Origin: a virus
Taxonomy: Duplodnaviria; Caudoviricetes
Virus record (IMG/VR): IMGVR_UViG_3300025585_000054
Location: 1-55,308 of that record
DNA: 55,308 nucleotides
Strand: one strand, 5' to 3'
Positions 1 to 55,308 of the stretch are shown here, piece after piece; the first letter of the stretch is position 1; each line of letters opens with the position of its first letter. A model generated the notes under the pieces. It was not told where the DNA came from. It ran no database searches and saw nothing but the letters and a program-made list of their open reading frames with translations. A program made the translations under genes and the position numbers.

Positions 1-76
1 CGCTGATCGGGGACGCCCTGCGGATCTGGGAACGACTTATGGCTGAAGTTGAATACATACTTCAATCGGAAGTTTT

Positions 77-280
77 CTACTTACGCTTATCAAGGTTTAC
101 CAAAGAGGGTCGGACAACATAACCATTATCTAAAGCAATCTGCGAAACCCGAGCCCGAGTAAGTCCAATACGTCTACCAATTTCAGCATATGATAAACCT
201 TCGTCAATCATATCTAAAATTTGCTTATTCCTAGCGTAAGTCTTACTCATCTTCTCAGCATCCACAAATTCATTATTCAT
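77..280 (-). CDS. Small HTH DNA-binding protein (sigma-70 region 4-like)
   Basis: GLSYAEIGRRIGLTRARVSQI is a typical sigma4/LuxR-like HTH; overlaps the stop of the upstream ORF. Confidence 0.7.
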   Translation of the reverse strand: MNNEFVDAEKMSKTYARNKQILDMIDEGLSYAEIGRRIGLTRARVSQIALDNGYVVRPSLVNLDKRK

Positions 281-581
281 TATCTAAACCCTTTTCTAAT
301 TTCTCGTGGTATAACCGTCCGTGCTCAGCATCGTTTTTGTCAATTTTACGATATGTTGCACCATTCGGATTAAAGAAGTATTCGTTTAGCGGCCCAACTT
401 CTTCAGTAGAGGGGCCATACTCAAAGATTCTAGCAAACCAAGCTGATGGGGTGAAGCCATACTCTTTATTGAAACGTACCGTCGCAACGCTTGTTGCCTC
501 TTGAGCATCTTGAGCATCATGGATTAAGATAGGCAGTCTAAACTCTACTACCCAATAACTTTTACTTTCTTCTGTTGCCAT
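273..581 (-). CDS. Hypothetical protein
   Basis: 102-aa ORF with GAGGT RBS, in operon. Confidence 0.75.
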   Translation of the reverse strand: MATEESKSYWVVEFRLPILIHDAQDAQEATSVATVRFNKEYGFTPSAWFARIFEYGPSTEEVGPLNEYFFNPNGATYRKIDKNDAEHGRLYHEKLEKGLDNE

Positions 582-588
582 TATTACC

Positions 589-717
589 TCAAATACAAAA
601 TAGGATTAGGATTACGAACGGAAAAAAGATTACAAGCATTACACCAAAGGTAGCAATAAGAATTGCCATAATGGTGAAAAACAAAATATATCTTGCAATA
701 CCAAAGGCTAGCCACAT
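589..717 (-). CDS. Small membrane protein (42 aa, not in ORF track)
   Basis: Manual translation MWLAFGIARYILFFTIMAILIATFGVMLVIFFPFVILILFCI*; fills the gap, with ATG directly after the upstream TAA. Confidence 0.65.
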   Translation of the reverse strand: MWLAFGIARYILFFTIMAILIATFGVMLVIFFPFVILILFCI

Positions 718-2172
718 TTAAACACTATCCAAATCTGCTAGAAGCATCATCAGCCTACCGATACGCCTATCTGCAATATCGCGGAAATGCCTATCGGTAT
801 CGCCATAACCAGTAGTAGCGTGATCGAGCTCATGAACAATAGTAGCCACCATATGCTCCACGCCCAAGTCCAAGGCCCTCACAGAAAGCATAATCTTTCT
901 GTCATCTGCTACCCAGACACCATGAATAGTTTCTTGATGACCACGGGGGGCAAACGGAACAAACTCAATATCATCAGAGATTGTCTCGAAACGACCCACA
1001 ACATTCAACGCCTTAGTCAGAGTGGCTTGACGAACATAGCTCAACTCATCAACAATATCAAAGTCGGCACGAGTGCCCAGAATATTGGAGACATTGAGTT
1101 CTACATCACTCGGGCTGCTGACAATAAGGCGATAGACAATATAGTTATCAACCTCACGTGCAGTTAGACCACGCATCTGAAGCTGAATGGCAAGCTCTTC
1201 CGAATAATGACCTTCGACACCGGAAGGACAAATAGGAATGCAAGTCTCACCATATTGCTCAACCCAAACCTCGGCCCAAGCAGCATCAGACTTCAAATGA
1301 TCGAAATGATACGCTGCCAGACACCACTCCACGCAGGAATCATACTCAGAGCTTTTGTCGAGGATGAAGATATCACGAATAGCATCTTTATCGCTCAAGT
1401 TACGCAAAGCATAGGATGCTACTGAATCAATCTGATAAGCATCAGAGATGCGTCGCTCCTCGTTCAGTCTAAAACCGCTGTGTTGATACGAGAAGATAGC
1501 ACAAGGATCAGCAGTATCACCAATCCAGATACCACCCTTGCCGTAAAGTTTGCCATCAGACACATGAGAAACACACTGCCTAACGGAATCCTCAATTACA
1601 TAGTTCTTGTAAAGACCAATATCCGAACCGCCAGCAGCCTTGGAAATAAAGTCAGGCTTAGCCTCGTGCTTGAAATACAAGTCATTATTATCAAAGAACT
1701 CAAGCAAATCTGGATCGGCAGAGAGATAGACATCGAAATAGCCATCTTTACGTTCAACGCTATCAACAATCTCTACGCTGTAATCTGCACCGAACTCCAA
1801 GTTAGCATCGAGAGCATTCGCAAATGCCTCACGATAAATCTGGAAATCAGTATCCCACGAGATTACACCCGCATCAAGAGAGAAAGACGAAGGGATATCA
1901 GTTACGCCTTCTTCAGTCGTGTAGCGATAGTAAACGATGTCGTAGCCGTCAACATCCTTGGTAATGTAATCCAAGCGGTAATCACCACGGTCATCGCTAC
2001 CGAGACAAATCCACTCAAAACCCTTACGAATAGCAGCAACAGGCGCCAACTTAGCACCCGAGCCAAACTGGCCTACAGTAGATTCATTATCGCGCTTAGA
2101 AGAGATACCCATCTTCTCCAAGCGAATACGCGGCACACAGTCCGCACGGTTACGGAATCGAATATAACTCAC
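718..2172 (-). CDS. GHKL-type ATPase (permuted motif order) fused to a C-terminal HExxH zincin-like domain
   Basis: GISSKRD...GQFGSGAK (lid/G2 box), YREAFANALDA (N box), C-terminal TIVHELDH. Confidence 0.7.
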   Translation of the reverse strand: MSYIRFRNRADCVPRIRLEKMGISSKRDNESTVGQFGSGAKLAPVAAIRKGFEWICLGSDDRGDYRLDYITKDVDGYDIVYYRYTTEEGVTDIPSSFSLDAGVISWDTDFQIYREAFANALDANLEFGADYSVEIVDSVERKDGYFDVYLSADPDLLEFFDNNDLYFKHEAKPDFISKAAGGSDIGLYKNYVIEDSVRQCVSHVSDGKLYGKGGIWIGDTADPCAIFSYQHSGFRLNEERRISDAYQIDSVASYALRNLSDKDAIRDIFILDKSSEYDSCVEWCLAAYHFDHLKSDAAWAEVWVEQYGETCIPICPSGVEGHYSEELAIQLQMRGLTAREVDNYIVYRLIVSSPSDVELNVSNILGTRADFDIVDELSYVRQATLTKALNVVGRFETISDDIEFVPFAPRGHQETIHGVWVADDRKIMLSVRALDLGVEHMVATIVHELDHATTGYGDTDRHFRDIADRRIGRLMMLLADLDSV

Positions 2173-2417
2173 TTATCCTCCTTCTCTGCTGGAACAATAA
2201 ACTCACGGGATACTACGCCAAAGAATCTGCGAGTTTTGGCGTCTTCAATATAAATACCATCTTCAACGTCATGAAATGGCCACCCAAAGGGATATGTTCT
2301 ACGCACAAGCGTAGTCTCTTGTGGATACCAAGGCTTCAAACTTCGTTTGTTTTTATAGTTAGGAATAAACCAATACAATTCTTCTGCTGGTTTCTGATTA
2401 ATCCTAATCCTAGTCAT
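2169..2417 (-). CDS. Hypothetical protein
   Basis: 82-aa ORF coupled to both neighbours. Confidence 0.6.
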   Translation of the reverse strand: MTRIRINQKPAEELYWFIPNYKNKRSLKPWYPQETTLVRRTYPFGWPFHDVEDGIYIEDAKTRRFFGVVSREFIVPAEKEDK

Positions 2418-2686
2418 CAGTAAACATCATCCGGCCAATAAGGTTCTTTCTCGGGAATGTCATCTGCATCATACTCTGGCCTCGTATCGATTTCGCCGTC
2501 CCACTCTTTAGAGCACTGCGGGCACTGAAAGGAATACGTGGCATAAATCGAACCGTAGTCTGCTTCGACTTCAATCTCACCAGACCAACCACAATCGCAA
2601 CTTTCATCGACTGCAGTTTCTCTAGCATTCCATCCGGGTAAATCACTATGAGTTACACCATCAGGAAGATTATCATATCTACCCAT
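2417..2686 (-). CDS. Acidic Zn-ribbon hypothetical protein
   Basis: Start MGRYD after GGAG; CDC...CPQC. Confidence 0.65.
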   Translation of the reverse strand: MGRYDNLPDGVTHSDLPGWNARETAVDESCDCGWSGEIEVEADYGSIYATYSFQCPQCSKEWDGEIDTRPEYDADDIPEKEPYWPDDVY

Positions 2687-3050
2687 CCTCACTCTCCTCT
2701 TCAACCCAAGCGTCACAGTACTCAATATCGAGCAAGTTTACAAAAGCAATATCCTTAATAGCCTTATTTGCAAACTGCCCATCTGCATAGTTTTCAGCAA
2801 ACTTCTTTTGATAATCTTGAATAGCAGCACGCAAAAAGTACATAAACCCAAAACTGCATGCAGAGGTATCATTGATATTAGCATCAAACTTATATTGAAC
2901 ATCAATAGTAAGACGCATACCATTATCTGGTTCCCTCAAGTCAAGGGCTTCCAGAACCTCACGCTTAGCGTCATCTGGGATGTCAGTATTAATAATAACC
3001 TGCTGCACGTAAGCAGTGCTATCACCATCTACATCTGGCCAAAAAGACAT
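2679..3050 (-). CDS. Hypothetical protein
   Basis: 123-aa ORF, TAATG coupling. Confidence 0.7.
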   Translation of the reverse strand: MSFWPDVDGDSTAYVQQVIINTDIPDDAKREVLEALDLREPDNGMRLTIDVQYKFDANINDTSACSFGFMYFLRAAIQDYQKKFAENYADGQFANKAIKDIAFVNLLDIEYCDAWVEEESEDG

Positions 3051-3298
3051 TAGATATCTAACTTTCCCTGCTCATCACAAGGCTTAATATCAGCCTCATT
3101 CACACCAATCCAATAGAAATGCGGAGGGTTGTGGCATTCACAAGCAATACCGACAAACTCATTCATCTTACCGAGAAATCCGGCGCCAATGAAATCATTA
3201 GCATTAGCAGAACGCACAACGGTAAAGACTCTACCGTGCTTTCGCACGATAGAGTCCACCCGTCCCGCATCTAACGCTTCAATAGAAACTTTAGTCAT
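3050..3298 (-). CDS. Hypothetical protein
   Basis: 82-aa ORF, TAATG coupling. Confidence 0.65.
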   Translation of the reverse strand: MTKVSIEALDAGRVDSIVRKHGRVFTVVRSANANDFIGAGFLGKMNEFVGIACECHNPPHFYWIGVNEADIKPCDEQGKLDI

Positions 3299-3735
3299 TA
3301 GGCTTCCTGACTATTTTCATAAGCGACATTTTGCACACCATCAATCCTACCAATAAACGACTCTGCATCGGTAGCTACATCATCGATATCGGTGCCGTAC
3401 TCAATTTCAACGTCAAAAGAGATACGCCATCTGAGCGACGGCATCTCAAGGCCAAGGTCATAGAAAATGCACTCTCGGAGGTATTCTCCAATATCGTTAC
3501 TCATCAACGAACGAATAACGTCTTCCTTGAAAGCTGCAAGAGCACGACCCGACTGCCAATGAGCATTTCGAAGGTCATCGATAGTCTTATTCTTGTTGGC
3601 AAGCGCAATCTCAGCCTCAGCAAGGCCTTGAATCATTGCATCAATTTCAAGTCCACGCTGACGGATCTCTGCTGTCTTAGCCTGAACAGTTTCATTATCA
3701 TTATTAACGGGGAAGGACCCCATAGGCATAGTCAT
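3298..3735 (-). CDS. Hypothetical coiled-coil protein
   Basis: 145-aa ORF, GGAG RBS, TAATG coupling. Confidence 0.7.
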   Translation of the reverse strand: MTMPMGSFPVNNDNETVQAKTAEIRQRGLEIDAMIQGLAEAEIALANKNKTIDDLRNAHWQSGRALAAFKEDVIRSLMSNDIGEYLRECIFYDLGLEMPSLRWRISFDVEIEYGTDIDDVATDAESFIGRIDGVQNVAYENSQEA

Positions 3736-4241
3736 TATGCACTCTCCTTGTTGTTGGAATAGAACTTTTCACTAATACCGTAACCCTTTGCCTGAATGAA
3801 CTCCCAATCAGGCTCAGAGTTATTATTCATATTGATAGTAGTTACTAGCGTTACTTGATTATTATCAATTTTAAAGATAGTCATTGTACTCGAAGGCACA
3901 TCAATAATGTAAGCCCACTCAGCACACCAAAGATCATCTTCCTCAGAACCCGTCCAAGTAACCCAATCTTCTGCACTAGCGTCTGTGTAAATCGTTCCGT
4001 AGCCCGGAACCACATTTCGCAGTTCTTCTCCATTGATAATATCAGGCACTAGCTTACTTTCATTTAGGCTAGACCACTGATAGTTGGTAATGAAAAGCGT
4101 GGCGGCAACTCTTTCGATGCCGTCACGCTTCACTAAATCCCAAATGGCTTTGCCATTATAGGTCGGATACCCATCCCAATGGCAATAACGACCACGAAAG
4201 CCGTCACCATAAGGATGACCAATAATGCTTCTAGTTGACAT
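3735..4241 (-). CDS. Phage hypothetical protein (MSTRS...YCHWDGYP type)
   Basis: N-terminal MSTRSIIG and YCHWDGYP plus EWAY motif, a pattern recalled from a common phage family; start moved to 4241. Confidence 0.7.
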   Translation of the reverse strand: MSTRSIIGHPYGDGFRGRYCHWDGYPTYNGKAIWDLVKRDGIERVAATLFITNYQWSSLNESKLVPDIINGEELRNVVPGYGTIYTDASAEDWVTWTGSEEDDLWCAEWAYIIDVPSSTMTIFKIDNNQVTLVTTINMNNNSEPDWEFIQAKGYGISEKFYSNNKESA

Positions 4242-4548
4242 CTTTTGGACTCCAAGGCATAGCGATAGGATTAATATAATTTTCATGAGGATCACCAACC
4301 ACGTGATAACAAGTATCACAATATGGACCATCAGTCCATTCTTTGTTGGTATCCATAAGAAGCCAAATACCGAGACTATCTACCCCCTTGCAACGTGAAC
4401 AGATATCGTAATCACCATCACGCTTTACAATACGAAGTGCATCTTCTTCATCTTCGTCATACCATAAATCAGAAGCATGAAGCATAAAGTCACGCACAAC
4501 GACTGGCATAAAAATACCGTTGCTAGGTAGGTAGTCTTTGATGTCCAT
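4231..4548 (-). CDS. Zn-finger hypothetical protein
   Basis: CSRC...GIWLL...GPYCDTCY. Confidence 0.65.
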   Translation of the reverse strand: MDIKDYLPSNGIFMPVVVRDFMLHASDLWYDEDEEDALRIVKRDGDYDICSRCKGVDSLGIWLLMDTNKEWTDGPYCDTCYHVVGDPHENYINPIAMPWSPKDVN

Positions 4549-4551
4549 AAT

Positions 4552-4983
4552 CTATGATACCTCATTTCCACCATAGTAATCGTGGCTCATATCAACATAA
4601 CAAGATGAGCAGAGCGGACCAGAGATAATCTCATTATATCCATTACGCTCAACTTCAAGAAGCCACATACCAATAGAACCTTCACGATTACAGTTGCTAC
4701 AAGGCACTGGATTACTATCATCTTCACTATAAGAAGAATCACGAAACTCAATGTCAAGAGTTTCATAAGTAATAGTTCCAGGCTCAATACCAGCATTAGC
4801 AGGATGCCGATACTTAGCATTCTGCTCTTCGAACAAATCGATACGTCGAATCAAAGCGTTACGCTCAGCGTACTCGCTACAACGACGACAAAGAAAGTTC
4901 TTCACTTCAGTATCATCAGGAATACCATAGTTAGTCTGGCACACCATGCAATATGTTCCATCCCAGAACTCAATATCAGTCAT
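4552..4983 (-). CDS. Double Zn-finger hypothetical protein
   Basis: CMVC/CRRC and CSNC...GMWLL...GPLCSSCY. Confidence 0.7.
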   Translation of the reverse strand: MTDIEFWDGTYCMVCQTNYGIPDDTEVKNFLCRRCSEYAERNALIRRIDLFEEQNAKYRHPANAGIEPGTITYETLDIEFRDSSYSEDDSNPVPCSNCNREGSIGMWLLEVERNGYNEIISGPLCSSCYVDMSHDYYGGNEVS

Positions 4984-4986
4984 AAT

Positions 4987-5193
4987 CTAACCTCTTTTCG
5001 GATTGTAGGCTTGTGCGGAAACAGAATCAACAAACATAGGCTGATAGCCAGCCTTATGTCCACAAACAAGAACAATACGATTAGTGCGACTCAATCCTAA
5101 CTTTACGCAGTTATCGGATTGGCACCAATCATACCCTAACGCAATACGCTCAGAAGAAACATCGTTATTATGGCAAAACTTACACTTACTCAT
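4987..5193 (-). CDS. Small Cys-rich protein, first gene of the accessory operon
   Basis: MSKCKFC...WCQSDNC...HKAGYQP; GGAGG RBS. Confidence 0.7.
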   Translation of the reverse strand: MSKCKFCHNNDVSSERIALGYDWCQSDNCVKLGLSRTNRIVLVCGHKAGYQPMFVDSVSAQAYNPKRG

Positions 5194-5240
5194 AAAATAA
5201 CCTCCATTCTGATTCGGATAGGTGTGGCAGGTCAGGGTCG

Positions 5241-5283
5241 AGAATAACACGCGGGAAATCGACTTGTCAAGGCATTTCTTTTT
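5241..5283 (-). promoter_or_regulatory. SigA/sigma70-type promoter of the accessory operon
   Basis: TTGACA-N18-TATTCT with extended TGn and upstream AAAAAGAAAT tract. Confidence 0.7.
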
Positions 5284-5353
5284 GGGTCGCAGAATCGGTG
5301 CTCTCAGATCTCACCGAATGACGCCCCGCCCCGATCGGAAATCCAGACGCCGA

Positions 5354-5386
5354 GGCGCCGATCGGAAGATGCATCCGATCGGCGCC
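5354..5386. repeat. 13-bp perfect inverted repeat within a CCGATCGG cluster
   Basis: GGCGCCGATCGGA-agatgca-TCCGATCGGCGCC. Confidence 0.85.
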
Positions 5387-5563
5387 CAAGCGATCTGGGA
5401 ACAGATTAGGGCTAACTTTGAATATGTATTAGAAATCGATTCTTTTATTTCTATCTCTCAATCTAATCCAAATCAAATGGCCGACATCTGAAACCATCTT
5501 TGAATGCACTTATACTTTACATAAGCTTAGACATTAAGTGCATCATTTTTAGCGTTTAAATTT

Positions 5564-6154
5564 TTACAAATTCCAAGGACTACGACCGCTACCTTGATAT
5601 AAAGACCAAGCTGCTTTAATATTACATTCTGGAACAGTCCAGTCTGTGTGCCCGCACACAGCGAGAAAAATACCGCTATGCATAGGCATCATCATCTGAA
5701 ATAATCCAGATGCACCGGATGCATTTCTTGCAGTCGGGATACACCTTGATTCCCGATACGCAATAGAGATAGCCCATTCTGCATCTCTTTGCCAAATACT
5801 GCGAATCAAATCTGCGTATTGGCAGGGGCTACTACTCCGAGGCTGTTGAGCAACATTTGTCGTAGGTGTTGCTGCTCTTTGTCTTGCCAGCGTTTCCGAC
5901 CGCCTGCGTTCTTCGGCCTGCTGTGCGGCAATTCTATTCTTCTCTACTTGCGTATTCCAGAGAACCACAGCCTCTTGGTGCTCTTGGAATCTAACTCTTT
6001 GTTCTGCCCGAATTTGGTTGAATACCTTTGTGTCGTCAACCACGATACTTTCTCTGGATGCTTTCGGTGAAGCATCCGTATTACTATGTTTATCAGTGAT
6101 TCCACCGATTGATGCTGTTATAAGTAAGATTAAACTCGATAATAATATTCTCAT
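5564..6154 (-). CDS. Secreted lytic transglycosylase (SLT/lysozyme-like fold)
   Basis: N-terminal signal peptide, coiled/low-complexity linker, AYRESRC (catalytic Glu), GASGLFQ, NIKAA...PW. Confidence 0.85.
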   Translation of the reverse strand: MRILLSSLILLITASIGGITDKHSNTDASPKASRESIVVDDTKVFNQIRAEQRVRFQEHQEAVVLWNTQVEKNRIAAQQAEERRRSETLARQRAATPTTNVAQQPRSSSPCQYADLIRSIWQRDAEWAISIAYRESRCIPTARNASGASGLFQMMMPMHSGIFLAVCGHTDWTVPECNIKAAWSLYQGSGRSPWNL

Positions 6155-6217
6155 AATTTCTCCTTCTGCCGGATTATCGGCTATTTTTCGGCTAGCCTAC
6201 TTTGACTCTCCGAATAA

Positions 6218-6266
6218 TTAACAGGGGTAGCCCGTGGGGAATGGGAGTACGGGCTACCCCTGTTAA
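6218..6266. terminator. Strong hairpin, probable terminator
   Basis: 18-bp perfect inverted repeat TTAACAGGGGTAGCCCGT...ACGGGCTACCCCTGTTAA. Confidence 0.7.
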
Positions 6267-6285
6267 AACTTTATAGATTTAGTTG

Positions 6286-6597
6286 TCAGCTACGGCGGGA
6301 AGACTTCTTGGCCTCAGCCTCGATAATCTCATCAACCTTAGCTTCCGCAGTCTTACCTTGGAAGTAAAGCGTCTGCTCATCCTTGCGGTAACGAATTTCC
6401 ACAGCCATTCCAAGATTCTTGGCGGCAGTACGAATCCGTTGCGAGAGCGAGTTGTAATGCTTACCCTCTTCGACGTTCTCAATCGCCTTCGGCTTGCAAG
6501 TCTTAAGCAGTTCCTGAATTTGACGCGTCTCCTCAGAGGCACGCTTGCCCCCGCCACGAACCAACGGCGGAAGCTCTTTCACATCCTTAATGTCCAT
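6286..6597 (-). CDS. Small basic hypothetical protein, possibly DNA-binding
   Basis: 103-aa ORF with AGGAG RBS and its own promoter. Confidence 0.7.
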   Translation of the reverse strand: MDIKDVKELPPLVRGGGKRASEETRQIQELLKTCKPKAIENVEEGKHYNSLSQRIRTAAKNLGMAVEIRYRKDEQTLYFQGKTAEAKVDEIIEAEAKKSSRRS

Positions 6598-6650
6598 ATC
6601 ATTTCTCCTGTGTAACTTGCCGGAGCCCGGTGCCCCGCCTAGTGGTAGGT

Positions 6651-6702
6651 AAGGTACACGCCCCTAAGTACGATTTCAAGTCGGGGCGATAAATTTCTTT
6701 TT
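6651..6702 (-). promoter_or_regulatory. SigA-type promoter
   Basis: TTGAAA-N17-TACCTT, upstream AAAAAGAAAT. Confidence 0.6.
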
Positions 6703-6712
6703 AGCCTCGCAT

Positions 6713-7036
6713 CTAATTCATTTTTTGAGATGCGCTCATATCGCGAGTGTCTTCCAAAAATCTGGTCCGGAAAGCATTTTTCGGCTTGCCTGCCGCAAAA
6801 TATGCGCCACCCCATAGCCCTGTTTCCCCCACCGTAATCGCGTGTTGATAGCACGCCTCACGGACTTCACATGAATTACAGAACCTAATCATTTTTTCTT
6901 TGTTGGCACCATTTGATTTCTCAAACTCCTCAAAGAAGAGCTTTAAATCCTTTTTCTCCTGACGACATTTAGCGTCGTTCATCCATTCGGTGCTCACTTC
7001 CTGAAGCGCTTTCGACCGCCAATTGTTGTCTCCCAC
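6713..7036 (-). CDS. whiB: WhiB-family Fe-S transcription factor
   Basis: W..AKC...FF...C..C.V...C and GLWGG motif; GGAGG RBS, GTG start. Confidence 0.9.
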   Translation of the reverse strand: MGDNNWRSKALQEVSTEWMNDAKCRQEKKDLKLFFEEFEKSNGANKEKMIRFCNSCEVREACYQHAITVGETGLWGGAYFAAGKPKNAFRTRFLEDTRDMSASQKMN

Positions 7037-7143
7037 AATAACCTCCCGTTTGACTTGCGGACCTCTTACTTCCGCCCCCCTACTGCCTCGTAGGTAAGGT
7101 GCGAAGCACCTTACCCCGGCGTGCGCCGCCGGTCCAATCGGAC

Positions 7144-8871
7144 CTAAATCATTTCGATAAGCCAGCTTTCTAAGTCCTCGGGGATTTCCCGACGTTTGGG
7201 GGCGGGCGTTGGCGCTACCTCAGTAATTTTACTAATTGCGTCTTCGCCATCAAAAGTCTCATATTCTATACTATCTGCACCCCAAATTTCAATCTCTACA
7301 TCTTGTGTCATACCAAAATTGGTAATGCATTTGTATACCGCACCAGCTAAAGCATCCGCCTTATCTTTCTCACCTTTTGATGGGTGGTCTACTTTTGTAT
7401 TGTTGATAAGGCGTAATTTCAAAATTTCGCCCTCAATCAGCTGCTCATCCCAGTAGCCACGCAATCTTCCATCATAAATAGAAGTAGATAATGTATCATA
7501 CGCTGACTTCTTCACTGTAAATGCATCAGCATTAATTCCGTTATTCCTTAACGACTGGATCATATCGGCACTTTGCCAATAGTCGAATGTCACTGAAGCC
7601 ACATTAAACTTACGACATAATTCTACAATTGTAGTTCTCACTGCCGAGAACGGAACCTCAGAGTTAACTTCAGCCTTCCATGAGGTTATATAATCCATAT
7701 TAATAATAGGCAGGGTCTCGATGCCCGCACCCGTATTGACTTCCTTCATACCAGACATATGAACCATACATAAAGCAGCCTTGTCTCGTTTCAGACCAAG
7801 GTCTACATGAATAAATCTAGCAAAACCATCAGTACCATTGAACCACGGCTTCCAAGTCCCATCTTCTTCGGTGGGGTTATCTCCATACAAGAATGCCGAA
7901 CGTACACGATCAGGTTCACGGAAGTAGGCGTCTTCCATCTCAGGAGGCTCACATTCAAATCGTGCTCTAGCTTCCCGAGGATTTCTTACATACTCAGATT
8001 CTAAATCTTCACGAGTAATTGTTGGATTAACTTCCCAAGTTGCTTTCTTGATGCCCCAAGTCTTGGGCTCATTATTAGCAATAGCCCCATAATATCTTTC
8101 CTCGATGAAGTCGCCCTTGAATCTAGGGAAGGAAAGGAGCACAACCTTGCCAACGTCCGGAAACCTAGACATAATGGAAGCCTTACTCATCTTATAAATA
8201 GCTGAAGCTGACCCTTTCGCCCTAGCTTCGCCCTTTAGCTCAATATCTGTTTTGAAGGCGGCGATCTCATCTAATACTACTGTCATAACTTCATAGCCCT
8301 CCCATCCTTCAGATTCAGAGTGGCCGGAGAAACATCTAATTGGCCTACTAAAGAAGAAGACTTCACCTACCCTAGGCTCGAATCCAACATCATTGAAGTA
8401 TGGAGAGCGAAGAAGCAAGTTCTTAAATGGCTCGAAGAAAACCCTCTGAGCCTGCTGGGCATTCACAGCAAGGTTCAGAAGGTCGATGTAAACCCCGTGG
8501 GCTTTATTGTAGTAATCGAGCGGATCTCTGAGGCAATGAAGCAGGTACGCGATATATGCAAGGGAAATACGCGAGGTATGGTCCTTGCCACTACCCTTAC
8601 CGAGCATGGCAATAACTTCATTCACCGTATACTTATTATAAATCTCCATACCCTTTTCTTCTCCATGAATTTGGACAAGAGTATGAGGTTTATAAATCTG
8701 GGTAATATGCTTAGCAATCTCTGTCTGAACAGGAGACAGGGGAGGCAAGCCAAGATATTTTCTATCTTGAACAAATACCTCAAGAGGCACAGGCTCTTCT
8801 TCTAGCTCTTCCTTACGAAGAAGTCTATCGAAATCTTCATAGTTAAAGTTTAATCCCCAGAAATCAGTCAT
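7144..8871 (-). CDS. terL: Terminase large subunit
   Basis: Walker A GKGSGKD, Walker B VVLDE, C-terminal RNase H-like HVDLG...D and KVDHP..GEKD.ADA. Confidence 0.9.
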   Translation of the reverse strand: MTDFWGLNFNYEDFDRLLRKEELEEEPVPLEVFVQDRKYLGLPPLSPVQTEIAKHITQIYKPHTLVQIHGEEKGMEIYNKYTVNEVIAMLGKGSGKDHTSRISLAYIAYLLHCLRDPLDYYNKAHGVYIDLLNLAVNAQQAQRVFFEPFKNLLLRSPYFNDVGFEPRVGEVFFFSRPIRCFSGHSESEGWEGYEVMTVVLDEIAAFKTDIELKGEARAKGSASAIYKMSKASIMSRFPDVGKVVLLSFPRFKGDFIEERYYGAIANNEPKTWGIKKATWEVNPTITREDLESEYVRNPREARARFECEPPEMEDAYFREPDRVRSAFLYGDNPTEEDGTWKPWFNGTDGFARFIHVDLGLKRDKAALCMVHMSGMKEVNTGAGIETLPIINMDYITSWKAEVNSEVPFSAVRTTIVELCRKFNVASVTFDYWQSADMIQSLRNNGINADAFTVKKSAYDTLSTSIYDGRLRGYWDEQLIEGEILKLRLINNTKVDHPSKGEKDKADALAGAVYKCITNFGMTQDVEIEIWGADSIEYETFDGEDAISKITEVAPTPAPKRREIPEDLESWLIEMI

Positions 8872-8880
8872 AAGTAAATA

Positions 8881-9471
8881 TTAATCTTCGATATCGGCTT
8901 CGTCAATATCAAAAGACTCTTCGCTTTCAGCCGTCTCCATCAGAGAGAAAGCCTCAGCAAGTTTTACGCGAGCCATATCACGACACCTTTCGCAGTCGGA
9001 TATGACATCTCGTAATACTTCAGACAGAATCTGATTAACAGATTCTGCTTTCTGCATTCTAGCAATATATTCTGAGTCTGGCTTGCTGCCACCCATAAGC
9101 TGATGCAGCTGGGCCTTTTTGGTTGTGACCTCTAACGCCAGCTTTAGGGCCTGTGTGCGGGCCGTAACCATACCGTTGTCAGTAGCGACATTTACAGTTT
9201 CCCAAGCCTCTTTTGAGATCTCATCTAACTCATTGAGAAACCGCAGAGTATTCTGCTGTACACGCTCAAGGAAATAAGGATCTTCCTCAGCCTGATTTTT
9301 GATAATTCGAAAATACTCTTGGACATACTGCTTTGCTTTATACGGCGTTACATCAAGCAGCTCAGCAATATTGCTATAGTTATAACCTTTAATTGAGAGA
9401 CTACCGGCCTCTTCTACCAAGTGTAATTCTTCGGCAAGACCGAGCCCTGCTTTAGTTACCTCTTGACTCAT
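8881..9471 (-). CDS. Probable terminase small subunit
   Basis: N-terminal HTH (GYNYSNIAELL), helical, directly upstream of terL. Confidence 0.55.
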   Translation of the reverse strand: MSQEVTKAGLGLAEELHLVEEAGSLSIKGYNYSNIAELLDVTPYKAKQYVQEYFRIIKNQAEEDPYFLERVQQNTLRFLNELDEISKEAWETVNVATDNGMVTARTQALKLALEVTTKKAQLHQLMGGSKPDSEYIARMQKAESVNQILSEVLRDVISDCERCRDMARVKLAEAFSLMETAESEESFDIDEADIED

Positions 9472-9496
9472 TAATCTATACTACCACTTAATGATG

Positions 9497-9859
9497 CTAT
9501 TCGTCAAATTCATCAGGCATTTCGGCATCACGAATGGTAAGACTTCCCTTGGATTTATTTGACTGTTTTGTGGCTGACTTAGCCCAGTCCGTGGCTTTTG
9601 GCATTCTAGGAGTTCGTGTTTTTTTGACCCTAGAAGCGGCCTCGCGTTCTTCTGGCGTGATTCCCCACTTATCAAAGATAACCTCTAGTGCTTGCCTGAC
9701 CTCTGCCGCCACAATGGCATAAATTTGCTCATACCTCTGATCTGTAATGTCAGAAGCCATGTACTTATGCCTACACTTGCGAGCGTGATTGGAAGATCCC
9801 AGATTAGAAATCTTGGCATCGCATTCAGCCCACAGTCTTGCTAAATTGTCATCCATCAA
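9497..9859 (-). CDS. Hypothetical protein
   Basis: 120-aa ORF coupled to the upstream gene. Confidence 0.65.
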   Translation of the reverse strand: MMDDNLARLWAECDAKISNLGSSNHARKCRHKYMASDITDQRYEQIYAIVAAEVRQALEVIFDKWGITPEEREAASRVKKTRTPRMPKATDWAKSATKQSNKSKGSLTIRDAEMPDEFDE

Positions 9860-10203
9860 TTTGTCCTCGCAAAATATTCTAGCATACCGGTCACTACATC
9901 AAATTCATCATCTTCGAGATCAGTGATGTGTTTATACTCTTTTGATAAGTATGACCACATCAGAAACCTAATTGTAGCCTCATCGGTTTCTTCATCAAAT
10001 ACCACTTCAGGATATATAAAGCCGCCAGCTAGCAACTTTTCCATATCTGAAGCGAACGTCTGATCGCCTTCGTAACCAAATAACTCCTGCTGGAGAGAGT
10101 CCAGCAGACGCTGGACTCTCTCCCAAGCAGAATAGTTAGACTCTTTTAGTGCTTCAAGTGAATAATTACACTTTGGGGGAAGATAGACAGGTTTAATGTC
10201 CAT
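9856..10203 (-). CDS. Hypothetical protein
   Basis: 115-aa acidic ORF in operon. Confidence 0.7.
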   Translation of the reverse strand: MDIKPVYLPPKCNYSLEALKESNYSAWERVQRLLDSLQQELFGYEGDQTFASDMEKLLAGGFIYPEVVFDEETDEATIRFLMWSYLSKEYKHITDLEDDEFDVVTGMLEYFARTN

Positions 10204-10204
10204 C

Positions 10205-11173
10205 CTACTCTACCGCACCACCACACGAGTCACATCTCGTAGTGTTGTGAACCATTGCAGAGCCAGCAATAGCAAACAGGTGCTCCCGATGAGCCTCAGT
10301 CACATTTGCGTGTGACGCCACCCAAGTCAGAAGATTAATCACATCGTACATGGTTCTCATCTCACCGGAGACAGTAGCTTTAAATTGCTGATTGTCTACC
10401 GATTCGATGATAAGATTCTTCAGCTTCTTGGGAAGTCCGTTCTCAGCACAAATCTTGCCAATAAGAGAAATGAAGTTGGTAACTTCAATCTCGGCAAGGT
10501 TAGCAAACCCGTCCAGCATTGGCTGGACCTGAGCGATGGCTTCCGTAACATACTCTTGCGATTGCTCAATAAGCTCAGCAGAAGACTTACCGCTTACTCT
10601 AAACTTCTTGCTGGAGATGGGAGTGATCGCTGAGTTAAGGCAAGCAATGCGGCAGAGGTAGCTATCAAATCTTGGGAAAACAGACCAAGCATCTGAGTAG
10701 AGGACCCGCAGCCCTGCTCTAACCGGTGAGTCTACAATATGCGTATCGTACTGCGGCGAGAAGCCTACATACTCAAGTACGTCCCCGTTGATGCTCCAGT
10801 TCGCAATCTCCACCTCCTCAGGAATACGGTCCTGTACTGCATTGAAGATATCGAGAGATGGAACGTATGCGTATGAGGGGCTCATAAGAGAGCGAAGCTT
10901 GTTCTGCTCAAAAAGACCCGCCCACATCATTTCACCACGAAGATTCAGCCAGTAGTTGATAGTCGTAGCCTTGAGTTCTTCGGGGCATCGATCGGCGTAT
11001 GCCTTGGGAACACTAAGTAAGTCGCAAAGCTGCTCGAAAGAATTCTCCGTGAGAAGATACTTTTCATCTTTGAAGATAAGTGCATCATTCTCATAGTGCA
11101 TTTCACTAAGCATGAAACGATTGTGAGTCGTATCACGATCTCTATCTGCAAGGTGTTCCTGAATTGTAGTCAT
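10205..11173 (-). CDS. DUF932-like protein
   Basis: SFEQLCDLLSVP..Y, LRSLMS..Y, R..C.N.A, TMYDVIN.LT pattern; AAGGAG RBS. Confidence 0.65.
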   Translation of the reverse strand: MTTIQEHLADRDRDTTHNRFMLSEMHYENDALIFKDEKYLLTENSFEQLCDLLSVPKAYADRCPEELKATTINYWLNLRGEMMWAGLFEQNKLRSLMSPSYAYVPSLDIFNAVQDRIPEEVEIANWSINGDVLEYVGFSPQYDTHIVDSPVRAGLRVLYSDAWSVFPRFDSYLCRIACLNSAITPISSKKFRVSGKSSAELIEQSQEYVTEAIAQVQPMLDGFANLAEIEVTNFISLIGKICAENGLPKKLKNLIIESVDNQQFKATVSGEMRTMYDVINLLTWVASHANVTEAHREHLFAIAGSAMVHNTTRCDSCGGAVE

Positions 11174-11207
11174 TATTCTCCTTATTCGGTTTGTCGAACC
11201 GAAAAGG

Positions 11208-11236
11208 ACTTTACCAAATGGCCGCCGTCAGGTCAA
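11208..11236 (-). promoter_or_regulatory. SigA-type promoter
   Basis: TTGACC-N17-TAAAGT with TGn extension and upstream A-tract. Confidence 0.6.
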
Positions 11237-11946
11237 GACGATTTCGATTTTTTTTTCTCGCCCCGGGTGTCAAGGTAGCGCTCCATGAAATATGTCTTGT
11301 AAATTTTGTGGCCGTTCCAAAACTTTGGATCTGTTTCTTGAGCCAGTTTATCCATCGCTTCTTTGGGGAGTAGATAATGCAACACACCGAGAGGCATGTA
11401 GACTACAAAGGAATTATCTTTATGCTTGAGATTAAAGCGACGTACCAGACTATCAAAATCTTTAATGATTTGCGATACGTTCTCACCAGAGAAAACGTCA
11501 ATTCCGCCCCCCTCCAGTCTGTCTCTAGGGCAGAAATCATCTACAGCTACGATAGTTCCATAAGCCCGGCATACCAAAGGTCTAAACTCATAGGCAGTAC
11601 AGCCATTATCATAGAACACACAATGCTTATCATACTTACCCTCTGGGGTCCAAGACTCGTCGTACATCTTTTCCACTAGTGCATCAATGATGCCCTGAAA
11701 CCAAGACTCACCGGCCTCAATGCCGTAACGTTCCATCTTGAGATAAAACTCTCTCTTCAAGTGAAAGGCAATATTAGCGCACTCAATCATCGGAATCTGC
11801 AGTCCGACCTTACAGCACCGCCCAGAACTCTTACATCCGGTTCTAAGCTGATCGTGATTAGCTTGCAGATGTCGCATTTTATTGTAGATAAGATCAAGCT
11901 CAGCAAAATGAGACAAGTCTTTAATGGTAAAATTAACGTTGCCCAC
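11233..11946 (-). CDS. YkgJ-family (CxxCxxCC) cysteine-cluster protein
   Basis: CKSSGRCC and CVFYDNGCTAYEFRPLVCRAYG. Confidence 0.8.
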   Translation of the reverse strand: MGNVNFTIKDLSHFAELDLIYNKMRHLQANHDQLRTGCKSSGRCCKVGLQIPMIECANIAFHLKREFYLKMERYGIEAGESWFQGIIDALVEKMYDESWTPEGKYDKHCVFYDNGCTAYEFRPLVCRAYGTIVAVDDFCPRDRLEGGGIDVFSGENVSQIIKDFDSLVRRFNLKHKDNSFVVYMPLGVLHYLLPKEAMDKLAQETDPKFWNGHKIYKTYFMERYLDTRGEKKKSKSS

Positions 11947-12229
11947 GTTTCCTCATTTGGTTGCGCTTGCGCTGCTCACGCTTGATTGCCTCAATACGCA
12001 ACTGCATCGGTGATTTAGCCACGGGCTTACCACCGACCGCTTTTTTCTTAAGGTTACGACCCTTACCACGGTACTTTAATAAATCGTACTTATCTACCCA
12101 GTTATACAAGCCCTGTACAGTTACATTGATATTGTAACTATCCTTAAGTACTTTCTGAATGTCCTTCAGATTCATTCTCTTCTGGACATAGTGATGGTAC
12201 AACCAATCTTTCTGCTTATACGGTTCCAT
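11933..12229 (-). CDS. Basic HTH-like hypothetical protein
   Basis: KDWLYHHYV...VTVQGLYNW; start MEPYK. Confidence 0.65.
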   Translation of the reverse strand: MEPYKQKDWLYHHYVQKRMNLKDIQKVLKDSYNINVTVQGLYNWVDKYDLLKYRGKGRNLKKKAVGGKPVAKSPMQLRIEAIKREQRKRNQMRKRGQR

Positions 12230-12230
12230 A

Positions 12231-12794
12231 CTATAGCAACGTATAAGATGCCCAAACACCTATAGCGATGGCATCCAGTACGTCATAATCCCCTTCCTCT
12301 AAATTTGGCATTCTTTCTTCCAGAATGCTCTTGACTCTATTTTTGCGCTCAAAGGATGCTTTCTTTTTTGCTTCCTTCTCGCCCATTTCTTTGGTCCACT
12401 CTGCAATCTCTGCCTTGGATACGCTCTTGTAGCCGAGCCAACGCTTCCATTCCAGTGGGCCTACATCTTTAACTTTAGTCTTGCATAACAACGCCAATCC
12501 GAGCATATGCCCTACCACATATGATAACAAACGACTTGTCTGTGGGTTTTGAATGTAGATAGTTTGCTCAATGACAACTATATCTGGTTTATGATATTCA
12601 ATAAGCGTAGGCAATATGGCATTTAAAAAACCAAGCTTAGACATTACATCATCTAAGCCAGTAAAATTTAACTTGCCTTTTGCTTTCAGTCTAATATCAC
12701 CGCCGCTGCGCTGCACTACGGCAAATGCCAATGACTTAGTTGATGGGTCAATAGAAAGAATAGTGCCAGAATGTAACTTTTCTGACAGGCTCAT
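12231..12794 (-). CDS. ruvC: RuvC-like Holliday junction resolvase
   Basis: ILSIDP, PDIVVIE, EWK, DVLDAIAIG RNase H-fold acidic motifs. Confidence 0.8.
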   Translation of the reverse strand: MSLSEKLHSGTILSIDPSTKSLAFAVVQRSGGDIRLKAKGKLNFTGLDDVMSKLGFLNAILPTLIEYHKPDIVVIEQTIYIQNPQTSRLLSYVVGHMLGLALLCKTKVKDVGPLEWKRWLGYKSVSKAEIAEWTKEMGEKEAKKKASFERKNRVKSILEERMPNLEEGDYDVLDAIAIGVWASYTLL

Positions 12795-13102
12795 AAGTCA
12801 TACTCCTTTCGAAGTGCATCTTCATCCCAACCCCAACGACCAAGACGCTTAACGAAACGATCAATCTTATGAGCTTCGCAGATATCTTCTTTATTGTATC
12901 TACTTAATACAGTTTTACAGCCCCTACGTTTGCAGGTCTTTTGATTTTTGCCACTAAGCCTATCTCGATTTTCGTAATAGCGATCTAAAACTTTCTTATT
13001 GGTGGCTATTTTACGACACTGGACAGAGCAATACTTCCCATTGTGTGCTTTGGGCTTAAAGTCAGATCCACACTGCTCGCATACCCTAATCTCATATTCC
13101 AT
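12791..13102 (-). CDS. Zn-finger hypothetical protein
   Basis: CEQC...KYCSVQC; C...C...LSRYN...CEAH. Confidence 0.75.
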   Translation of the reverse strand: MEYEIRVCEQCGSDFKPKAHNGKYCSVQCRKIATNKKVLDRYYENRDRLSGKNQKTCKRRGCKTVLSRYNKEDICEAHKIDRFVKRLGRWGWDEDALRKEYDL

Positions 13103-13841
13103 CTTCCTTATCCGACCAACACATCTCTGCTAAATCACACATACGACATGTCGTAGAAGTAATCTGCTTGTAGGGACGCTTTGGAAGGTTACCCTCCTTG
13201 TACATGCTATATATTTTAGCATACTTCTTGAAGAGTTTGTCCACAAAGTCATCATTACGTTCTACATAGATCGGAAGAATCTCTTGGTTGTTCTTATTTT
13301 CATAGATTACGAACCCGCCGTCAAGATCCAGACATCTCATATAAATCTGGGCCTGACGATAGTGATCGTCCTTTGGTTTGTGGTGGGCTTTTCTAAGCAT
13401 GAATCCTTGGTCAGCAATAGACTTTAATTCAATAAGTTTTCTACCATCCCATTCAATGATACCGTCTGCTGTGCCCTCAATGGGCGGATCCTCATACTCT
13501 ACCGGGATCTCACACTCCAGCAAAATACCCATCTCATCCAAGTACTTATAGATACGATCATGGGTGGCATGGCCATTGTCAAAAATACGCTGAGTTCTAG
13601 CGTCATACTTTGGCTGGTATGTCACCCCACGGAACAAGTAGACAGCATAGCGACCACACTCATTAGTCGTGCTTGGGTGGAAGCCACCGATCTTTCTCGT
13701 TCTTGGAACGATGTGCTTCTCTTTGATAGATTTGTCGATAGCCTCAGCCAGAGCCTCTTCCATATCAATAGGCTGAATGGGCGTAATTTCTTTCACCGGC
13801 TTGACCGGAGCTAAGGCCATAAGGTCAACGAGTTTTTTCAT
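13092..13841 (-). CDS. Cas4-like PD-(D/E)xK exonuclease
   Basis: PS...C, G...H, GTADG, IELKS, QAQIYM, C-terminal C..C.....C Fe-S staple. Confidence 0.85.
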   Translation of the reverse strand: MKKLVDLMALAPVKPVKEITPIQPIDMEEALAEAIDKSIKEKHIVPRTRKIGGFHPSTTNECGRYAVYLFRGVTYQPKYDARTQRIFDNGHATHDRIYKYLDEMGILLECEIPVEYEDPPIEGTADGIIEWDGRKLIELKSIADQGFMLRKAHHKPKDDHYRQAQIYMRCLDLDGGFVIYENKNNQEILPIYVERNDDFVDKLFKKYAKIYSMYKEGNLPKRPYKQITSTTCRMCDLAEMCWSDKEDGI

Positions 13842-14176
13842 CGCAGGATCCCAGCCGATACAGCATCAATACGACCCAACAGCTTCAGGGTGTTGATATT
13901 TTCCTCTAGAGCGTGATACATGGTCTGGAATACGTCTTTGCGTCGTCTATTAGTAATGCTACTATTGCCGGACGTTTTATAGTGCTGAGCCTTAATCCCC
14001 ACCTTGTAGCGATAAGCAGCAAGAATATTTGCATACTTGACTGCCTTGGCTGAGTGGTATGAGTCAGGATTATCAATAATATCCTGCACCACGCGCATTA
14101 CCTCAATGAACTCCTCCGCATCTTCACCGAGGCTCTCACGAAGTTGCTCTACTGTCATACTTACCGGTTCACTCAT
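13838..14176 (-). CDS. Hypothetical protein
   Basis: 112-aa ORF with RBS, coupled. Confidence 0.7.
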   Translation of the reverse strand: MSEPVSMTVEQLRESLGEDAEEFIEVMRVVQDIIDNPDSYHSAKAVKYANILAAYRYKVGIKAQHYKTSGNSSITNRRRKDVFQTMYHALEENINTLKLLGRIDAVSAGILR

Positions 14177-14480
14177 TATCTTCTCCTATTAGATCCATAA
14201 AAATATTCCAATCAATAATTGCAAGTTTGGTTCCATCGCCAAAGACCACAGAAATGATTGGCTCTCTGTAGTTATCTTTCCAAGCATCTCTGCGGTGCTT
14301 GGCCCAATTCTCTGCTGTAATGGTAAAAGTCTTTTCGTTATGCTTATAGTCTAGCAGATAACCGGGAAGTTTAGCGTCACCTTTATCTTTTCCTCTGCCT
14401 GAATTAGCTACTAAGGAAGCACCGTCTTTAGCCGCTTCCTTAGATTCTCTCTTATCGTTCTTACGAGGCAAGTTCTTCAC
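14169..14480 (-). CDS. Small PD-(D/E)xK (Hjc-like) nuclease
   Basis: E...A...G....NSG...KGD...LLDYK pattern. Confidence 0.6.
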   Translation of the reverse strand: MKNLPRKNDKRESKEAAKDGASLVANSGRGKDKGDAKLPGYLLDYKHNEKTFTITAENWAKHRRDAWKDNYREPIISVVFGDGTKLAIIDWNIFMDLIGEDNE

Positions 14481-15414
14481 CGTCGTCAGTGATAAGCTGC
14501 ATAGTATCTAATGCTGCCTGAATCTGTTCCATAAGAGAGTCATCAGCCGCATCAACTAAGCTTCGTAAGCCATGATACTTATTGTCACCAAAATAAAACC
14601 AAGCACCACGCTTCTCAACCACTCCATTAATAACTGCAAGGTCAATCAACTCCATCTTCGTATCAATTTGAGCATCTTGAGGGGAGAACCAATATGAGCC
14701 TCTTGTCCCCTCCACAGGTGCCTGCTTGGACTTCTCAATAGTCCATCTTACTTGACGATTCACAATCAAATCTGAATCGCCCGCCCGCTCCAGCGAATCC
14801 TTCGCAGCAGAAGCAAAGAGATTCACAATATTAGTAGTCCAATGTAACTCAGCGTTTCCAACCTTGGCCATGAGGCGAGGATGATTGCCGCTGAGATCCA
14901 TTGTCTGCTGAGCCACCATGATTACGGCATTATTCACATTTAAGTATTGAGCCATCTTCTGATACATAAGACGACGAGACCGTGACTGCGATGCAATACC
15001 ACCGCTACCTTCGGCATCTTTGTAAAAAGACTCAGAAGCAATGCCGTTGATGCTGTCGATGAGAAAGACATACTTCTCATCCTTTTCTTGCATCAGTGGA
15101 ATAATATGCTTAAGGATATCTTCAGCAATTCTGCTCTGAAGCAGAATGCGATTATCTAAATCTAAACCGCATTTCTCAGCCCAATTATCGGTAATAGAAC
15201 CTTCGGTATCTACGATAACGGCTGTGTATCCCTTCTTCTGCGCTTCAGCAAGTAGATGCAAAAGCATCGTTGTCTTACCAGCAGAGGGGGTACCCCAAAC
15301 AAGACTGAATCTACCAGTCCAAAGTCCGCCACCCAATACATGATTTAAGCCAGTAGAGGGCGTAGGAATAACGTCATGCTGCGGCATGCGCTCACCACGA
15401 TTAATTCTTAACAT
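14461..15414 (-). CDS. recA: RecA-like recombinase
   Basis: Walker A GTPSAGKT, VDTE, FLIDS, C-terminal GVVEKRGAWFYFG..KYHG. Confidence 0.88.
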   Translation of the reverse strand: MLRINRGERMPQHDVIPTPSTGLNHVLGGGLWTGRFSLVWGTPSAGKTTMLLHLLAEAQKKGYTAVIVDTEGSITDNWAEKCGLDLDNRILLQSRIAEDILKHIIPLMQEKDEKYVFLIDSINGIASESFYKDAEGSGGIASQSRSRRLMYQKMAQYLNVNNAVIMVAQQTMDLSGNHPRLMAKVGNAELHWTTNIVNLFASAAKDSLERAGDSDLIVNRQVRWTIEKSKQAPVEGTRGSYWFSPQDAQIDTKMELIDLAVINGVVEKRGAWFYFGDNKYHGLRSLVDAADDSLMEQIQAALDTMQLITDDGEELAS

Positions 15415-15454
15415 TGTTTTCTCCTATTGAAATATTGACGTTTTATCCAGACGC

Positions 15455-18400
15455 CTAACTGGTAATTCCTTTGAGTTCCCTGAATTTCTCCAGCGAAATC
15501 GCATCTTCAAAGATTATATCAGAACTCTTGACCGACTTGCGGTAGATCAGCGGAGCAAATTGATTTCTGACGAGGTGAATCACGGAATTCAGGGTTCGAT
15601 TAAAGATGACGATCTTATAGATCCGATTTTTAACTGGATCGTACATATACATGGAAGCCATGAGCTTGCCCGTCTTGGTGTTGAAAATACGGCACCGCAT
15701 CACAATACCCAGACTCTTCTCGCAGTCAAAATCCCCTACCCCATGCTCAGCCAACTGCTGTGACAAGCCATCGAAAGCACCATCGTTCAAGAGATTAAGG
15801 AAGATTGCAAATTTCTGATCGCTAGGCATAGAGCCGTGAATAAGATCATCAAGCGTGGCGTCCATCCACTTCTGCGGCTCGTCGGTCTGGCAGTAGGCAA
15901 TGACCGATTTATCGCCCACTAAGGCGTAGATGTGTTCACGGGTCTTGAGGTTCATTTCCGTATCACCAAAACCCGTGATTGCCGCTGTAGAATCTTCCAT
16001 CTCCACCCGGAAGTAATGAGGCTTACGCTTGGTGCTCTTGGTTAAAGCACGCACAAAGTGATATTCGTTAGCATCAATATCTACATCGGCGCAGTCCGTG
16101 AGTAGATCCTTAAATGTAGTATCCTCATTGACATAAATAGGATAGTTTAGAACTGGCAGATAGTATTGCTTCTCGTCGTAATCTCCGCTATGACCGATGC
16201 TCGTGAAAGCGCCAACCTTTGTGAGATTCTCGACAACTGTGGAGCGAACGTAAGTCCTACGACACTTTCCATTAAACTCATCGAATGACCCAAAAGGTCG
16301 GTGATGAATAATCTCTTCAAGAGCTCCCTTTCCGACCCCAAGCACATTGCCTAAGCCAAATCTAATGCTCTCTCCATCGAGCGAGAAGCTGCGATCTGAC
16401 TTATTTACATCAGGGCCTTTCACATCGATACCCAGTCTGTTTGCCTCAAGGAGCAGGGTAGCGATACGTTCTTTTTCATTCTCGTTGGCAAGCAGTGCCC
16501 ACATATATTCTAGCGGATAATTGATTTTCAGCCACATGGTCTGGTAGGAGAGTACCGAATAGCCCACCGCATGACTCTTATTGAACATGTATAACGATGA
16601 CTTTTCAAAGTCATCCCACATCTTCTGTGCTGCCTGTTTGGTGATGTACTTGGATGCATTTTCTACGAATTTATCCTTGTAGATATCGAACTCACTACCG
16701 TCACGTTTCTTACCAATAATCTTACGAAGCTTGTCAGCCTCAGACCAAGAGAAATCAGCCAGCATTACTACGGTCTGCATCAACTGCTCTTGATAGATGA
16801 ACGTGCCATAGGTCTCACGCAAAATATCCTCCAGAATGGGGTGAGGATACTCAACAGGTCTAGCCCCACTCTTACAGGCAATATATTGCTCTCCCTGAGT
16901 TAACATAGCACCCGGTCGAACCAAAGCATTAGACACCGCAAGATCGTTAAAGTTATCTACGCCCATCTCCAGCAGCAGCCTCGTGTAAGCAGAAGCTTCT
17001 GCCTGAAAGACTCCTAATGTATTACCATTCCTCAGTTCTTCGTAAACCCGAGGATCTTCCAGTGTCATTGACTCAGAGCGAACATCTAATCCATAACGTT
17101 GCTGCACAGCATTAATAGCATCATCGACAACCGCTACTGCCTTTACACCAAGAATATCAAACTTAATTAGACCCAGTTGCTCTGCCTGAATCATGTCATA
17201 AGCAATGACTTCTACCCTACCGTCAGCACTAGGGTCGGACCTAGTTTCGATCGGGCACACTTGCCAAAGAGGAATATCAGAAACAACGACGCCAGCAGCG
17301 TGCGCTCCAGCAGTGCGAATTCGCCCCTCAATACGACGAGCAATAGTCAGAACATCAGGATATTCATCGACATACTTCTTGCACTTATCCTGAAACTCTT
17401 CCAGCGTCTCAAATAGCGGGGTCATCTTATTGACCTCGTTGTATGGGACACCAAAGGCCCGGCTCACATCCTTGATAATGGATTTAGCCTTAAACTCACC
17501 AAACGTAGAAATCGAGGCAACCTTGTCCCTACCCCATCTATCTTTGATATATTCCTTGACCAGATACCTTTTCCTGTCATCAAAGTCTAAGTCAATGTCG
17601 GGATAATCGTTTCTTTCCTCATTGATAAACCGGGCAAATAGCAAATTGTGGGTCAGGGGGTCAATACTCGTGATATCGAGCGCATACGCCAAAATAGAGC
17701 CCCCTACGGAGCCCCTAGCGGGTCCTCTGGCGATGCCTTGAGAGTCAGCCCATTTGATGATATCCCAGATAATCAGGAAGTAGTCTGAGAAGTCTAGTCG
17801 CTTGATAATTGCCAGTTCTTCCTCAAGTCTTTCCATGTACCCGGGAGCGTCCCGCAGACCCTTTTCCCTGAGGCCCCACTCAGCGATCTCATACAGGTAT
17901 TCATCGCTATTCATAATAGATGAGTACGACGGTAGCAGCTTACGCTTGGTAGCAATCTCAGCATTGCACTTATCTGCCACCTCAAGAGAATTCTCAATCA
18001 GATAAGGCTGGTCCCATCCGTGTTCAGCAAAGTATTGGGTTACCTCTTCGCTAGACATCAGGTATGGATGAATATCATCAAACCGCAATCTACGCTCGGG
18101 GAAGAGCATATTCATGCGCTTTACCAAGTCACGTTCCTTCTTGGCTGCGTCGGCATGCTCACGTAAATGCCGATCAGCAGCAGCATTCATACTTGGAATC
18201 TGAGCAACACACAGCAGAACTTCTTCGATGCCACGGTCGGCCAGCGTTGGATAGTGGCAGTCAATTGTGCCTACAGCCTTAATGCCCATCGCATCGCTGA
18301 AGGACAGAAGGGTCTTGTTAAGGTTTGGTTCATTCCAAGGCTGCAGTTCAAAGTAGTAGTCATCTTTGAATCTGCTATAGAACTGCTGGGCAGTCTTTTC

Positions 18401-18859
18401 GGCCTGCGATTCATTACCGTTCATAATTTGTCTGCTCAGGTACGATGCCATACAGCCAGACAAAACAGTTACGTCGCCAGCGAGATACTCTAAGTCGTCC
18501 CATTCAATGCGTGGCTTGTGATAGAAGCCGTCGCCCCAAGACTTCTGCATAAGCTGGAATAGCTTGTGCAAACCATCTTGATTCTTGGCGTGCATGATGA
18601 GATGGAATCGTTCAGCTTTCTTGTCGTCGCTATCGGACGCCAAGGATGGAACATAGTAAAACTCACAGCCGAAGATAGGCTTTACACCGACACTCTGGCA
18701 CGCCTGTTGAAATTGCAGGGTTCCTGCCATTGTGCCGTGGTCAGTAATGCTTACAGCCGACTGATTATTTCTCTTGGCAATCTGAGCAATCTCAGAAGGG
18801 CGACTCATTCCATCCAGAAGTGAGTATTCGCTATGTACATGAAGATGTACGAAATCCAA
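15455..18859 (-). CDS. dnaE: DNA polymerase III alpha subunit (DnaE-type with PHP domain)
   Basis: FVHLHVHSEYSLLDG, RGSVGGS, PDIDLDF, HAAGVV, KFDILG, YQEQ, FNKSHA. Confidence 0.97.
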   Translation of the reverse strand: MDFVHLHVHSEYSLLDGMSRPSEIAQIAKRNNQSAVSITDHGTMAGTLQFQQACQSVGVKPIFGCEFYYVPSLASDSDDKKAERFHLIMHAKNQDGLHKLFQLMQKSWGDGFYHKPRIEWDDLEYLAGDVTVLSGCMASYLSRQIMNGNESQAEKTAQQFYSRFKDDYYFELQPWNEPNLNKTLLSFSDAMGIKAVGTIDCHYPTLADRGIEEVLLCVAQIPSMNAAADRHLREHADAAKKERDLVKRMNMLFPERRLRFDDIHPYLMSSEEVTQYFAEHGWDQPYLIENSLEVADKCNAEIATKRKLLPSYSSIMNSDEYLYEIAEWGLREKGLRDAPGYMERLEEELAIIKRLDFSDYFLIIWDIIKWADSQGIARGPARGSVGGSILAYALDITSIDPLTHNLLFARFINEERNDYPDIDLDFDDRKRYLVKEYIKDRWGRDKVASISTFGEFKAKSIIKDVSRAFGVPYNEVNKMTPLFETLEEFQDKCKKYVDEYPDVLTIARRIEGRIRTAGAHAAGVVVSDIPLWQVCPIETRSDPSADGRVEVIAYDMIQAEQLGLIKFDILGVKAVAVVDDAINAVQQRYGLDVRSESMTLEDPRVYEELRNGNTLGVFQAEASAYTRLLLEMGVDNFNDLAVSNALVRPGAMLTQGEQYIACKSGARPVEYPHPILEDILRETYGTFIYQEQLMQTVVMLADFSWSEADKLRKIIGKKRDGSEFDIYKDKFVENASKYITKQAAQKMWDDFEKSSLYMFNKSHAVGYSVLSYQTMWLKINYPLEYMWALLANENEKERIATLLLEANRLGIDVKGPDVNKSDRSFSLDGESIRFGLGNVLGVGKGALEEIIHHRPFGSFDEFNGKCRRTYVRSTVVENLTKVGAFTSIGHSGDYDEKQYYLPVLNYPIYVNEDTTFKDLLTDCADVDIDANEYHFVRALTKSTKRKPHYFRVEMEDSTAAITGFGDTEMNLKTREHIYALVGDKSVIAYCQTDEPQKWMDATLDDLIHGSMPSDQKFAIFLNLLNDGAFDGLSQQLAEHGVGDFDCEKSLGIVMRCRIFNTKTGKLMASMYMYDPVKNRIYKIVIFNRTLNSVIHLVRNQFAPLIYRKSVKSSDIIFEDAISLEKFRELKGITS

Positions 18860-18861
18860 GA

Positions 18862-19272
18862 TTAAGCCCCAATTCTCATGTCGATGTGATCGAATAAATA
18901 ATTATAGCCGTCCATATTACGATACGGCTCCGCACAAACAACTCTAGTAATACCAGCGTTTAAAATATGAGGGGCGCATTGCATACATGGAGTGCATGTC
19001 AAATATAAAGTAGCACCACGCGTGGTTACACCGTTAAAGCAGGCGTTGGTTAAGAGATTAAGCTCAGCATGAATCGCAATACAGTCTGACGATCCCGAAT
19101 TGTGATCGGGGCAGTGATCGATACCTCTAGGGGCTCCGTTATACCCGGTAGATAAAATAGCCTTAGTGTCCGGATCAACAAGAACGGCGCCAACATTACG
19201 GGAAGGACAGGTTGCCCGCTGCGCCACGGCAGTAGCGATATTTAAGAAATACTCATCCCAAGTAGGACGCAT
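18862..19272 (-). CDS. dCMP deaminase (ComEB family)
   Basis: RPTWDEYF, TGYNG, HAE, PCMQC. Confidence 0.92.
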   Translation of the reverse strand: MRPTWDEYFLNIATAVAQRATCPSRNVGAVLVDPDTKAILSTGYNGAPRGIDHCPDHNSGSSDCIAIHAELNLLTNACFNGVTTRGATLYLTCTPCMQCAPHILNAGITRVVCAEPYRNMDGYNYLFDHIDMRIGA

Positions 19273-19450
19273 CTTGTACCATCTCATCTTTCACAAGCGC
19301 AATAATTTTCTCGATTTCGACTAATTGCCGAATCAGGGGGCTATAGCTAATTTGCGAGTTGACATCACGAGTATCCCAAAGCTGAATCAGCGAGAGCGAA
19401 GTCTCATAGATGTGATTTATATAAATATTGAATTGCTCTTGCTGTGCCAT
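19253..19450 (-). CDS. Hypothetical protein
   Basis: 65-aa ORF filling the gap, TAATG coupling. Confidence 0.6.
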   Translation of the reverse strand: MAQQEQFNIYINHIYETSLSLIQLWDTRDVNSQISYSPLIRQLVEIEKIIALVKDEMVQDASYLG

Positions 19451-19881
19451 TAACAATACCTCTGAATCAAATACGACGGGATCTCCCGTTCCTTCGCCAA
19501 TTCTAGCACATGCGCGGTCCCGGGGCTAGCTGCGATATCAGGAACAAAAGCAAAAAGAAGATCGGGGTTATTATCTTCCAGCATCTTTTGATTGCGAGCA
19601 TATCCAAGCACTGGGGTAAATTGTGATGGGTCAATAGGATATTCTAAGATTTTTAACTCGGCAGCCCGCAATACCCCGCGATTGAAGGACTCAATTTTCT
19701 TGGCGCAACGCCCAGCAAGTTGTCCTGCGCCCCTGTCGTCTGTGTGAATGATGGTCAATCCATCTTCCATATTGTCAATGATCTCATACAGACCCCACAT
19801 ACAAGCAAAGATAATACGCTCATCACGCCAATCTTGGCTACCGCAGAATAGTGCGGTCAGCCGCTCACCTCTTGCTCCCAC
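19450..19881 (-). CDS. SLOG-family (DUF2493/YspA-like) protein
   Basis: CGSQDW, IIH...RGA..LA, ARNQKML, SPGTAH; likely GTG start after AGGAG. Confidence 0.75.
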   Translation of the reverse strand: MGARGERLTALFCGSQDWRDERIIFACMWGLYEIIDNMEDGLTIIHTDDRGAGQLAGRCAKKIESFNRGVLRAAELKILEYPIDPSQFTPVLGYARNQKMLEDNNPDLLFAFVPDIAASPGTAHVLELAKEREIPSYLIQRYC

Positions 19882-20024
19882 AACATCTCCTGACAATCTC
19901 TACAAAAATAAACACGAAACCACGCATCCACTTCCTTCTTGAATACGTATTCTCGCCCTACGTTCGTAATGTCCTGCTTTGCCCGACAATGCGAACATTT
20001 GATGACTTTGGGTGAAGGGGCCAC
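19857..20024 (-). CDS. 55-aa Zn-finger protein (not in ORF track)
   Basis: Manual translation MAPSPKVIKCSHCRAKQ...VYFCRDCQEMLWEQEVSG*; GAGGT RBS. Confidence 0.65.
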   Translation of the reverse strand: MAPSPKVIKCSHCRAKQDITNVGREYVFKKEVDAWFRVYFCRDCQEMLWEQEVSG

Positions 20025-20461
20025 GATACCATTACCTCATCAATATCATTAAGGCTACTGATCTTATAAATATTCTTTGGGATTTTCAGGCCAGTTGGTT
20101 CTTGCGTATAAAAGTAAGTACGAACCTCGTGCGTACCATGCTTGGGTAGCTCATCAAAAGATGGCGTGATGAAGATATCACAATCTAGCGCCACAGCAGC
20201 ATTATATTGATAATGCACGGGAATGTCGTAGATGACCCGATTATACATTACAGCCCACTCATCTAACCAGCGATCAGTCATCTCACGGTTTTGACGAGCA
20301 GTAATGAGAAAAATATCATTGCCTCCAGCAAACCAGCGGTTACTGGCATACCAACCGTCTTCTGTGCAGACTTGATTGAGGCAGAATAAATCAGTGTCTA
20401 TATCGTCTTTACCGTATGGCTGCCTAGAAATTAGGCCATCTAAAGTAAGTGCAATTTTCAT
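19958..20461 (-). CDS. HAD-like 5'-nucleotidase homologue, degenerate
   Basis: MKIALTLDG, IFLITAR, T.RWL, DCDIFI. Confidence 0.6.
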   Translation of the reverse strand: MKIALTLDGLISRQPYGKDDIDTDLFCLNQVCTEDGWYASNRWFAGGNDIFLITARQNREMTDRWLDEWAVMYNRVIYDIPVHYQYNAAVALDCDIFITPSFDELPKHGTHEVRTYFYTQEPTGLKIPKNIYKISSLNDIDEVMVSWPLHPKSSNVRIVGQSRTLRT

Positions 20462-20465
20462 ATCA

Positions 20466-20507
20466 TATGGATAATGGGGGCTAGGCTAACCTAGCCCCCA
20501 CATCCAT
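20466..20507 (-). terminator. Hairpin downstream of ssb
   Basis: TGGGGGCTAGG-ttag-CCTAGCCCCCA core, extendable by ATGGAT/ATCCAT. Confidence 0.65.
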
Positions 20508-20516
20508 CCCCCTATC

Positions 20517-21167
20517 CTACCAATTGCTAACGCTATTACGCGTAGGCTCTTCGGTAGAAGTCATAAACTCTGACTGCTCGTTGTAAGGCATCAGTCTGTA
20601 GACTGAAGTTACATCGTGCATCTCAAAGTCAGCAAATTCCGCAGGCTCTTCGCCAGTCTCAATCGGAATGAGCGTGTAGTTAGTGTCGTGCATCTTAGAA
20701 CCGCTACGGCTCACCTTGTACGAGCGATCAGCAATCGTACCAAACTCAGTAGCGTACTCAACCAGAGTAGCACCAATGTGCCGCTGGTTGAAGGTCTGGT
20801 CAAGAATCATCGTTGACCAGTTCTTGTTCTCGTCCAGAACAGCAACATTAACCACGAAGTGAGTCTGCGGACGCCACTTCGGGTCCTTTACCGTCTGCTC
20901 ACAGGCCCAGCACTTGAAGCCCATTTCTTCGTTATCTGCGGTGCAAGCCATCTGCTTCTTGAAGTCAAGAGGCGACTTGTGTACAGCAACAATTGCAGCC
21001 GCACCACGAGAGTCATTAAAATTCTTGCTGTCTACCGTCAGCTCCTGAAGGAACCGAATCTTAAATGCGTCACGGTCCTTGAGCGTAAGGAACTTCTTGC
21101 CCCCGCCACCCTTGGATTCGTTTTCTACCTTATTCTTTAAATTTGCGAGTGTCTTATAAACAGTCAT
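20517..21167 (-). CDS. ssb: gp32-like single-stranded DNA-binding protein
   Basis: FL.LKD...KIRFL, H...C...CWAC Zn site, YKVSRSG...DTNYTL; next to primase. Confidence 0.75.
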   Translation of the reverse strand: MTVYKTLANLKNKVENESKGGGGKKFLTLKDRDAFKIRFLQELTVDSKNFNDSRGAAAIVAVHKSPLDFKKQMACTADNEEMGFKCWACEQTVKDPKWRPQTHFVVNVAVLDENKNWSTMILDQTFNQRHIGATLVEYATEFGTIADRSYKVSRSGSKMHDTNYTLIPIETGEEPAEFADFEMHDVTSVYRLMPYNEQSEFMTSTEEPTRNSVSNW

Positions 21168-22123
21168 TGTGTTTTCTCCTTGTTTTGAAATAAATAGTCT
21201 AAGTAATTAATCTTGTTACTTAAGCATTGTCTAATTTGTTCTTCCGTCATCTCCCCGGGATCCTTGACGCCTGACGGATAAGGCACGATCCAAAGATCCT
21301 TTCGCGGGTTCCCCTCTATTATAGCACGCCGGGCGGAGTGGCCCGCGTCGTCGTTGTCAAAAAACAACACGATGCTATCGAAATAACGATTGAGCATTAA
21401 ATGATGTTCTTGCGGTATTGAGGCCCCAAGCGTTGCTACAACATTTGGAAAGCCAGCTTGATGTACACGAATCGCATCTAAGCTTCCCTCAGTCAAGATG
21501 ACTTCTCTATGGGCCTTGGCATTCTGCAGATTGAAGAGCGTAGAACGTCTTGGAAAATTATCAGAGTATAGATACTTCGGGAACTGATCTGATGACGTAG
21601 CCCTTCCAATAAACCCGACCAGATTAAAGAATTCATCGCGAGCAGGAATTACAATACGATTCTGTCGCTCCGAATACCCGATCTGAAACTGCTCTAAGAC
21701 AGCTGCATGGTAGCCTCGATCTAACAGGTACGAAAGCTTCCCTAGATCGGTCGGATTTCTATAATCGACAGTAATACGATCAAAGGCCGTATTCCAATCT
21801 TGCTTTGGAGCCTCTTTTGGTTGCTCATCAGATAATAGTGAGATGAGATCGTCGTCTGAGTAGTGGGGCTGGTGATTCCAAGCAATCTCCTTACCGGCTA
21901 ATTCCCGAGCAAGGGTGGCAAAAGAACCTTTGCGCCCACATGATGGATTAAAGCAATGCCATAGGCCAGTCTTTTTGTTTACATAAAAAGCCGGGCTAGA
22001 CGTATTGCTATGAAATGGACAATAGCACGCATATTCAGAAGGAGTCTCGCTAACAACCGTGAGATACTCCTGAACAAACTGCTCAATCGTTTTGTTGTTC
22101 TGTAAACCAGAAATGGAGTGCAA
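21164..22123 (-). CDS. dnaG: DnaG-like primase
   Basis: CPFH...PAF..N...GLWHCF Zn finger, GR, KYL, TEG..D, FDNDDAG, KDP. Confidence 0.92.
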   Translation of the reverse strand: MHSISGLQNNKTIEQFVQEYLTVVSETPSEYACYCPFHSNTSSPAFYVNKKTGLWHCFNPSCGRKGSFATLARELAGKEIAWNHQPHYSDDDLISLLSDEQPKEAPKQDWNTAFDRITVDYRNPTDLGKLSYLLDRGYHAAVLEQFQIGYSERQNRIVIPARDEFFNLVGFIGRATSSDQFPKYLYSDNFPRRSTLFNLQNAKAHREVILTEGSLDAIRVHQAGFPNVVATLGASIPQEHHLMLNRYFDSIVLFFDNDDAGHSARRAIIEGNPRKDLWIVPYPSGVKDPGEMTEEQIRQCLSNKINYLDYLFQNKEKTQ

Positions 22124-22292
22124 ATTCGAATGTACCTCTGTCTGTCATATTCCAATAAAGCTTAGTACGCTCAATTGGTCCAATAGTATCAGCAATATAC
22201 TCTTCAATTGTAGGCCGCTGCCTCAAGATAGTCTCTTGATCCTTGGCTTCGCCGTCTACAATGTGATCAGGAGCGGTGTCTTCATTAGACAT
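22083..22292 (-). CDS. Hypothetical protein
   Basis: MSNEDT start overlapping the dnaB stop. Confidence 0.55.
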   Translation of the reverse strand: MSNEDTAPDHIVDGEAKDQETILRQRPTIEEYIADTIGPIERTKLYWNMTDRGTFEFALHFWFTEQQND

Positions 22293-23511
22293 CGAATAAT
22301 TCTTCTCTCTTGCCGCTGTCAAGATCCCACTGAAGATAAAAAGCAAAAGGATGACCTCTACGAACCTTGCGGCTAACCACCTCAAATAAATTCGATTCTT
22401 CATTCCTATGCACCGCCATCACCAAGTCGGCGTCATAAGCAAGCTGCTTACTCCACGCAACTTCAGCTAAGGCAGGAGCCCTTTCTCCATGATTTCCATC
22501 CATAGTCACCGCAGCAATATCGATAACAGGGATGTTGTGTCGAACGGCAATTCTCTTGAAGTCTTTCGACAAATTCTTAGCTCGTTCGGTTTCCGTTCCG
22601 CCCTTTTTGGCGTCATCAAACAGACCATGATAGTCAAGGATTAAAAGATCGGGCTGATACTGCTCAACCTTAGCCTCAACCACATTCTGATTAGCCGCCT
22701 CAATGCCGTCTGAAGTGACCAAGTGAATGGGGGGTCGATTCTGGAAAGTCCTCTTGGCCCAATCCTCATAAGCCTCAGGATTTACGCCACGACCGAACAT
22801 CAGATCAGAATTTCTGAATGTCTCACCCTGATTCAGGATGGTATCTAAGCGATAACCCTCTTGTTCCTTATTCATCTCAAGCGAGATAATAAGCGGGCTA
22901 TAACCGGCCATCCAAGCATTCGCAGCAAATAGACGAGAGAACCAAGACTTGCCGCTACCGGTCCAGCCAAGAATGACAATGAAGTCACCCTTTTGCCAGC
23001 CACCGAAGTGCTTATCAATAACGTCAAACCCGCTGGGGATACCCATGATATTCTTCTCAGGATCTTCGTAGCGAACCTTGAAGTCCTCTACTCGCTCCAA
23101 GTAATCACCCGTAAGGTTGGTATCCTTGAGTGCCCCCGTGTTTTTCATCAACCTCAGGCTGTTCATCGCCACAAAGTTCAAGGCAGCATTCGGGCCGCTA
23201 TCACGCAGAATTTGAATGGTGTCGTGCAAAGTAGTGCGAACATTCTCAGATAGTGCGTGCTTACGAGCCTCATCGATATAAAACTGCAGCGGGGCTGCGC
23301 TAGTATCGATAAACTCAAACTCACGAAATTCATTCTTTACAATAGACTTAGTAGGAAGTTTGCTGTACTTGGAGTAATACCCATGCACAAACTCCCAAAT
23401 ATCTTTATGGTCAATAAAAGACTCATCGACATTCTGCTCTACAGCAGGGACGATGCTCTCAGCATCGATCAGACTGTTGAGCAAGCTCATTTCGTAATTA
23501 ATTGTTATCAC
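22285..23511 (-). CDS. dnaB: DnaB-like replicative helicase
   Basis: GIPSGF..ID, GWTGSGKS, ISLEM, ILDY, YDADLV, KVRRG. Confidence 0.93.
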   Translation of the reverse strand: MITINYEMSLLNSLIDAESIVPAVEQNVDESFIDHKDIWEFVHGYYSKYSKLPTKSIVKNEFREFEFIDTSAAPLQFYIDEARKHALSENVRTTLHDTIQILRDSGPNAALNFVAMNSLRLMKNTGALKDTNLTGDYLERVEDFKVRYEDPEKNIMGIPSGFDVIDKHFGGWQKGDFIVILGWTGSGKSWFSRLFAANAWMAGYSPLIISLEMNKEQEGYRLDTILNQGETFRNSDLMFGRGVNPEAYEDWAKRTFQNRPPIHLVTSDGIEAANQNVVEAKVEQYQPDLLILDYHGLFDDAKKGGTETERAKNLSKDFKRIAVRHNIPVIDIAAVTMDGNHGERAPALAEVAWSKQLAYDADLVMAVHRNEESNLFEVVSRKVRRGHPFAFYLQWDLDSGKREELFDV

Positions 23512-23824
23512 CCTTCATACGCTCCTGCGTCTGACGCACGAGCCGCTTGAATTCTTCACGATCTTGGTTCTCAATCTTGATTTCTTCCACAATGGTTCCA
23601 ATCTTGACTACGAAGTCAAGCAGGAAGATGACCGGCTGCCTCTCGTTGCGGATAAACCTTTCCACACACTGCTGAGCTACTTCAGCACCGCCGTTGGCAG
23701 CAAAGAACTTAACTAAACGTTCGGCGTTGACTTCATCCTTTTCAGTCTGAAAAAAGATTTTGCCGTTTGCCTCAGCGGTATTTGTTAAGCAGGTGATTAG
23801 GGCTTCGCCAGTTAGATTCATCAA
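23498..23824 (-). CDS. Hypothetical protein upstream of the helicase
   Basis: 108-aa ORF, coupled. Confidence 0.65.
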   Translation of the reverse strand: MMNLTGEALITCLTNTAEANGKIFFQTEKDEVNAERLVKFFAANGGAEVAQQCVERFIRNERQPVIFLLDFVVKIGTIVEEIKIENQDREEFKRLVRQTQERMKGDNN

Positions 23825-24068
23825 TCGTTTCTACCTTTCTCCATGTACCAACAAGTCTTTCATAATACGAAAGCCCACCGGCCACACAGGTCACATCAAA
23901 ATACTGATCCATACATGGAAACTTGACTTGACAATCAGCGCAAATTTTTTTAGCTGCCTGAATGTGCTTTGGATCGTAGGAGATAAAGACCTTATGATCT
24001 TCATCTACACACTTGGCTTTAGACATCCAAGCGACGTTACTTAGCAGACCCACCGGACAGTTCACCAT
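23772..24068 (-). CDS. whiB: Second WhiB-like protein (diverged)
   Basis: WMSKAKC...F...AKKICADCQV..PC...VAGGLS..ER. Confidence 0.8.
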   Translation of the reverse strand: MVNCPVGLLSNVAWMSKAKCVDEDHKVFISYDPKHIQAAKKICADCQVKFPCMDQYFDVTCVAGGLSYYERLVGTWRKVETIDESNWRSPNHLLNKYR

Positions 24069-24249
24069 CCAGCTCGGAGAGCCGGTTCTCTACTTCTGTT
24101 TCTACCTTCGACCAAGCCTGCTTCCACTCTTCATCTGAAAGAACATCTTCAGAATCGAGGGTCAGCCCAGCATCAATTCTAAGCGACTGATAGTTCCCAA
24201 GATTTCTGGTAAGGCCTACCGTAACGCTAATCGTACCTTTTCTACTCAT
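24037..24249 (-). CDS. Conserved small phage protein
   Basis: VGLTRNLGNYQSLRIDAG motif; GGAGG RBS. Confidence 0.75.
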   Translation of the reverse strand: MSRKGTISVTVGLTRNLGNYQSLRIDAGLTLDSEDVLSDEEWKQAWSKVETEVENRLSELDGELSGGSAK

Positions 24250-24290
24250 TATTACCTCCGTTGGTTATTATATCGCAATGCCGACGACCA

Positions 24291-24319
24291 ACTATACACG
24301 CCGCAGGTCGGGAGCGCAA
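24291..24319 (-). promoter_or_regulatory. Promoter of the replication operon, enclosed by an inverted repeat
   Basis: TTGCGC-N17-TATAGT; flanked by AATGCCGACGA (24277-24287) and TCGTCGGCATT (24325-24335). Confidence 0.6.
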
Positions 24320-24333
24320 GCGGATCGTCGGCA

Positions 24334-24807
24334 TTACGTTCCGACATTTTTAATTTTTTGAAAACGAGCATTTATATGACGCAATGCTTCTGTCTGATTG
24401 ACGGGACTAAATCTAGTCTGCCTTCCAGCTTTGTTTCTCATGGAGAAAATTTCAATGACATCATAAACATCCCGCAGCGTATAAATCCTGACTGCGGCTG
24501 AACCTTCTGGGTTCAGCTTTACCTTTGTCGCCACAGGAATTAGGCCAGCTTTCTCATACTTACGAATAGTATCTGTTTTTTTGTCAATAATTTTTGCTAA
24601 ATCACCAATTCTAAATACTGGCGATAAAAAGTATTGCGCTGTATCATATTCGATCGTTTCATTGCTATACGTAGAGTAATTATATACATTTACTATGTTA
24701 GACTTTTTCAAAGTTGAGGTGATACGAATTACTTCACCACGCTCATTTAAGAAAAGCCTATTTTTTAGCAGTTTTACTTGATTCTTTTTCTCTAAGAACA
24801 CGAACAA
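24334..24807 (-). CDS. MerR-like HTH protein
   Basis: FRIGDLAK......TIRKYEKAGLIP...RIYTLRDV; start uncertain. Confidence 0.8.
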   Translation of the reverse strand: MFVFLEKKNQVKLLKNRLFLNERGEVIRITSTLKKSNIVNVYNYSTYSNETIEYDTAQYFLSPVFRIGDLAKIIDKKTDTIRKYEKAGLIPVATKVKLNPEGSAAVRIYTLRDVYDVIEIFSMRNKAGRQTRFSPVNQTEALRHINARFQKIKNVGT

Positions 24808-25000
24808 TCTCGCTTAGTAAATGCTTGTACTCTTTGTATGTGCAACGATAATTTCTGGCGCAAAGCGTACAGGTTAATTCAACCTTTTTTACCTTCTTGT
24901 CGCCACCGGGGGAGTCGGATTCCCAATAGATTTCATCCTCAAGAACCCGACCCCCACAGCGCCGACACCAAAAGCCACCAAAGTGTAGCACCGATAACAC
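24758..25000 (-). CDS. Zn-ribbon hypothetical protein
   Basis: CRRCGGRV...LTCTLC. Confidence 0.65.
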   Translation of the reverse strand: MLSVLHFGGFWCRRCGGRVLEDEIYWESDSPGGDKKVKKVELTCTLCARNYRCTYKEYKHLLSEIVRVLREKESSKTAKK

Positions 25001-25291
25001 CTAGCCTAATACTTTAGTCTCAGAAAGACGAGTATTAGCATCCGTGCCACCAAACCACATGGAATACAGAGCCTGCGAAGAGGCCCAGATGACTGCAAAC
25101 TTCGACGCAACATCCGAGAAACTACGGATTTCACCATTCAGGGCAGCGCCAATGAGAGCGATTACCAGACAGAATGCCATCGAAAATACAATCTTGACAT
25201 TGCTCGGCCACTTTTGAGCCTTAAGAAAAGAAATTAAGGGCGTGGCTGCAATACCAGTAATAATTGATAAAAAGATATCTCCTGAATTCAT
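25001..25291 (-). CDS. Putative holin
   Basis: 96 aa, 2-3 hydrophobic segments, P.LIS...W...K and SQALY pattern; AAGGAGG RBS. Confidence 0.65.
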   Translation of the reverse strand: MNSGDIFLSIITGIAATPLISFLKAQKWPSNVKIVFSMAFCLVIALIGAALNGEIRSFSDVASKFAVIWASSQALYSMWFGGTDANTRLSETKVLG

Positions 25292-25324
25292 ATTTCCTCC
25301 TTATTTATATTACCTATCACGACG

Positions 25325-26572
25325 TTACCAGCCCTCAGCAGATCGGTCTACGCAGTAGATACCTGCCTCAAGTGTAACGCCATGTTCCCGGGTAATTACT
25401 GCAAAAGCCTGAGTAGGCTCCTCATATGCAAAATTATTCAAGAATGCATACTCGTCTATCCCTTTCATAGAGCCATTAACAGTAACCTTGCCGGTGCGAG
25501 TGTAGGCATGAAAATGCCCTACCCACATATGATCGTGTTCATCTCCCATAGATGCATTACGCTTGCGCTTGCGTGCGTCAAAGATAGCGGCAGGATTCAC
25601 TAATCCTGCCAAACCTCCACCGCCCTTCATTTGATCACCATGTGTGACCAACATTCTACGCCCATAAATTTCGATATAGGCATCAGCGCACAGTGGGATA
25701 TTCCACGAAAATCTTCTATCCGTCTTAAGATGACGCTGCAGCATCAAAGCTAGCAGGTGATCCCACGAATCTTCGGTTCGCCCTTTCATTCTAGGCTTAG
25801 GCGACAGCCTACCATGATTACCCACTACGGAGACAACGTGGGTAGGGCCATAGGCATCAGCGATTGTTTCTAGGAACTTAGCAAGGTGGTCTACCCAGAA
25901 GTCTACAGTGGGAATCATTGATGATTCCTCGTTGAAGATAGTGTCATCATGTAGACTACCGGCCACCATGTCTCCACCAAGGATAACAATAGCACCTTCA
26001 TACTCAAAACCACTCATAAGATTCTTACCCATATTGACAGCACCATCAGCAGTTTTCTGGAGGCGCTTCAGGGCGATCTCACGATTAAAAGCATTCATTC
26101 CGGCTACTTCAGATGGCTTCACTATCTCATCGAGGTGAAGGTCAGAAAGCATAATTAAAGCTGTGGCAGCGCCCTTTCGACGCGCTCTTGACTTAGACCA
26201 AGGAACACTTTCCACCGAAATCTTGCTAGCCTTCAATAGAATTTCATTGGCGGCCTTGTATTCCGCAGCTTCCAACTCTGCTGCCTTATGGGCCTGTCTT
26301 GCGAGGCTGCGTTCATTTCTAGCCGTAATTAATTCTCGCTCTAACCGGACAACTCTTTTCTGTAAGTCCGCTGATTCTGTATCAGTCATTGATACTTCCT
26401 GAGTTTTTGATGGGCAAATTCCAAACTTTACTCTAGCATCAGCAATTGTTCTTCTAGCGACAGAGAAGCCGCGATCCTTAAAGTATGCCACTACATCTAA
26501 GTCTGTGCTAATTTCAGGTAAATCGTAAATACCTTTAAGCGTTTGCTCATCAAGCCAAGGCTTATTGTCCAT
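25325..26572 (-). CDS. Calcineurin-like metallophosphoesterase with N-terminal HTH and coiled coil
   Basis: SDLH, GGD, GNHGR, THGD, GHFH. Confidence 0.85.
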   Translation of the reverse strand: MDNKPWLDEQTLKGIYDLPEISTDLDVVAYFKDRGFSVARRTIADARVKFGICPSKTQEVSMTDTESADLQKRVVRLERELITARNERSLARQAHKAAELEAAEYKAANEILLKASKISVESVPWSKSRARRKGAATALIMLSDLHLDEIVKPSEVAGMNAFNREIALKRLQKTADGAVNMGKNLMSGFEYEGAIVILGGDMVAGSLHDDTIFNEESSMIPTVDFWVDHLAKFLETIADAYGPTHVVSVVGNHGRLSPKPRMKGRTEDSWDHLLALMLQRHLKTDRRFSWNIPLCADAYIEIYGRRMLVTHGDQMKGGGGLAGLVNPAAIFDARKRKRNASMGDEHDHMWVGHFHAYTRTGKVTVNGSMKGIDEYAFLNNFAYEEPTQAFAVITREHGVTLEAGIYCVDRSAEGW

Positions 26573-26583
26573 AAATAATTATA

Positions 26584-27015
26584 TCATCCTTGTTCTTTTT
26601 TTAAGAACTTACCAGATGCGTCCCGCTGACGGGGACCCTCCATTCTGCGTTTTTCTCGGATTTTATTCCGGAGTGCCGTTCGGCGCTCCAATGATACCAC
26701 CTTACCCTCCGCATGTAAAGCAGCATGTTCCTCACGAGTTGTTAAAAATAAATTTTCTACTCTATTGTCTACTTTGACTTCGTTGACATGATGAACTGAC
26801 TCCCAAGGAGCGAGGATTCTACCGTAGTAAGCTTCCATGACTAGTCGATGTTCATAGACATATCCATGATTGGTATAAGGATGATCTGTCCTTAGCACTC
26901 TAACGTAGCCTTTGTCATCAATATACTTTCCGCCGGTAAAATTTGGATTATCTGGACCTGAGGGTACGTTCCTACCCCAAGAGATATCCTTGCGTCGTGA
27001 TATTAATCCACCCAT
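26584..27015 (-). CDS. HNH endonuclease
   Basis: GY, YEHRLVME, VHHVNEVKVDNRVENL, EHAALH. Confidence 0.88.
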   Translation of the reverse strand: MGGLISRRKDISWGRNVPSGPDNPNFTGGKYIDDKGYVRVLRTDHPYTNHGYVYEHRLVMEAYYGRILAPWESVHHVNEVKVDNRVENLFLTTREEHAALHAEGKVVSLERRTALRNKIREKRRMEGPRQRDASGKFLKKEQG

Positions 27016-27932
27016 TATACCTCATAACCGGATGCCAATATATCAGGAGTCTTGTCGTAGTTCAATTCTTTTTCGATATTTACAGAATATCTCGAATCTG
27101 GCAGTCCGCCTGTACCGATAAACTGAATCATGAGAAAAGTTTTACGAGCGGCATTGCTACTGTTCGTTGATAAGTTTGTTATTACTTTATTAGGAACGAC
27201 CGCATCTGACGATGGAGATGACGTTAGAGGAGGGGGTGGGGAGACTGGGGCATTACCAGAGTTGTAAGTTCGTGGAGATCCAAAGCCCATGCGTGTATCA
27301 GACGGTTGAATATCATTAACAATGATTCTACCGTACTGACGAAGATCTGCAGTCATGGCATCATAATTATTATTAGCTACATATGTATAGACATGCCATT
27401 CAACAATATCTCCTTTATTGAGCCAAATGTAGCCATCTGCGGCGCTAGGAACGGAGATACCTGATCTAACAAAACAAGTCCTAGCAACAATTTTACCAAT
27501 ATTGCCAGCATCTGCCCCCTCTTGAACGTTAAATAAACTAGCCCCGGTAGTCTGATCGTAGGTAGTATTGGCACTAGCTCTTCTGGAGTGACGACAAGTG
27601 ACTACAAAATGATACCCGTCTAAGATCAGGAATCCTGTTGTTGTGTTCGCGGGATTACTATTGGTAGTTTCCTGACGTGCGGCTGGGCAGGAAAAATGAG
27701 CTTTATACCATCCCGTATAAGGAATACGAAAAGCATCTAACGACAATGCTGGAATTCTTGTTGGCACGTTCCCCGGCATAGTTTCAAATCTACGACTCAT
27801 AACGGCCAAAGCAATTGTCGGGCCAGCTGCAGCATTTAAACTTAGATAATTTTCTTTATCGTTTTCAACCATCTGATTGAACGCTGAAGATGATAATGGA
27901 GTGCTTGGGGTCCATTGAACTGATTTATACAT
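27015..27932 (-). CDS. Minor tail protein
   Basis: In tail operon; N-terminus related to the two upstream genes. Confidence 0.6.
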   Translation of the reverse strand: MYKSVQWTPSTPLSSSAFNQMVENDKENYLSLNAAAGPTIALAVMSRRFETMPGNVPTRIPALSLDAFRIPYTGWYKAHFSCPAARQETTNSNPANTTTGFLILDGYHFVVTCRHSRRASANTTYDQTTGASLFNVQEGADAGNIGKIVARTCFVRSGISVPSAADGYIWLNKGDIVEWHVYTYVANNNYDAMTADLRQYGRIIVNDIQPSDTRMGFGSPRTYNSGNAPVSPPPPLTSSPSSDAVVPNKVITNLSTNSSNAARKTFLMIQFIGTGGLPDSRYSVNIEKELNYDKTPDILASGYEV

Positions 27933-28834
27933 TATGGTCTCTCCGGAAGAGTGGAATTATAAGGATGATTTTCAAAAGCCTCAAACAATGGCGACACAGA
28001 GTTATCATTCTGGACTCCGGGCTCAACACCAGCGGGTTTCTCGGTTGGACCACAGTCTTCAACGGCAACGTAGCCTTTAAATTGTTTAATAGTTTCAGTC
28101 TTTTTAGCAGTCCCTGTGTTGTCAATATACTGAGTTGGCAGACCGTAAATTGGCTGACCGCCGGAGCAGTCCATGACCTCAGGAGGAATGATACCTCCAT
28201 AAGCCTTCATGGGACGATATTGCAATTTTAAAACCGCAGCACCACTTGTTTTAGCTGCCATTACCCTCACAGCGTGACACGAGCTTGGAACTGTCCCTGC
28301 AGCAGAAGCTTGTCCCCAGTCCCAAATATTCACACTGGCATTATAGGTTTTATCCCTCAATGCAACATAGTTTTCTGGGGCTGGGGTAATTCCGCCCATG
28401 TTATAGTCTGGATCTACAACGTTAGTCCAATAAAGTAAGTCATGTCTGTGAGTCATATCACGCAATCTAATTTCTATACGGCCAGAATCTCCGCCTGTTG
28501 ATTGGTTTAAGTTATTAGCTGCCCATACATAATCTAAATGTACTATAAACTTATAGTATCTATTAGATTCAAAATTAGTAATTAACCTAGACGTTTTAGG
28601 GTCAATAAATGTAGCATTTAACCAATCAACAGAATCATATTTTTGATATGAGCCAAAAGTAGAAGAATAATTAGGAAGATTATTAGCCACATTATCTAAT
28701 AACCCAAGTGTAACAATCCCTTTTGGAGATTTTTCAATGTTGTTCTTAATAAGATCATCATTATCACTCATCTGTTGCAGTAACTTATAATCTGCTTTTG
28801 TAAAAGTTGCTATATTAGGCTGTTGGATCTGCAT
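27932..28834 (-). CDS. Minor tail protein
   Basis: In tail operon; shares QM..ND...PKG N-terminus. Confidence 0.6.
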   Translation of the reverse strand: MQIQQPNIATFTKADYKLLQQMSDNDDLIKNNIEKSPKGIVTLGLLDNVANNLPNYSSTFGSYQKYDSVDWLNATFIDPKTSRLITNFESNRYYKFIVHLDYVWAANNLNQSTGGDSGRIEIRLRDMTHRHDLLYWTNVVDPDYNMGGITPAPENYVALRDKTYNASVNIWDWGQASAAGTVPSSCHAVRVMAAKTSGAAVLKLQYRPMKAYGGIIPPEVMDCSGGQPIYGLPTQYIDNTGTAKKTETIKQFKGYVAVEDCGPTEKPAGVEPGVQNDNSVSPLFEAFENHPYNSTLPERP

Positions 28835-29840
28835 TTATAGCCTCCTGAATAACTACCTCGTCTTCTTTATATAGAATAATAGCATTGGAACTACCACAAT
28901 CAGTAACTATCAATTGTGCTGTTGGTACGGACCCAGCAAATGGTGCATCAAGAGTAGAGAAGGCACCCCACATTTGATTTGGTGTGTAGTAAGAATCACC
29001 GGTGGATACTGTTGCACCGTTCTCTACAGTCGTATATTTTTGAGGTTGGCCCGGAAATAAAACAAAATCAGAAATATTATATCTACCAGTCATGTCATCA
29101 TTGTCAAGCAATTGATCTCCACCAAAATTAATATGATAAAGAAATTTATTTTGATCTGGTTCAAAAGTAACACTAGGTTCAGCGTTGTAGGTATTTCGCA
29201 TCTGATCCCAGATCTCTAATCGCAAGCCAGAATCAGATTTCCACATTACCTCATAAGTATGACTACCTGAACCGGGGTTGATGTCAAAACAATCAAAATA
29301 AAAAGAACTCGTAGCTAAGCTATACGAAGTAAGATTGGATGTGCCAGCCGGATCGCCGGGATCTCCGCGCGACGCCCATGTATCAACCAGAGACTCAGCA
29401 GAGATATCGATACCGTCTCGAACGAATTTGAAGCCTTGAATTGGCCATTGCGAGTTTGCTGCTGTTGTCGCGCTAGCAGCTGCATTACCATGAGCTAAGA
29501 GTGGAATATAAAGCTCTACATGAATGATTCTATTAGATTCAGTATTAACTGATACTGATAATCCGTTAGGGTTGATATTCCAGTTATCTACAACTCTAGT
29601 CCATTCTTTAATTTCATCAATATTATTTTGAGCATTAGCCCATAAAGATAATCCCGGAAATGCCTTATATCCAGTTGACTTAACATTTGCCGCATACATT
29701 GTTAATTCACTATAACCAATGATGCCCTTGGGTCTTGCTTCTAACTCGTCAGCTACAGTTTGATCATTTTGAATCATAAACTGCAGTTTCTCTAATGAAA
29801 CTGGCTCTGAATTCCACTGAACAGGAAAGTAATCTTGCAT
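28815..29840 (-). CDS. Minor tail protein
   Basis: In tail operon; VQW...M..ND...PKG N-terminus. Confidence 0.6.
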   Translation of the reverse strand: MQDYFPVQWNSEPVSLEKLQFMIQNDQTVADELEARPKGIIGYSELTMYAANVKSTGYKAFPGLSLWANAQNNIDEIKEWTRVVDNWNINPNGLSVSVNTESNRIIHVELYIPLLAHGNAAASATTAANSQWPIQGFKFVRDGIDISAESLVDTWASRGDPGDPAGTSNLTSYSLATSSFYFDCFDINPGSGSHTYEVMWKSDSGLRLEIWDQMRNTYNAEPSVTFEPDQNKFLYHINFGGDQLLDNDDMTGRYNISDFVLFPGQPQKYTTVENGATVSTGDSYYTPNQMWGAFSTLDAPFAGSVPTAQLIVTDCGSSNAIILYKEDEVVIQEAINADPTA

Positions 29841-32800
29841 TAGGATACCTTCCTAAGTGTCATCTTTTGCTCAATACCACCGTTATACGACATATTTATT
29901 GACATAATCCAATACTCACCATTTAAAATAGATAATCTATCAAATGTATTGATTTTTATTCTATCACCAAGCTGCAGATGAGGCAAGCCAATGGTGCTCA
30001 CTTCTAAAATTGGCACCGGCAGAGCATATTTTTGCAACAAATATTGAGCTAAATCTTTAGCATATTGAGCATCTTGAATGAGCGGATTGTCGATCTCTAG
30101 CACTTTTTCACCGTATCGACGGATATTATCCTTATAGTTTTCTGAAATTTCTACAATATTTTGTTTATTTTTCTGCTGATTAGACATAACAATACCGGCA
30201 ACACGGAAATAGTTGTCAAGTTTAGTCACAGGATTGTTGCCTTCGAGAACAACATATTTATTGGACGGAACGACACTATCTGAAGGGTAAAGTCTAATGT
30301 ATCCGTTCAGGCCATTGAATCTCCAGTTTGAAGCTACAACAGTATCGTCAAAAATAATACCGGTAATAAATGGATAACTAACAAAGTATACTGGTGAGGA
30401 CCCCCATTCTAAACTAAATTCTCGGGCTTCACCGACTTTGGCGCCAGCTACGTGACTTTGAGCAATGCTACCCCAATATCCACGTTCTAGGTCATATAAA
30501 GTATTTCCAGTACTTTTCTTATATCTAATGAATTCGTTATCTATCTTTACAATTCCGCTATCAGGCCAGAGCGGTTCATATATACCTGCTGGATTTAAAG
30601 TAAGCGATAGTGAGATAGAATCAGTAGATGTAGCACTTAAATTAGAGGCCAACGTACATATAGCTAATGACGTATTGCCTTCTGCCGCCCAAATACCTGT
30701 TTTTGCAATCGTTGTAGAAAGTGGTGGATAAACTTTTACTATGACTTTGTTAACTTGCAATTCTACCGTTTGAGAACCAGAAACTATAGCGGCAGTTGAA
30801 TCTGTAGCGCCGCCATACTGCCCATATGAGGAAGTACCCGCTACTGGATAAAGACCTGGGTATGTCCTGAGTCCTCCGGTAATACCATATGTCACGCTTG
30901 ACCCAATAGAAATTAAATTACCATCATTAATTTCATACTGGACATCGGAGTGTTGCGAGTCTATAACGTCGTCATATGATCTACCATGCTCGTACACAAA
31001 ATTGTCATTTTCATCAAAATAGAACATTCCAATATCTGCAGTTGCAATCTTTAACATCTCGGCCCAGTAAGAATCCCCAGCGGCACCAATACTGCTGTAT
31101 ACATACTGGTAAAGGCTGATGCCACGTTTGTAGTGATTTAAAACTGTAGATAAATTTAGTTCATAGTTATAGATAGCTATATTAGAAATAGATCCTATTA
31201 AAGCATTAGATGTGGTTAAACCATGTCCGCCAATAATAGTTTTAACATAATTCTCTACAAGCGCAGCAATAGCTGTTGCCCATGTGTACTGAGCATACGC
31301 TGCTCCATTAACATAGATGGTTAATATATAATTGCTTCCCAAAACTTTTACTGTCGTTGCAACATGATACCAAGTATTTGATGTCAGCGTAGATCGTAAA
31401 CCAGTAGGTATAATGCTATATGGAGGATTATTATCAAAACGATAAATTTCAAATTTTAAGACGCCATCTGAATCTAGAAATATTCTCCACGTACCGCCTG
31501 TCACTGTTGATCCAAAGTTTTCTCTTGAAAAGAGATATTGTTTATGCGATACGTTACTGGACTTAAACCAAAACTCTACAGTGAACGAATTAAGGATGTC
31601 GGCCCGCATCGGACAGTCATCCATGTGATTAATATAACCCAAATTTTTGACAGTTGATGTTGTATTATTTAAAGTAATAGATTTTTCTATTTCTGAAGAA
31701 ATGGGGCTGCCAGTATTGTAAGTAATATAATTAGAAACATCTTTTTCATCGTAATTTGGCGATGCCCCCAGACGTAAAGATGCATAGTGATTACCTGCAT
31801 GATCTTTGAGTGCCATTGCCCCTGTTGAATACCACATGGCTTGACTTAGAGGTGAATTGCTAGTATTGGAAGTATAAGCAAATAAATAATTACCTTCTTT
31901 TGTTACATTCGGAACAATATTTTCTTTTCTTCTTCCAGATGCAGTATATGCATAGCCATCTTGACTTAAATCTTCGTAGGCATAAAATTTACCTTGATTT
32001 AAAGGCCAATGGCATAATAATCTACCCGTATTTTCATAAGAAACATTTTGATCATCGTAACCAGCTTTAATGTAATGTTTATATATAGACTCAATTGATA
32101 AAGCTCTTTTGTAAATAGCTACATGTGCTAAAACAGAGTTTAAGTTAGCTGGAGTAGATGGGGTATTCCCGATACGAAGTGTGGCATCTAAGTTAGATAA
32201 GGCATAAGCGCCCGTAGCAAGGAAAGTTTGATTAGAAGCTTGACCGTTAACAAAGATTTGAAGTCTGGCTCCGGATGCCACGATCACGATGTGCGACCAT
32301 TGTGATAATGAAATGGCATTATTGCTAGTTAAAGTGGTTATTACCGCTGCGCTAGTATTTAGAACATCAAACTGTATTTTTAAATCTGTAGTTAAATATG
32401 CTGCCCATTCTTGATTCAGTCCCGTAGATTCGAACTTAGAGACAATGCAACGCCGAGCTAAAGGGGCAGCCAGTGGTTTAATCCAAAACTCCAAACTGAA
32501 ATTAGCTTCAGTGCTTAACGAGCTTGAAAAAAGACTAAAATCATATTGCGATGCTACTGGGTTAGTTGCATTGAGAGTACTTGACGTTCCTTCAAAGGGG
32601 GTGATCGTAGTATTAGAGACATTAATAACTCCAGTAGAGTTGAAGTGCAAAGCCCTACTACTGTCTTCATTCTTAATGGGACCTTCGTAAGATGTAATGC
32701 CGGTCCCCGCCTGCGTTCCATTGCGGTCAAAGCCGGAAATGTCTCGAATAAAAGTGCCATTATGTAAGCTAGAATTTCTGATATCTAATGGCCAATAACC

Positions 32801-35800
32801 ACAAGGATTGTCCGATAAAATCAAATTTTTATAGACATAGTTACTATAAGCATTAATTTTTTGTTGATTAAATGGTTTATTCATACCATCTATAATTTGA
32901 GCTTGCGTTCGCGTCGTGGCCCAAATTTTAATTTCTCGTAAATGACCAATAAAAATAGAAGATGTTTTATTTAATGTATGTGGCCCCGTTGCGACATTAG
33001 ATGCAATACCACCAGCATTAAAGCCAGCTCCAATGAGCATCTGCCCAGAAGGCCTAAACGGCTGAAAGGTGAAGCCAGCTAACTGCGCTGCGACACCTGT
33101 GCTGCCATCAATATAATATTGAACTCCAACTCCGCTACCGGCACTGCTAAGAGCGGGATCGACTACAATAGCAATATGATGCCAGATATTATCATCAATA
33201 GCACTATCCGAGAAAAAGCCGGTGCTTGCATCGGATGGCTCAGCCTGTCCGGGTGCGAAGTTTTGAATCTTAGTTACAAGTCTTCCGTCGCTACCAATGC
33301 TAACTCTAAATTCATTTGCAAATCTTTTAGTAGCATAGTTTAAAATTGTCTTGTTGCGAGCATCTGATCCGCATTTAATCCAGAACTCTACAGTACACTC
33401 AGATGCAGGAAAGTCGTAGAATGTTCTGGGGAGCACTTTCTTCGACGCAACAGTGGTATTCTTCTGCGTACCCGAAACGGACCCGTCCCCAGCACCACCT
33501 GCCCAGAGATCACCAAATGGGTGGCTATACAGGTAAGTAGAGCCGTTAAAATATAGGCTTTTTTGCTGCATCGACGTTTCATTTAGGCGCCAAAAAACGG
33601 CTGGTTTGTCTGCGAGTACTGTACTGACATAGTTTTTGTCTATATCTAACTTAGATAAGGGGACACCAGAGCGTAGAGCTAAATCGCTGATAGCCTCGCT
33701 TGCAGTTATATCTGAAGCTAAATAGCCATCAACCACAGTAGCATCTTGCATTTTAGCACTAAAGTCACGACAGGAGACTGATACAGTCATGTTATCACTG
33801 TCTATAGACCAATTATCGGAATAAAAATATCCTTGATCTAATAATTCAATGCCGGATGATGTGTGGTAATTATATCCGATCTTAAATTTTATTCCTGGCG
33901 TAATGGTTCCGTAGTATGAACTACCGGTGTTATCTGGGTTTAACTCAAGATCAGTATTATCCAGTACTATATTGCATGTATTTGCACCGGTTGCGCCCAA
34001 TGGCACAGAAGAATCAAAATTTTCTCTGTTCTTAGAGATTTCTAGACTAACTACTCTTGCGGAAATATCTTCTATCCACCTAGGAGCGAACTCCTGAACT
34101 CTAGCTACGTCATAAGGATATAGTGTGGAGTTAATTGTTAACTCTATAGCATCGATATGTTTAGTTTGTCCGATACTATATATATAGCTAGAGTTACTTA
34201 AGTTAAAGTTTACTGATGTCCAAGTCCCAGTATCAGCGTCTCGGAATCTAAAGCTTCCTGCCTTAATACGACCATATTTAGTCGAGGAATATAAATCTAT
34301 ATAGTTAGCATAGATAGGATCAAATGATAAGTATATTTTTTGAGGCACGGTAAAATTACCTGATGCGTCAGATTTAACTTTAGACCACCAACCATACTCA
34401 TAATCGGTAAAAGCTAAAGTCTCTTCTCGCTCGGAAACATAATAATTTCCATTGGCTGTTATTACATCTCCATTTTCATCTAAGGCATCGAGAACAGCCC
34501 AAGTAATAGTATGTTCATCTTGACCGTTTATTACTTGAAGAGGGTCATAAAACTTATTAACACCTTTAAAGTTATTTGCACTTACCACTGATTGATAAGC
34601 TGTAGACCATGCGGTCAAATCAGCGTTTACATTAGATATTGATAATTCTGAAATGTAACATTTACTTAAACCTTCATTTGACTGCCTACCTCCAATAAAG
34701 AGTTTCCATTGACTATTAGTATTCATCGTTGGAGTCGCAGTAACACTAGTGGCGACAGTAGACGTATTACCGTTGATCATTATAACGGCATTATTTAATG
34801 AGTTTACAGAAAAAACAAAATGCACCCATTGATTACGTGGAATATTATTAAAAGTAACAGGCTGAACTACTGTTCCATTGTAGATAGAACCGCTAAGATC
34901 GACGGCCCCATTGGTTTGCCTTCTGAGGGTGACGTACCAGCTTCCATTTGATGTTGTCGCAGTGGTATGAAACTCCCCGCTGGGGGTTCCGAGTGCAGCT
35001 ATCATTTCGATGCTCTCGGTGCTCACTACCTTATCTTCAACATAGATCCATCCAGCCACCGTAACCTTAGCTGTACCATCGAAGACCGGAGTTCCAGTCG
35101 CTGAATTATCTGAAGTTAAATATTGATAATTGATAATTGATGTACCATTATTAAAATAATAACTAGCTGAGTCTTTGCGTCCGATGAATGGCGTCCCCAA
35201 AGCACCATTGATTTGAGGGCGGAAGTCAATACCCGCAAAAGCAGTCGGCGTACCACTAGGATTGTAGATAAATGGATTTCTGCCTTTACCGGAGTAATCT
35301 TTAACGTGAGCATGATTATAACCGGGGGACCTCAAGGCTGTGCCGATATTTAATGACCCGGTTCTCCAGCGTTGTTTAATATCTTCTAAATTGAGAGCAT
35401 TGTTGTAAATAGCAATTTCATCAATATTGCCAATAAATTTAGTATTAATGCTAGTGTCTATCCCGGGAACTGCCGTCCAATCAAAATAACGTGCGCCAAC
35501 ATATAAAGAACCGGATGTAGTATCCATAAGAGTGCCATTTAAGACATTGTTTGATCCGACTAATTGATTATTAACGTATAAAGATAAAGTCTTGCCATCA
35601 AATACAGCTACAATATGATACCACTGATTCACTACTAAGCTATTGGGTGATTTAACATCCACATATACATTTGATCTATTTTCTAATGGTTTCCAATATC
35701 CTGTATTGCTATTATATATAATAAACTTAGGATTGCCAGAATCTAAGTTTAATGTCCATTCTGGAATGCTTGATGACAATTGAATTTCGCCAGTTTCCAC

Positions 35801-36382
35801 CGAGCGTAAATAGCCTTTAGAATCTTTATATATAATAAAATTGCCATCTACCATATTAATAGTAGTTGGTTTAATCCAGCACTCAACAGAAAAAGAAGGA
35901 TTGTCAATAATCGACCATCTATTTTGAGTATCTTTCTGTGAGGAAACAGCATATCCAGCATTGCCCGGCATATATAAGCTAGTAGATAAATTGCCAGCAT
36001 TGTCTTGCACTACACCTGTCTGGCCGAACGTGAAGTCTGTACCCGAAACTCCCTTAACGTAGAGATTATTATATCCAGATTCATCTTGCACAGAATAAAT
36101 ATTTGATGATACTGCTAATGTATTAGCAGCATTATTCATTCTCCAGTGTGTAACCGGTTTTGGTCCGGTATACATACCATCAATGACATCAAATGATTCA
36201 TTAAACCGTGTATAAAAAACTGGATTTTGTTGAGTAATAAATGTCACATAATCGTCTGACGATGAGTAAGCTTTTACATTAGTCAATGAGCGACCATTGA
36301 CCCACTCCGCTTCTACAGAGGGCTCAACTACTTGAGCACTATTTTTTAAGGTTGTATCCAATGAAGCCGTAATATTCTGCAT
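29840..36382 (-). CDS. Large tail tip/hub protein with five LamG-like domains
   Basis: Repeated F(S/T)VE.W.K, W.H.., LYV(N/D)G, IDE.AIY motifs; hub-like C-terminus (RYG...IDNPLIQ...PHLQLGDRI). Confidence 0.8.
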   Translation of the reverse strand: MQNITASLDTTLKNSAQVVEPSVEAEWVNGRSLTNVKAYSSSDDYVTFITQQNPVFYTRFNESFDVIDGMYTGPKPVTHWRMNNAANTLAVSSNIYSVQDESGYNNLYVKGVSGTDFTFGQTGVVQDNAGNLSTSLYMPGNAGYAVSSQKDTQNRWSIIDNPSFSVECWIKPTTINMVDGNFIIYKDSKGYLRSVETGEIQLSSSIPEWTLNLDSGNPKFIIYNSNTGYWKPLENRSNVYVDVKSPNSLVVNQWYHIVAVFDGKTLSLYVNNQLVGSNNVLNGTLMDTTSGSLYVGARYFDWTAVPGIDTSINTKFIGNIDEIAIYNNALNLEDIKQRWRTGSLNIGTALRSPGYNHAHVKDYSGKGRNPFIYNPSGTPTAFAGIDFRPQINGALGTPFIGRKDSASYYFNNGTSIINYQYLTSDNSATGTPVFDGTAKVTVAGWIYVEDKVVSTESIEMIAALGTPSGEFHTTATTSNGSWYVTLRRQTNGAVDLSGSIYNGTVVQPVTFNNIPRNQWVHFVFSVNSLNNAVIMINGNTSTVATSVTATPTMNTNSQWKLFIGGRQSNEGLSKCYISELSISNVNADLTAWSTAYQSVVSANNFKGVNKFYDPLQVINGQDEHTITWAVLDALDENGDVITANGNYYVSEREETLAFTDYEYGWWSKVKSDASGNFTVPQKIYLSFDPIYANYIDLYSSTKYGRIKAGSFRFRDADTGTWTSVNFNLSNSSYIYSIGQTKHIDAIELTINSTLYPYDVARVQEFAPRWIEDISARVVSLEISKNRENFDSSVPLGATGANTCNIVLDNTDLELNPDNTGSSYYGTITPGIKFKIGYNYHTSSGIELLDQGYFYSDNWSIDSDNMTVSVSCRDFSAKMQDATVVDGYLASDITASEAISDLALRSGVPLSKLDIDKNYVSTVLADKPAVFWRLNETSMQQKSLYFNGSTYLYSHPFGDLWAGGAGDGSVSGTQKNTTVASKKVLPRTFYDFPASECTVEFWIKCGSDARNKTILNYATKRFANEFRVSIGSDGRLVTKIQNFAPGQAEPSDASTGFFSDSAIDDNIWHHIAIVVDPALSSAGSGVGVQYYIDGSTGVAAQLAGFTFQPFRPSGQMLIGAGFNAGGIASNVATGPHTLNKTSSIFIGHLREIKIWATTRTQAQIIDGMNKPFNQQKINAYSNYVYKNLILSDNPCGYWPLDIRNSSLHNGTFIRDISGFDRNGTQAGTGITSYEGPIKNEDSSRALHFNSTGVINVSNTTITPFEGTSSTLNATNPVASQYDFSLFSSSLSTEANFSLEFWIKPLAAPLARRCIVSKFESTGLNQEWAAYLTTDLKIQFDVLNTSAAVITTLTSNNAISLSQWSHIVIVASGARLQIFVNGQASNQTFLATGAYALSNLDATLRIGNTPSTPANLNSVLAHVAIYKRALSIESIYKHYIKAGYDDQNVSYENTGRLLCHWPLNQGKFYAYEDLSQDGYAYTASGRRKENIVPNVTKEGNYLFAYTSNTSNSPLSQAMWYSTGAMALKDHAGNHYASLRLGASPNYDEKDVSNYITYNTGSPISSEIEKSITLNNTTSTVKNLGYINHMDDCPMRADILNSFTVEFWFKSSNVSHKQYLFSRENFGSTVTGGTWRIFLDSDGVLKFEIYRFDNNPPYSIIPTGLRSTLTSNTWYHVATTVKVLGSNYILTIYVNGAAYAQYTWATAIAALVENYVKTIIGGHGLTTSNALIGSISNIAIYNYELNLSTVLNHYKRGISLYQYVYSSIGAAGDSYWAEMLKIATADIGMFYFDENDNFVYEHGRSYDDVIDSQHSDVQYEINDGNLISIGSSVTYGITGGLRTYPGLYPVAGTSSYGQYGGATDSTAAIVSGSQTVELQVNKVIVKVYPPLSTTIAKTGIWAAEGNTSLAICTLASNLSATSTDSISLSLTLNPAGIYEPLWPDSGIVKIDNEFIRYKKSTGNTLYDLERGYWGSIAQSHVAGAKVGEAREFSLEWGSSPVYFVSYPFITGIIFDDTVVASNWRFNGLNGYIRLYPSDSVVPSNKYVVLEGNNPVTKLDNYFRVAGIVMSNQQKNKQNIVEISENYKDNIRRYGEKVLEIDNPLIQDAQYAKDLAQYLLQKYALPVPILEVSTIGLPHLQLGDRIKINTFDRLSILNGEYWIMSINMSYNGGIEQKMTLRKVS

Positions 36383-36807
36383 TATTGCTCCTTAAGATCC
36401 AGCTTAACTTCATACCAAATATTATTGCTAATATAATCTCTACGAATAATATCTTCACTATAACTCTCTACCCAAACTGTGTAGGATGTAGTCTGACCTA
36501 CTGGGCTACCGGAAGCGGTACGTTGCAGGCTTAAAGTTAAAGGGCCGCCAATATAGTCGGTTAATTCTTTGATTTTATCGCGTGCATACTTTCCATCATA
36601 CGTCTTCAAGTGAGAGCTAGGCAAGAAAGTCCATGATAAGCTAAAGCTATACTTAACAGCCATAAAATATTTTTTTACTATTCCGTTGGATAGCGTTACA
36701 GGAACCGACCTTTCATCCCGAGCCATCGAGAATGTCCTTCCCTGATCGGTCAGGGGGAACGCCGTTCCTCCAAATTCTCCTAATGTTACAAAATTGTTAA
36801 GAGCCAT
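36382..36807 (-). CDS. Distal tail (Dit-like) protein
   Basis: Immediately after TMP; K..FSLSW..LP and C-terminal L.E. Confidence 0.6.
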   Translation of the reverse strand: MALNNFVTLGEFGGTAFPLTDQGRTFSMARDERSVPVTLSNGIVKKYFMAVKYSFSLSWTFLPSSHLKTYDGKYARDKIKELTDYIGGPLTLSLQRTASGSPVGQTTSYTVWVESYSEDIIRRDYISNNIWYEVKLDLKEQ

Positions 36808-39800
36808 TAAATTCTACCGGTCCTGTATGCATTGTCTTGATAGGAAGTAACTTTCCTATTCATTGTACCATAAGAACGTTGTTTGTTGGGGGCAACTTTG
36901 ACACCATATTCTGCCATCATTGATTCGAACCACTGAGGTTGACCGATGAAGTTGTCTACATAGATCGTGACACCGCCGGATTCTTCGCCACCCATGTAAG
37001 GGGCACATTCCTTCAAGGCTGACACCATTGCCGTCTTCATGCTGCCTTCGAATCTACCCATAGAAGCAGCAGCAGGCTGGAAGCTATTGGCAAAGTTCTT
37101 GAGGCCATTGGGGAGGGGGATGACAGCTTCGTCGTATCGACCTTCACCGATGTTGGCCATGATGCCACCCGGACGACTCTTTACGATACCGCCAGTAGCA
37201 AGACCGGGAATCGGGCTGCCCAAGTAGCTCTCCAGCATGGAGACATTTGGACCATTATTTGGTCTACCGATTCCAAGATCTAAGAACTTCACATAAGCTC
37301 TAACACCGGCGGTAAGAGATTTAAAGATTTTGTCAATATCAATTAAAAATCGGGGAGTCTTAAAGCGAATCTCTGTTCCAAAAATTTCATTGAGTCGTTG
37401 CTCAATGCCCGATCTAATTCCGCCAGTCGTGACATCGAAATCGATATAGATTTTTCCTTTGCGTTGTACGTTGAGTAAAGGTCGCAATAGTGTCTCAAAA
37501 GACTCTTTAAGAACAGCAACAACTTTTTCATTTAATATACCGGCAGCAATACCTAAGGTAATAGGCTGACCTACTTCACGACCGAAGCGACGAGACGGAG
37601 ATGCAATTTCATTATCTTTTTTGACAGCAGTATTGGCTTTATCTACGCTGGCTTTTAAGTTATCACCCATCTGCTTAGTAGCTTTAGTGTCTTTTGCCCC
37701 CTCAGCGATACCTGCAGCTAAATCAGATCCTGTCTTTTTTGCCTTTTGCTTCATTTTTTCATCGTAGATTCTGGTGGGATTGAAAAGATTTTTTATGTCA
37801 TCTACAAAGTTACCTAAAAATCCTTTATCTGTTTTTCCAGGACCAAGCTTCGATTTATCTACAGGATTTAATCTAAAGAATTCTCTATCTTGCGCTTGAA
37901 TAAGATCTACTTTACTTTGCGCTATTTCTTCTTTAGCTTTCTCTATAGCATTACGATACAAACCTTTAACAGGTTTTTTGCCTTGAGCACGCATGTCTTC
38001 TTCATATTTTCTTTTTTGAGCACGCACTTTTTCTAGATTTGCTCTAGCAGTTTCAATGGCATCTTTTTTTGCTCCAATTGATTTACGACCCATTCTTCTT
38101 TCGGCTGGCGTAACCGTATCTGGTGTTTCCTCAATAAAATTATAAATACTAGCTTCTTTCATTCTGTTAAAGAATTCTTCAGTGGTTCCGCCTTGCCTCA
38201 TAAAAGCATCATAATTTTGTCTTAATTTCAGATCACCCTTAGTGACCGGCATCGTGATGCGACGATTAGTTCTATCAATAAATGCCTGACGTTTCTTAGC
38301 CGCCTCCTGCAGTCTTGCATTGTCGCGATCCTTAACTGACTGATACATCATGTCTTTAGCGGCCATAGGGGTTCCAGCAGGAGTTAATGGCGCCGGAGTA
38401 GCGTTAAGAACTAATCTTTGATAGTGAGCAAAAGTTCCTTGATCAGATAGGTATCGCTTTTCTTCCGGGGTGAAATTGGCCCACTTAGATGCCATATCTG
38501 AAGCTTTCCCAGAAAGCATATCGGCTAGCTTGTAGCGAACAGAGTCTTTTACTTTTGGCTTAGAGGGACCGACAGCAGCCCCGTCTGGTGTCCTTCCTCC
38601 GCCTTCTGGGTATGCACCGCCTCCGTCTTCTTCTCCAGCATCGACGCCTGCGATGGCTCCAGAGACGGCACCAGCGGCGTCTTGAGCGGCCTTAATAAGG
38701 TTTTGCAGAGGGACGCCCGACATTCTAGAGATCCAGCCTAAGACAGCAGTATCAACCCACTCACCATTCCAAAAACCTGAAGCCAAAATTTCCATCTTGG
38801 CATTATCCGAAGCTGTCTTGAATACCTGCATCCCATCCATAAAGCTGCCGGTAATCATGGGCATACCATATGCTGCGATTGTATTGTTAATTTGATCCAT
38901 CATGGCACGCCACTCGGCATCTGTTCTTGGTGTATATTGAGTAATTAAGTCAATTTGCTTCTTCAGGTTTTCTTCCTGCACCTTCCGCAATTCTTCTGCG
39001 GCAGACTTGGCCTCCTGAATTTGCTGTCGTTGAATATCTCGTTGCTTCTTGAGCAGATCACGGGCTCTCGCGCTATCCAGATCTGCAATCGCCTTATTGT
39101 TTGCAGTGTTAGTTTGACTAAACTCCAGATCTAACATTCGGGCGTCATCAATACGCCCTTCATATACAGCAAGAGCACGATTACGAACATAGTTCTGCTG
39201 ATCCAGCGAACGCTTGTTCAGGGCGTCGCGACGGCTCTGCAGGTATTCCTGAGTTGCCAGAAGCTCTTCTTCTTTCTTCTCTAGGTCATCAATAGCCTTA
39301 ATTTGATCGTCGTAAACCTTGAGTCTATCTTCCCAAATTTTATTAAAAGATTTATCTAGTGTATTTTTTAATTCATTAATAGTTTCCTCAAGTTTAGATT
39401 TTAATGTACTCAAGAAATTATCCCATATGCTAGCCATTTTATCTGCTGTACCTTGGGTGGCATCGGTATTTTGATCTTCATCACTTGGGATATCTGCTTC
39501 ATCACCTTTAGTTACTTGACTAGTTCTTCTGCGCGATCTGGCATCGTAGTCATTTTCACCAAAAAATGTTGGTTTAATTTCTACTTCTGCTTGAATCCCA
39601 CCAATTTTAGTATCAATCCAGTTCTTTAAGCTTTTTTCTAGATTAAAACTTTGAGCGAAGTTTTGAATTCTTTTTTGAATACCCTTAGCTCCAAAAATAC
39701 CGGCAATACCACTTGCTAATTTAGCTATACTTCTAAACATCATTGAAATGACAGCTAAAAATGGCCGCATTGCACTAATGACAAATTTAAAAAAGGAAGC

Positions 39801-42800
39801 AAAAGCAAGTCGCAGATATTGCACAGCATTACTAGCATCTCCAGTAAATAGAGCAGCTACTGCTTTAATAATATTGATAATCACACCCATCTGGCCAGTA
39901 ACCAGATCTGCAATCCACCTAAAGACTGGTGCCAAGGCAGTTATAGCTTTAGCTATCACAATCACTAATTTAGAGAAAATAGTAATAATGCCACCAATTA
40001 CGACACCAATTGACTCCCATATACTCTTGTTATCAGCAGCCGCTTTATTACTCTCTGAGGAGAGGCTGCCGAAGGCGTCCGTAAAGATTTTGCCCACACC
40101 TTTAAACGCATTTAGTAATTGCTCCCAAGCTTTTTTGATCGCATCAATACCGGGCTTCAAACCCTTGTAGACCTCATCCCAATTTTTGATAATCCCAAAA
40201 ATGGCGACGCCAACTGCTATTATCAATGGAAGGAAAACTGTAAATTGACCAAATATAGTACCCATGCTAGCTAGCGGCTTCAGAATTCCAAGAACCCCCT
40301 TGGCACCGCCGGTAAATAAATTAGCAAAGCCCCCCATAGCCCCCTTGGCACCACCTTTAATTGTGCTCTTCACGCCAACAGTTTTTACTGCCGTGCCTAA
40401 AGATTTAGTGCCCGTTTCACGAGCAAAGCCTGAAGTTGCTGCGTCTATTGTAGAAGACATAAGCGATGAAACATTGGCACTTACTTTACTTAATTTTCCT
40501 GCCACGGACTTAGCAGCCTTGCTGCCTCGCATGACACGAACACTTTTTCCTTTTTCGTCCTCAACGACCTGAGTGACCATTGCCCTGAATGGCGACGCTA
40601 GCGCACCAAAAATTTGCGTATATCCCTTAGCCATTCCACGCAGCGGTGACATCATTGTTCTTCTAACTGCTGGCTGCATAGCCTTAGTTGTTGCTTTTAT
40701 TCTAGTCCCCGGCATAAAAGATGGATCAGCAATTAAGGCTTCTAATTGCCTTCCGACAGGTCCGGTAATCGTAGCCTCTGCGCCCTGCCCTAGTGCCCTA
40801 CCAGAAATTACTCTTTTGAGTTGACCACGGAGTTTACCTCTTGCCAACGTGGTAGTTGGTGCAATCATTTCCGGTGTTGTGGTCATAGCAGTTAAGAGCT
40901 GCTTAGCCTGAGCATTTTTTGCTGCCAGCTGTGTAAGACTACTTAAATCTCCTGCCAGAATTTTTTTAATGGATTTTTTAGTTAAAAGCCCCTGTTGTTT
41001 AAAAGCAATTAATTCTCGAATATACTGCTTTCTATGATCAGTCATATAAGCTTGTAAATCACGAGCATTTAAATCCATTGCTGATTGCACATCTGCTAGT
41101 GCCTGCGCAAACTGGACTTCAGGTCTTCCTAGGCCTGTGGGTTTAAAAACCTTAATAGTCCTAGAGCGGGGTTGATTAAAGGCAGCCCCACTAACTCGGC
41201 GGCCTGTTCCGACCCTGCTGCTTTTGCCCCTCTTTCTTCTGGGGCCTTCAGTTACCGTTTCTTCCGTATATGGAATTTCTGGTATATCCACACGCGGGGG
41301 CGTAACCCCAGCCTCCATGAGGGCTTGAATCATAGCTCTTCTATCGCCAATTGGAATACCGAGAGAGCCAGTTCCTATTTGATTAATGCTCTCTAAAGCT
41401 CTAGCAAATGGATCTTGACCTTTACGTCCAAACAGCCTGTATCCGACCGGCATACGCCCAGCGGCCGCCTGAGACGCAGCGAAGTCCGGGTCTGCTAGCA
41501 TCCGGCGCGTCACAGGAGAGGCTATTCCACTATCGGTAGCGCCAAAGAAAGATTTTATCCTTTGTCGCGTCGTCTGCAGTGCTGATGTTGTTGCTGCCCC
41601 GGCTTGCGTTGCCCCCAAAGTCTGCCTTAGCGTAGCGGCTTTTGGCGCTGCCGTTAATGGTTCGCTTAAAGGACCCTGCAAGTATTTTGCCGCACCGGCA
41701 GCCCATTTTGTAGGACCAATATTTCTTCCAAAAAGCATTTGATTACGCTGAATGCCGGAAAACGACTTAAATGGCATAGCGCCAGATGAAGCTGACCCCA
41801 TTCGCGCAGATGCAAGACGTTCTTCTGCAGCAGTTTGAGCATTCGTTGCTAGGAGGTCGGCTTTTCTAAAGCCAAATAATTTAGCAAAGAAAGATGCTAT
41901 CCTGCCTTCCTTATTCAACCAAATGAAACGATCTTCCGACATCATTATTAGACTGCCTAATTCTGCATTAAGCATTCCCATGTTATGCAACATGGTTGCT
42001 GTCGCTCCAGATAAAGTCTTGAAACCCGGAAGCAATGTAGCAATAACAGTTGTAACGATACCAGCAAATGTCTTGATGCTGCCGAACAAAACTACAATTG
42101 GACCAAGGGCTGCAATTAGACCAAGAACTGCTACTGTAGCTTGTTTAATCTGCTCACTTAGATTATCAAACCAAGTTAAAACTTTAATTAAAATATTGCT
42201 TAATCTAATTAAATAAGGAAATAAAACACGCCCGATTTCTGCACCTAGCATTTTTACAGTCTGCATTAATACCTGATATTTAATAGGATCAGACTTTAAT
42301 TTGATAGCGATTTCTTGAGCAGACAGGTCCTTAAGGCGCTTTGAAAGTTTTTCAATGTTATCTGAAGTAATCGTGGCCCAGCCATTACTCGCGATTAAAC
42401 CTCTAATAAAACCTTGCGTTAAAACCTCATCTTTTAACAGTTCTTTTCCATATTCTTGCATAATAGGAATTAATTCTTTATAAGATGCTTGTTGGATATC
42501 AATGCCCTTACTTGCCGCCATCTGCATAGCTTGGCTATTATTTTGAATAGCCATGCGAACTTGATCCATACCAGTATTAATAGACTCTACTGTTGGGACG
42601 AAAGTTTTAATTTGACGCTTAGATACCAGCTCAGAAAATACTTGAGTTGCAGCTACTTTGCCTTGAGTTTGCAGCAGATAACGATACATTTCGCTTAATT
42701 TGATTAAGCGCTCCATGCCATTGCCTATATTTTGAACACCCTGAAGTGCTCCAACCCCAAAGGCTTTGTCGAAGACCTCAGCAGCTTTTTTAGTTGGACT

Positions 42801-44456
42801 TAAAATTCGCGTAAAGGTAAAGTTTAATCCCGTTGCGGCTGTTTTAATAGCAATGCCTCTATCGTAAAGACCAGTTAGCGTAGAGGCTAACTCACCGGCA
42901 CTCAATCCAAAAAGCTTGGCGGCACCCGCAGCAACAGGCATTGCATCTGCTAATTGATTAAGGTTAATCGCAGTTTTGTTTTCAATTTGGTTTAACTGAT
43001 CGACAATAAAGTTGGTGCCAGCAATTTCATCTTTAAATCCGGCAACACCGGGCTGGCCGCTCACAAAAACTTTAAGCATGGTGCGGTAGAAGTCAGTTGC
43101 AGTCTTAATACCAATGTCACCAAGAGTAGCTGTGTACATGATTTGTTCAGCCATCTGATTTGCTTCAGAATTGACGCCACGGATTTCATAACCCATAGCA
43201 ACTATATCGCCAGTCAAAGCAGAAGCAGATTTTTGACTTACACCAAATTTAGTAACGAGGTCTGCAATGCCAGCTCTAATATTTTGCATTTGACGCTCGC
43301 CTTGTGGCGTATTAACTTTAATATTACCTACTTTTTGAATACGGGTAATTTCTTGAGCAACTGACATGTATAACTGCACAGCACGACGGGCACCAGCTAG
43401 CAATGGCAAGCTTAAGCTAAAGCTTAAGTTTTGACCCAGCCATCGCGCCTGTTTTCCAGCATCGCTCATTTTACGCCCTAACGCAGTAAGTGGTTCTTTT
43501 AACTGTCCATATTTCAGTTTTAAGCGCTCAGCATGAGAAATAGCCTGTGTAAAGGTAATCTGTTCTTTGCGAGCAAACTGCTGCATTTGCTGTGAACCCA
43601 TCTTGCCAAATGGCATCTGCATCCATTCGCCTTGAAGATTTTTTCCCGCTGGGAAAAGACCGGGCATTCCGGAGGCGCTGCCTTTAGTTTGACTGCCAAC
43701 GTCTTTCATAAACGATGTAAATGCACGCCTTTGACGCAATACAGAGCCTATAGATAAACTTTGATATGACGGAGCTCTAAACAAAGATTCAACAGCTTGT
43801 GATTGCTGCCGATATGCCCGTTGCATTACCTTTGTTTCATTAACAGTAGTACGCGCAAGACGCTTCTGGGCTTTTTCGTGTGCTTCTAAGGCTCTAGCAG
43901 CTGAACTGCTGGCGGTCTTGGCTGACTTGGCCATAGACTGAATGCTCTTGAGCACATCATCAATCTTTTTCTCAATAGACGCAAGTGAATCTTTTAAACC
44001 CTTGCCAAAAGAAACTGCATCCTTGCCCATCTTTTCAGCAGATGCTTTAATTTCTTTGGCTGCCGCCTGAATATCACGTTTAGCCTCTGCCGTGGCTTTG
44101 CTTATGCCCTGAAATGACTTTTCAATCTTTTCGGCATTTTTTACAACTTGACGTTCGAGTTTTTTAGTTTCGGCAATGCCAGCTTTGGTGATCTTCTCTA
44201 GCTGCTTAGTAGTATGATTGGCTACTTTTGTGATAGATGTTTGGATCGTAGCAAAATTTTTATTTATTGCTCCAGCAACTGTTCTAGAGGTAGACTTTAA
44301 ACTATTGAGACCTTCCTTAATATCGGCAGTAGAATTAGTTATATTAGTCGATGAACGCCTAACTTGATTGGCAAGCGTCTTAATGTCCTTCATGAGGTCA
44401 TCAAGTTGCTTGCCAGTTACTTCTACACCAAATTTAAGTTTAGGGGTTGTGGCCAT
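36807..44456 (-). CDS. Tape measure protein
   Basis: ~2550 aa helical, TP901-like core, aromatic repeats, C-terminal ATGGIV...GEG..EAVIPL; follows the chaperones. Confidence 0.92.
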   Translation of the reverse strand: MATTPKLKFGVEVTGKQLDDLMKDIKTLANQVRRSSTNITNSTADIKEGLNSLKSTSRTVAGAINKNFATIQTSITKVANHTTKQLEKITKAGIAETKKLERQVVKNAEKIEKSFQGISKATAEAKRDIQAAAKEIKASAEKMGKDAVSFGKGLKDSLASIEKKIDDVLKSIQSMAKSAKTASSSAARALEAHEKAQKRLARTTVNETKVMQRAYRQQSQAVESLFRAPSYQSLSIGSVLRQRRAFTSFMKDVGSQTKGSASGMPGLFPAGKNLQGEWMQMPFGKMGSQQMQQFARKEQITFTQAISHAERLKLKYGQLKEPLTALGRKMSDAGKQARWLGQNLSFSLSLPLLAGARRAVQLYMSVAQEITRIQKVGNIKVNTPQGERQMQNIRAGIADLVTKFGVSQKSASALTGDIVAMGYEIRGVNSEANQMAEQIMYTATLGDIGIKTATDFYRTMLKVFVSGQPGVAGFKDEIAGTNFIVDQLNQIENKTAINLNQLADAMPVAAGAAKLFGLSAGELASTLTGLYDRGIAIKTAATGLNFTFTRILSPTKKAAEVFDKAFGVGALQGVQNIGNGMERLIKLSEMYRYLLQTQGKVAATQVFSELVSKRQIKTFVPTVESINTGMDQVRMAIQNNSQAMQMAASKGIDIQQASYKELIPIMQEYGKELLKDEVLTQGFIRGLIASNGWATITSDNIEKLSKRLKDLSAQEIAIKLKSDPIKYQVLMQTVKMLGAEIGRVLFPYLIRLSNILIKVLTWFDNLSEQIKQATVAVLGLIAALGPIVVLFGSIKTFAGIVTTVIATLLPGFKTLSGATATMLHNMGMLNAELGSLIMMSEDRFIWLNKEGRIASFFAKLFGFRKADLLATNAQTAAEERLASARMGSASSGAMPFKSFSGIQRNQMLFGRNIGPTKWAAGAAKYLQGPLSEPLTAAPKAATLRQTLGATQAGAATTSALQTTRQRIKSFFGATDSGIASPVTRRMLADPDFAASQAAAGRMPVGYRLFGRKGQDPFARALESINQIGTGSLGIPIGDRRAMIQALMEAGVTPPRVDIPEIPYTEETVTEGPRRKRGKSSRVGTGRRVSGAAFNQPRSRTIKVFKPTGLGRPEVQFAQALADVQSAMDLNARDLQAYMTDHRKQYIRELIAFKQQGLLTKKSIKKILAGDLSSLTQLAAKNAQAKQLLTAMTTTPEMIAPTTTLARGKLRGQLKRVISGRALGQGAEATITGPVGRQLEALIADPSFMPGTRIKATTKAMQPAVRRTMMSPLRGMAKGYTQIFGALASPFRAMVTQVVEDEKGKSVRVMRGSKAAKSVAGKLSKVSANVSSLMSSTIDAATSGFARETGTKSLGTAVKTVGVKSTIKGGAKGAMGGFANLFTGGAKGVLGILKPLASMGTIFGQFTVFLPLIIAVGVAIFGIIKNWDEVYKGLKPGIDAIKKAWEQLLNAFKGVGKIFTDAFGSLSSESNKAAADNKSIWESIGVVIGGIITIFSKLVIVIAKAITALAPVFRWIADLVTGQMGVIINIIKAVAALFTGDASNAVQYLRLAFASFFKFVISAMRPFLAVISMMFRSIAKLASGIAGIFGAKGIQKRIQNFAQSFNLEKSLKNWIDTKIGGIQAEVEIKPTFFGENDYDARSRRRTSQVTKGDEADIPSDEDQNTDATQGTADKMASIWDNFLSTLKSKLEETINELKNTLDKSFNKIWEDRLKVYDDQIKAIDDLEKKEEELLATQEYLQSRRDALNKRSLDQQNYVRNRALAVYEGRIDDARMLDLEFSQTNTANNKAIADLDSARARDLLKKQRDIQRQQIQEAKSAAEELRKVQEENLKKQIDLITQYTPRTDAEWRAMMDQINNTIAAYGMPMITGSFMDGMQVFKTASDNAKMEILASGFWNGEWVDTAVLGWISRMSGVPLQNLIKAAQDAAGAVSGAIAGVDAGEEDGGGAYPEGGGRTPDGAAVGPSKPKVKDSVRYKLADMLSGKASDMASKWANFTPEEKRYLSDQGTFAHYQRLVLNATPAPLTPAGTPMAAKDMMYQSVKDRDNARLQEAAKKRQAFIDRTNRRITMPVTKGDLKLRQNYDAFMRQGGTTEEFFNRMKEASIYNFIEETPDTVTPAERRMGRKSIGAKKDAIETARANLEKVRAQKRKYEEDMRAQGKKPVKGLYRNAIEKAKEEIAQSKVDLIQAQDREFFRLNPVDKSKLGPGKTDKGFLGNFVDDIKNLFNPTRIYDEKMKQKAKKTGSDLAAGIAEGAKDTKATKQMGDNLKASVDKANTAVKKDNEIASPSRRFGREVGQPITLGIAAGILNEKVVAVLKESFETLLRPLLNVQRKGKIYIDFDVTTGGIRSGIEQRLNEIFGTEIRFKTPRFLIDIDKIFKSLTAGVRAYVKFLDLGIGRPNNGPNVSMLESYLGSPIPGLATGGIVKSRPGGIMANIGEGRYDEAVIPLPNGLKNFANSFQPAAASMGRFEGSMKTAMVSALKECAPYMGGEESGGVTIYVDNFIGQPQWFESMMAEYGVKVAPNKQRSYGTMNRKVTSYQDNAYRTGRI

Positions 44457-44457
44457 A

Positions 44458-44784
44458 CTACTCCATTGTCTCATAGCCTATACTAATAGGCAAAAAGCCG
44501 AGGTCATTACTCCCGGCAATATTATAACCTTGTTGTGAGGGGCTGTCGTCAGAAACATCGGCACCCATTGCCGCAGCCATTGTCTTCATAAGCCTCTGCT
44601 GGCGCTCCAAGGTTGAGTCATACAACTCCAAAAGTTCCTCCAGAGTGAGAGAATCTTCCATCTGATAAAAGTTAATCCATGCCCCGCATTCGCAAAAAAC
44701 TTCTTTTTCATAGGTAAGGAGGGGGAGGTCATCAAAGTGAAGTCCTTCACCCGATGACGACCCCCCCTCCGTTACTCGTTTGGG
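44458..44784 (-). CDS. -1 frameshift extension of the tail chaperone (GT-like)
   Basis: From CCCAAAC (44778-44784) the -1 frame is open: RVTEGGSSSGEGLHFDDLPLLTYEKEVFCECGAWINFYQ then MEDSLTLEELL... Confidence 0.85.
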   Translation of the reverse strand, partial: PKRVTEGGSSSGEGLHFDDLPLLTYEKEVFCECGAWINFYQMEDSLTLEELLELYDSTLERQQRLMKTMAAAMGADVSDDSPSQQGYNIAGSNDLGFLPISIGYETME

Positions 44785-45074
44785 TCTGCGCCCATTGCCG
44801 CATTGAGGATTGCATTGAAAGTTCTGATGTCCAACGAATCTTCGATGGCGTCAGTGTCTTTCGATAACTCTGGAGCAGCCTTCTCAAGGGCGATACTTGC
44901 AGCTTCAACCATCTTGTCAATGTCGCTGTCGCTCAGTTCTGTCTGATCCTCAAAATTCAGATCACCCACAACCTTCACGAATCTGCGAAGCTGACGGATA
45001 GTCAGAGGACGAACCTCTACTGTTTCCTCACCAATTGAAATCTTTGTTCCAGTTACTAAGTCCTTGTTGCTCAC
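44772..45074 (-). CDS. Tail assembly chaperone (G-like)
   Basis: Between major tail gene and TMP; ends at slippery GAC CCA AAC. Confidence 0.85.
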   Translation of the reverse strand: MSNKDLVTGTKISIGEETVEVRPLTIRQLRRFVKVVGDLNFEDQTELSDSDIDKMVEAASIALEKAAPELSKDTDAIEDSLDIRTFNAILNAAMGADPNE

Positions 45075-45101
45075 AAAGACTCACCTCCTAATCTATTTTT
45101 A

Positions 45102-45695
45102 TTAAGCGTTAGCATCTACAATTGTACCATATTCCTTACCAGTTGACGAAGCATCTGGGAGGATACGGAACTCGACGGGCAGCTTAACGTTGTCGTTACG
45201 CTGGTAGCCTTGCTCCACGGTACCGAATGAAATAGCGCGCTTGCACGTGTAAGTACGAGTCTTACGCTGTGTTACAGATGTGCCCGGGGCGGGACCAACA
45301 ACCTTGATCTGACGCTCTTCAGGAAGAGGGTCGTGAATACCAAGGTTCAGTGTTGTACCACCACTTTGAACACCCGGCTGCAGCGAGGTCTTAGCGGTGT
45401 CACCAAACCCAGCGGCACCACCATAACCCCAAGCAAGGGCAAGGTTGTCGAAGGTGTTCTCGGCAAGGGTTGTCTTAACCATTACCTTCACCTTCGACTG
45501 AATAACGCGAGCGGCGTCACCGAACTGGTCAACTTCAATGTCAACCATGTCTGGCTCCCAAGAAATCATAACGCCTTCCTGAGTACCACCTACGTCGTAA
45601 AATGTTACGCTACCGAGAGCAGAGGATGTGCTAGCGTTGCTACCAACGGAAAGATTCCCCTCACCCACGATAATATTTGCGAATGTTACAGCCAT
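45102..45695 (-). CDS. Major tail protein
   Basis: NIIVG, DVGGT..GV, IEVDQ, TTLAE.T.DNL, LPVEFRILPD; GGAGG RBS. Confidence 0.85.
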   Translation of the reverse strand: MAVTFANIIVGEGNLSVGSNASTSSALGSVTFYDVGGTQEGVMISWEPDMVDIEVDQFGDAARVIQSKVKVMVKTTLAENTFDNLALAWGYGGAAGFGDTAKTSLQPGVQSGGTTLNLGIHDPLPEERQIKVVGPAPGTSVTQRKTRTYTCKRAISFGTVEQGYQRNDNVKLPVEFRILPDASSTGKEYGTIVDANA

Positions 45696-45707
45696 GAAAT
45701 AACCTCC

Positions 45708-45905
45708 TTATTCAAGGACAAACATTTTTTTGCCGTTTCTATCCCTTCGCTTGGATAGACGCACTGCATGGACAAAATCGACCTCTTCAGGCCGTCTGCC
45801 GATGCCTAATGATTTTTGCCACTCAAATTCATATGTGCGCTTACCTACCCTAGCGATAAAACCTGGCGTTTTGCCAATGTATGTAATTGCGGTATACATT
45901 GCCAT
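45708..45905 (-). CDS. Hypothetical protein
   Basis: 65-aa ORF preceded by a promoter. Confidence 0.65.
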   Translation of the reverse strand: MAMYTAITYIGKTPGFIARVGKRTYEFEWQKSLGIGRRPEEVDFVHAVRLSKRRDRNGKKMFVLE

Positions 45906-45913
45906 ACACCCCT

Positions 45914-45942
45914 ATCATAATCTATTTTTGTATATAAAGCAA
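45914..45942 (-). promoter_or_regulatory. SigA-type promoter upstream of the tail genes
   Basis: TTGCTT-N17-TATGAT, 8 nt before ATG. Confidence 0.55.
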
Positions 45943-45943
45943 T

Positions 45944-46357
45944 TTAGTCATTGGGAATCCAGCACATTTCAAAAATAGAAATAAACTGATAGTAGCCCTC
46001 CGGCTGCGTCGGCTGACGGTCAGCCGAGCGCACTAAATTCATATATAACATTCTACCATATGTGTCGTCTATAGTCTCTAATTGAATCTCATCAGATTGG
46101 TTAAGGAGGGCAATTATTTGATTCCGCACGGCATAGCCCCGCTCAGCGTCTGTGTCTAATACGGCGTAGATCACTCGATCGTGATGGATATAGAACATAT
46201 GCTCATCTTTGATGTCTGGTAAGTAGTCATAGAGGACGATAGGGGCTGTTTCCTCGTCGTATCCAACCATCGGAAATATTGTTATTTCCTCTTTGTCGGC
46301 CAACGACAATATTGTGGCGTCATTTTGAAGAAAGTCATTAACGCTATAAATCAACAT
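45944..46357 (-). CDS. Tail terminator-like protein
   Basis: Size, acidity and synteny. Confidence 0.55.
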   Translation of the reverse strand: MLIYSVNDFLQNDATILSLADKEEITIFPMVGYDEETAPIVLYDYLPDIKDEHMFYIHHDRVIYAVLDTDAERGYAVRNQIIALLNQSDEIQLETIDDTYGRMLYMNLVRSADRQPTQPEGYYQFISIFEMCWIPND

Positions 46358-46870
46358 TTACAGGCCCCCCGAAAGTCTGCCGGGACTTCCAAGATATTGC
46401 ACAGTCTTCTCCAGTAGGGTGCGGCTCATAATTTCTTCAACCTCGTCAACCCGGCTTTCGATACCCGGATGTTCTGCTTTTTCACCAATGTACATACCGC
46501 CATGAGTAAACTCGAACACCAGCAGCATATGAGGACCAGAACTATGAATAGTGTGCGGCTGAGTACCGGACATTAGGAAAAGACCCACTTCATCGGCTGG
46601 CTCTACGTCAACTCCTACCAAGATGTTATTGCCACTCAATACTTGATTTTTCTTAAACTCAAAGTGCTCAATACCACGACGCTCGGCATCTGGGTGGCGG
46701 CCTTCGTGCTCTGTGAATAGCTCCTCAATCTCTAACTTGGCTTCCTCAATGGCATCATCGCGCGCTGCCTTTAAAGCTTCCCAAACATTTGACTTATACT
46801 TATTCACATTAGTAATAGCCACTTTTTCTACTTTAGATATATTGCTTTTACTTACTTTAATTTTAAACAT
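46358..46870 (-). CDS. Neck/tail completion protein (HK97 gp10-like)
   Basis: GTQPHTI...L.F...HPG motif; synteny. Confidence 0.6.
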   Translation of the reverse strand: MFKIKVSKSNISKVEKVAITNVNKYKSNVWEALKAARDDAIEEAKLEIEELFTEHEGRHPDAERRGIEHFEFKKNQVLSGNNILVGVDVEPADEVGLFLMSGTQPHTIHSSGPHMLLVFEFTHGGMYIGEKAEHPGIESRVDEVEEIMSRTLLEKTVQYLGSPGRLSGGL

Positions 46871-47241
46871 TATTCATCAATCACCCTATAGCCAGAAACT
46901 TCAATATGATGAATTTTACCATAGAAGCCCGGCACTTTTACAATGCTAGTAATCTCGATAGGACCCGCCTCCAGAACATTGCCAAATCGGTCTACGACGT
47001 TATAAAGTCGCTTGCTGAAGTCGATAGGAGCATCTCCGTTAAAAGCAAAAGAAATAATTTCATTATGTGCATATACCGGAGTTGTCATAAAGTTGCGATT
47101 GTCATTAAATTGCGGAATAAAGGCGCATTTGACATCGGCTGACGAGACTGCCCAAGAGGGTTTCTTTTGACCGGCCGCCGTTGTTGTGGTGGTCTTGCTG
47201 TAAATGTCTACACGATGCACCATGCGGACATGTGTAATCAT
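46870..47241 (-). CDS. Head-tail stopper
   Basis: DIY...GQKK..W...VKC; synteny. Confidence 0.6.
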   Translation of the reverse strand: MITHVRMVHRVDIYSKTTTTTAAGQKKPSWAVSSADVKCAFIPQFNDNRNFMTTPVYAHNEIISFAFNGDAPIDFSKRLYNVVDRFGNVLEAGPIEITSIVKVPGFYGKIHHIEVSGYRVIDE

Positions 47242-48128
47242 TATATAAGCCCCATTGTATAGATGGTATAGTCCATCAAAAGTACATCTGCTTCAATATT
47301 GCCTGTGCCGGACATGGCGGCATCTGAGAACGTCATTGAGTACTGATCCATCTTGGCATTGGAGATCCCGTGACGTGAATAGGCTGTATCGTCGTTCATG
47401 AAGTCATAAATCAATAAGCTAGCGGCTTCGGTGATATTTGATGGAACATGGTCCCATCCCCAGTTGGCTGTGAAAGTATAAAAGCTGCCGTCCATAAATT
47501 TAGGTTGAATGTACTGCTTTTCCTGTGTAGCGATAGGGATAATCTGCTCGATTCGTCGCATGTACATTTTTGACTCTACCGTTACCTCCACTTGATCTGA
47601 GATGTCCACATCGGGTTTCTCTGTAGCACTAATTAATTTGGTGCAACGGATGCCAAGGAAGATGTTTTCATGATCGTCCCCTTCATAAGTCAAGGACTTA
47701 TTCTGGATCGATTGAAAATTCTGACCGCAAATGGTGTCGATAAAGGATCGAACCCTGCGCTCCAAGCCATCAAACTTCTCTGAGAAGTCAGTTTCTAGCT
47801 CTGGATACGTCTCAAAAAACTCACCCTCTGTGATGTAGGGGGTATAAACATTGATAAACGCCGTAGACGTAAAATCATCTCCGCCTTCTGTGTATTTCCA
47901 GACGATTTTGTGTTTTCCAAAGCTATTAAGATCCGTGGCAGTAAAATTGTAGCTATATTCACCGGCGGCGTCTCTTGTCGCTAACTCTTCATCTACAATC
48001 GTGTCACCCCACTCATGCACTAGCGAGACAAAGACTTGATAATCACCACTAACGATGTCGGCGTCAGAGGCTAAACTCAACGTAGCTTCATACTCTTGAT
48101 TTTGCTTCGTATACACCTGTGTGGCCAT
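47241..48128 (-). CDS. Head-tail adaptor with N-terminal Ig-like domain
   Basis: TPY...IDTICGQNF...WGWDHVP.NI.EAA.LL. Confidence 0.7.
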   Translation of the reverse strand: MATQVYTKQNQEYEATLSLASDADIVSGDYQVFVSLVHEWGDTIVDEELATRDAAGEYSYNFTATDLNSFGKHKIVWKYTEGGDDFTSTAFINVYTPYITEGEFFETYPELETDFSEKFDGLERRVRSFIDTICGQNFQSIQNKSLTYEGDDHENIFLGIRCTKLISATEKPDVDISDQVEVTVESKMYMRRIEQIIPIATQEKQYIQPKFMDGSFYTFTANWGWDHVPSNITEAASLLIYDFMNDDTAYSRHGISNAKMDQYSMTFSDAAMSGTGNIEADVLLMDYTIYTMGLI

Positions 48129-48130
48129 AT

Positions 48131-48424
48131 TTAAATCCTAAACTTGGCTTTTATCACTGACCTTGCCAGTTGTGGGTAGCCATCAAAGTCACCCTTTAAC
48201 TCCACTATATACTTGGTTTCCGTGCTGGGAACCTCGTAGTCGTAATAAAAAATACCCGCGGACAGCCGACTGGCATTGCCAGTGCTTAAAATCTTCTTGG
48301 TTTCATAGCTATATACCGTAAAAGTGACGGCATTGGCATCAGCGTCAATCAAGACGTTAGAACTGTTTTTAAATGTCCCTTTGATTCTAATTGTGTCCCC
48401 CGTGTAAACAGTCGTTATTGCCAT
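48131..48424 (-). CDS. Small Ig-like virion protein
   Basis: YTGDTIRI..TF...G.FYYDY; start MAITT. Confidence 0.55.
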   Translation of the reverse strand: MAITTVYTGDTIRIKGTFKNSSNVLIDADANAVTFTVYSYETKKILSTGNASRLSAGIFYYDYEVPSTETKYIVELKGDFDGYPQLARSVIKAKFRI

Positions 48425-48449
48425 AGTGTTATTATAACTCCCTTCTTCC

Positions 48450-49241
48450 TTAAATGCCATCAATAGCAAGTACTATTGATTTATCCTCATATGTCATGGT
48501 GATATTGACAATCGTCTCAATGCTGATTACAGCAGAGACAGCATTAATATCTCCGACTCGTTGCTTAACTAAACTAGCCGCCATAGATAAGGCACCAGCG
48601 AACACTTTTGCGAGAGTGCGCCTCGTGGTGCCAGATGCCGAAATATTTCCACTCAGCGGCTTTCTAGCCACCTTAGAGAGGACCTGAGTGGGTAGTACCG
48701 AGCCACTCAGAATCCGGAAAGCAGATAGAATTTCGGCAAAGGAGCTTTGAGGTACCAGATATCCATCAAAGATCTTAGCTGATAGTTTCTGAACTGTCCC
48801 GGCTGCGGCCAAAGATGATGTCAAATATGCGGAAACCGCAAACTGCTTGGTGGCACTGCTGTCCAGCTGTCCAGTGAAATATTTGGATGGAATATATGCA
48901 ATATCACCGCTGATAGCGGATACCGCCCCAACAAGGACCACCGTTAAGACTAAAATGTCATCCAGAGCAGCCGCTGGAGTCAGACTGCCGCTAAACGAGC
49001 GGCTCATAGACTTCACCAGCGTAGAATTCATTGCTATTGCGCTAGCAAGTAGCTTAACAATACTTGCATTGGCTGCATAGGTTCCGCTGGATGTTATTGA
49101 TCCAGACGAAGATTTACTTGCTTCCTTTACGTTGACACCGGCTAAGGCAAGCGTATGTGCGATAACCTGAAAATAAAGAGCAACGCGAGGAATGGGTCTG
49201 TATGAGGATCGAGTGAATGTGCCTCGCCCCGAACGCGCCAT
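48450..49241 (-). CDS. Ser/Ala-rich repeat virion protein
   Basis: ~19-aa periodic K.FSG.L...G.L repeats. Confidence 0.55.
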   Translation of the reverse strand: MARSGRGTFTRSSYRPIPRVALYFQVIAHTLALAGVNVKEASKSSSGSITSSGTYAANASIVKLLASAIAMNSTLVKSMSRSFSGSLTPAAALDDILVLTVVLVGAVSAISGDIAYIPSKYFTGQLDSSATKQFAVSAYLTSSLAAAGTVQKLSAKIFDGYLVPQSSFAEILSAFRILSGSVLPTQVLSKVARKPLSGNISASGTTRRTLAKVFAGALSMAASLVKQRVGDINAVSAVISIETIVNITMTYEDKSIVLAIDGI

Positions 49242-50767
49242 TACCAGACCGCCGATCTATTGACACCCTGCAGCAAAGATTGTTTTCTGACTGTGGCTGT
49301 ATCTGATATTCTTAAATAGCCAATTTTTCCATAGTTGGGAGTAGTATTAGTATCAGAACTCATTGCGGGTAAAGTAAAACCGTATGCCTTATTGGTAGGA
49401 GTGGCAAAATTGCCATATGTAAACGACCCTTGCAAGCCTGCCGACTGCCCGGGGGCTGGCGGCAATTTCCAACTGACTACAATAGCGGAGTCGCTGGTTC
49501 CCACTTTCTTTAAACAAACAGATAAATCCCACTGCTCGTCCGCTGGACGAAACCCAGAACTTGTAAGCGTATCTGTAATATTTCCAGATGAAGCTAGTTC
49601 TTGAGCTGTTCCAGCGACTGTTGCAAATAGCTTGATAACCAAAGTCCCGGGATTATTTTCTGGGGTAACATCACCACTTTTATTTCCAGCGTGCGAATAA
49701 CCTAGTGTGATATATAAATTATTAGCTGAAACTGTATTAAAATCAGCATCAGCATAAAAACGCAGGCTAGGAACGTTATCAACAAAAAATGTTACAGTAC
49801 CTGAGACATTTGTATAAGAACTTCCCGGGTGTATATGTCCCCAGTCTATGGTTCCATAAGATAAAGTATCAGCTGTGGTTCCCGATGAGCAGACAACAGC
49901 GGAGCCAGTAGTTGATAAATCCGGATCTGCTCCGACAAGCTTGATAGCAACTAAGCCTTGGGTAGCGTTGGTTGTCCATGTAATGGTATTGATGGTACCT
50001 GCTGTAATTATATCGCCCCACGATTGGTTGTTTCCAGTACTATAATATCCAGTCGCTGCATCTGCTGTTACTGATACGGCGCTCACCATTAAGTTAGTTT
50101 GATAAGTGGGAACAGTAGCCGCTACGGCATTCCTGCCGAAAAAATATATACAGTTTTGAGAAGCCGAACTACTACCGCCAGTGGCAAGAGGGCCTACGGA
50201 TGTTGATGTAGCAGAGTTAGTAACGGCCGAACTCTCTATTGCAGTTGCTTCAACTGCATAACAGTTGATAAAGTCATAAGCCCAAGCATAGATACGAGAT
50301 TGCGATACGCCACCGAAATCCACATTAATTGCTGTATTTGTTGGTGATGCTCCCTTAGCCCTAAATACCGTAATACGTCTAGTGCCATACGTTTGAGTAT
50401 TTACCTGCGTCCAAGTAAGGCCGCATCCTGCGGTAATTGTGGGGGTAGTAGCCGTGCCAGACGCAATCTGATTAATAACGCACAATAAAACCAATCTATT
50501 GACGCCGGGTGTCGTTCCAACAGTTGCACTTAAAGAAGTACCAGTACCTGTTGCAGCTGTACCACTAATAATACTATTACCCTTAGTGGGCGAAGCACTA
50601 AGGGCAAAGGAGGCTAAGCCACTCGAAACCGCAAGTGTGGGTGACACAGCATTAGAGTCACTAGTATATGCATCAAAATTTCTTGTGATTGAGCCTGTTA
50701 AGTTGGGCCAACCACTTTGATTGTTTGAAAATTCATTGCCTGTAAAAAAGTTAGTAATTTGAGGCAT
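49241..50767 (-). CDS. Beta-rich virion/fibre-like protein
   Basis: T/S/G-rich; GGAGG RBS before MPQIT. Confidence 0.55.
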   Translation of the reverse strand: MPQITNFFTGNEFSNNQSGWPNLTGSITRNFDAYTSDSNAVSPTLAVSSGLASFALSASPTKGNSIISGTAATGTGTSLSATVGTTPGVNRLVLLCVINQIASGTATTPTITAGCGLTWTQVNTQTYGTRRITVFRAKGASPTNTAINVDFGGVSQSRIYAWAYDFINCYAVEATAIESSAVTNSATSTSVGPLATGGSSSASQNCIYFFGRNAVAATVPTYQTNLMVSAVSVTADAATGYYSTGNNQSWGDIITAGTINTITWTTNATQGLVAIKLVGADPDLSTTGSAVVCSSGTTADTLSYGTIDWGHIHPGSSYTNVSGTVTFFVDNVPSLRFYADADFNTVSANNLYITLGYSHAGNKSGDVTPENNPGTLVIKLFATVAGTAQELASSGNITDTLTSSGFRPADEQWDLSVCLKKVGTSDSAIVVSWKLPPAPGQSAGLQGSFTYGNFATPTNKAYGFTLPAMSSDTNTTPNYGKIGYLRISDTATVRKQSLLQGVNRSAVW

Positions 50768-51417
50768 TATATAACCTCCAATATGCAATCTAAATTATAA
50801 ATTTCAAAAACATTGAACATTTTTTTTATGTCCGAATTGATACCCTCATTAATATATTTATTATAAAGTCTTTGTAGTGCCTCTAAATTCCACTGATTAT
50901 TTGTCAATAAGGTTGCTGGAAACAGTGGATTACCGCTGAACATTTCTAGCATCCAAGTTTGGACTGACTGAAAGTCTTCATCAATAAAACTAAGCGCAGC
51001 AATATAACCATAAAGATTATTAACATCAAAAGATTCTTCAACATTAACTAATTTGCTAATCAACCAGTTGCGATGATTAACGACTGCATTGGTATATTCT
51101 TCAAAAGAATAGCCATATGGTCGAACAGGTCTATCGGCAGTAAAGGAATTAATTTGATTCTCTAAATCCCACTCTTCTGATTCCGTCTGGATGATAGCAA
51201 TATGCTTATTGCGAGCAAAAATAACCTGATTGCTCCAGCGATTGACACTCAAGTTTTCCTCAATGAGAGTTTTACTAAAGTCCACACATGCCGATCTATT
51301 GTTTATAAATAACAAAAGGGCATCTATTTCTGGAATAAAGTCCAGACTAGAGACATAAGGGTTTTCTACGGACCCGTCGCCCAAGCATCTAACATGTGTA
51401 AAATAAGAGACTGTCAT
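50767..51417 (-). CDS. Hypothetical protein (AT-rich)
   Basis: 216-aa ORF, GGAG RBS. Confidence 0.65.
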   Translation of the reverse strand: MTVSYFTHVRCLGDGSVENPYVSSLDFIPEIDALLLFINNRSACVDFSKTLIEENLSVNRWSNQVIFARNKHIAIIQTESEEWDLENQINSFTADRPVRPYGYSFEEYTNAVVNHRNWLISKLVNVEESFDVNNLYGYIAALSFIDEDFQSVQTWMLEMFSGNPLFPATLLTNNQWNLEALQRLYNKYINEGINSDIKKMFNVFEIYNLDCILEVI

Positions 51418-51419
51418 GG

Positions 51420-51863
51420 CTACTCCTGCCAGACGATACCTGCAGCAGCATTCACGGAAGCGGCTGCTGTAACCTCCAAGCGAAGGAAACTGCTCACTGG
51501 AATCTGAATCTCTCTATCCATCGGGTACTGCACTAAAATGCCTGACTGAGGATGCACGTAGTGCGTCTCAAGAGTGTCAGATGCCGTACCTTCTGCGGTA
51601 GCAGTATGCTTGGCTGTCGTAGCGGCAGCGTCGTACTTATCAGTGTATTTTGTAACTGTTAAGCTGGTACCTGTGATAGTGGCAGTCCCTCTTCTGATTT
51701 TGACAGTAATAGGGGTGGCCGTACCTGATGTGCCCTCAAACTCAACCCACCAACTTAATACCGTCGCACGCACGGTGGACGTTGTAGCAAGTTCAATAAG
51801 AGTCTTGGCAGATGTGCCTGTGGCCATACCACTGTTGGTAGCAACATAAATACCGTTCGACAT
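51420..51863 (-). CDS. Putative virion structural protein
   Basis: T/A-rich beta protein in the structural operon. Confidence 0.55.
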   Translation of the reverse strand: MSNGIYVATNSGMATGTSAKTLIELATTSTVRATVLSWWVEFEGTSGTATPITVKIRRGTATITGTSLTVTKYTDKYDAAATTAKHTATAEGTASDTLETHYVHPQSGILVQYPMDREIQIPVSSFLRLEVTAAASVNAAAGIVWQE

Positions 51864-51864
51864 A

Positions 51865-52575
51865 CTAACCCCCCGCGGTGAACGTTAAGTCATAGGTTGT
51901 CTGCAACGCGTCACCGGATGAAAGGTTAACTACCGAGAACACTGAGCGGTCAAGAAGAACCCCACCAGCATTTGAAGCCTGATTGAAGATACCGTGCTCG
52001 CCCACAGCGGCTGTGCCGTCAAGGGTGTTGGTAGCAACTGTACGGAAGATGTTTCCGGAAGCCCCCTCACCAACTGTACCTGTTGGGCGTGTGTTGTTGG
52101 TAGCGTATTCAGTTGTAAGCTCTGTCTCAAGCGTTGTGTCACCAGCAGCCTCAGCATTGTCGCCAGTGCCAAGAGCGTGGTACTTGAAGTTCTCAAGCTC
52201 AAGCGTGTTCTGGAAAGCGTCAACAATAGCCTCAACACCTACTGTGGTAACTACGCGCATCGAAATAATACCAAGGTCAAGTGACTCTCCATTACGAATC
52301 ACGGTACCCCAAAGTGTACCATAAAACGTAGGAATCTTATTGTCATAGGCCATCTTCGCGTGCTTCCAACCGCGCATGATGTTCTGCCAGTTCATTGTGC
52401 GATATGTACGCACTTCATCGTCTAAGTTTGAGTGCGGCATAGCGTACTCGTGTACTAATTCATTTAAATCCTTTGGACCCTCATTCGCACGAATAATCTG
52501 CAGGCCGACGTTGCCCGCAGCAGCGAGAGAGTGAGGATTGCTTTTCTGTGACTTCTTGAGCCCGAAAATTGACAT
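51865..52575 (-). CDS. Virion protein with tail-collar/fibre-like domain
   Basis: VVTTVG, YHALGTG...DTTLETE, EHGIF...LLDRSVF..VN..SGD.LQ.TY; AGGAGG RBS. Confidence 0.6.
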   Translation of the reverse strand: MSIFGLKKSQKSNPHSLAAAGNVGLQIIRANEGPKDLNELVHEYAMPHSNLDDEVRTYRTMNWQNIMRGWKHAKMAYDNKIPTFYGTLWGTVIRNGESLDLGIISMRVVTTVGVEAIVDAFQNTLELENFKYHALGTGDNAEAAGDTTLETELTTEYATNNTRPTGTVGEGASGNIFRTVATNTLDGTAAVGEHGIFNQASNAGGVLLDRSVFSVVNLSSGDALQTTYDLTFTAGG

Positions 52576-52642
52576 ATTTCCTCCTAAAATTTTGGGTTTA
52601 GACCCTATTGTTATTTTCCCATACGGGAAGTTAAGTAGCAAA

Positions 52643-54871
52643 TTATGCTTTACTGATTAATCTCCACCTTGAAGCTGTTGAATCCCAAATAAAATCTAAA
52701 TCTACTCTTGTAGTCGTGAATGTAGTAGGGAGAGTGACTGTACTCGCCACAAATTTAGCTGCATCCCATGAAAGTGCTGGTGTGCCGCTTGAACTTTTGA
52801 GGTGAATATGTAACATGTCTCCTTCACTTGGGGTACCAGTTGCTGTAAAGGCCGTAGTCACAGCATTCGTTTGAGCTGTGATACCATATAAAGCAACATT
52901 GTCAGTATTGACAGAGGGAGCCGCTGTTGCATCTGCTACTAATAATGGCTGCCTATCTACAGAGCGCCCGGTCGGACGAGAAGCAGAATAACTTTCTACC
53001 GTTGTAGTAGCAGATGCCCTCCAGTTTGACTTGGAAACAACATTGGTAGATGAACCAAGGAAATAAATATATGCAGCTCCGTAATTTAAGCTTCCTTCAA
53101 ATTGATTATTTTCAATAGTAATACCGTCAGCTACATTACCAAGACCTGTTACTACAGTAGATGCATCTACTACAATACAACGCAGTGATGGCAATCTATT
53201 AGATGTCTGACCTGAAGACGGGCTAAACGAAAATAAATTATTAGAAATATTTACATTATAAGATGATCGCAGTCTAATGAACGCACCGGGTTGATATATT
53301 GCGTCTTCAGTGCCACTAGCAATACTGGCCGGTGATCCGGCATAAAAATAGCAATTAGTCATAGTAACACCACTAACTGCGTCTAATGCAATAACAGCAC
53401 CAGCATTAACACTATTGCCTCCGGACGTTCTATTGGCTTCAAATTTACAACGATCGAAAACAATTCGATAAGGACGCTGCTGGGATGTGTAAGTAATGGC
53501 AGGATCTTTGCCGCTAACAGTTAAATGACGAAGCATTCCATTTTCAAACCAGCCGTCTCTAAAGACAATATTGTCTGCGGTCCACGAGCCTTCGTTGTCC
53601 GAGACCATTAAACCAGCAATAGCTGAATCTCCATCTGCATTCGAAGATGAACCGCAGTCGTCAATACGAAATCTTTCAACGGTGCCGTCTGAGGCTCCAT
53701 TAAAATACATGCCGTATCCACGACAAGAAGATATTTGCAAATCGGCTAAGTAAAAAATATTTACCCACTGAACCTGCAGTCCTGTAACGTTGGCAAATCC
53801 TTTGCCGTCAATAGATATATTTGTAATTGTATAATTTGTTCTAGTTCTGCCTGTTCCGGGGTCGCTAGCGAACGGCTGAATTTTTAACATTGGACCACTT
53901 ACTGCTGGGACGGCAGCTTTATTGTACTTTAATCTTGTTCCCCCATCTCCAGCGCTATTATTATATCCTCTAGAATTGCTGGTACCCTGAAGCATCATTT
54001 TCACATAAAAAACTCCACCAACTCCGTATGCTAAATTTAATACATTTAAATCATCGATATAAAAAGTGCCAGCGGTTAACTTAACATTGAAAATACCATT
54101 TGCTCCAGCGTAACCAATAGCAGTCATAATTGTGTCTTCATCGTTTGACCCTGCACATACATAGTCAGCGGCACTCTTCAATGTTGCCGGAGCATCACTA
54201 GCAGCGACTAGAACGTATGGGCGGGTATTTTGAAGAGTTGCCGATCCGCTAATCGTTGTTGGCTCCCACTGAGAAGAGGTGGAGTTCCAAGCGATAGCCT
54301 GACCTGAAGTTGGAGCGGTAGATGCAACAGTTCTATTTTGAATTTTAGCAACCGTTGGAGCCGAAGCAGTACCAGCTAAGTCACCGGCTAACTGAATAGC
54401 TCCTTTGGCGCCTGTAGTAGCGTCCGAAATACTGATTGCGGGCGTAGTTCCACCAGAAGAAACAATAGGTGCAGTTCCTGTTACTGCTGTGACCGTCCCT
54501 CCTCCACCGCCAGAAATTGTGGCTGGTGCCCATGCCGTTCCATTCCACGCAAGGGCCTGCCCCGCAGTTGGGGCGGTGCTGGTCACAGAACGTCCTTGAA
54601 TTTTTACGACAGTAGGGTTTGGCATAGTGCCACTTAAATCACCACCGGCAGTAGTTAATCCGCTAATGCTAGAATCCATTGCGGCAATTTTTGTTGCTAT
54701 ATTAGCTGAGGCGCCTTTGGCAGTCCTTAAATCGCTAGAGATCGCAGCGACTTCTTCCTCTACCGCTGTGTGATCGGCGGCATGAAGGTCAGTACCGTCT
54801 GACTGGACGGCGGTTGTAGAGCTTGTAGGGTTTCTAAATGCCCTTCCACTATTGGGATATGATGCAGTCAT
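52643..54871 (-). CDS. Fibre/spike protein with beta-helix (pectate-lyase-like) domain
   Basis: Duplicated GDL.GT...PTV.KIQ...P..GQA.AW module, ADYVC.G..DE.I..A, parallel beta-helix repeats. Confidence 0.7.
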   Translation of the reverse strand: MTASYPNSGRAFRNPTSSTTAVQSDGTDLHAADHTAVEEEVAAISSDLRTAKGASANIATKIAAMDSSISGLTTAGGDLSGTMPNPTVVKIQGRSVTSTAPTAGQALAWNGTAWAPATISGGGGGTVTAVTGTAPIVSSGGTTPAISISDATTGAKGAIQLAGDLAGTASAPTVAKIQNRTVASTAPTSGQAIAWNSTSSQWEPTTISGSATLQNTRPYVLVAASDAPATLKSAADYVCAGSNDEDTIMTAIGYAGANGIFNVKLTAGTFYIDDLNVLNLAYGVGGVFYVKMMLQGTSNSRGYNNSAGDGGTRLKYNKAAVPAVSGPMLKIQPFASDPGTGRTRTNYTITNISIDGKGFANVTGLQVQWVNIFYLADLQISSCRGYGMYFNGASDGTVERFRIDDCGSSSNADGDSAIAGLMVSDNEGSWTADNIVFRDGWFENGMLRHLTVSGKDPAITYTSQQRPYRIVFDRCKFEANRTSGGNSVNAGAVIALDAVSGVTMTNCYFYAGSPASIASGTEDAIYQPGAFIRLRSSYNVNISNNLFSFSPSSGQTSNRLPSLRCIVVDASTVVTGLGNVADGITIENNQFEGSLNYGAAYIYFLGSSTNVVSKSNWRASATTTVESYSASRPTGRSVDRQPLLVADATAAPSVNTDNVALYGITAQTNAVTTAFTATGTPSEGDMLHIHLKSSSGTPALSWDAAKFVASTVTLPTTFTTTRVDLDFIWDSTASRWRLISKA

Positions 54872-54908
54872 AAAATCTCCATTCTAGTATATGTTCGCAT
54901 ACTCTTTC

Positions 54909-55100
54909 TTAAGTAGCAATCTCATAACCGTAATAAGCACGCAATTCTTCAGGTTCTGCGGTGCGGAAGCGTGAACTTTCCAGCAGAGTTTCTGCTTCAC
55001 GCTCTTCTACTAGCTGATATGGGTGTTCTCGCGTAAACACAACTCCTGATGCCGTCGAATACCCAACGCCACTCTCCATGTATAAGAGAATTTTGCTCAT
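54909..55100 (-). CDS. Small protein after the capsid gene
   Basis: MSKILLYMESG...FTREHPYQLV; TGCTATACT -10 just upstream. Confidence 0.7.
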   Translation of the reverse strand: MSKILLYMESGVGYSTASGVVFTREHPYQLVEEREAETLLESSRFRTAEPEELRAYYGYEIAT

Positions 55101-55117
55101 ATCATATAAGTATAGCA

Positions 55118-55145
55118 GAAGGCGGCCCCGTAAGGAGCCGCCTTC
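55118..55145 (-). terminator. Hairpin after the capsid gene
   Basis: GAAGGCGGCTCC-ttac-GGGGCCGCCTTC. Confidence 0.7.
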
Positions 55146-55168
55146 CACTAACCAATAATATTGTTATA

Positions 55169-55308
55169 TTAGAGGCTGCGCACCTTAACGTTACGCATGT
55201 GAACGTAAGCCTCAGCGTTCTCAATCTGGTTCGCAACTCGGATGAACTGCGTGTACTCGATTGTGTCCTTCTTAGGCTTGAACTCGCGGTAAACCACGAT
55301 GTCACGCT
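55169..55308 (-). CDS. Major capsid protein, C-terminal fragment (runs off the window)
   Basis: Manual translation RDIVVYREFKPKKDTIEYTQFIRVANQIENAEAYVHMRNVKVRSL*; HK97-like C-terminus; followed by a terminator. Confidence 0.75.
   Translation of the reverse strand, partial: RDIVVYREFKPKKDTIEYTQFIRVANQIENAEAYVHMRNVKVRSL

Follow-up and report, generated by a model that had tools for sequence, protein, structure and literature searches.

Gene arrangement and the repeated element

The window, by which we mean the whole stretch of 55,308 nucleotides that was analysed, carries all of its genes on a single strand and encodes WhiB and a DnaE-type polymerase; WhiB-carrying uncultured freshwater phages are probably phages of Actinobacteriota. 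Since the major capsid gene is cut by the contig end, with only its last 46 codons remaining (55171..55308, minus strand), the contig is a fragment and position 1 is an assembly break, not a genome end. Portal, protease and the greater part of the capsid gene are missing from this 55.3-kb "genome", which public contigs extend leftward by 996 nt past position 1. After the capsid gene a canonical terminator with a T-rich tail was identified.

An accessory cassette of approximately 13 small genes (77..5193, minus strand) begins with a Cys-rich 68-aa gene (4987-5193, minus strand) and ends with a 67-aa sigma-70-region-4-like HTH gene (77-280, minus strand). It lies between two copies of a repeated element, both on the gene-sense (minus) strand and one in each of the intergenic regions that flank it. 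Copy 1 (5..75) follows immediately after the stop of the HTH gene, in the region called IG2. Copy 2 (5377..5444) is located in IG1, the 370-nt intergenic region between the SLT/lysozyme-like transglycosylase gene (5564..6154, minus strand) and the first cassette gene. A preliminary description had matched 23-65 with 5392-5434 (31 of 43 bases identical, ungapped), noted GATCGG..CGCCC ahead of both (5-19, and 5377-5387 with a 3-nt gap) and quoted their plus-strand readings, all of which were reproduced. The similarity is longer than first noted, with 41 of 65 positions identical between 11-75 and 5380-5444. Its core consists of two boxes, TATTCAA-N19-CCCAGA in copy 1 (55->25), with the corresponding core of copy 2 at 5424->5394. 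Both copies were also found in independent data, namely contigs from a lake run of 2023 that belongs to a different study (X5); these showed 0 differences from the window over 5237-5623 and 2 differences over 9-267.

Next to copy 2 lies a perfect 13-bp hairpin (5354..5386; arms 5354-5366 and 5374-5386) with a 7-nt loop (5367-5373), which forms the core of a longer imperfect stem at approximately 5323-5416. GC content is 63% over 5290-5400 and 73% over 1-30, compared with 43% for the contig and 39-48% for the relatives' intergenic regions. At 19->1 copy 1 shows the GC-rich beginning of a presumed stem-loop arm which is truncated by the contig end, position 1 being a contig break; beyond it a hairpin and a second promoter would be expected to follow in copy 1, as they do in the related phages L010 and L001. 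The sense RNA of IG1 was predicted to fold at -58.8 kcal/mol (z -5.7). Among 126-nt sense-RNA folds the z values were -5.7 for IG1 of the window, -9.3 for IG1 and -2.6 for IG2 of L010, while no stable structure was obtained for IG2 of L001 (z +0.19), and a stem-loop is therefore not present at every site. The 13-bp hairpin is followed by no T-run on either strand, a scan with the terminator consensus was empty at 5354-5386, and the covariance models of Rfam 15 gave 0 matches at E<=1 (1-7300, both strands).

Further along IG1 in the sense direction a sigma-70-type promoter, P1 (5241..5285, minus strand), was identified, which consists of an A-tract, TTGACA (5270->5265), an 18-nt spacer, TG and TATTCT (5246->5241). 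It scored 10 out of 12, with the TG ahead of the second hexamer. The A-tract AAAAAGAAAT stands immediately 5' of the -35, both in the window promoter and in the two L001 copies, and the 16-nt upstream/-35 word AAGAAATSCCTTGACA has one site in the window and two in L001, one ahead of the cassette and the other behind the HTH gene. In L001, P1 is conserved ahead of the orthologous gene and recurs behind the HTH gene, and the -10 block is retained in both intergenic regions of L010. Promoters of the P1 style were found at two more places.

The two-box motif in related phages

Taken genome-wide, the match between the two window copies is by itself at the level of chance. Its ungapped score of 20 (+1/-1) ranked second among all direct diagonals of the contig, four other pairs scored 19, and of 9 random genomes from a second-order Markov model, 3 also had a top score of 20. 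Comparison of the 76-nt fragment after the HTH gene with the 370-nt intergenic region, a restriction chosen after the fact, gave a score of 21, which was reached by none of 1000 dinucleotide shuffles (mean 8.7, maximum 15). The unbiased test of the repeat was a search of 56 kb of relatives, both strands, with an HMM trained only on the two copies of the window. Ranks 1 and 2 went to the two L010 intergenic regions that correspond to those of the window, both hits being in sense and having individual E-values of only about 0.8. Based on this context the repeat is genuine.

Five copies in three phages share TATTCMA-N19-CCA, with a box spacing of exactly 19 nt in every one. The strict pattern TATTC[AC]A-N19-CCA[AG][AT], which was defined only once all five copies were known, as was the 23-nt period described below, has five sites, all of them in sense: window 55->25 and 5424->5394, L010 446 and 5733, and L001 13695. 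No other site was present on either strand of the window or of L001-L010, and only two matches were found in 905 kb of unrelated viral loci (both strands). Searched with an HMM of the five copies, the window and six related loci gave no additional match at E<0.01, and IG1 of L001 is without the element. A third, degenerate two-box copy of the window (ATTCAAA-N19-CCA; 5478..5505, minus strand), which has the sense orientation and precedes copy 2 by 82 nt, was missed by the HMM at E<=10 and is one of eight matches of a relaxed pattern in 120 kb, both strands. Among the distant relatives (the records behind L002, L003, L005, L006 and L007) the relaxed pattern had two matches, both antisense, versus four for a reversed control; only three phage lineages carry the element.

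The genes of L010 are 80-92% identical to those of the window at the DNA level (68% in the HTH region). Blastn aligned nothing across L010 399-663, which is nearly the whole of its IG1, and the best local match between IG1 of the window and IG1 of L010 was box A (16 of 19). The motif is the part that has been retained within otherwise diverged intergenic DNA. The element contains an imperfect 23-nt direct repeat, the summed self-similarity being 40 of 90 at offset 23 and 8 to 33 at the 16 other offsets from 15 to 31. In the usual layout the motif precedes the stem-loop, and a sigma-70-type promoter follows 155-184 nt after the motif. In an alignment of 59 positions, identities numbered 38 for the two window copies, 32 for the two L010 copies and 24-31 for pairs between genomes. 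Homogenisation within genomes is not general, since the promoter block of L001 IG2 is nearer to that of window IG1 (score 34) than to that of L001 IG1 (score 26).

Antisense reading frames and cassette exchange

An ATG at 5369, inside the loop of the perfect 13-bp hairpin, opens a frame of 40 aa on the plus strand (5369..5491), exactly as first described, and it had been proposed that the repeat encodes a family of hairpin-gated antisense micro-proteins. In favour of such a family, the frame at copy 1 is open as far as the contig end, and all five copies retain "IW-x8-EY" with unchanged spacing. The proposed frame is nevertheless stopped in two of the five (L010 IG2 and L001 IG2), directly after "IW", and at L010 IG1 its open stretch has no ATG; indeed all six frames contain stops in at least two of the five copies. 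The synonymous bias that had been noted between the window copies was not borne out, the 22 mismatches being distributed 9/6/7 over codon positions 1, 2 and 3 with no excess at the third. GGAAG abuts the ATG with zero spacer. Promoter-like sites on the plus strand of 1-7300 (18) are not above those of shuffled sequences (13.8 +/- 3.5). Among 5.8 billion proteins, the 40-aa product has no relative of 22-70 aa except itself, and it matches no Pfam family at E<=0.1. The frame was judged non-coding and a micro-protein family highly improbable; the "conserved residues" are no more than the two conserved DNA boxes read in the proposed frame. When a cis element has two copies, short antisense ORFs that seem "conserved" between them can be an artefact of conserved DNA boxes that happen to lie in frame.

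The other suggestion made for the repeat, that it is a cis element delimiting exchangeable early-gene cassettes, held in part. A repeated element does bracket the early accessory operon in three related phages; exchange of cassettes was not seen: the gene order of the cassette is syntenic in the window, L010 and L001, and the contigs of 4 runs, which drop rare forms, nowhere connected copy 1 with copy 2. The gene replacements that were observed lie inside the cassette or affect the intergenic region itself, which in one co-occurring variant was replaced whole, as a unit (joint 5196->5564).

A putative operon-boundary module

The repeat is genuine, occupies the same places in relatives in sense orientation and is non-coding, and the promoter is conserved. 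With a somewhat better than even probability it is the visible part of a duplicated non-coding operon-boundary module composed of recognition motif, stem-loop and early promoter. In sense order the module would comprise the two-box motif (RY)4-TATTCMA-N19-CCA, which forms an imperfect direct repeat of 23 nt; a stem-loop, or a long imperfect palindrome, of variable sequence among copies; and, approximately 155-184 nt past box A, a host-type sigma-70 promoter with extended -10, which would drive the next block of small genes. The stem-loop would most likely end or attenuate the upstream transcript and shield the next early promoter. Since its sequence and orientation are kept while pairing is not, the two-box motif is probably a protein recognition site, which might be read either on the DNA or, immediately 5' of the hairpin, on the nascent transcript.

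The GC-rich perfect 13-bp stem with its 7-nt loop, located directly after an operon, is like an intrinsic (Rho-independent) terminator, from which it differs in the absence of a T/U tract on either strand. Lambda-type nut sites consist of a linear boxA and a boxB hairpin just downstream of early promoters. In layout, rather than in sequence, the element is similar to these: on the transcribed strand a conserved linear box immediately precedes a hairpin, there are two copies per genome, and these resemble each other more than they do the copies of other genomes. It differs in its location at operon ends, 155-184 nt upstream of the next promoter, and no N-like protein was identified in the window phage. 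An unlikely reading is that the two boxes and the hairpin form a phage-specific site, read on DNA or nascent RNA by a phage protein, for example the sigma-70-region-4-like HTH protein encoded next to copy 1, which would switch operon-end hairpins between stop and pass. Early cassettes of freshwater actinophages would then be under nut-like or roadblock-type control that co-evolves within each genome; the site could double as a crossover point for intergenic modules and cassettes between co-occurring strains.

It is rather unlikely that the similarity results from recent insertion or gene conversion of a MITE- or REP-like small palindromic element, mobile or recombining, in both intergenic regions of this lineage and has no part in regulation. 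Consistent with such an element are the imperfect palindromes, 85-126 nt long, around or beside the motif, the greater similarity of the window copies (38 of 59) than of any pair between genomes, the whole-region swap in the co-occurring variant and the GC-rich segment that adjoins both window copies and is absent from L010 and L001. Against it, the two-box core also occurs in these two phages without the GC-rich hairpin and so is older than the GC-rich segment. Moreover, no additional copies were found in the 55-kb contig, no target-site duplication was seen, and the hairpin pattern had a single match per genome (18 stretches) in a collection of genomes from 185,579 species, which indicates that it is no repeated host element.

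Duplication in the early region of a replication origin, or of some other single-purpose DNA site made of an iteron pair and a palindrome, would account for two imperfect direct repeats of 23-nt period beside an inverted repeat and for the proximity to early promoters. We consider it improbable, as each site has just two repeat units, no initiator gene was recognised nearby, the cumulative GC skew does not turn in the early region, and an origin would not be expected to stand in two copies separated by 5.4 kb. Chance similarity of two AT/GC-mixed stretches with no common function could invoke the unremarkable genome-wide score and the individual nhmmer E-values of about 0.8. It is decidedly improbable in view of the placement of both copies, in one orientation, in the intergenic regions flanking one cassette, the failure of all 1000 shuffles to match the context score, the two L010 regions at the head of the two-copy HMM search and the invariant 19-nt box spacing.

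The arrangement proposed for the operon-boundary module resembles regulatory cassettes already known in other phages, with a conserved putative recognition motif in addition. PeSLs (promoter-early stem-loops) are such cassettes of T4-type phages (Arbiol et al. 2010, PMC2839356; Comeau et al. 2014, PMC4122927), in which the stem-loop lies within, overlapping or right beside the promoter, with five subclasses (PMC2839356). PeSLs are repeated intergenic cassettes of a strong sigma-70-like early promoter, an AT-rich tract upstream of the -35 and a stem-loop, and their neighbours are small genes of unknown function in variable regions (PMC2839356, PMC4122927). At the locus described here, a sigma-70 consensus-like early promoter has an AT-rich region upstream of its -35, and the intergenic region of the window lineage is likewise a replacement hot spot. 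Should the proposed module function in this way, the early accessory genes of WhiB-carrying uncultured freshwater phages would be organised much like those of T4-type phages, and both groups would use repeated terminator/promoter cassettes, with an extra conserved recognition motif here.

There are also differences. PeSLs are short, whereas here the 13-bp hairpin lies approximately 85 nt, and the stem-loops approximately 85-115 nt, upstream of the -35, similarly in L010, and the module spans 210-370 nt. They number approximately 50 per genome, in hyperplastic regions, compared with two sites and one degenerate copy in 55 kb. Recombination between copies (indels, mini-circles) is documented for PeSLs; none was seen here in the contigs of 4 runs, from which rare forms drop out. 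The two-box direct repeat has no counterpart in the PeSL description consulted. Finally, the window phage, with its WhiB, DnaE-type polymerase and single gene strand, is not T4-like.

A repeated non-coding element at both borders of the accessory cassette

The accessory block, a cassette of about 13 small genes at 77-5193, is flanked on each side by a copy of a conserved non-coding element with a fixed orientation. The two copies in the window have the same orientation and occupy the intergenic regions on either side of this block. Copy 1 begins 22 nt past the stop codon of the HTH gene (77-280), in the region named IG2, while copy 2 is located in IG1, the 370 nt that separate the SLT gene from the gene opening the block (4987-5193). 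The preliminary description had reported 31 of 43 identical bases and a GATCGG..CGCCC preface to each copy, both of which proved accurate. The similarity is longer than these 43 nt, with 41 of 65 positions identical over 11-75 and 5380-5444, and when a 3-nt gap is allowed it extends back to positions 5 and 5377.

Judged without its context against the contig as a whole, the pair does not stand out. With an ungapped score of 20 it ranks second of all direct diagonals, followed by four unrelated pairs at 19, and a top score of 20 was also obtained in three of nine second-order Markov genomes. The context changes this: the in-context score of 21 was reached by none of 1000 dinucleotide shuffles (maximum 15), in a test chosen post hoc.

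The same block, with the same gene order, was identified in two related phage contigs. These are L001, an IMG/VR contig which is also represented by loci L008, L009, L011 and L012, and L010, a 6.8-kb contig from the metagenome scan, the genes of which share 80-92% DNA identity with those of the window (68% in the HTH region). Searching 56 kb of relatives on both strands with an HMM derived solely from the pair of window copies gave as its best two matches L010 435-458 and 5726-5774, which are the intergenic regions equivalent to those of the window and are in sense orientation, though the E-value of each was only about 0.8; L001 IG2 ranked 15th. The odds of both top matches falling in about 500 nt of the 112-kb search space are, as a rough estimate, near 1 in 100,000.

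The element was described from five copies in three genomes. On the gene-sense (minus) strand all five show an 8-base purine/pyrimidine alternation, TATTCMA (box A), exactly 19 bases, and CCA(A/G)(A/T) (box B), at 55->25 (window IG2), 5424->5394 (window IG1), L010 446 (IG1), L010 5733 (IG2) and L001 13695 (IG2). It is an imperfect tandem direct repeat, since the box A region resembles the sequence lying 23 nt further downstream: the copies together match at 40 of 90 positions at this offset, versus 8-33 at other offsets from 15 to 31. Beyond the five copies the strict two-box pattern was found nowhere on either strand of the window or L001-L010, while 905 kb of unrelated viral loci contained two occurrences. 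A relaxed pattern revealed a third, degenerate copy in the window (5505->5478) plus two chance-like matches in coding sequence.

Searches for further examples gave little. The exact degenerate repeat pattern had no match in viral_contigs or metagenome_contigs, a search with the HTH protein for additional relatives had none, and searches with the HTH alignment, an alignment of the Cys-rich protein and the first cassette-2 protein led back to the L001 contig alone. The records behind the related loci L002, L003, L005, L006 and L007 contained two relaxed-pattern matches, both antisense, versus four with the reversed control, and the upstream parts of two of these records had nothing in common with the cassette. 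No Rfam family was matched by the element.

Structure, promoter and coding potential

A stem-loop or a long imperfect palindrome follows or encloses most copies, but its sequence is not conserved. Folding of 126 nt of sense RNA gave z values of -5.7 for window IG1, -9.3 for L010 IG1 and -2.6 for L010 IG2, while L001 IG2, at +0.19, was without stable structure. Both window copies adjoin a GC-rich segment which the relatives lack. CCGATCGG is a palindrome with three occurrences in the contig against 0.45 expected; all fall in the 52-nt stretch 5331-5382, and two of them form the arms of the IG1 hairpin. In L010 the two-box motif and its hairpin are enclosed as one unit, immediately past the HTH stop codon, by a perfect 10-bp inverted repeat (5713-5722 / 5803-5812). 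A lone box-A-like sequence at approximately 19935-19951 (minus strand; intergenic region 19897-19957) forms a perfect palindrome of 12 bp, GAATACGTATTC, and is not accompanied by a box B at the usual spacing. Long GC-rich hairpins were also observed in most of the larger intergenic gaps (6155-6285, 7037-7143, 20462-20516 and 44662-44771, minus strand), for example a 16-bp stem at about 6190-6235; these are probably operon-end structures.

A conserved promoter lies downstream of the element, box A being located 155-184 nt upstream of its -10. In the window it is found at 5270->5241 (minus strand) and consists of TTGACA, 18 nt, TG and TATTCT, with an A-tract before it. L001 carries the same 16-nt upstream/-35 word at two places, one ahead of the block and one past the HTH gene, and the -10 block is retained in both intergenic regions of L010. 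L001 IG1 has the promoter and no two-box motif. A search with the 16-nt word gave 103 stretches, about the number expected by chance, and only in the L001 contig was the motif present upstream. Promoters of the same style (A-tract, TTGAAA, GCGTGT, then TAnnnT) were noted at 6679->6651 and at about 24290 (minus strand), which suggests a shared early/middle promoter type that also occurs away from the cassette borders. Readings of the boxes themselves as ECF-type (GGAAC..GTT), sigma-28 or IHF sites were discarded, since by eye and against consensus sequences either the spacing or the bases were not kept across copies.

The repeat had also been proposed to encode an antisense micro-protein gated by a hairpin. 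The 40-aa ORF on which this was based is present (5369-5491, plus strand), its ATG does lie in the loop of a hairpin (5354-5386) with a perfect 13-bp stem, and the plus-strand translations quoted for the two copies are correct. The coding reading itself is rejected, as stops occur in at least two of the five copies in all six frames. In the proposed frame a stop follows right after 'IW' in both L010 IG2 and L001 IG2, and the 22 differences between the window copies are distributed as 9, 6 and 7 over codon positions 1, 2 and 3. The 40-aa product matched only itself among 5.8 billion proteins (22-70 aa) and no Pfam family. What recurs as 'IW...EY' is the in-frame translation of the two DNA boxes.

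Comparison with PeSL cassettes and sequence turnover

The closest described system is the PeSL cassette of T4-type phages, which combines an early sigma-70 promoter, an AT-rich tract and a terminator stem-loop in one recurring unit, adjoins small unknown genes and mediates shuffling (PMC2839356, PMC4122927). Compared with the PeSL as presented there, the module described here agrees in promoter, AT-rich tract and overall logic, differs in the position of the stem-loop and in copy number, and has in addition a conserved direct-repeat motif. Shuffling is a feature of PeSL cassettes in those accounts, whereas in this phage no joint between copy 1 and copy 2 was found in contigs, where rare forms would be invisible. 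The module, from an uncultured phage lineage, is regarded as one that would work like a PeSL and is not classed as a member. With no T tract after it, the hairpin does not qualify as a canonical intrinsic terminator. A nut-like reading, involving a linear box, a hairpin and genome-specific pairs, is also possible.

In the most likely functional reading, the stem-loops would end or attenuate the upstream transcript and shield the next early promoter, and the two-box repeat would be a recognition site for a protein. Aligned identity was 38 of 59 between the window copies, 32 between the L010 copies and 24-31 for cross-genome pairs. This within-genome likeness would fit either homogenisation or joint evolution with a binding factor specific to the genome, a reading drawn from the window copies being the most alike and from the GC-rich segment beside both; the promoter block does not follow this pattern consistently.

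The DNA around the element turns over completely, window IG1 and L010 IG1 aligning only at box A (16/19) and at the stretch adjoining the start codon. A co-occurring variant swaps 5197-5563 as a unit (joint 5196->5564), and its loose end matches an L010-type intergenic region. The proposal that a repeated cis element delimits exchangeable cassettes can be upheld in part: the element is real and is repeated at the cassette borders in relatives, while the exchange of cassettes is unproven. Same-sample variants in which other sequence takes the place of single genes were also seen inside the cassette, one with the joint 2279->3048 and 985 other letters, the other with the joint 4236->4793 and 245 other letters.

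The phage and the ends of the contig

The complete record for this genome is the single 55,308-nt contig, and nearly all of its long ORFs are on the minus strand. Genes were identified for an SLT-type transglycosylase (5564-6154), a WhiB-like protein (6713-7036) and a DnaE-type polymerase (15455-18859), as well as for a DnaB-like helicase, an exonuclease, a head-tail adaptor and a beta-helix tail-fibre-like protein. The 742-aa gene for the last contains the strongest direct repeat of the contig (54285-54385 and 54543-54643, 64/101, period 258 nt). No tRNA or tmRNA was found in the search, and window 1-8000 has no DNA-level relative among deposited phage genomes. The best matches of DnaE are to Streptomyces phages (39% identity), the GC content is 43%, and the runs containing the window sequence are freshwater and lake metagenomes (22 runs listed, none of them RNA). 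WhiB, the DnaE matches and the GC content together suggest a host among freshwater Actinobacteriota. GATC is not depleted (187 versus 207 expected) and the HIP1-like signal GCGATCGC is absent from the window. The hairpin pattern gave 18 single matches in GTDB genomes (7 Microbispora, 6 Streptomyces, 5 others), and it was consequently ruled out as a repeated host element or host clue.

Similarity of five related loci (L003-L007) to the window begins abruptly at position 55308, with 94-98% protein identity in the best frame. Based on alignment with these relatives, 55308->55171 forms the 3' terminus of a longer gene, namely the last 46 codons of a capsid gene; its counterpart in L003 is a 342-aa capsid-type protein with protease/scaffold and portal genes upstream. 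The window contains neither the portal and protease genes nor the remainder of the capsid gene. At the low end, the 2812-nt Logan contigs of sequencing runs X2 and X3 show zero differences over 1-1816 and then continue leftward for 996 additional bases, while those of X1 and X5 begin at 4 and 9, respectively. With the capsid gene cut at the high end and 996 nt present beyond the low end, position 1 is an assembly break at which copy 1 was cut short, and the 55.3-kb contig is a fragment. An ORF seemed to cross the joined ends, but a circular genome is ruled out by the capsid truncation and the 996-nt extension, so that the joint is not real, and the 4-nt CGCT common to both ends is due to chance. 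A terminator-like hairpin lies 3' of the capsid gene (about 55100-55135, minus strand) and is followed by TTCTGCTAT; its stem is kept through paired base changes at the equivalent place in L003, L005 and L006. The 155 nt at the 3' end of the capsid gene are near-identical in DNA among relatives, whereas neighbouring genes have only about 60% protein identity.
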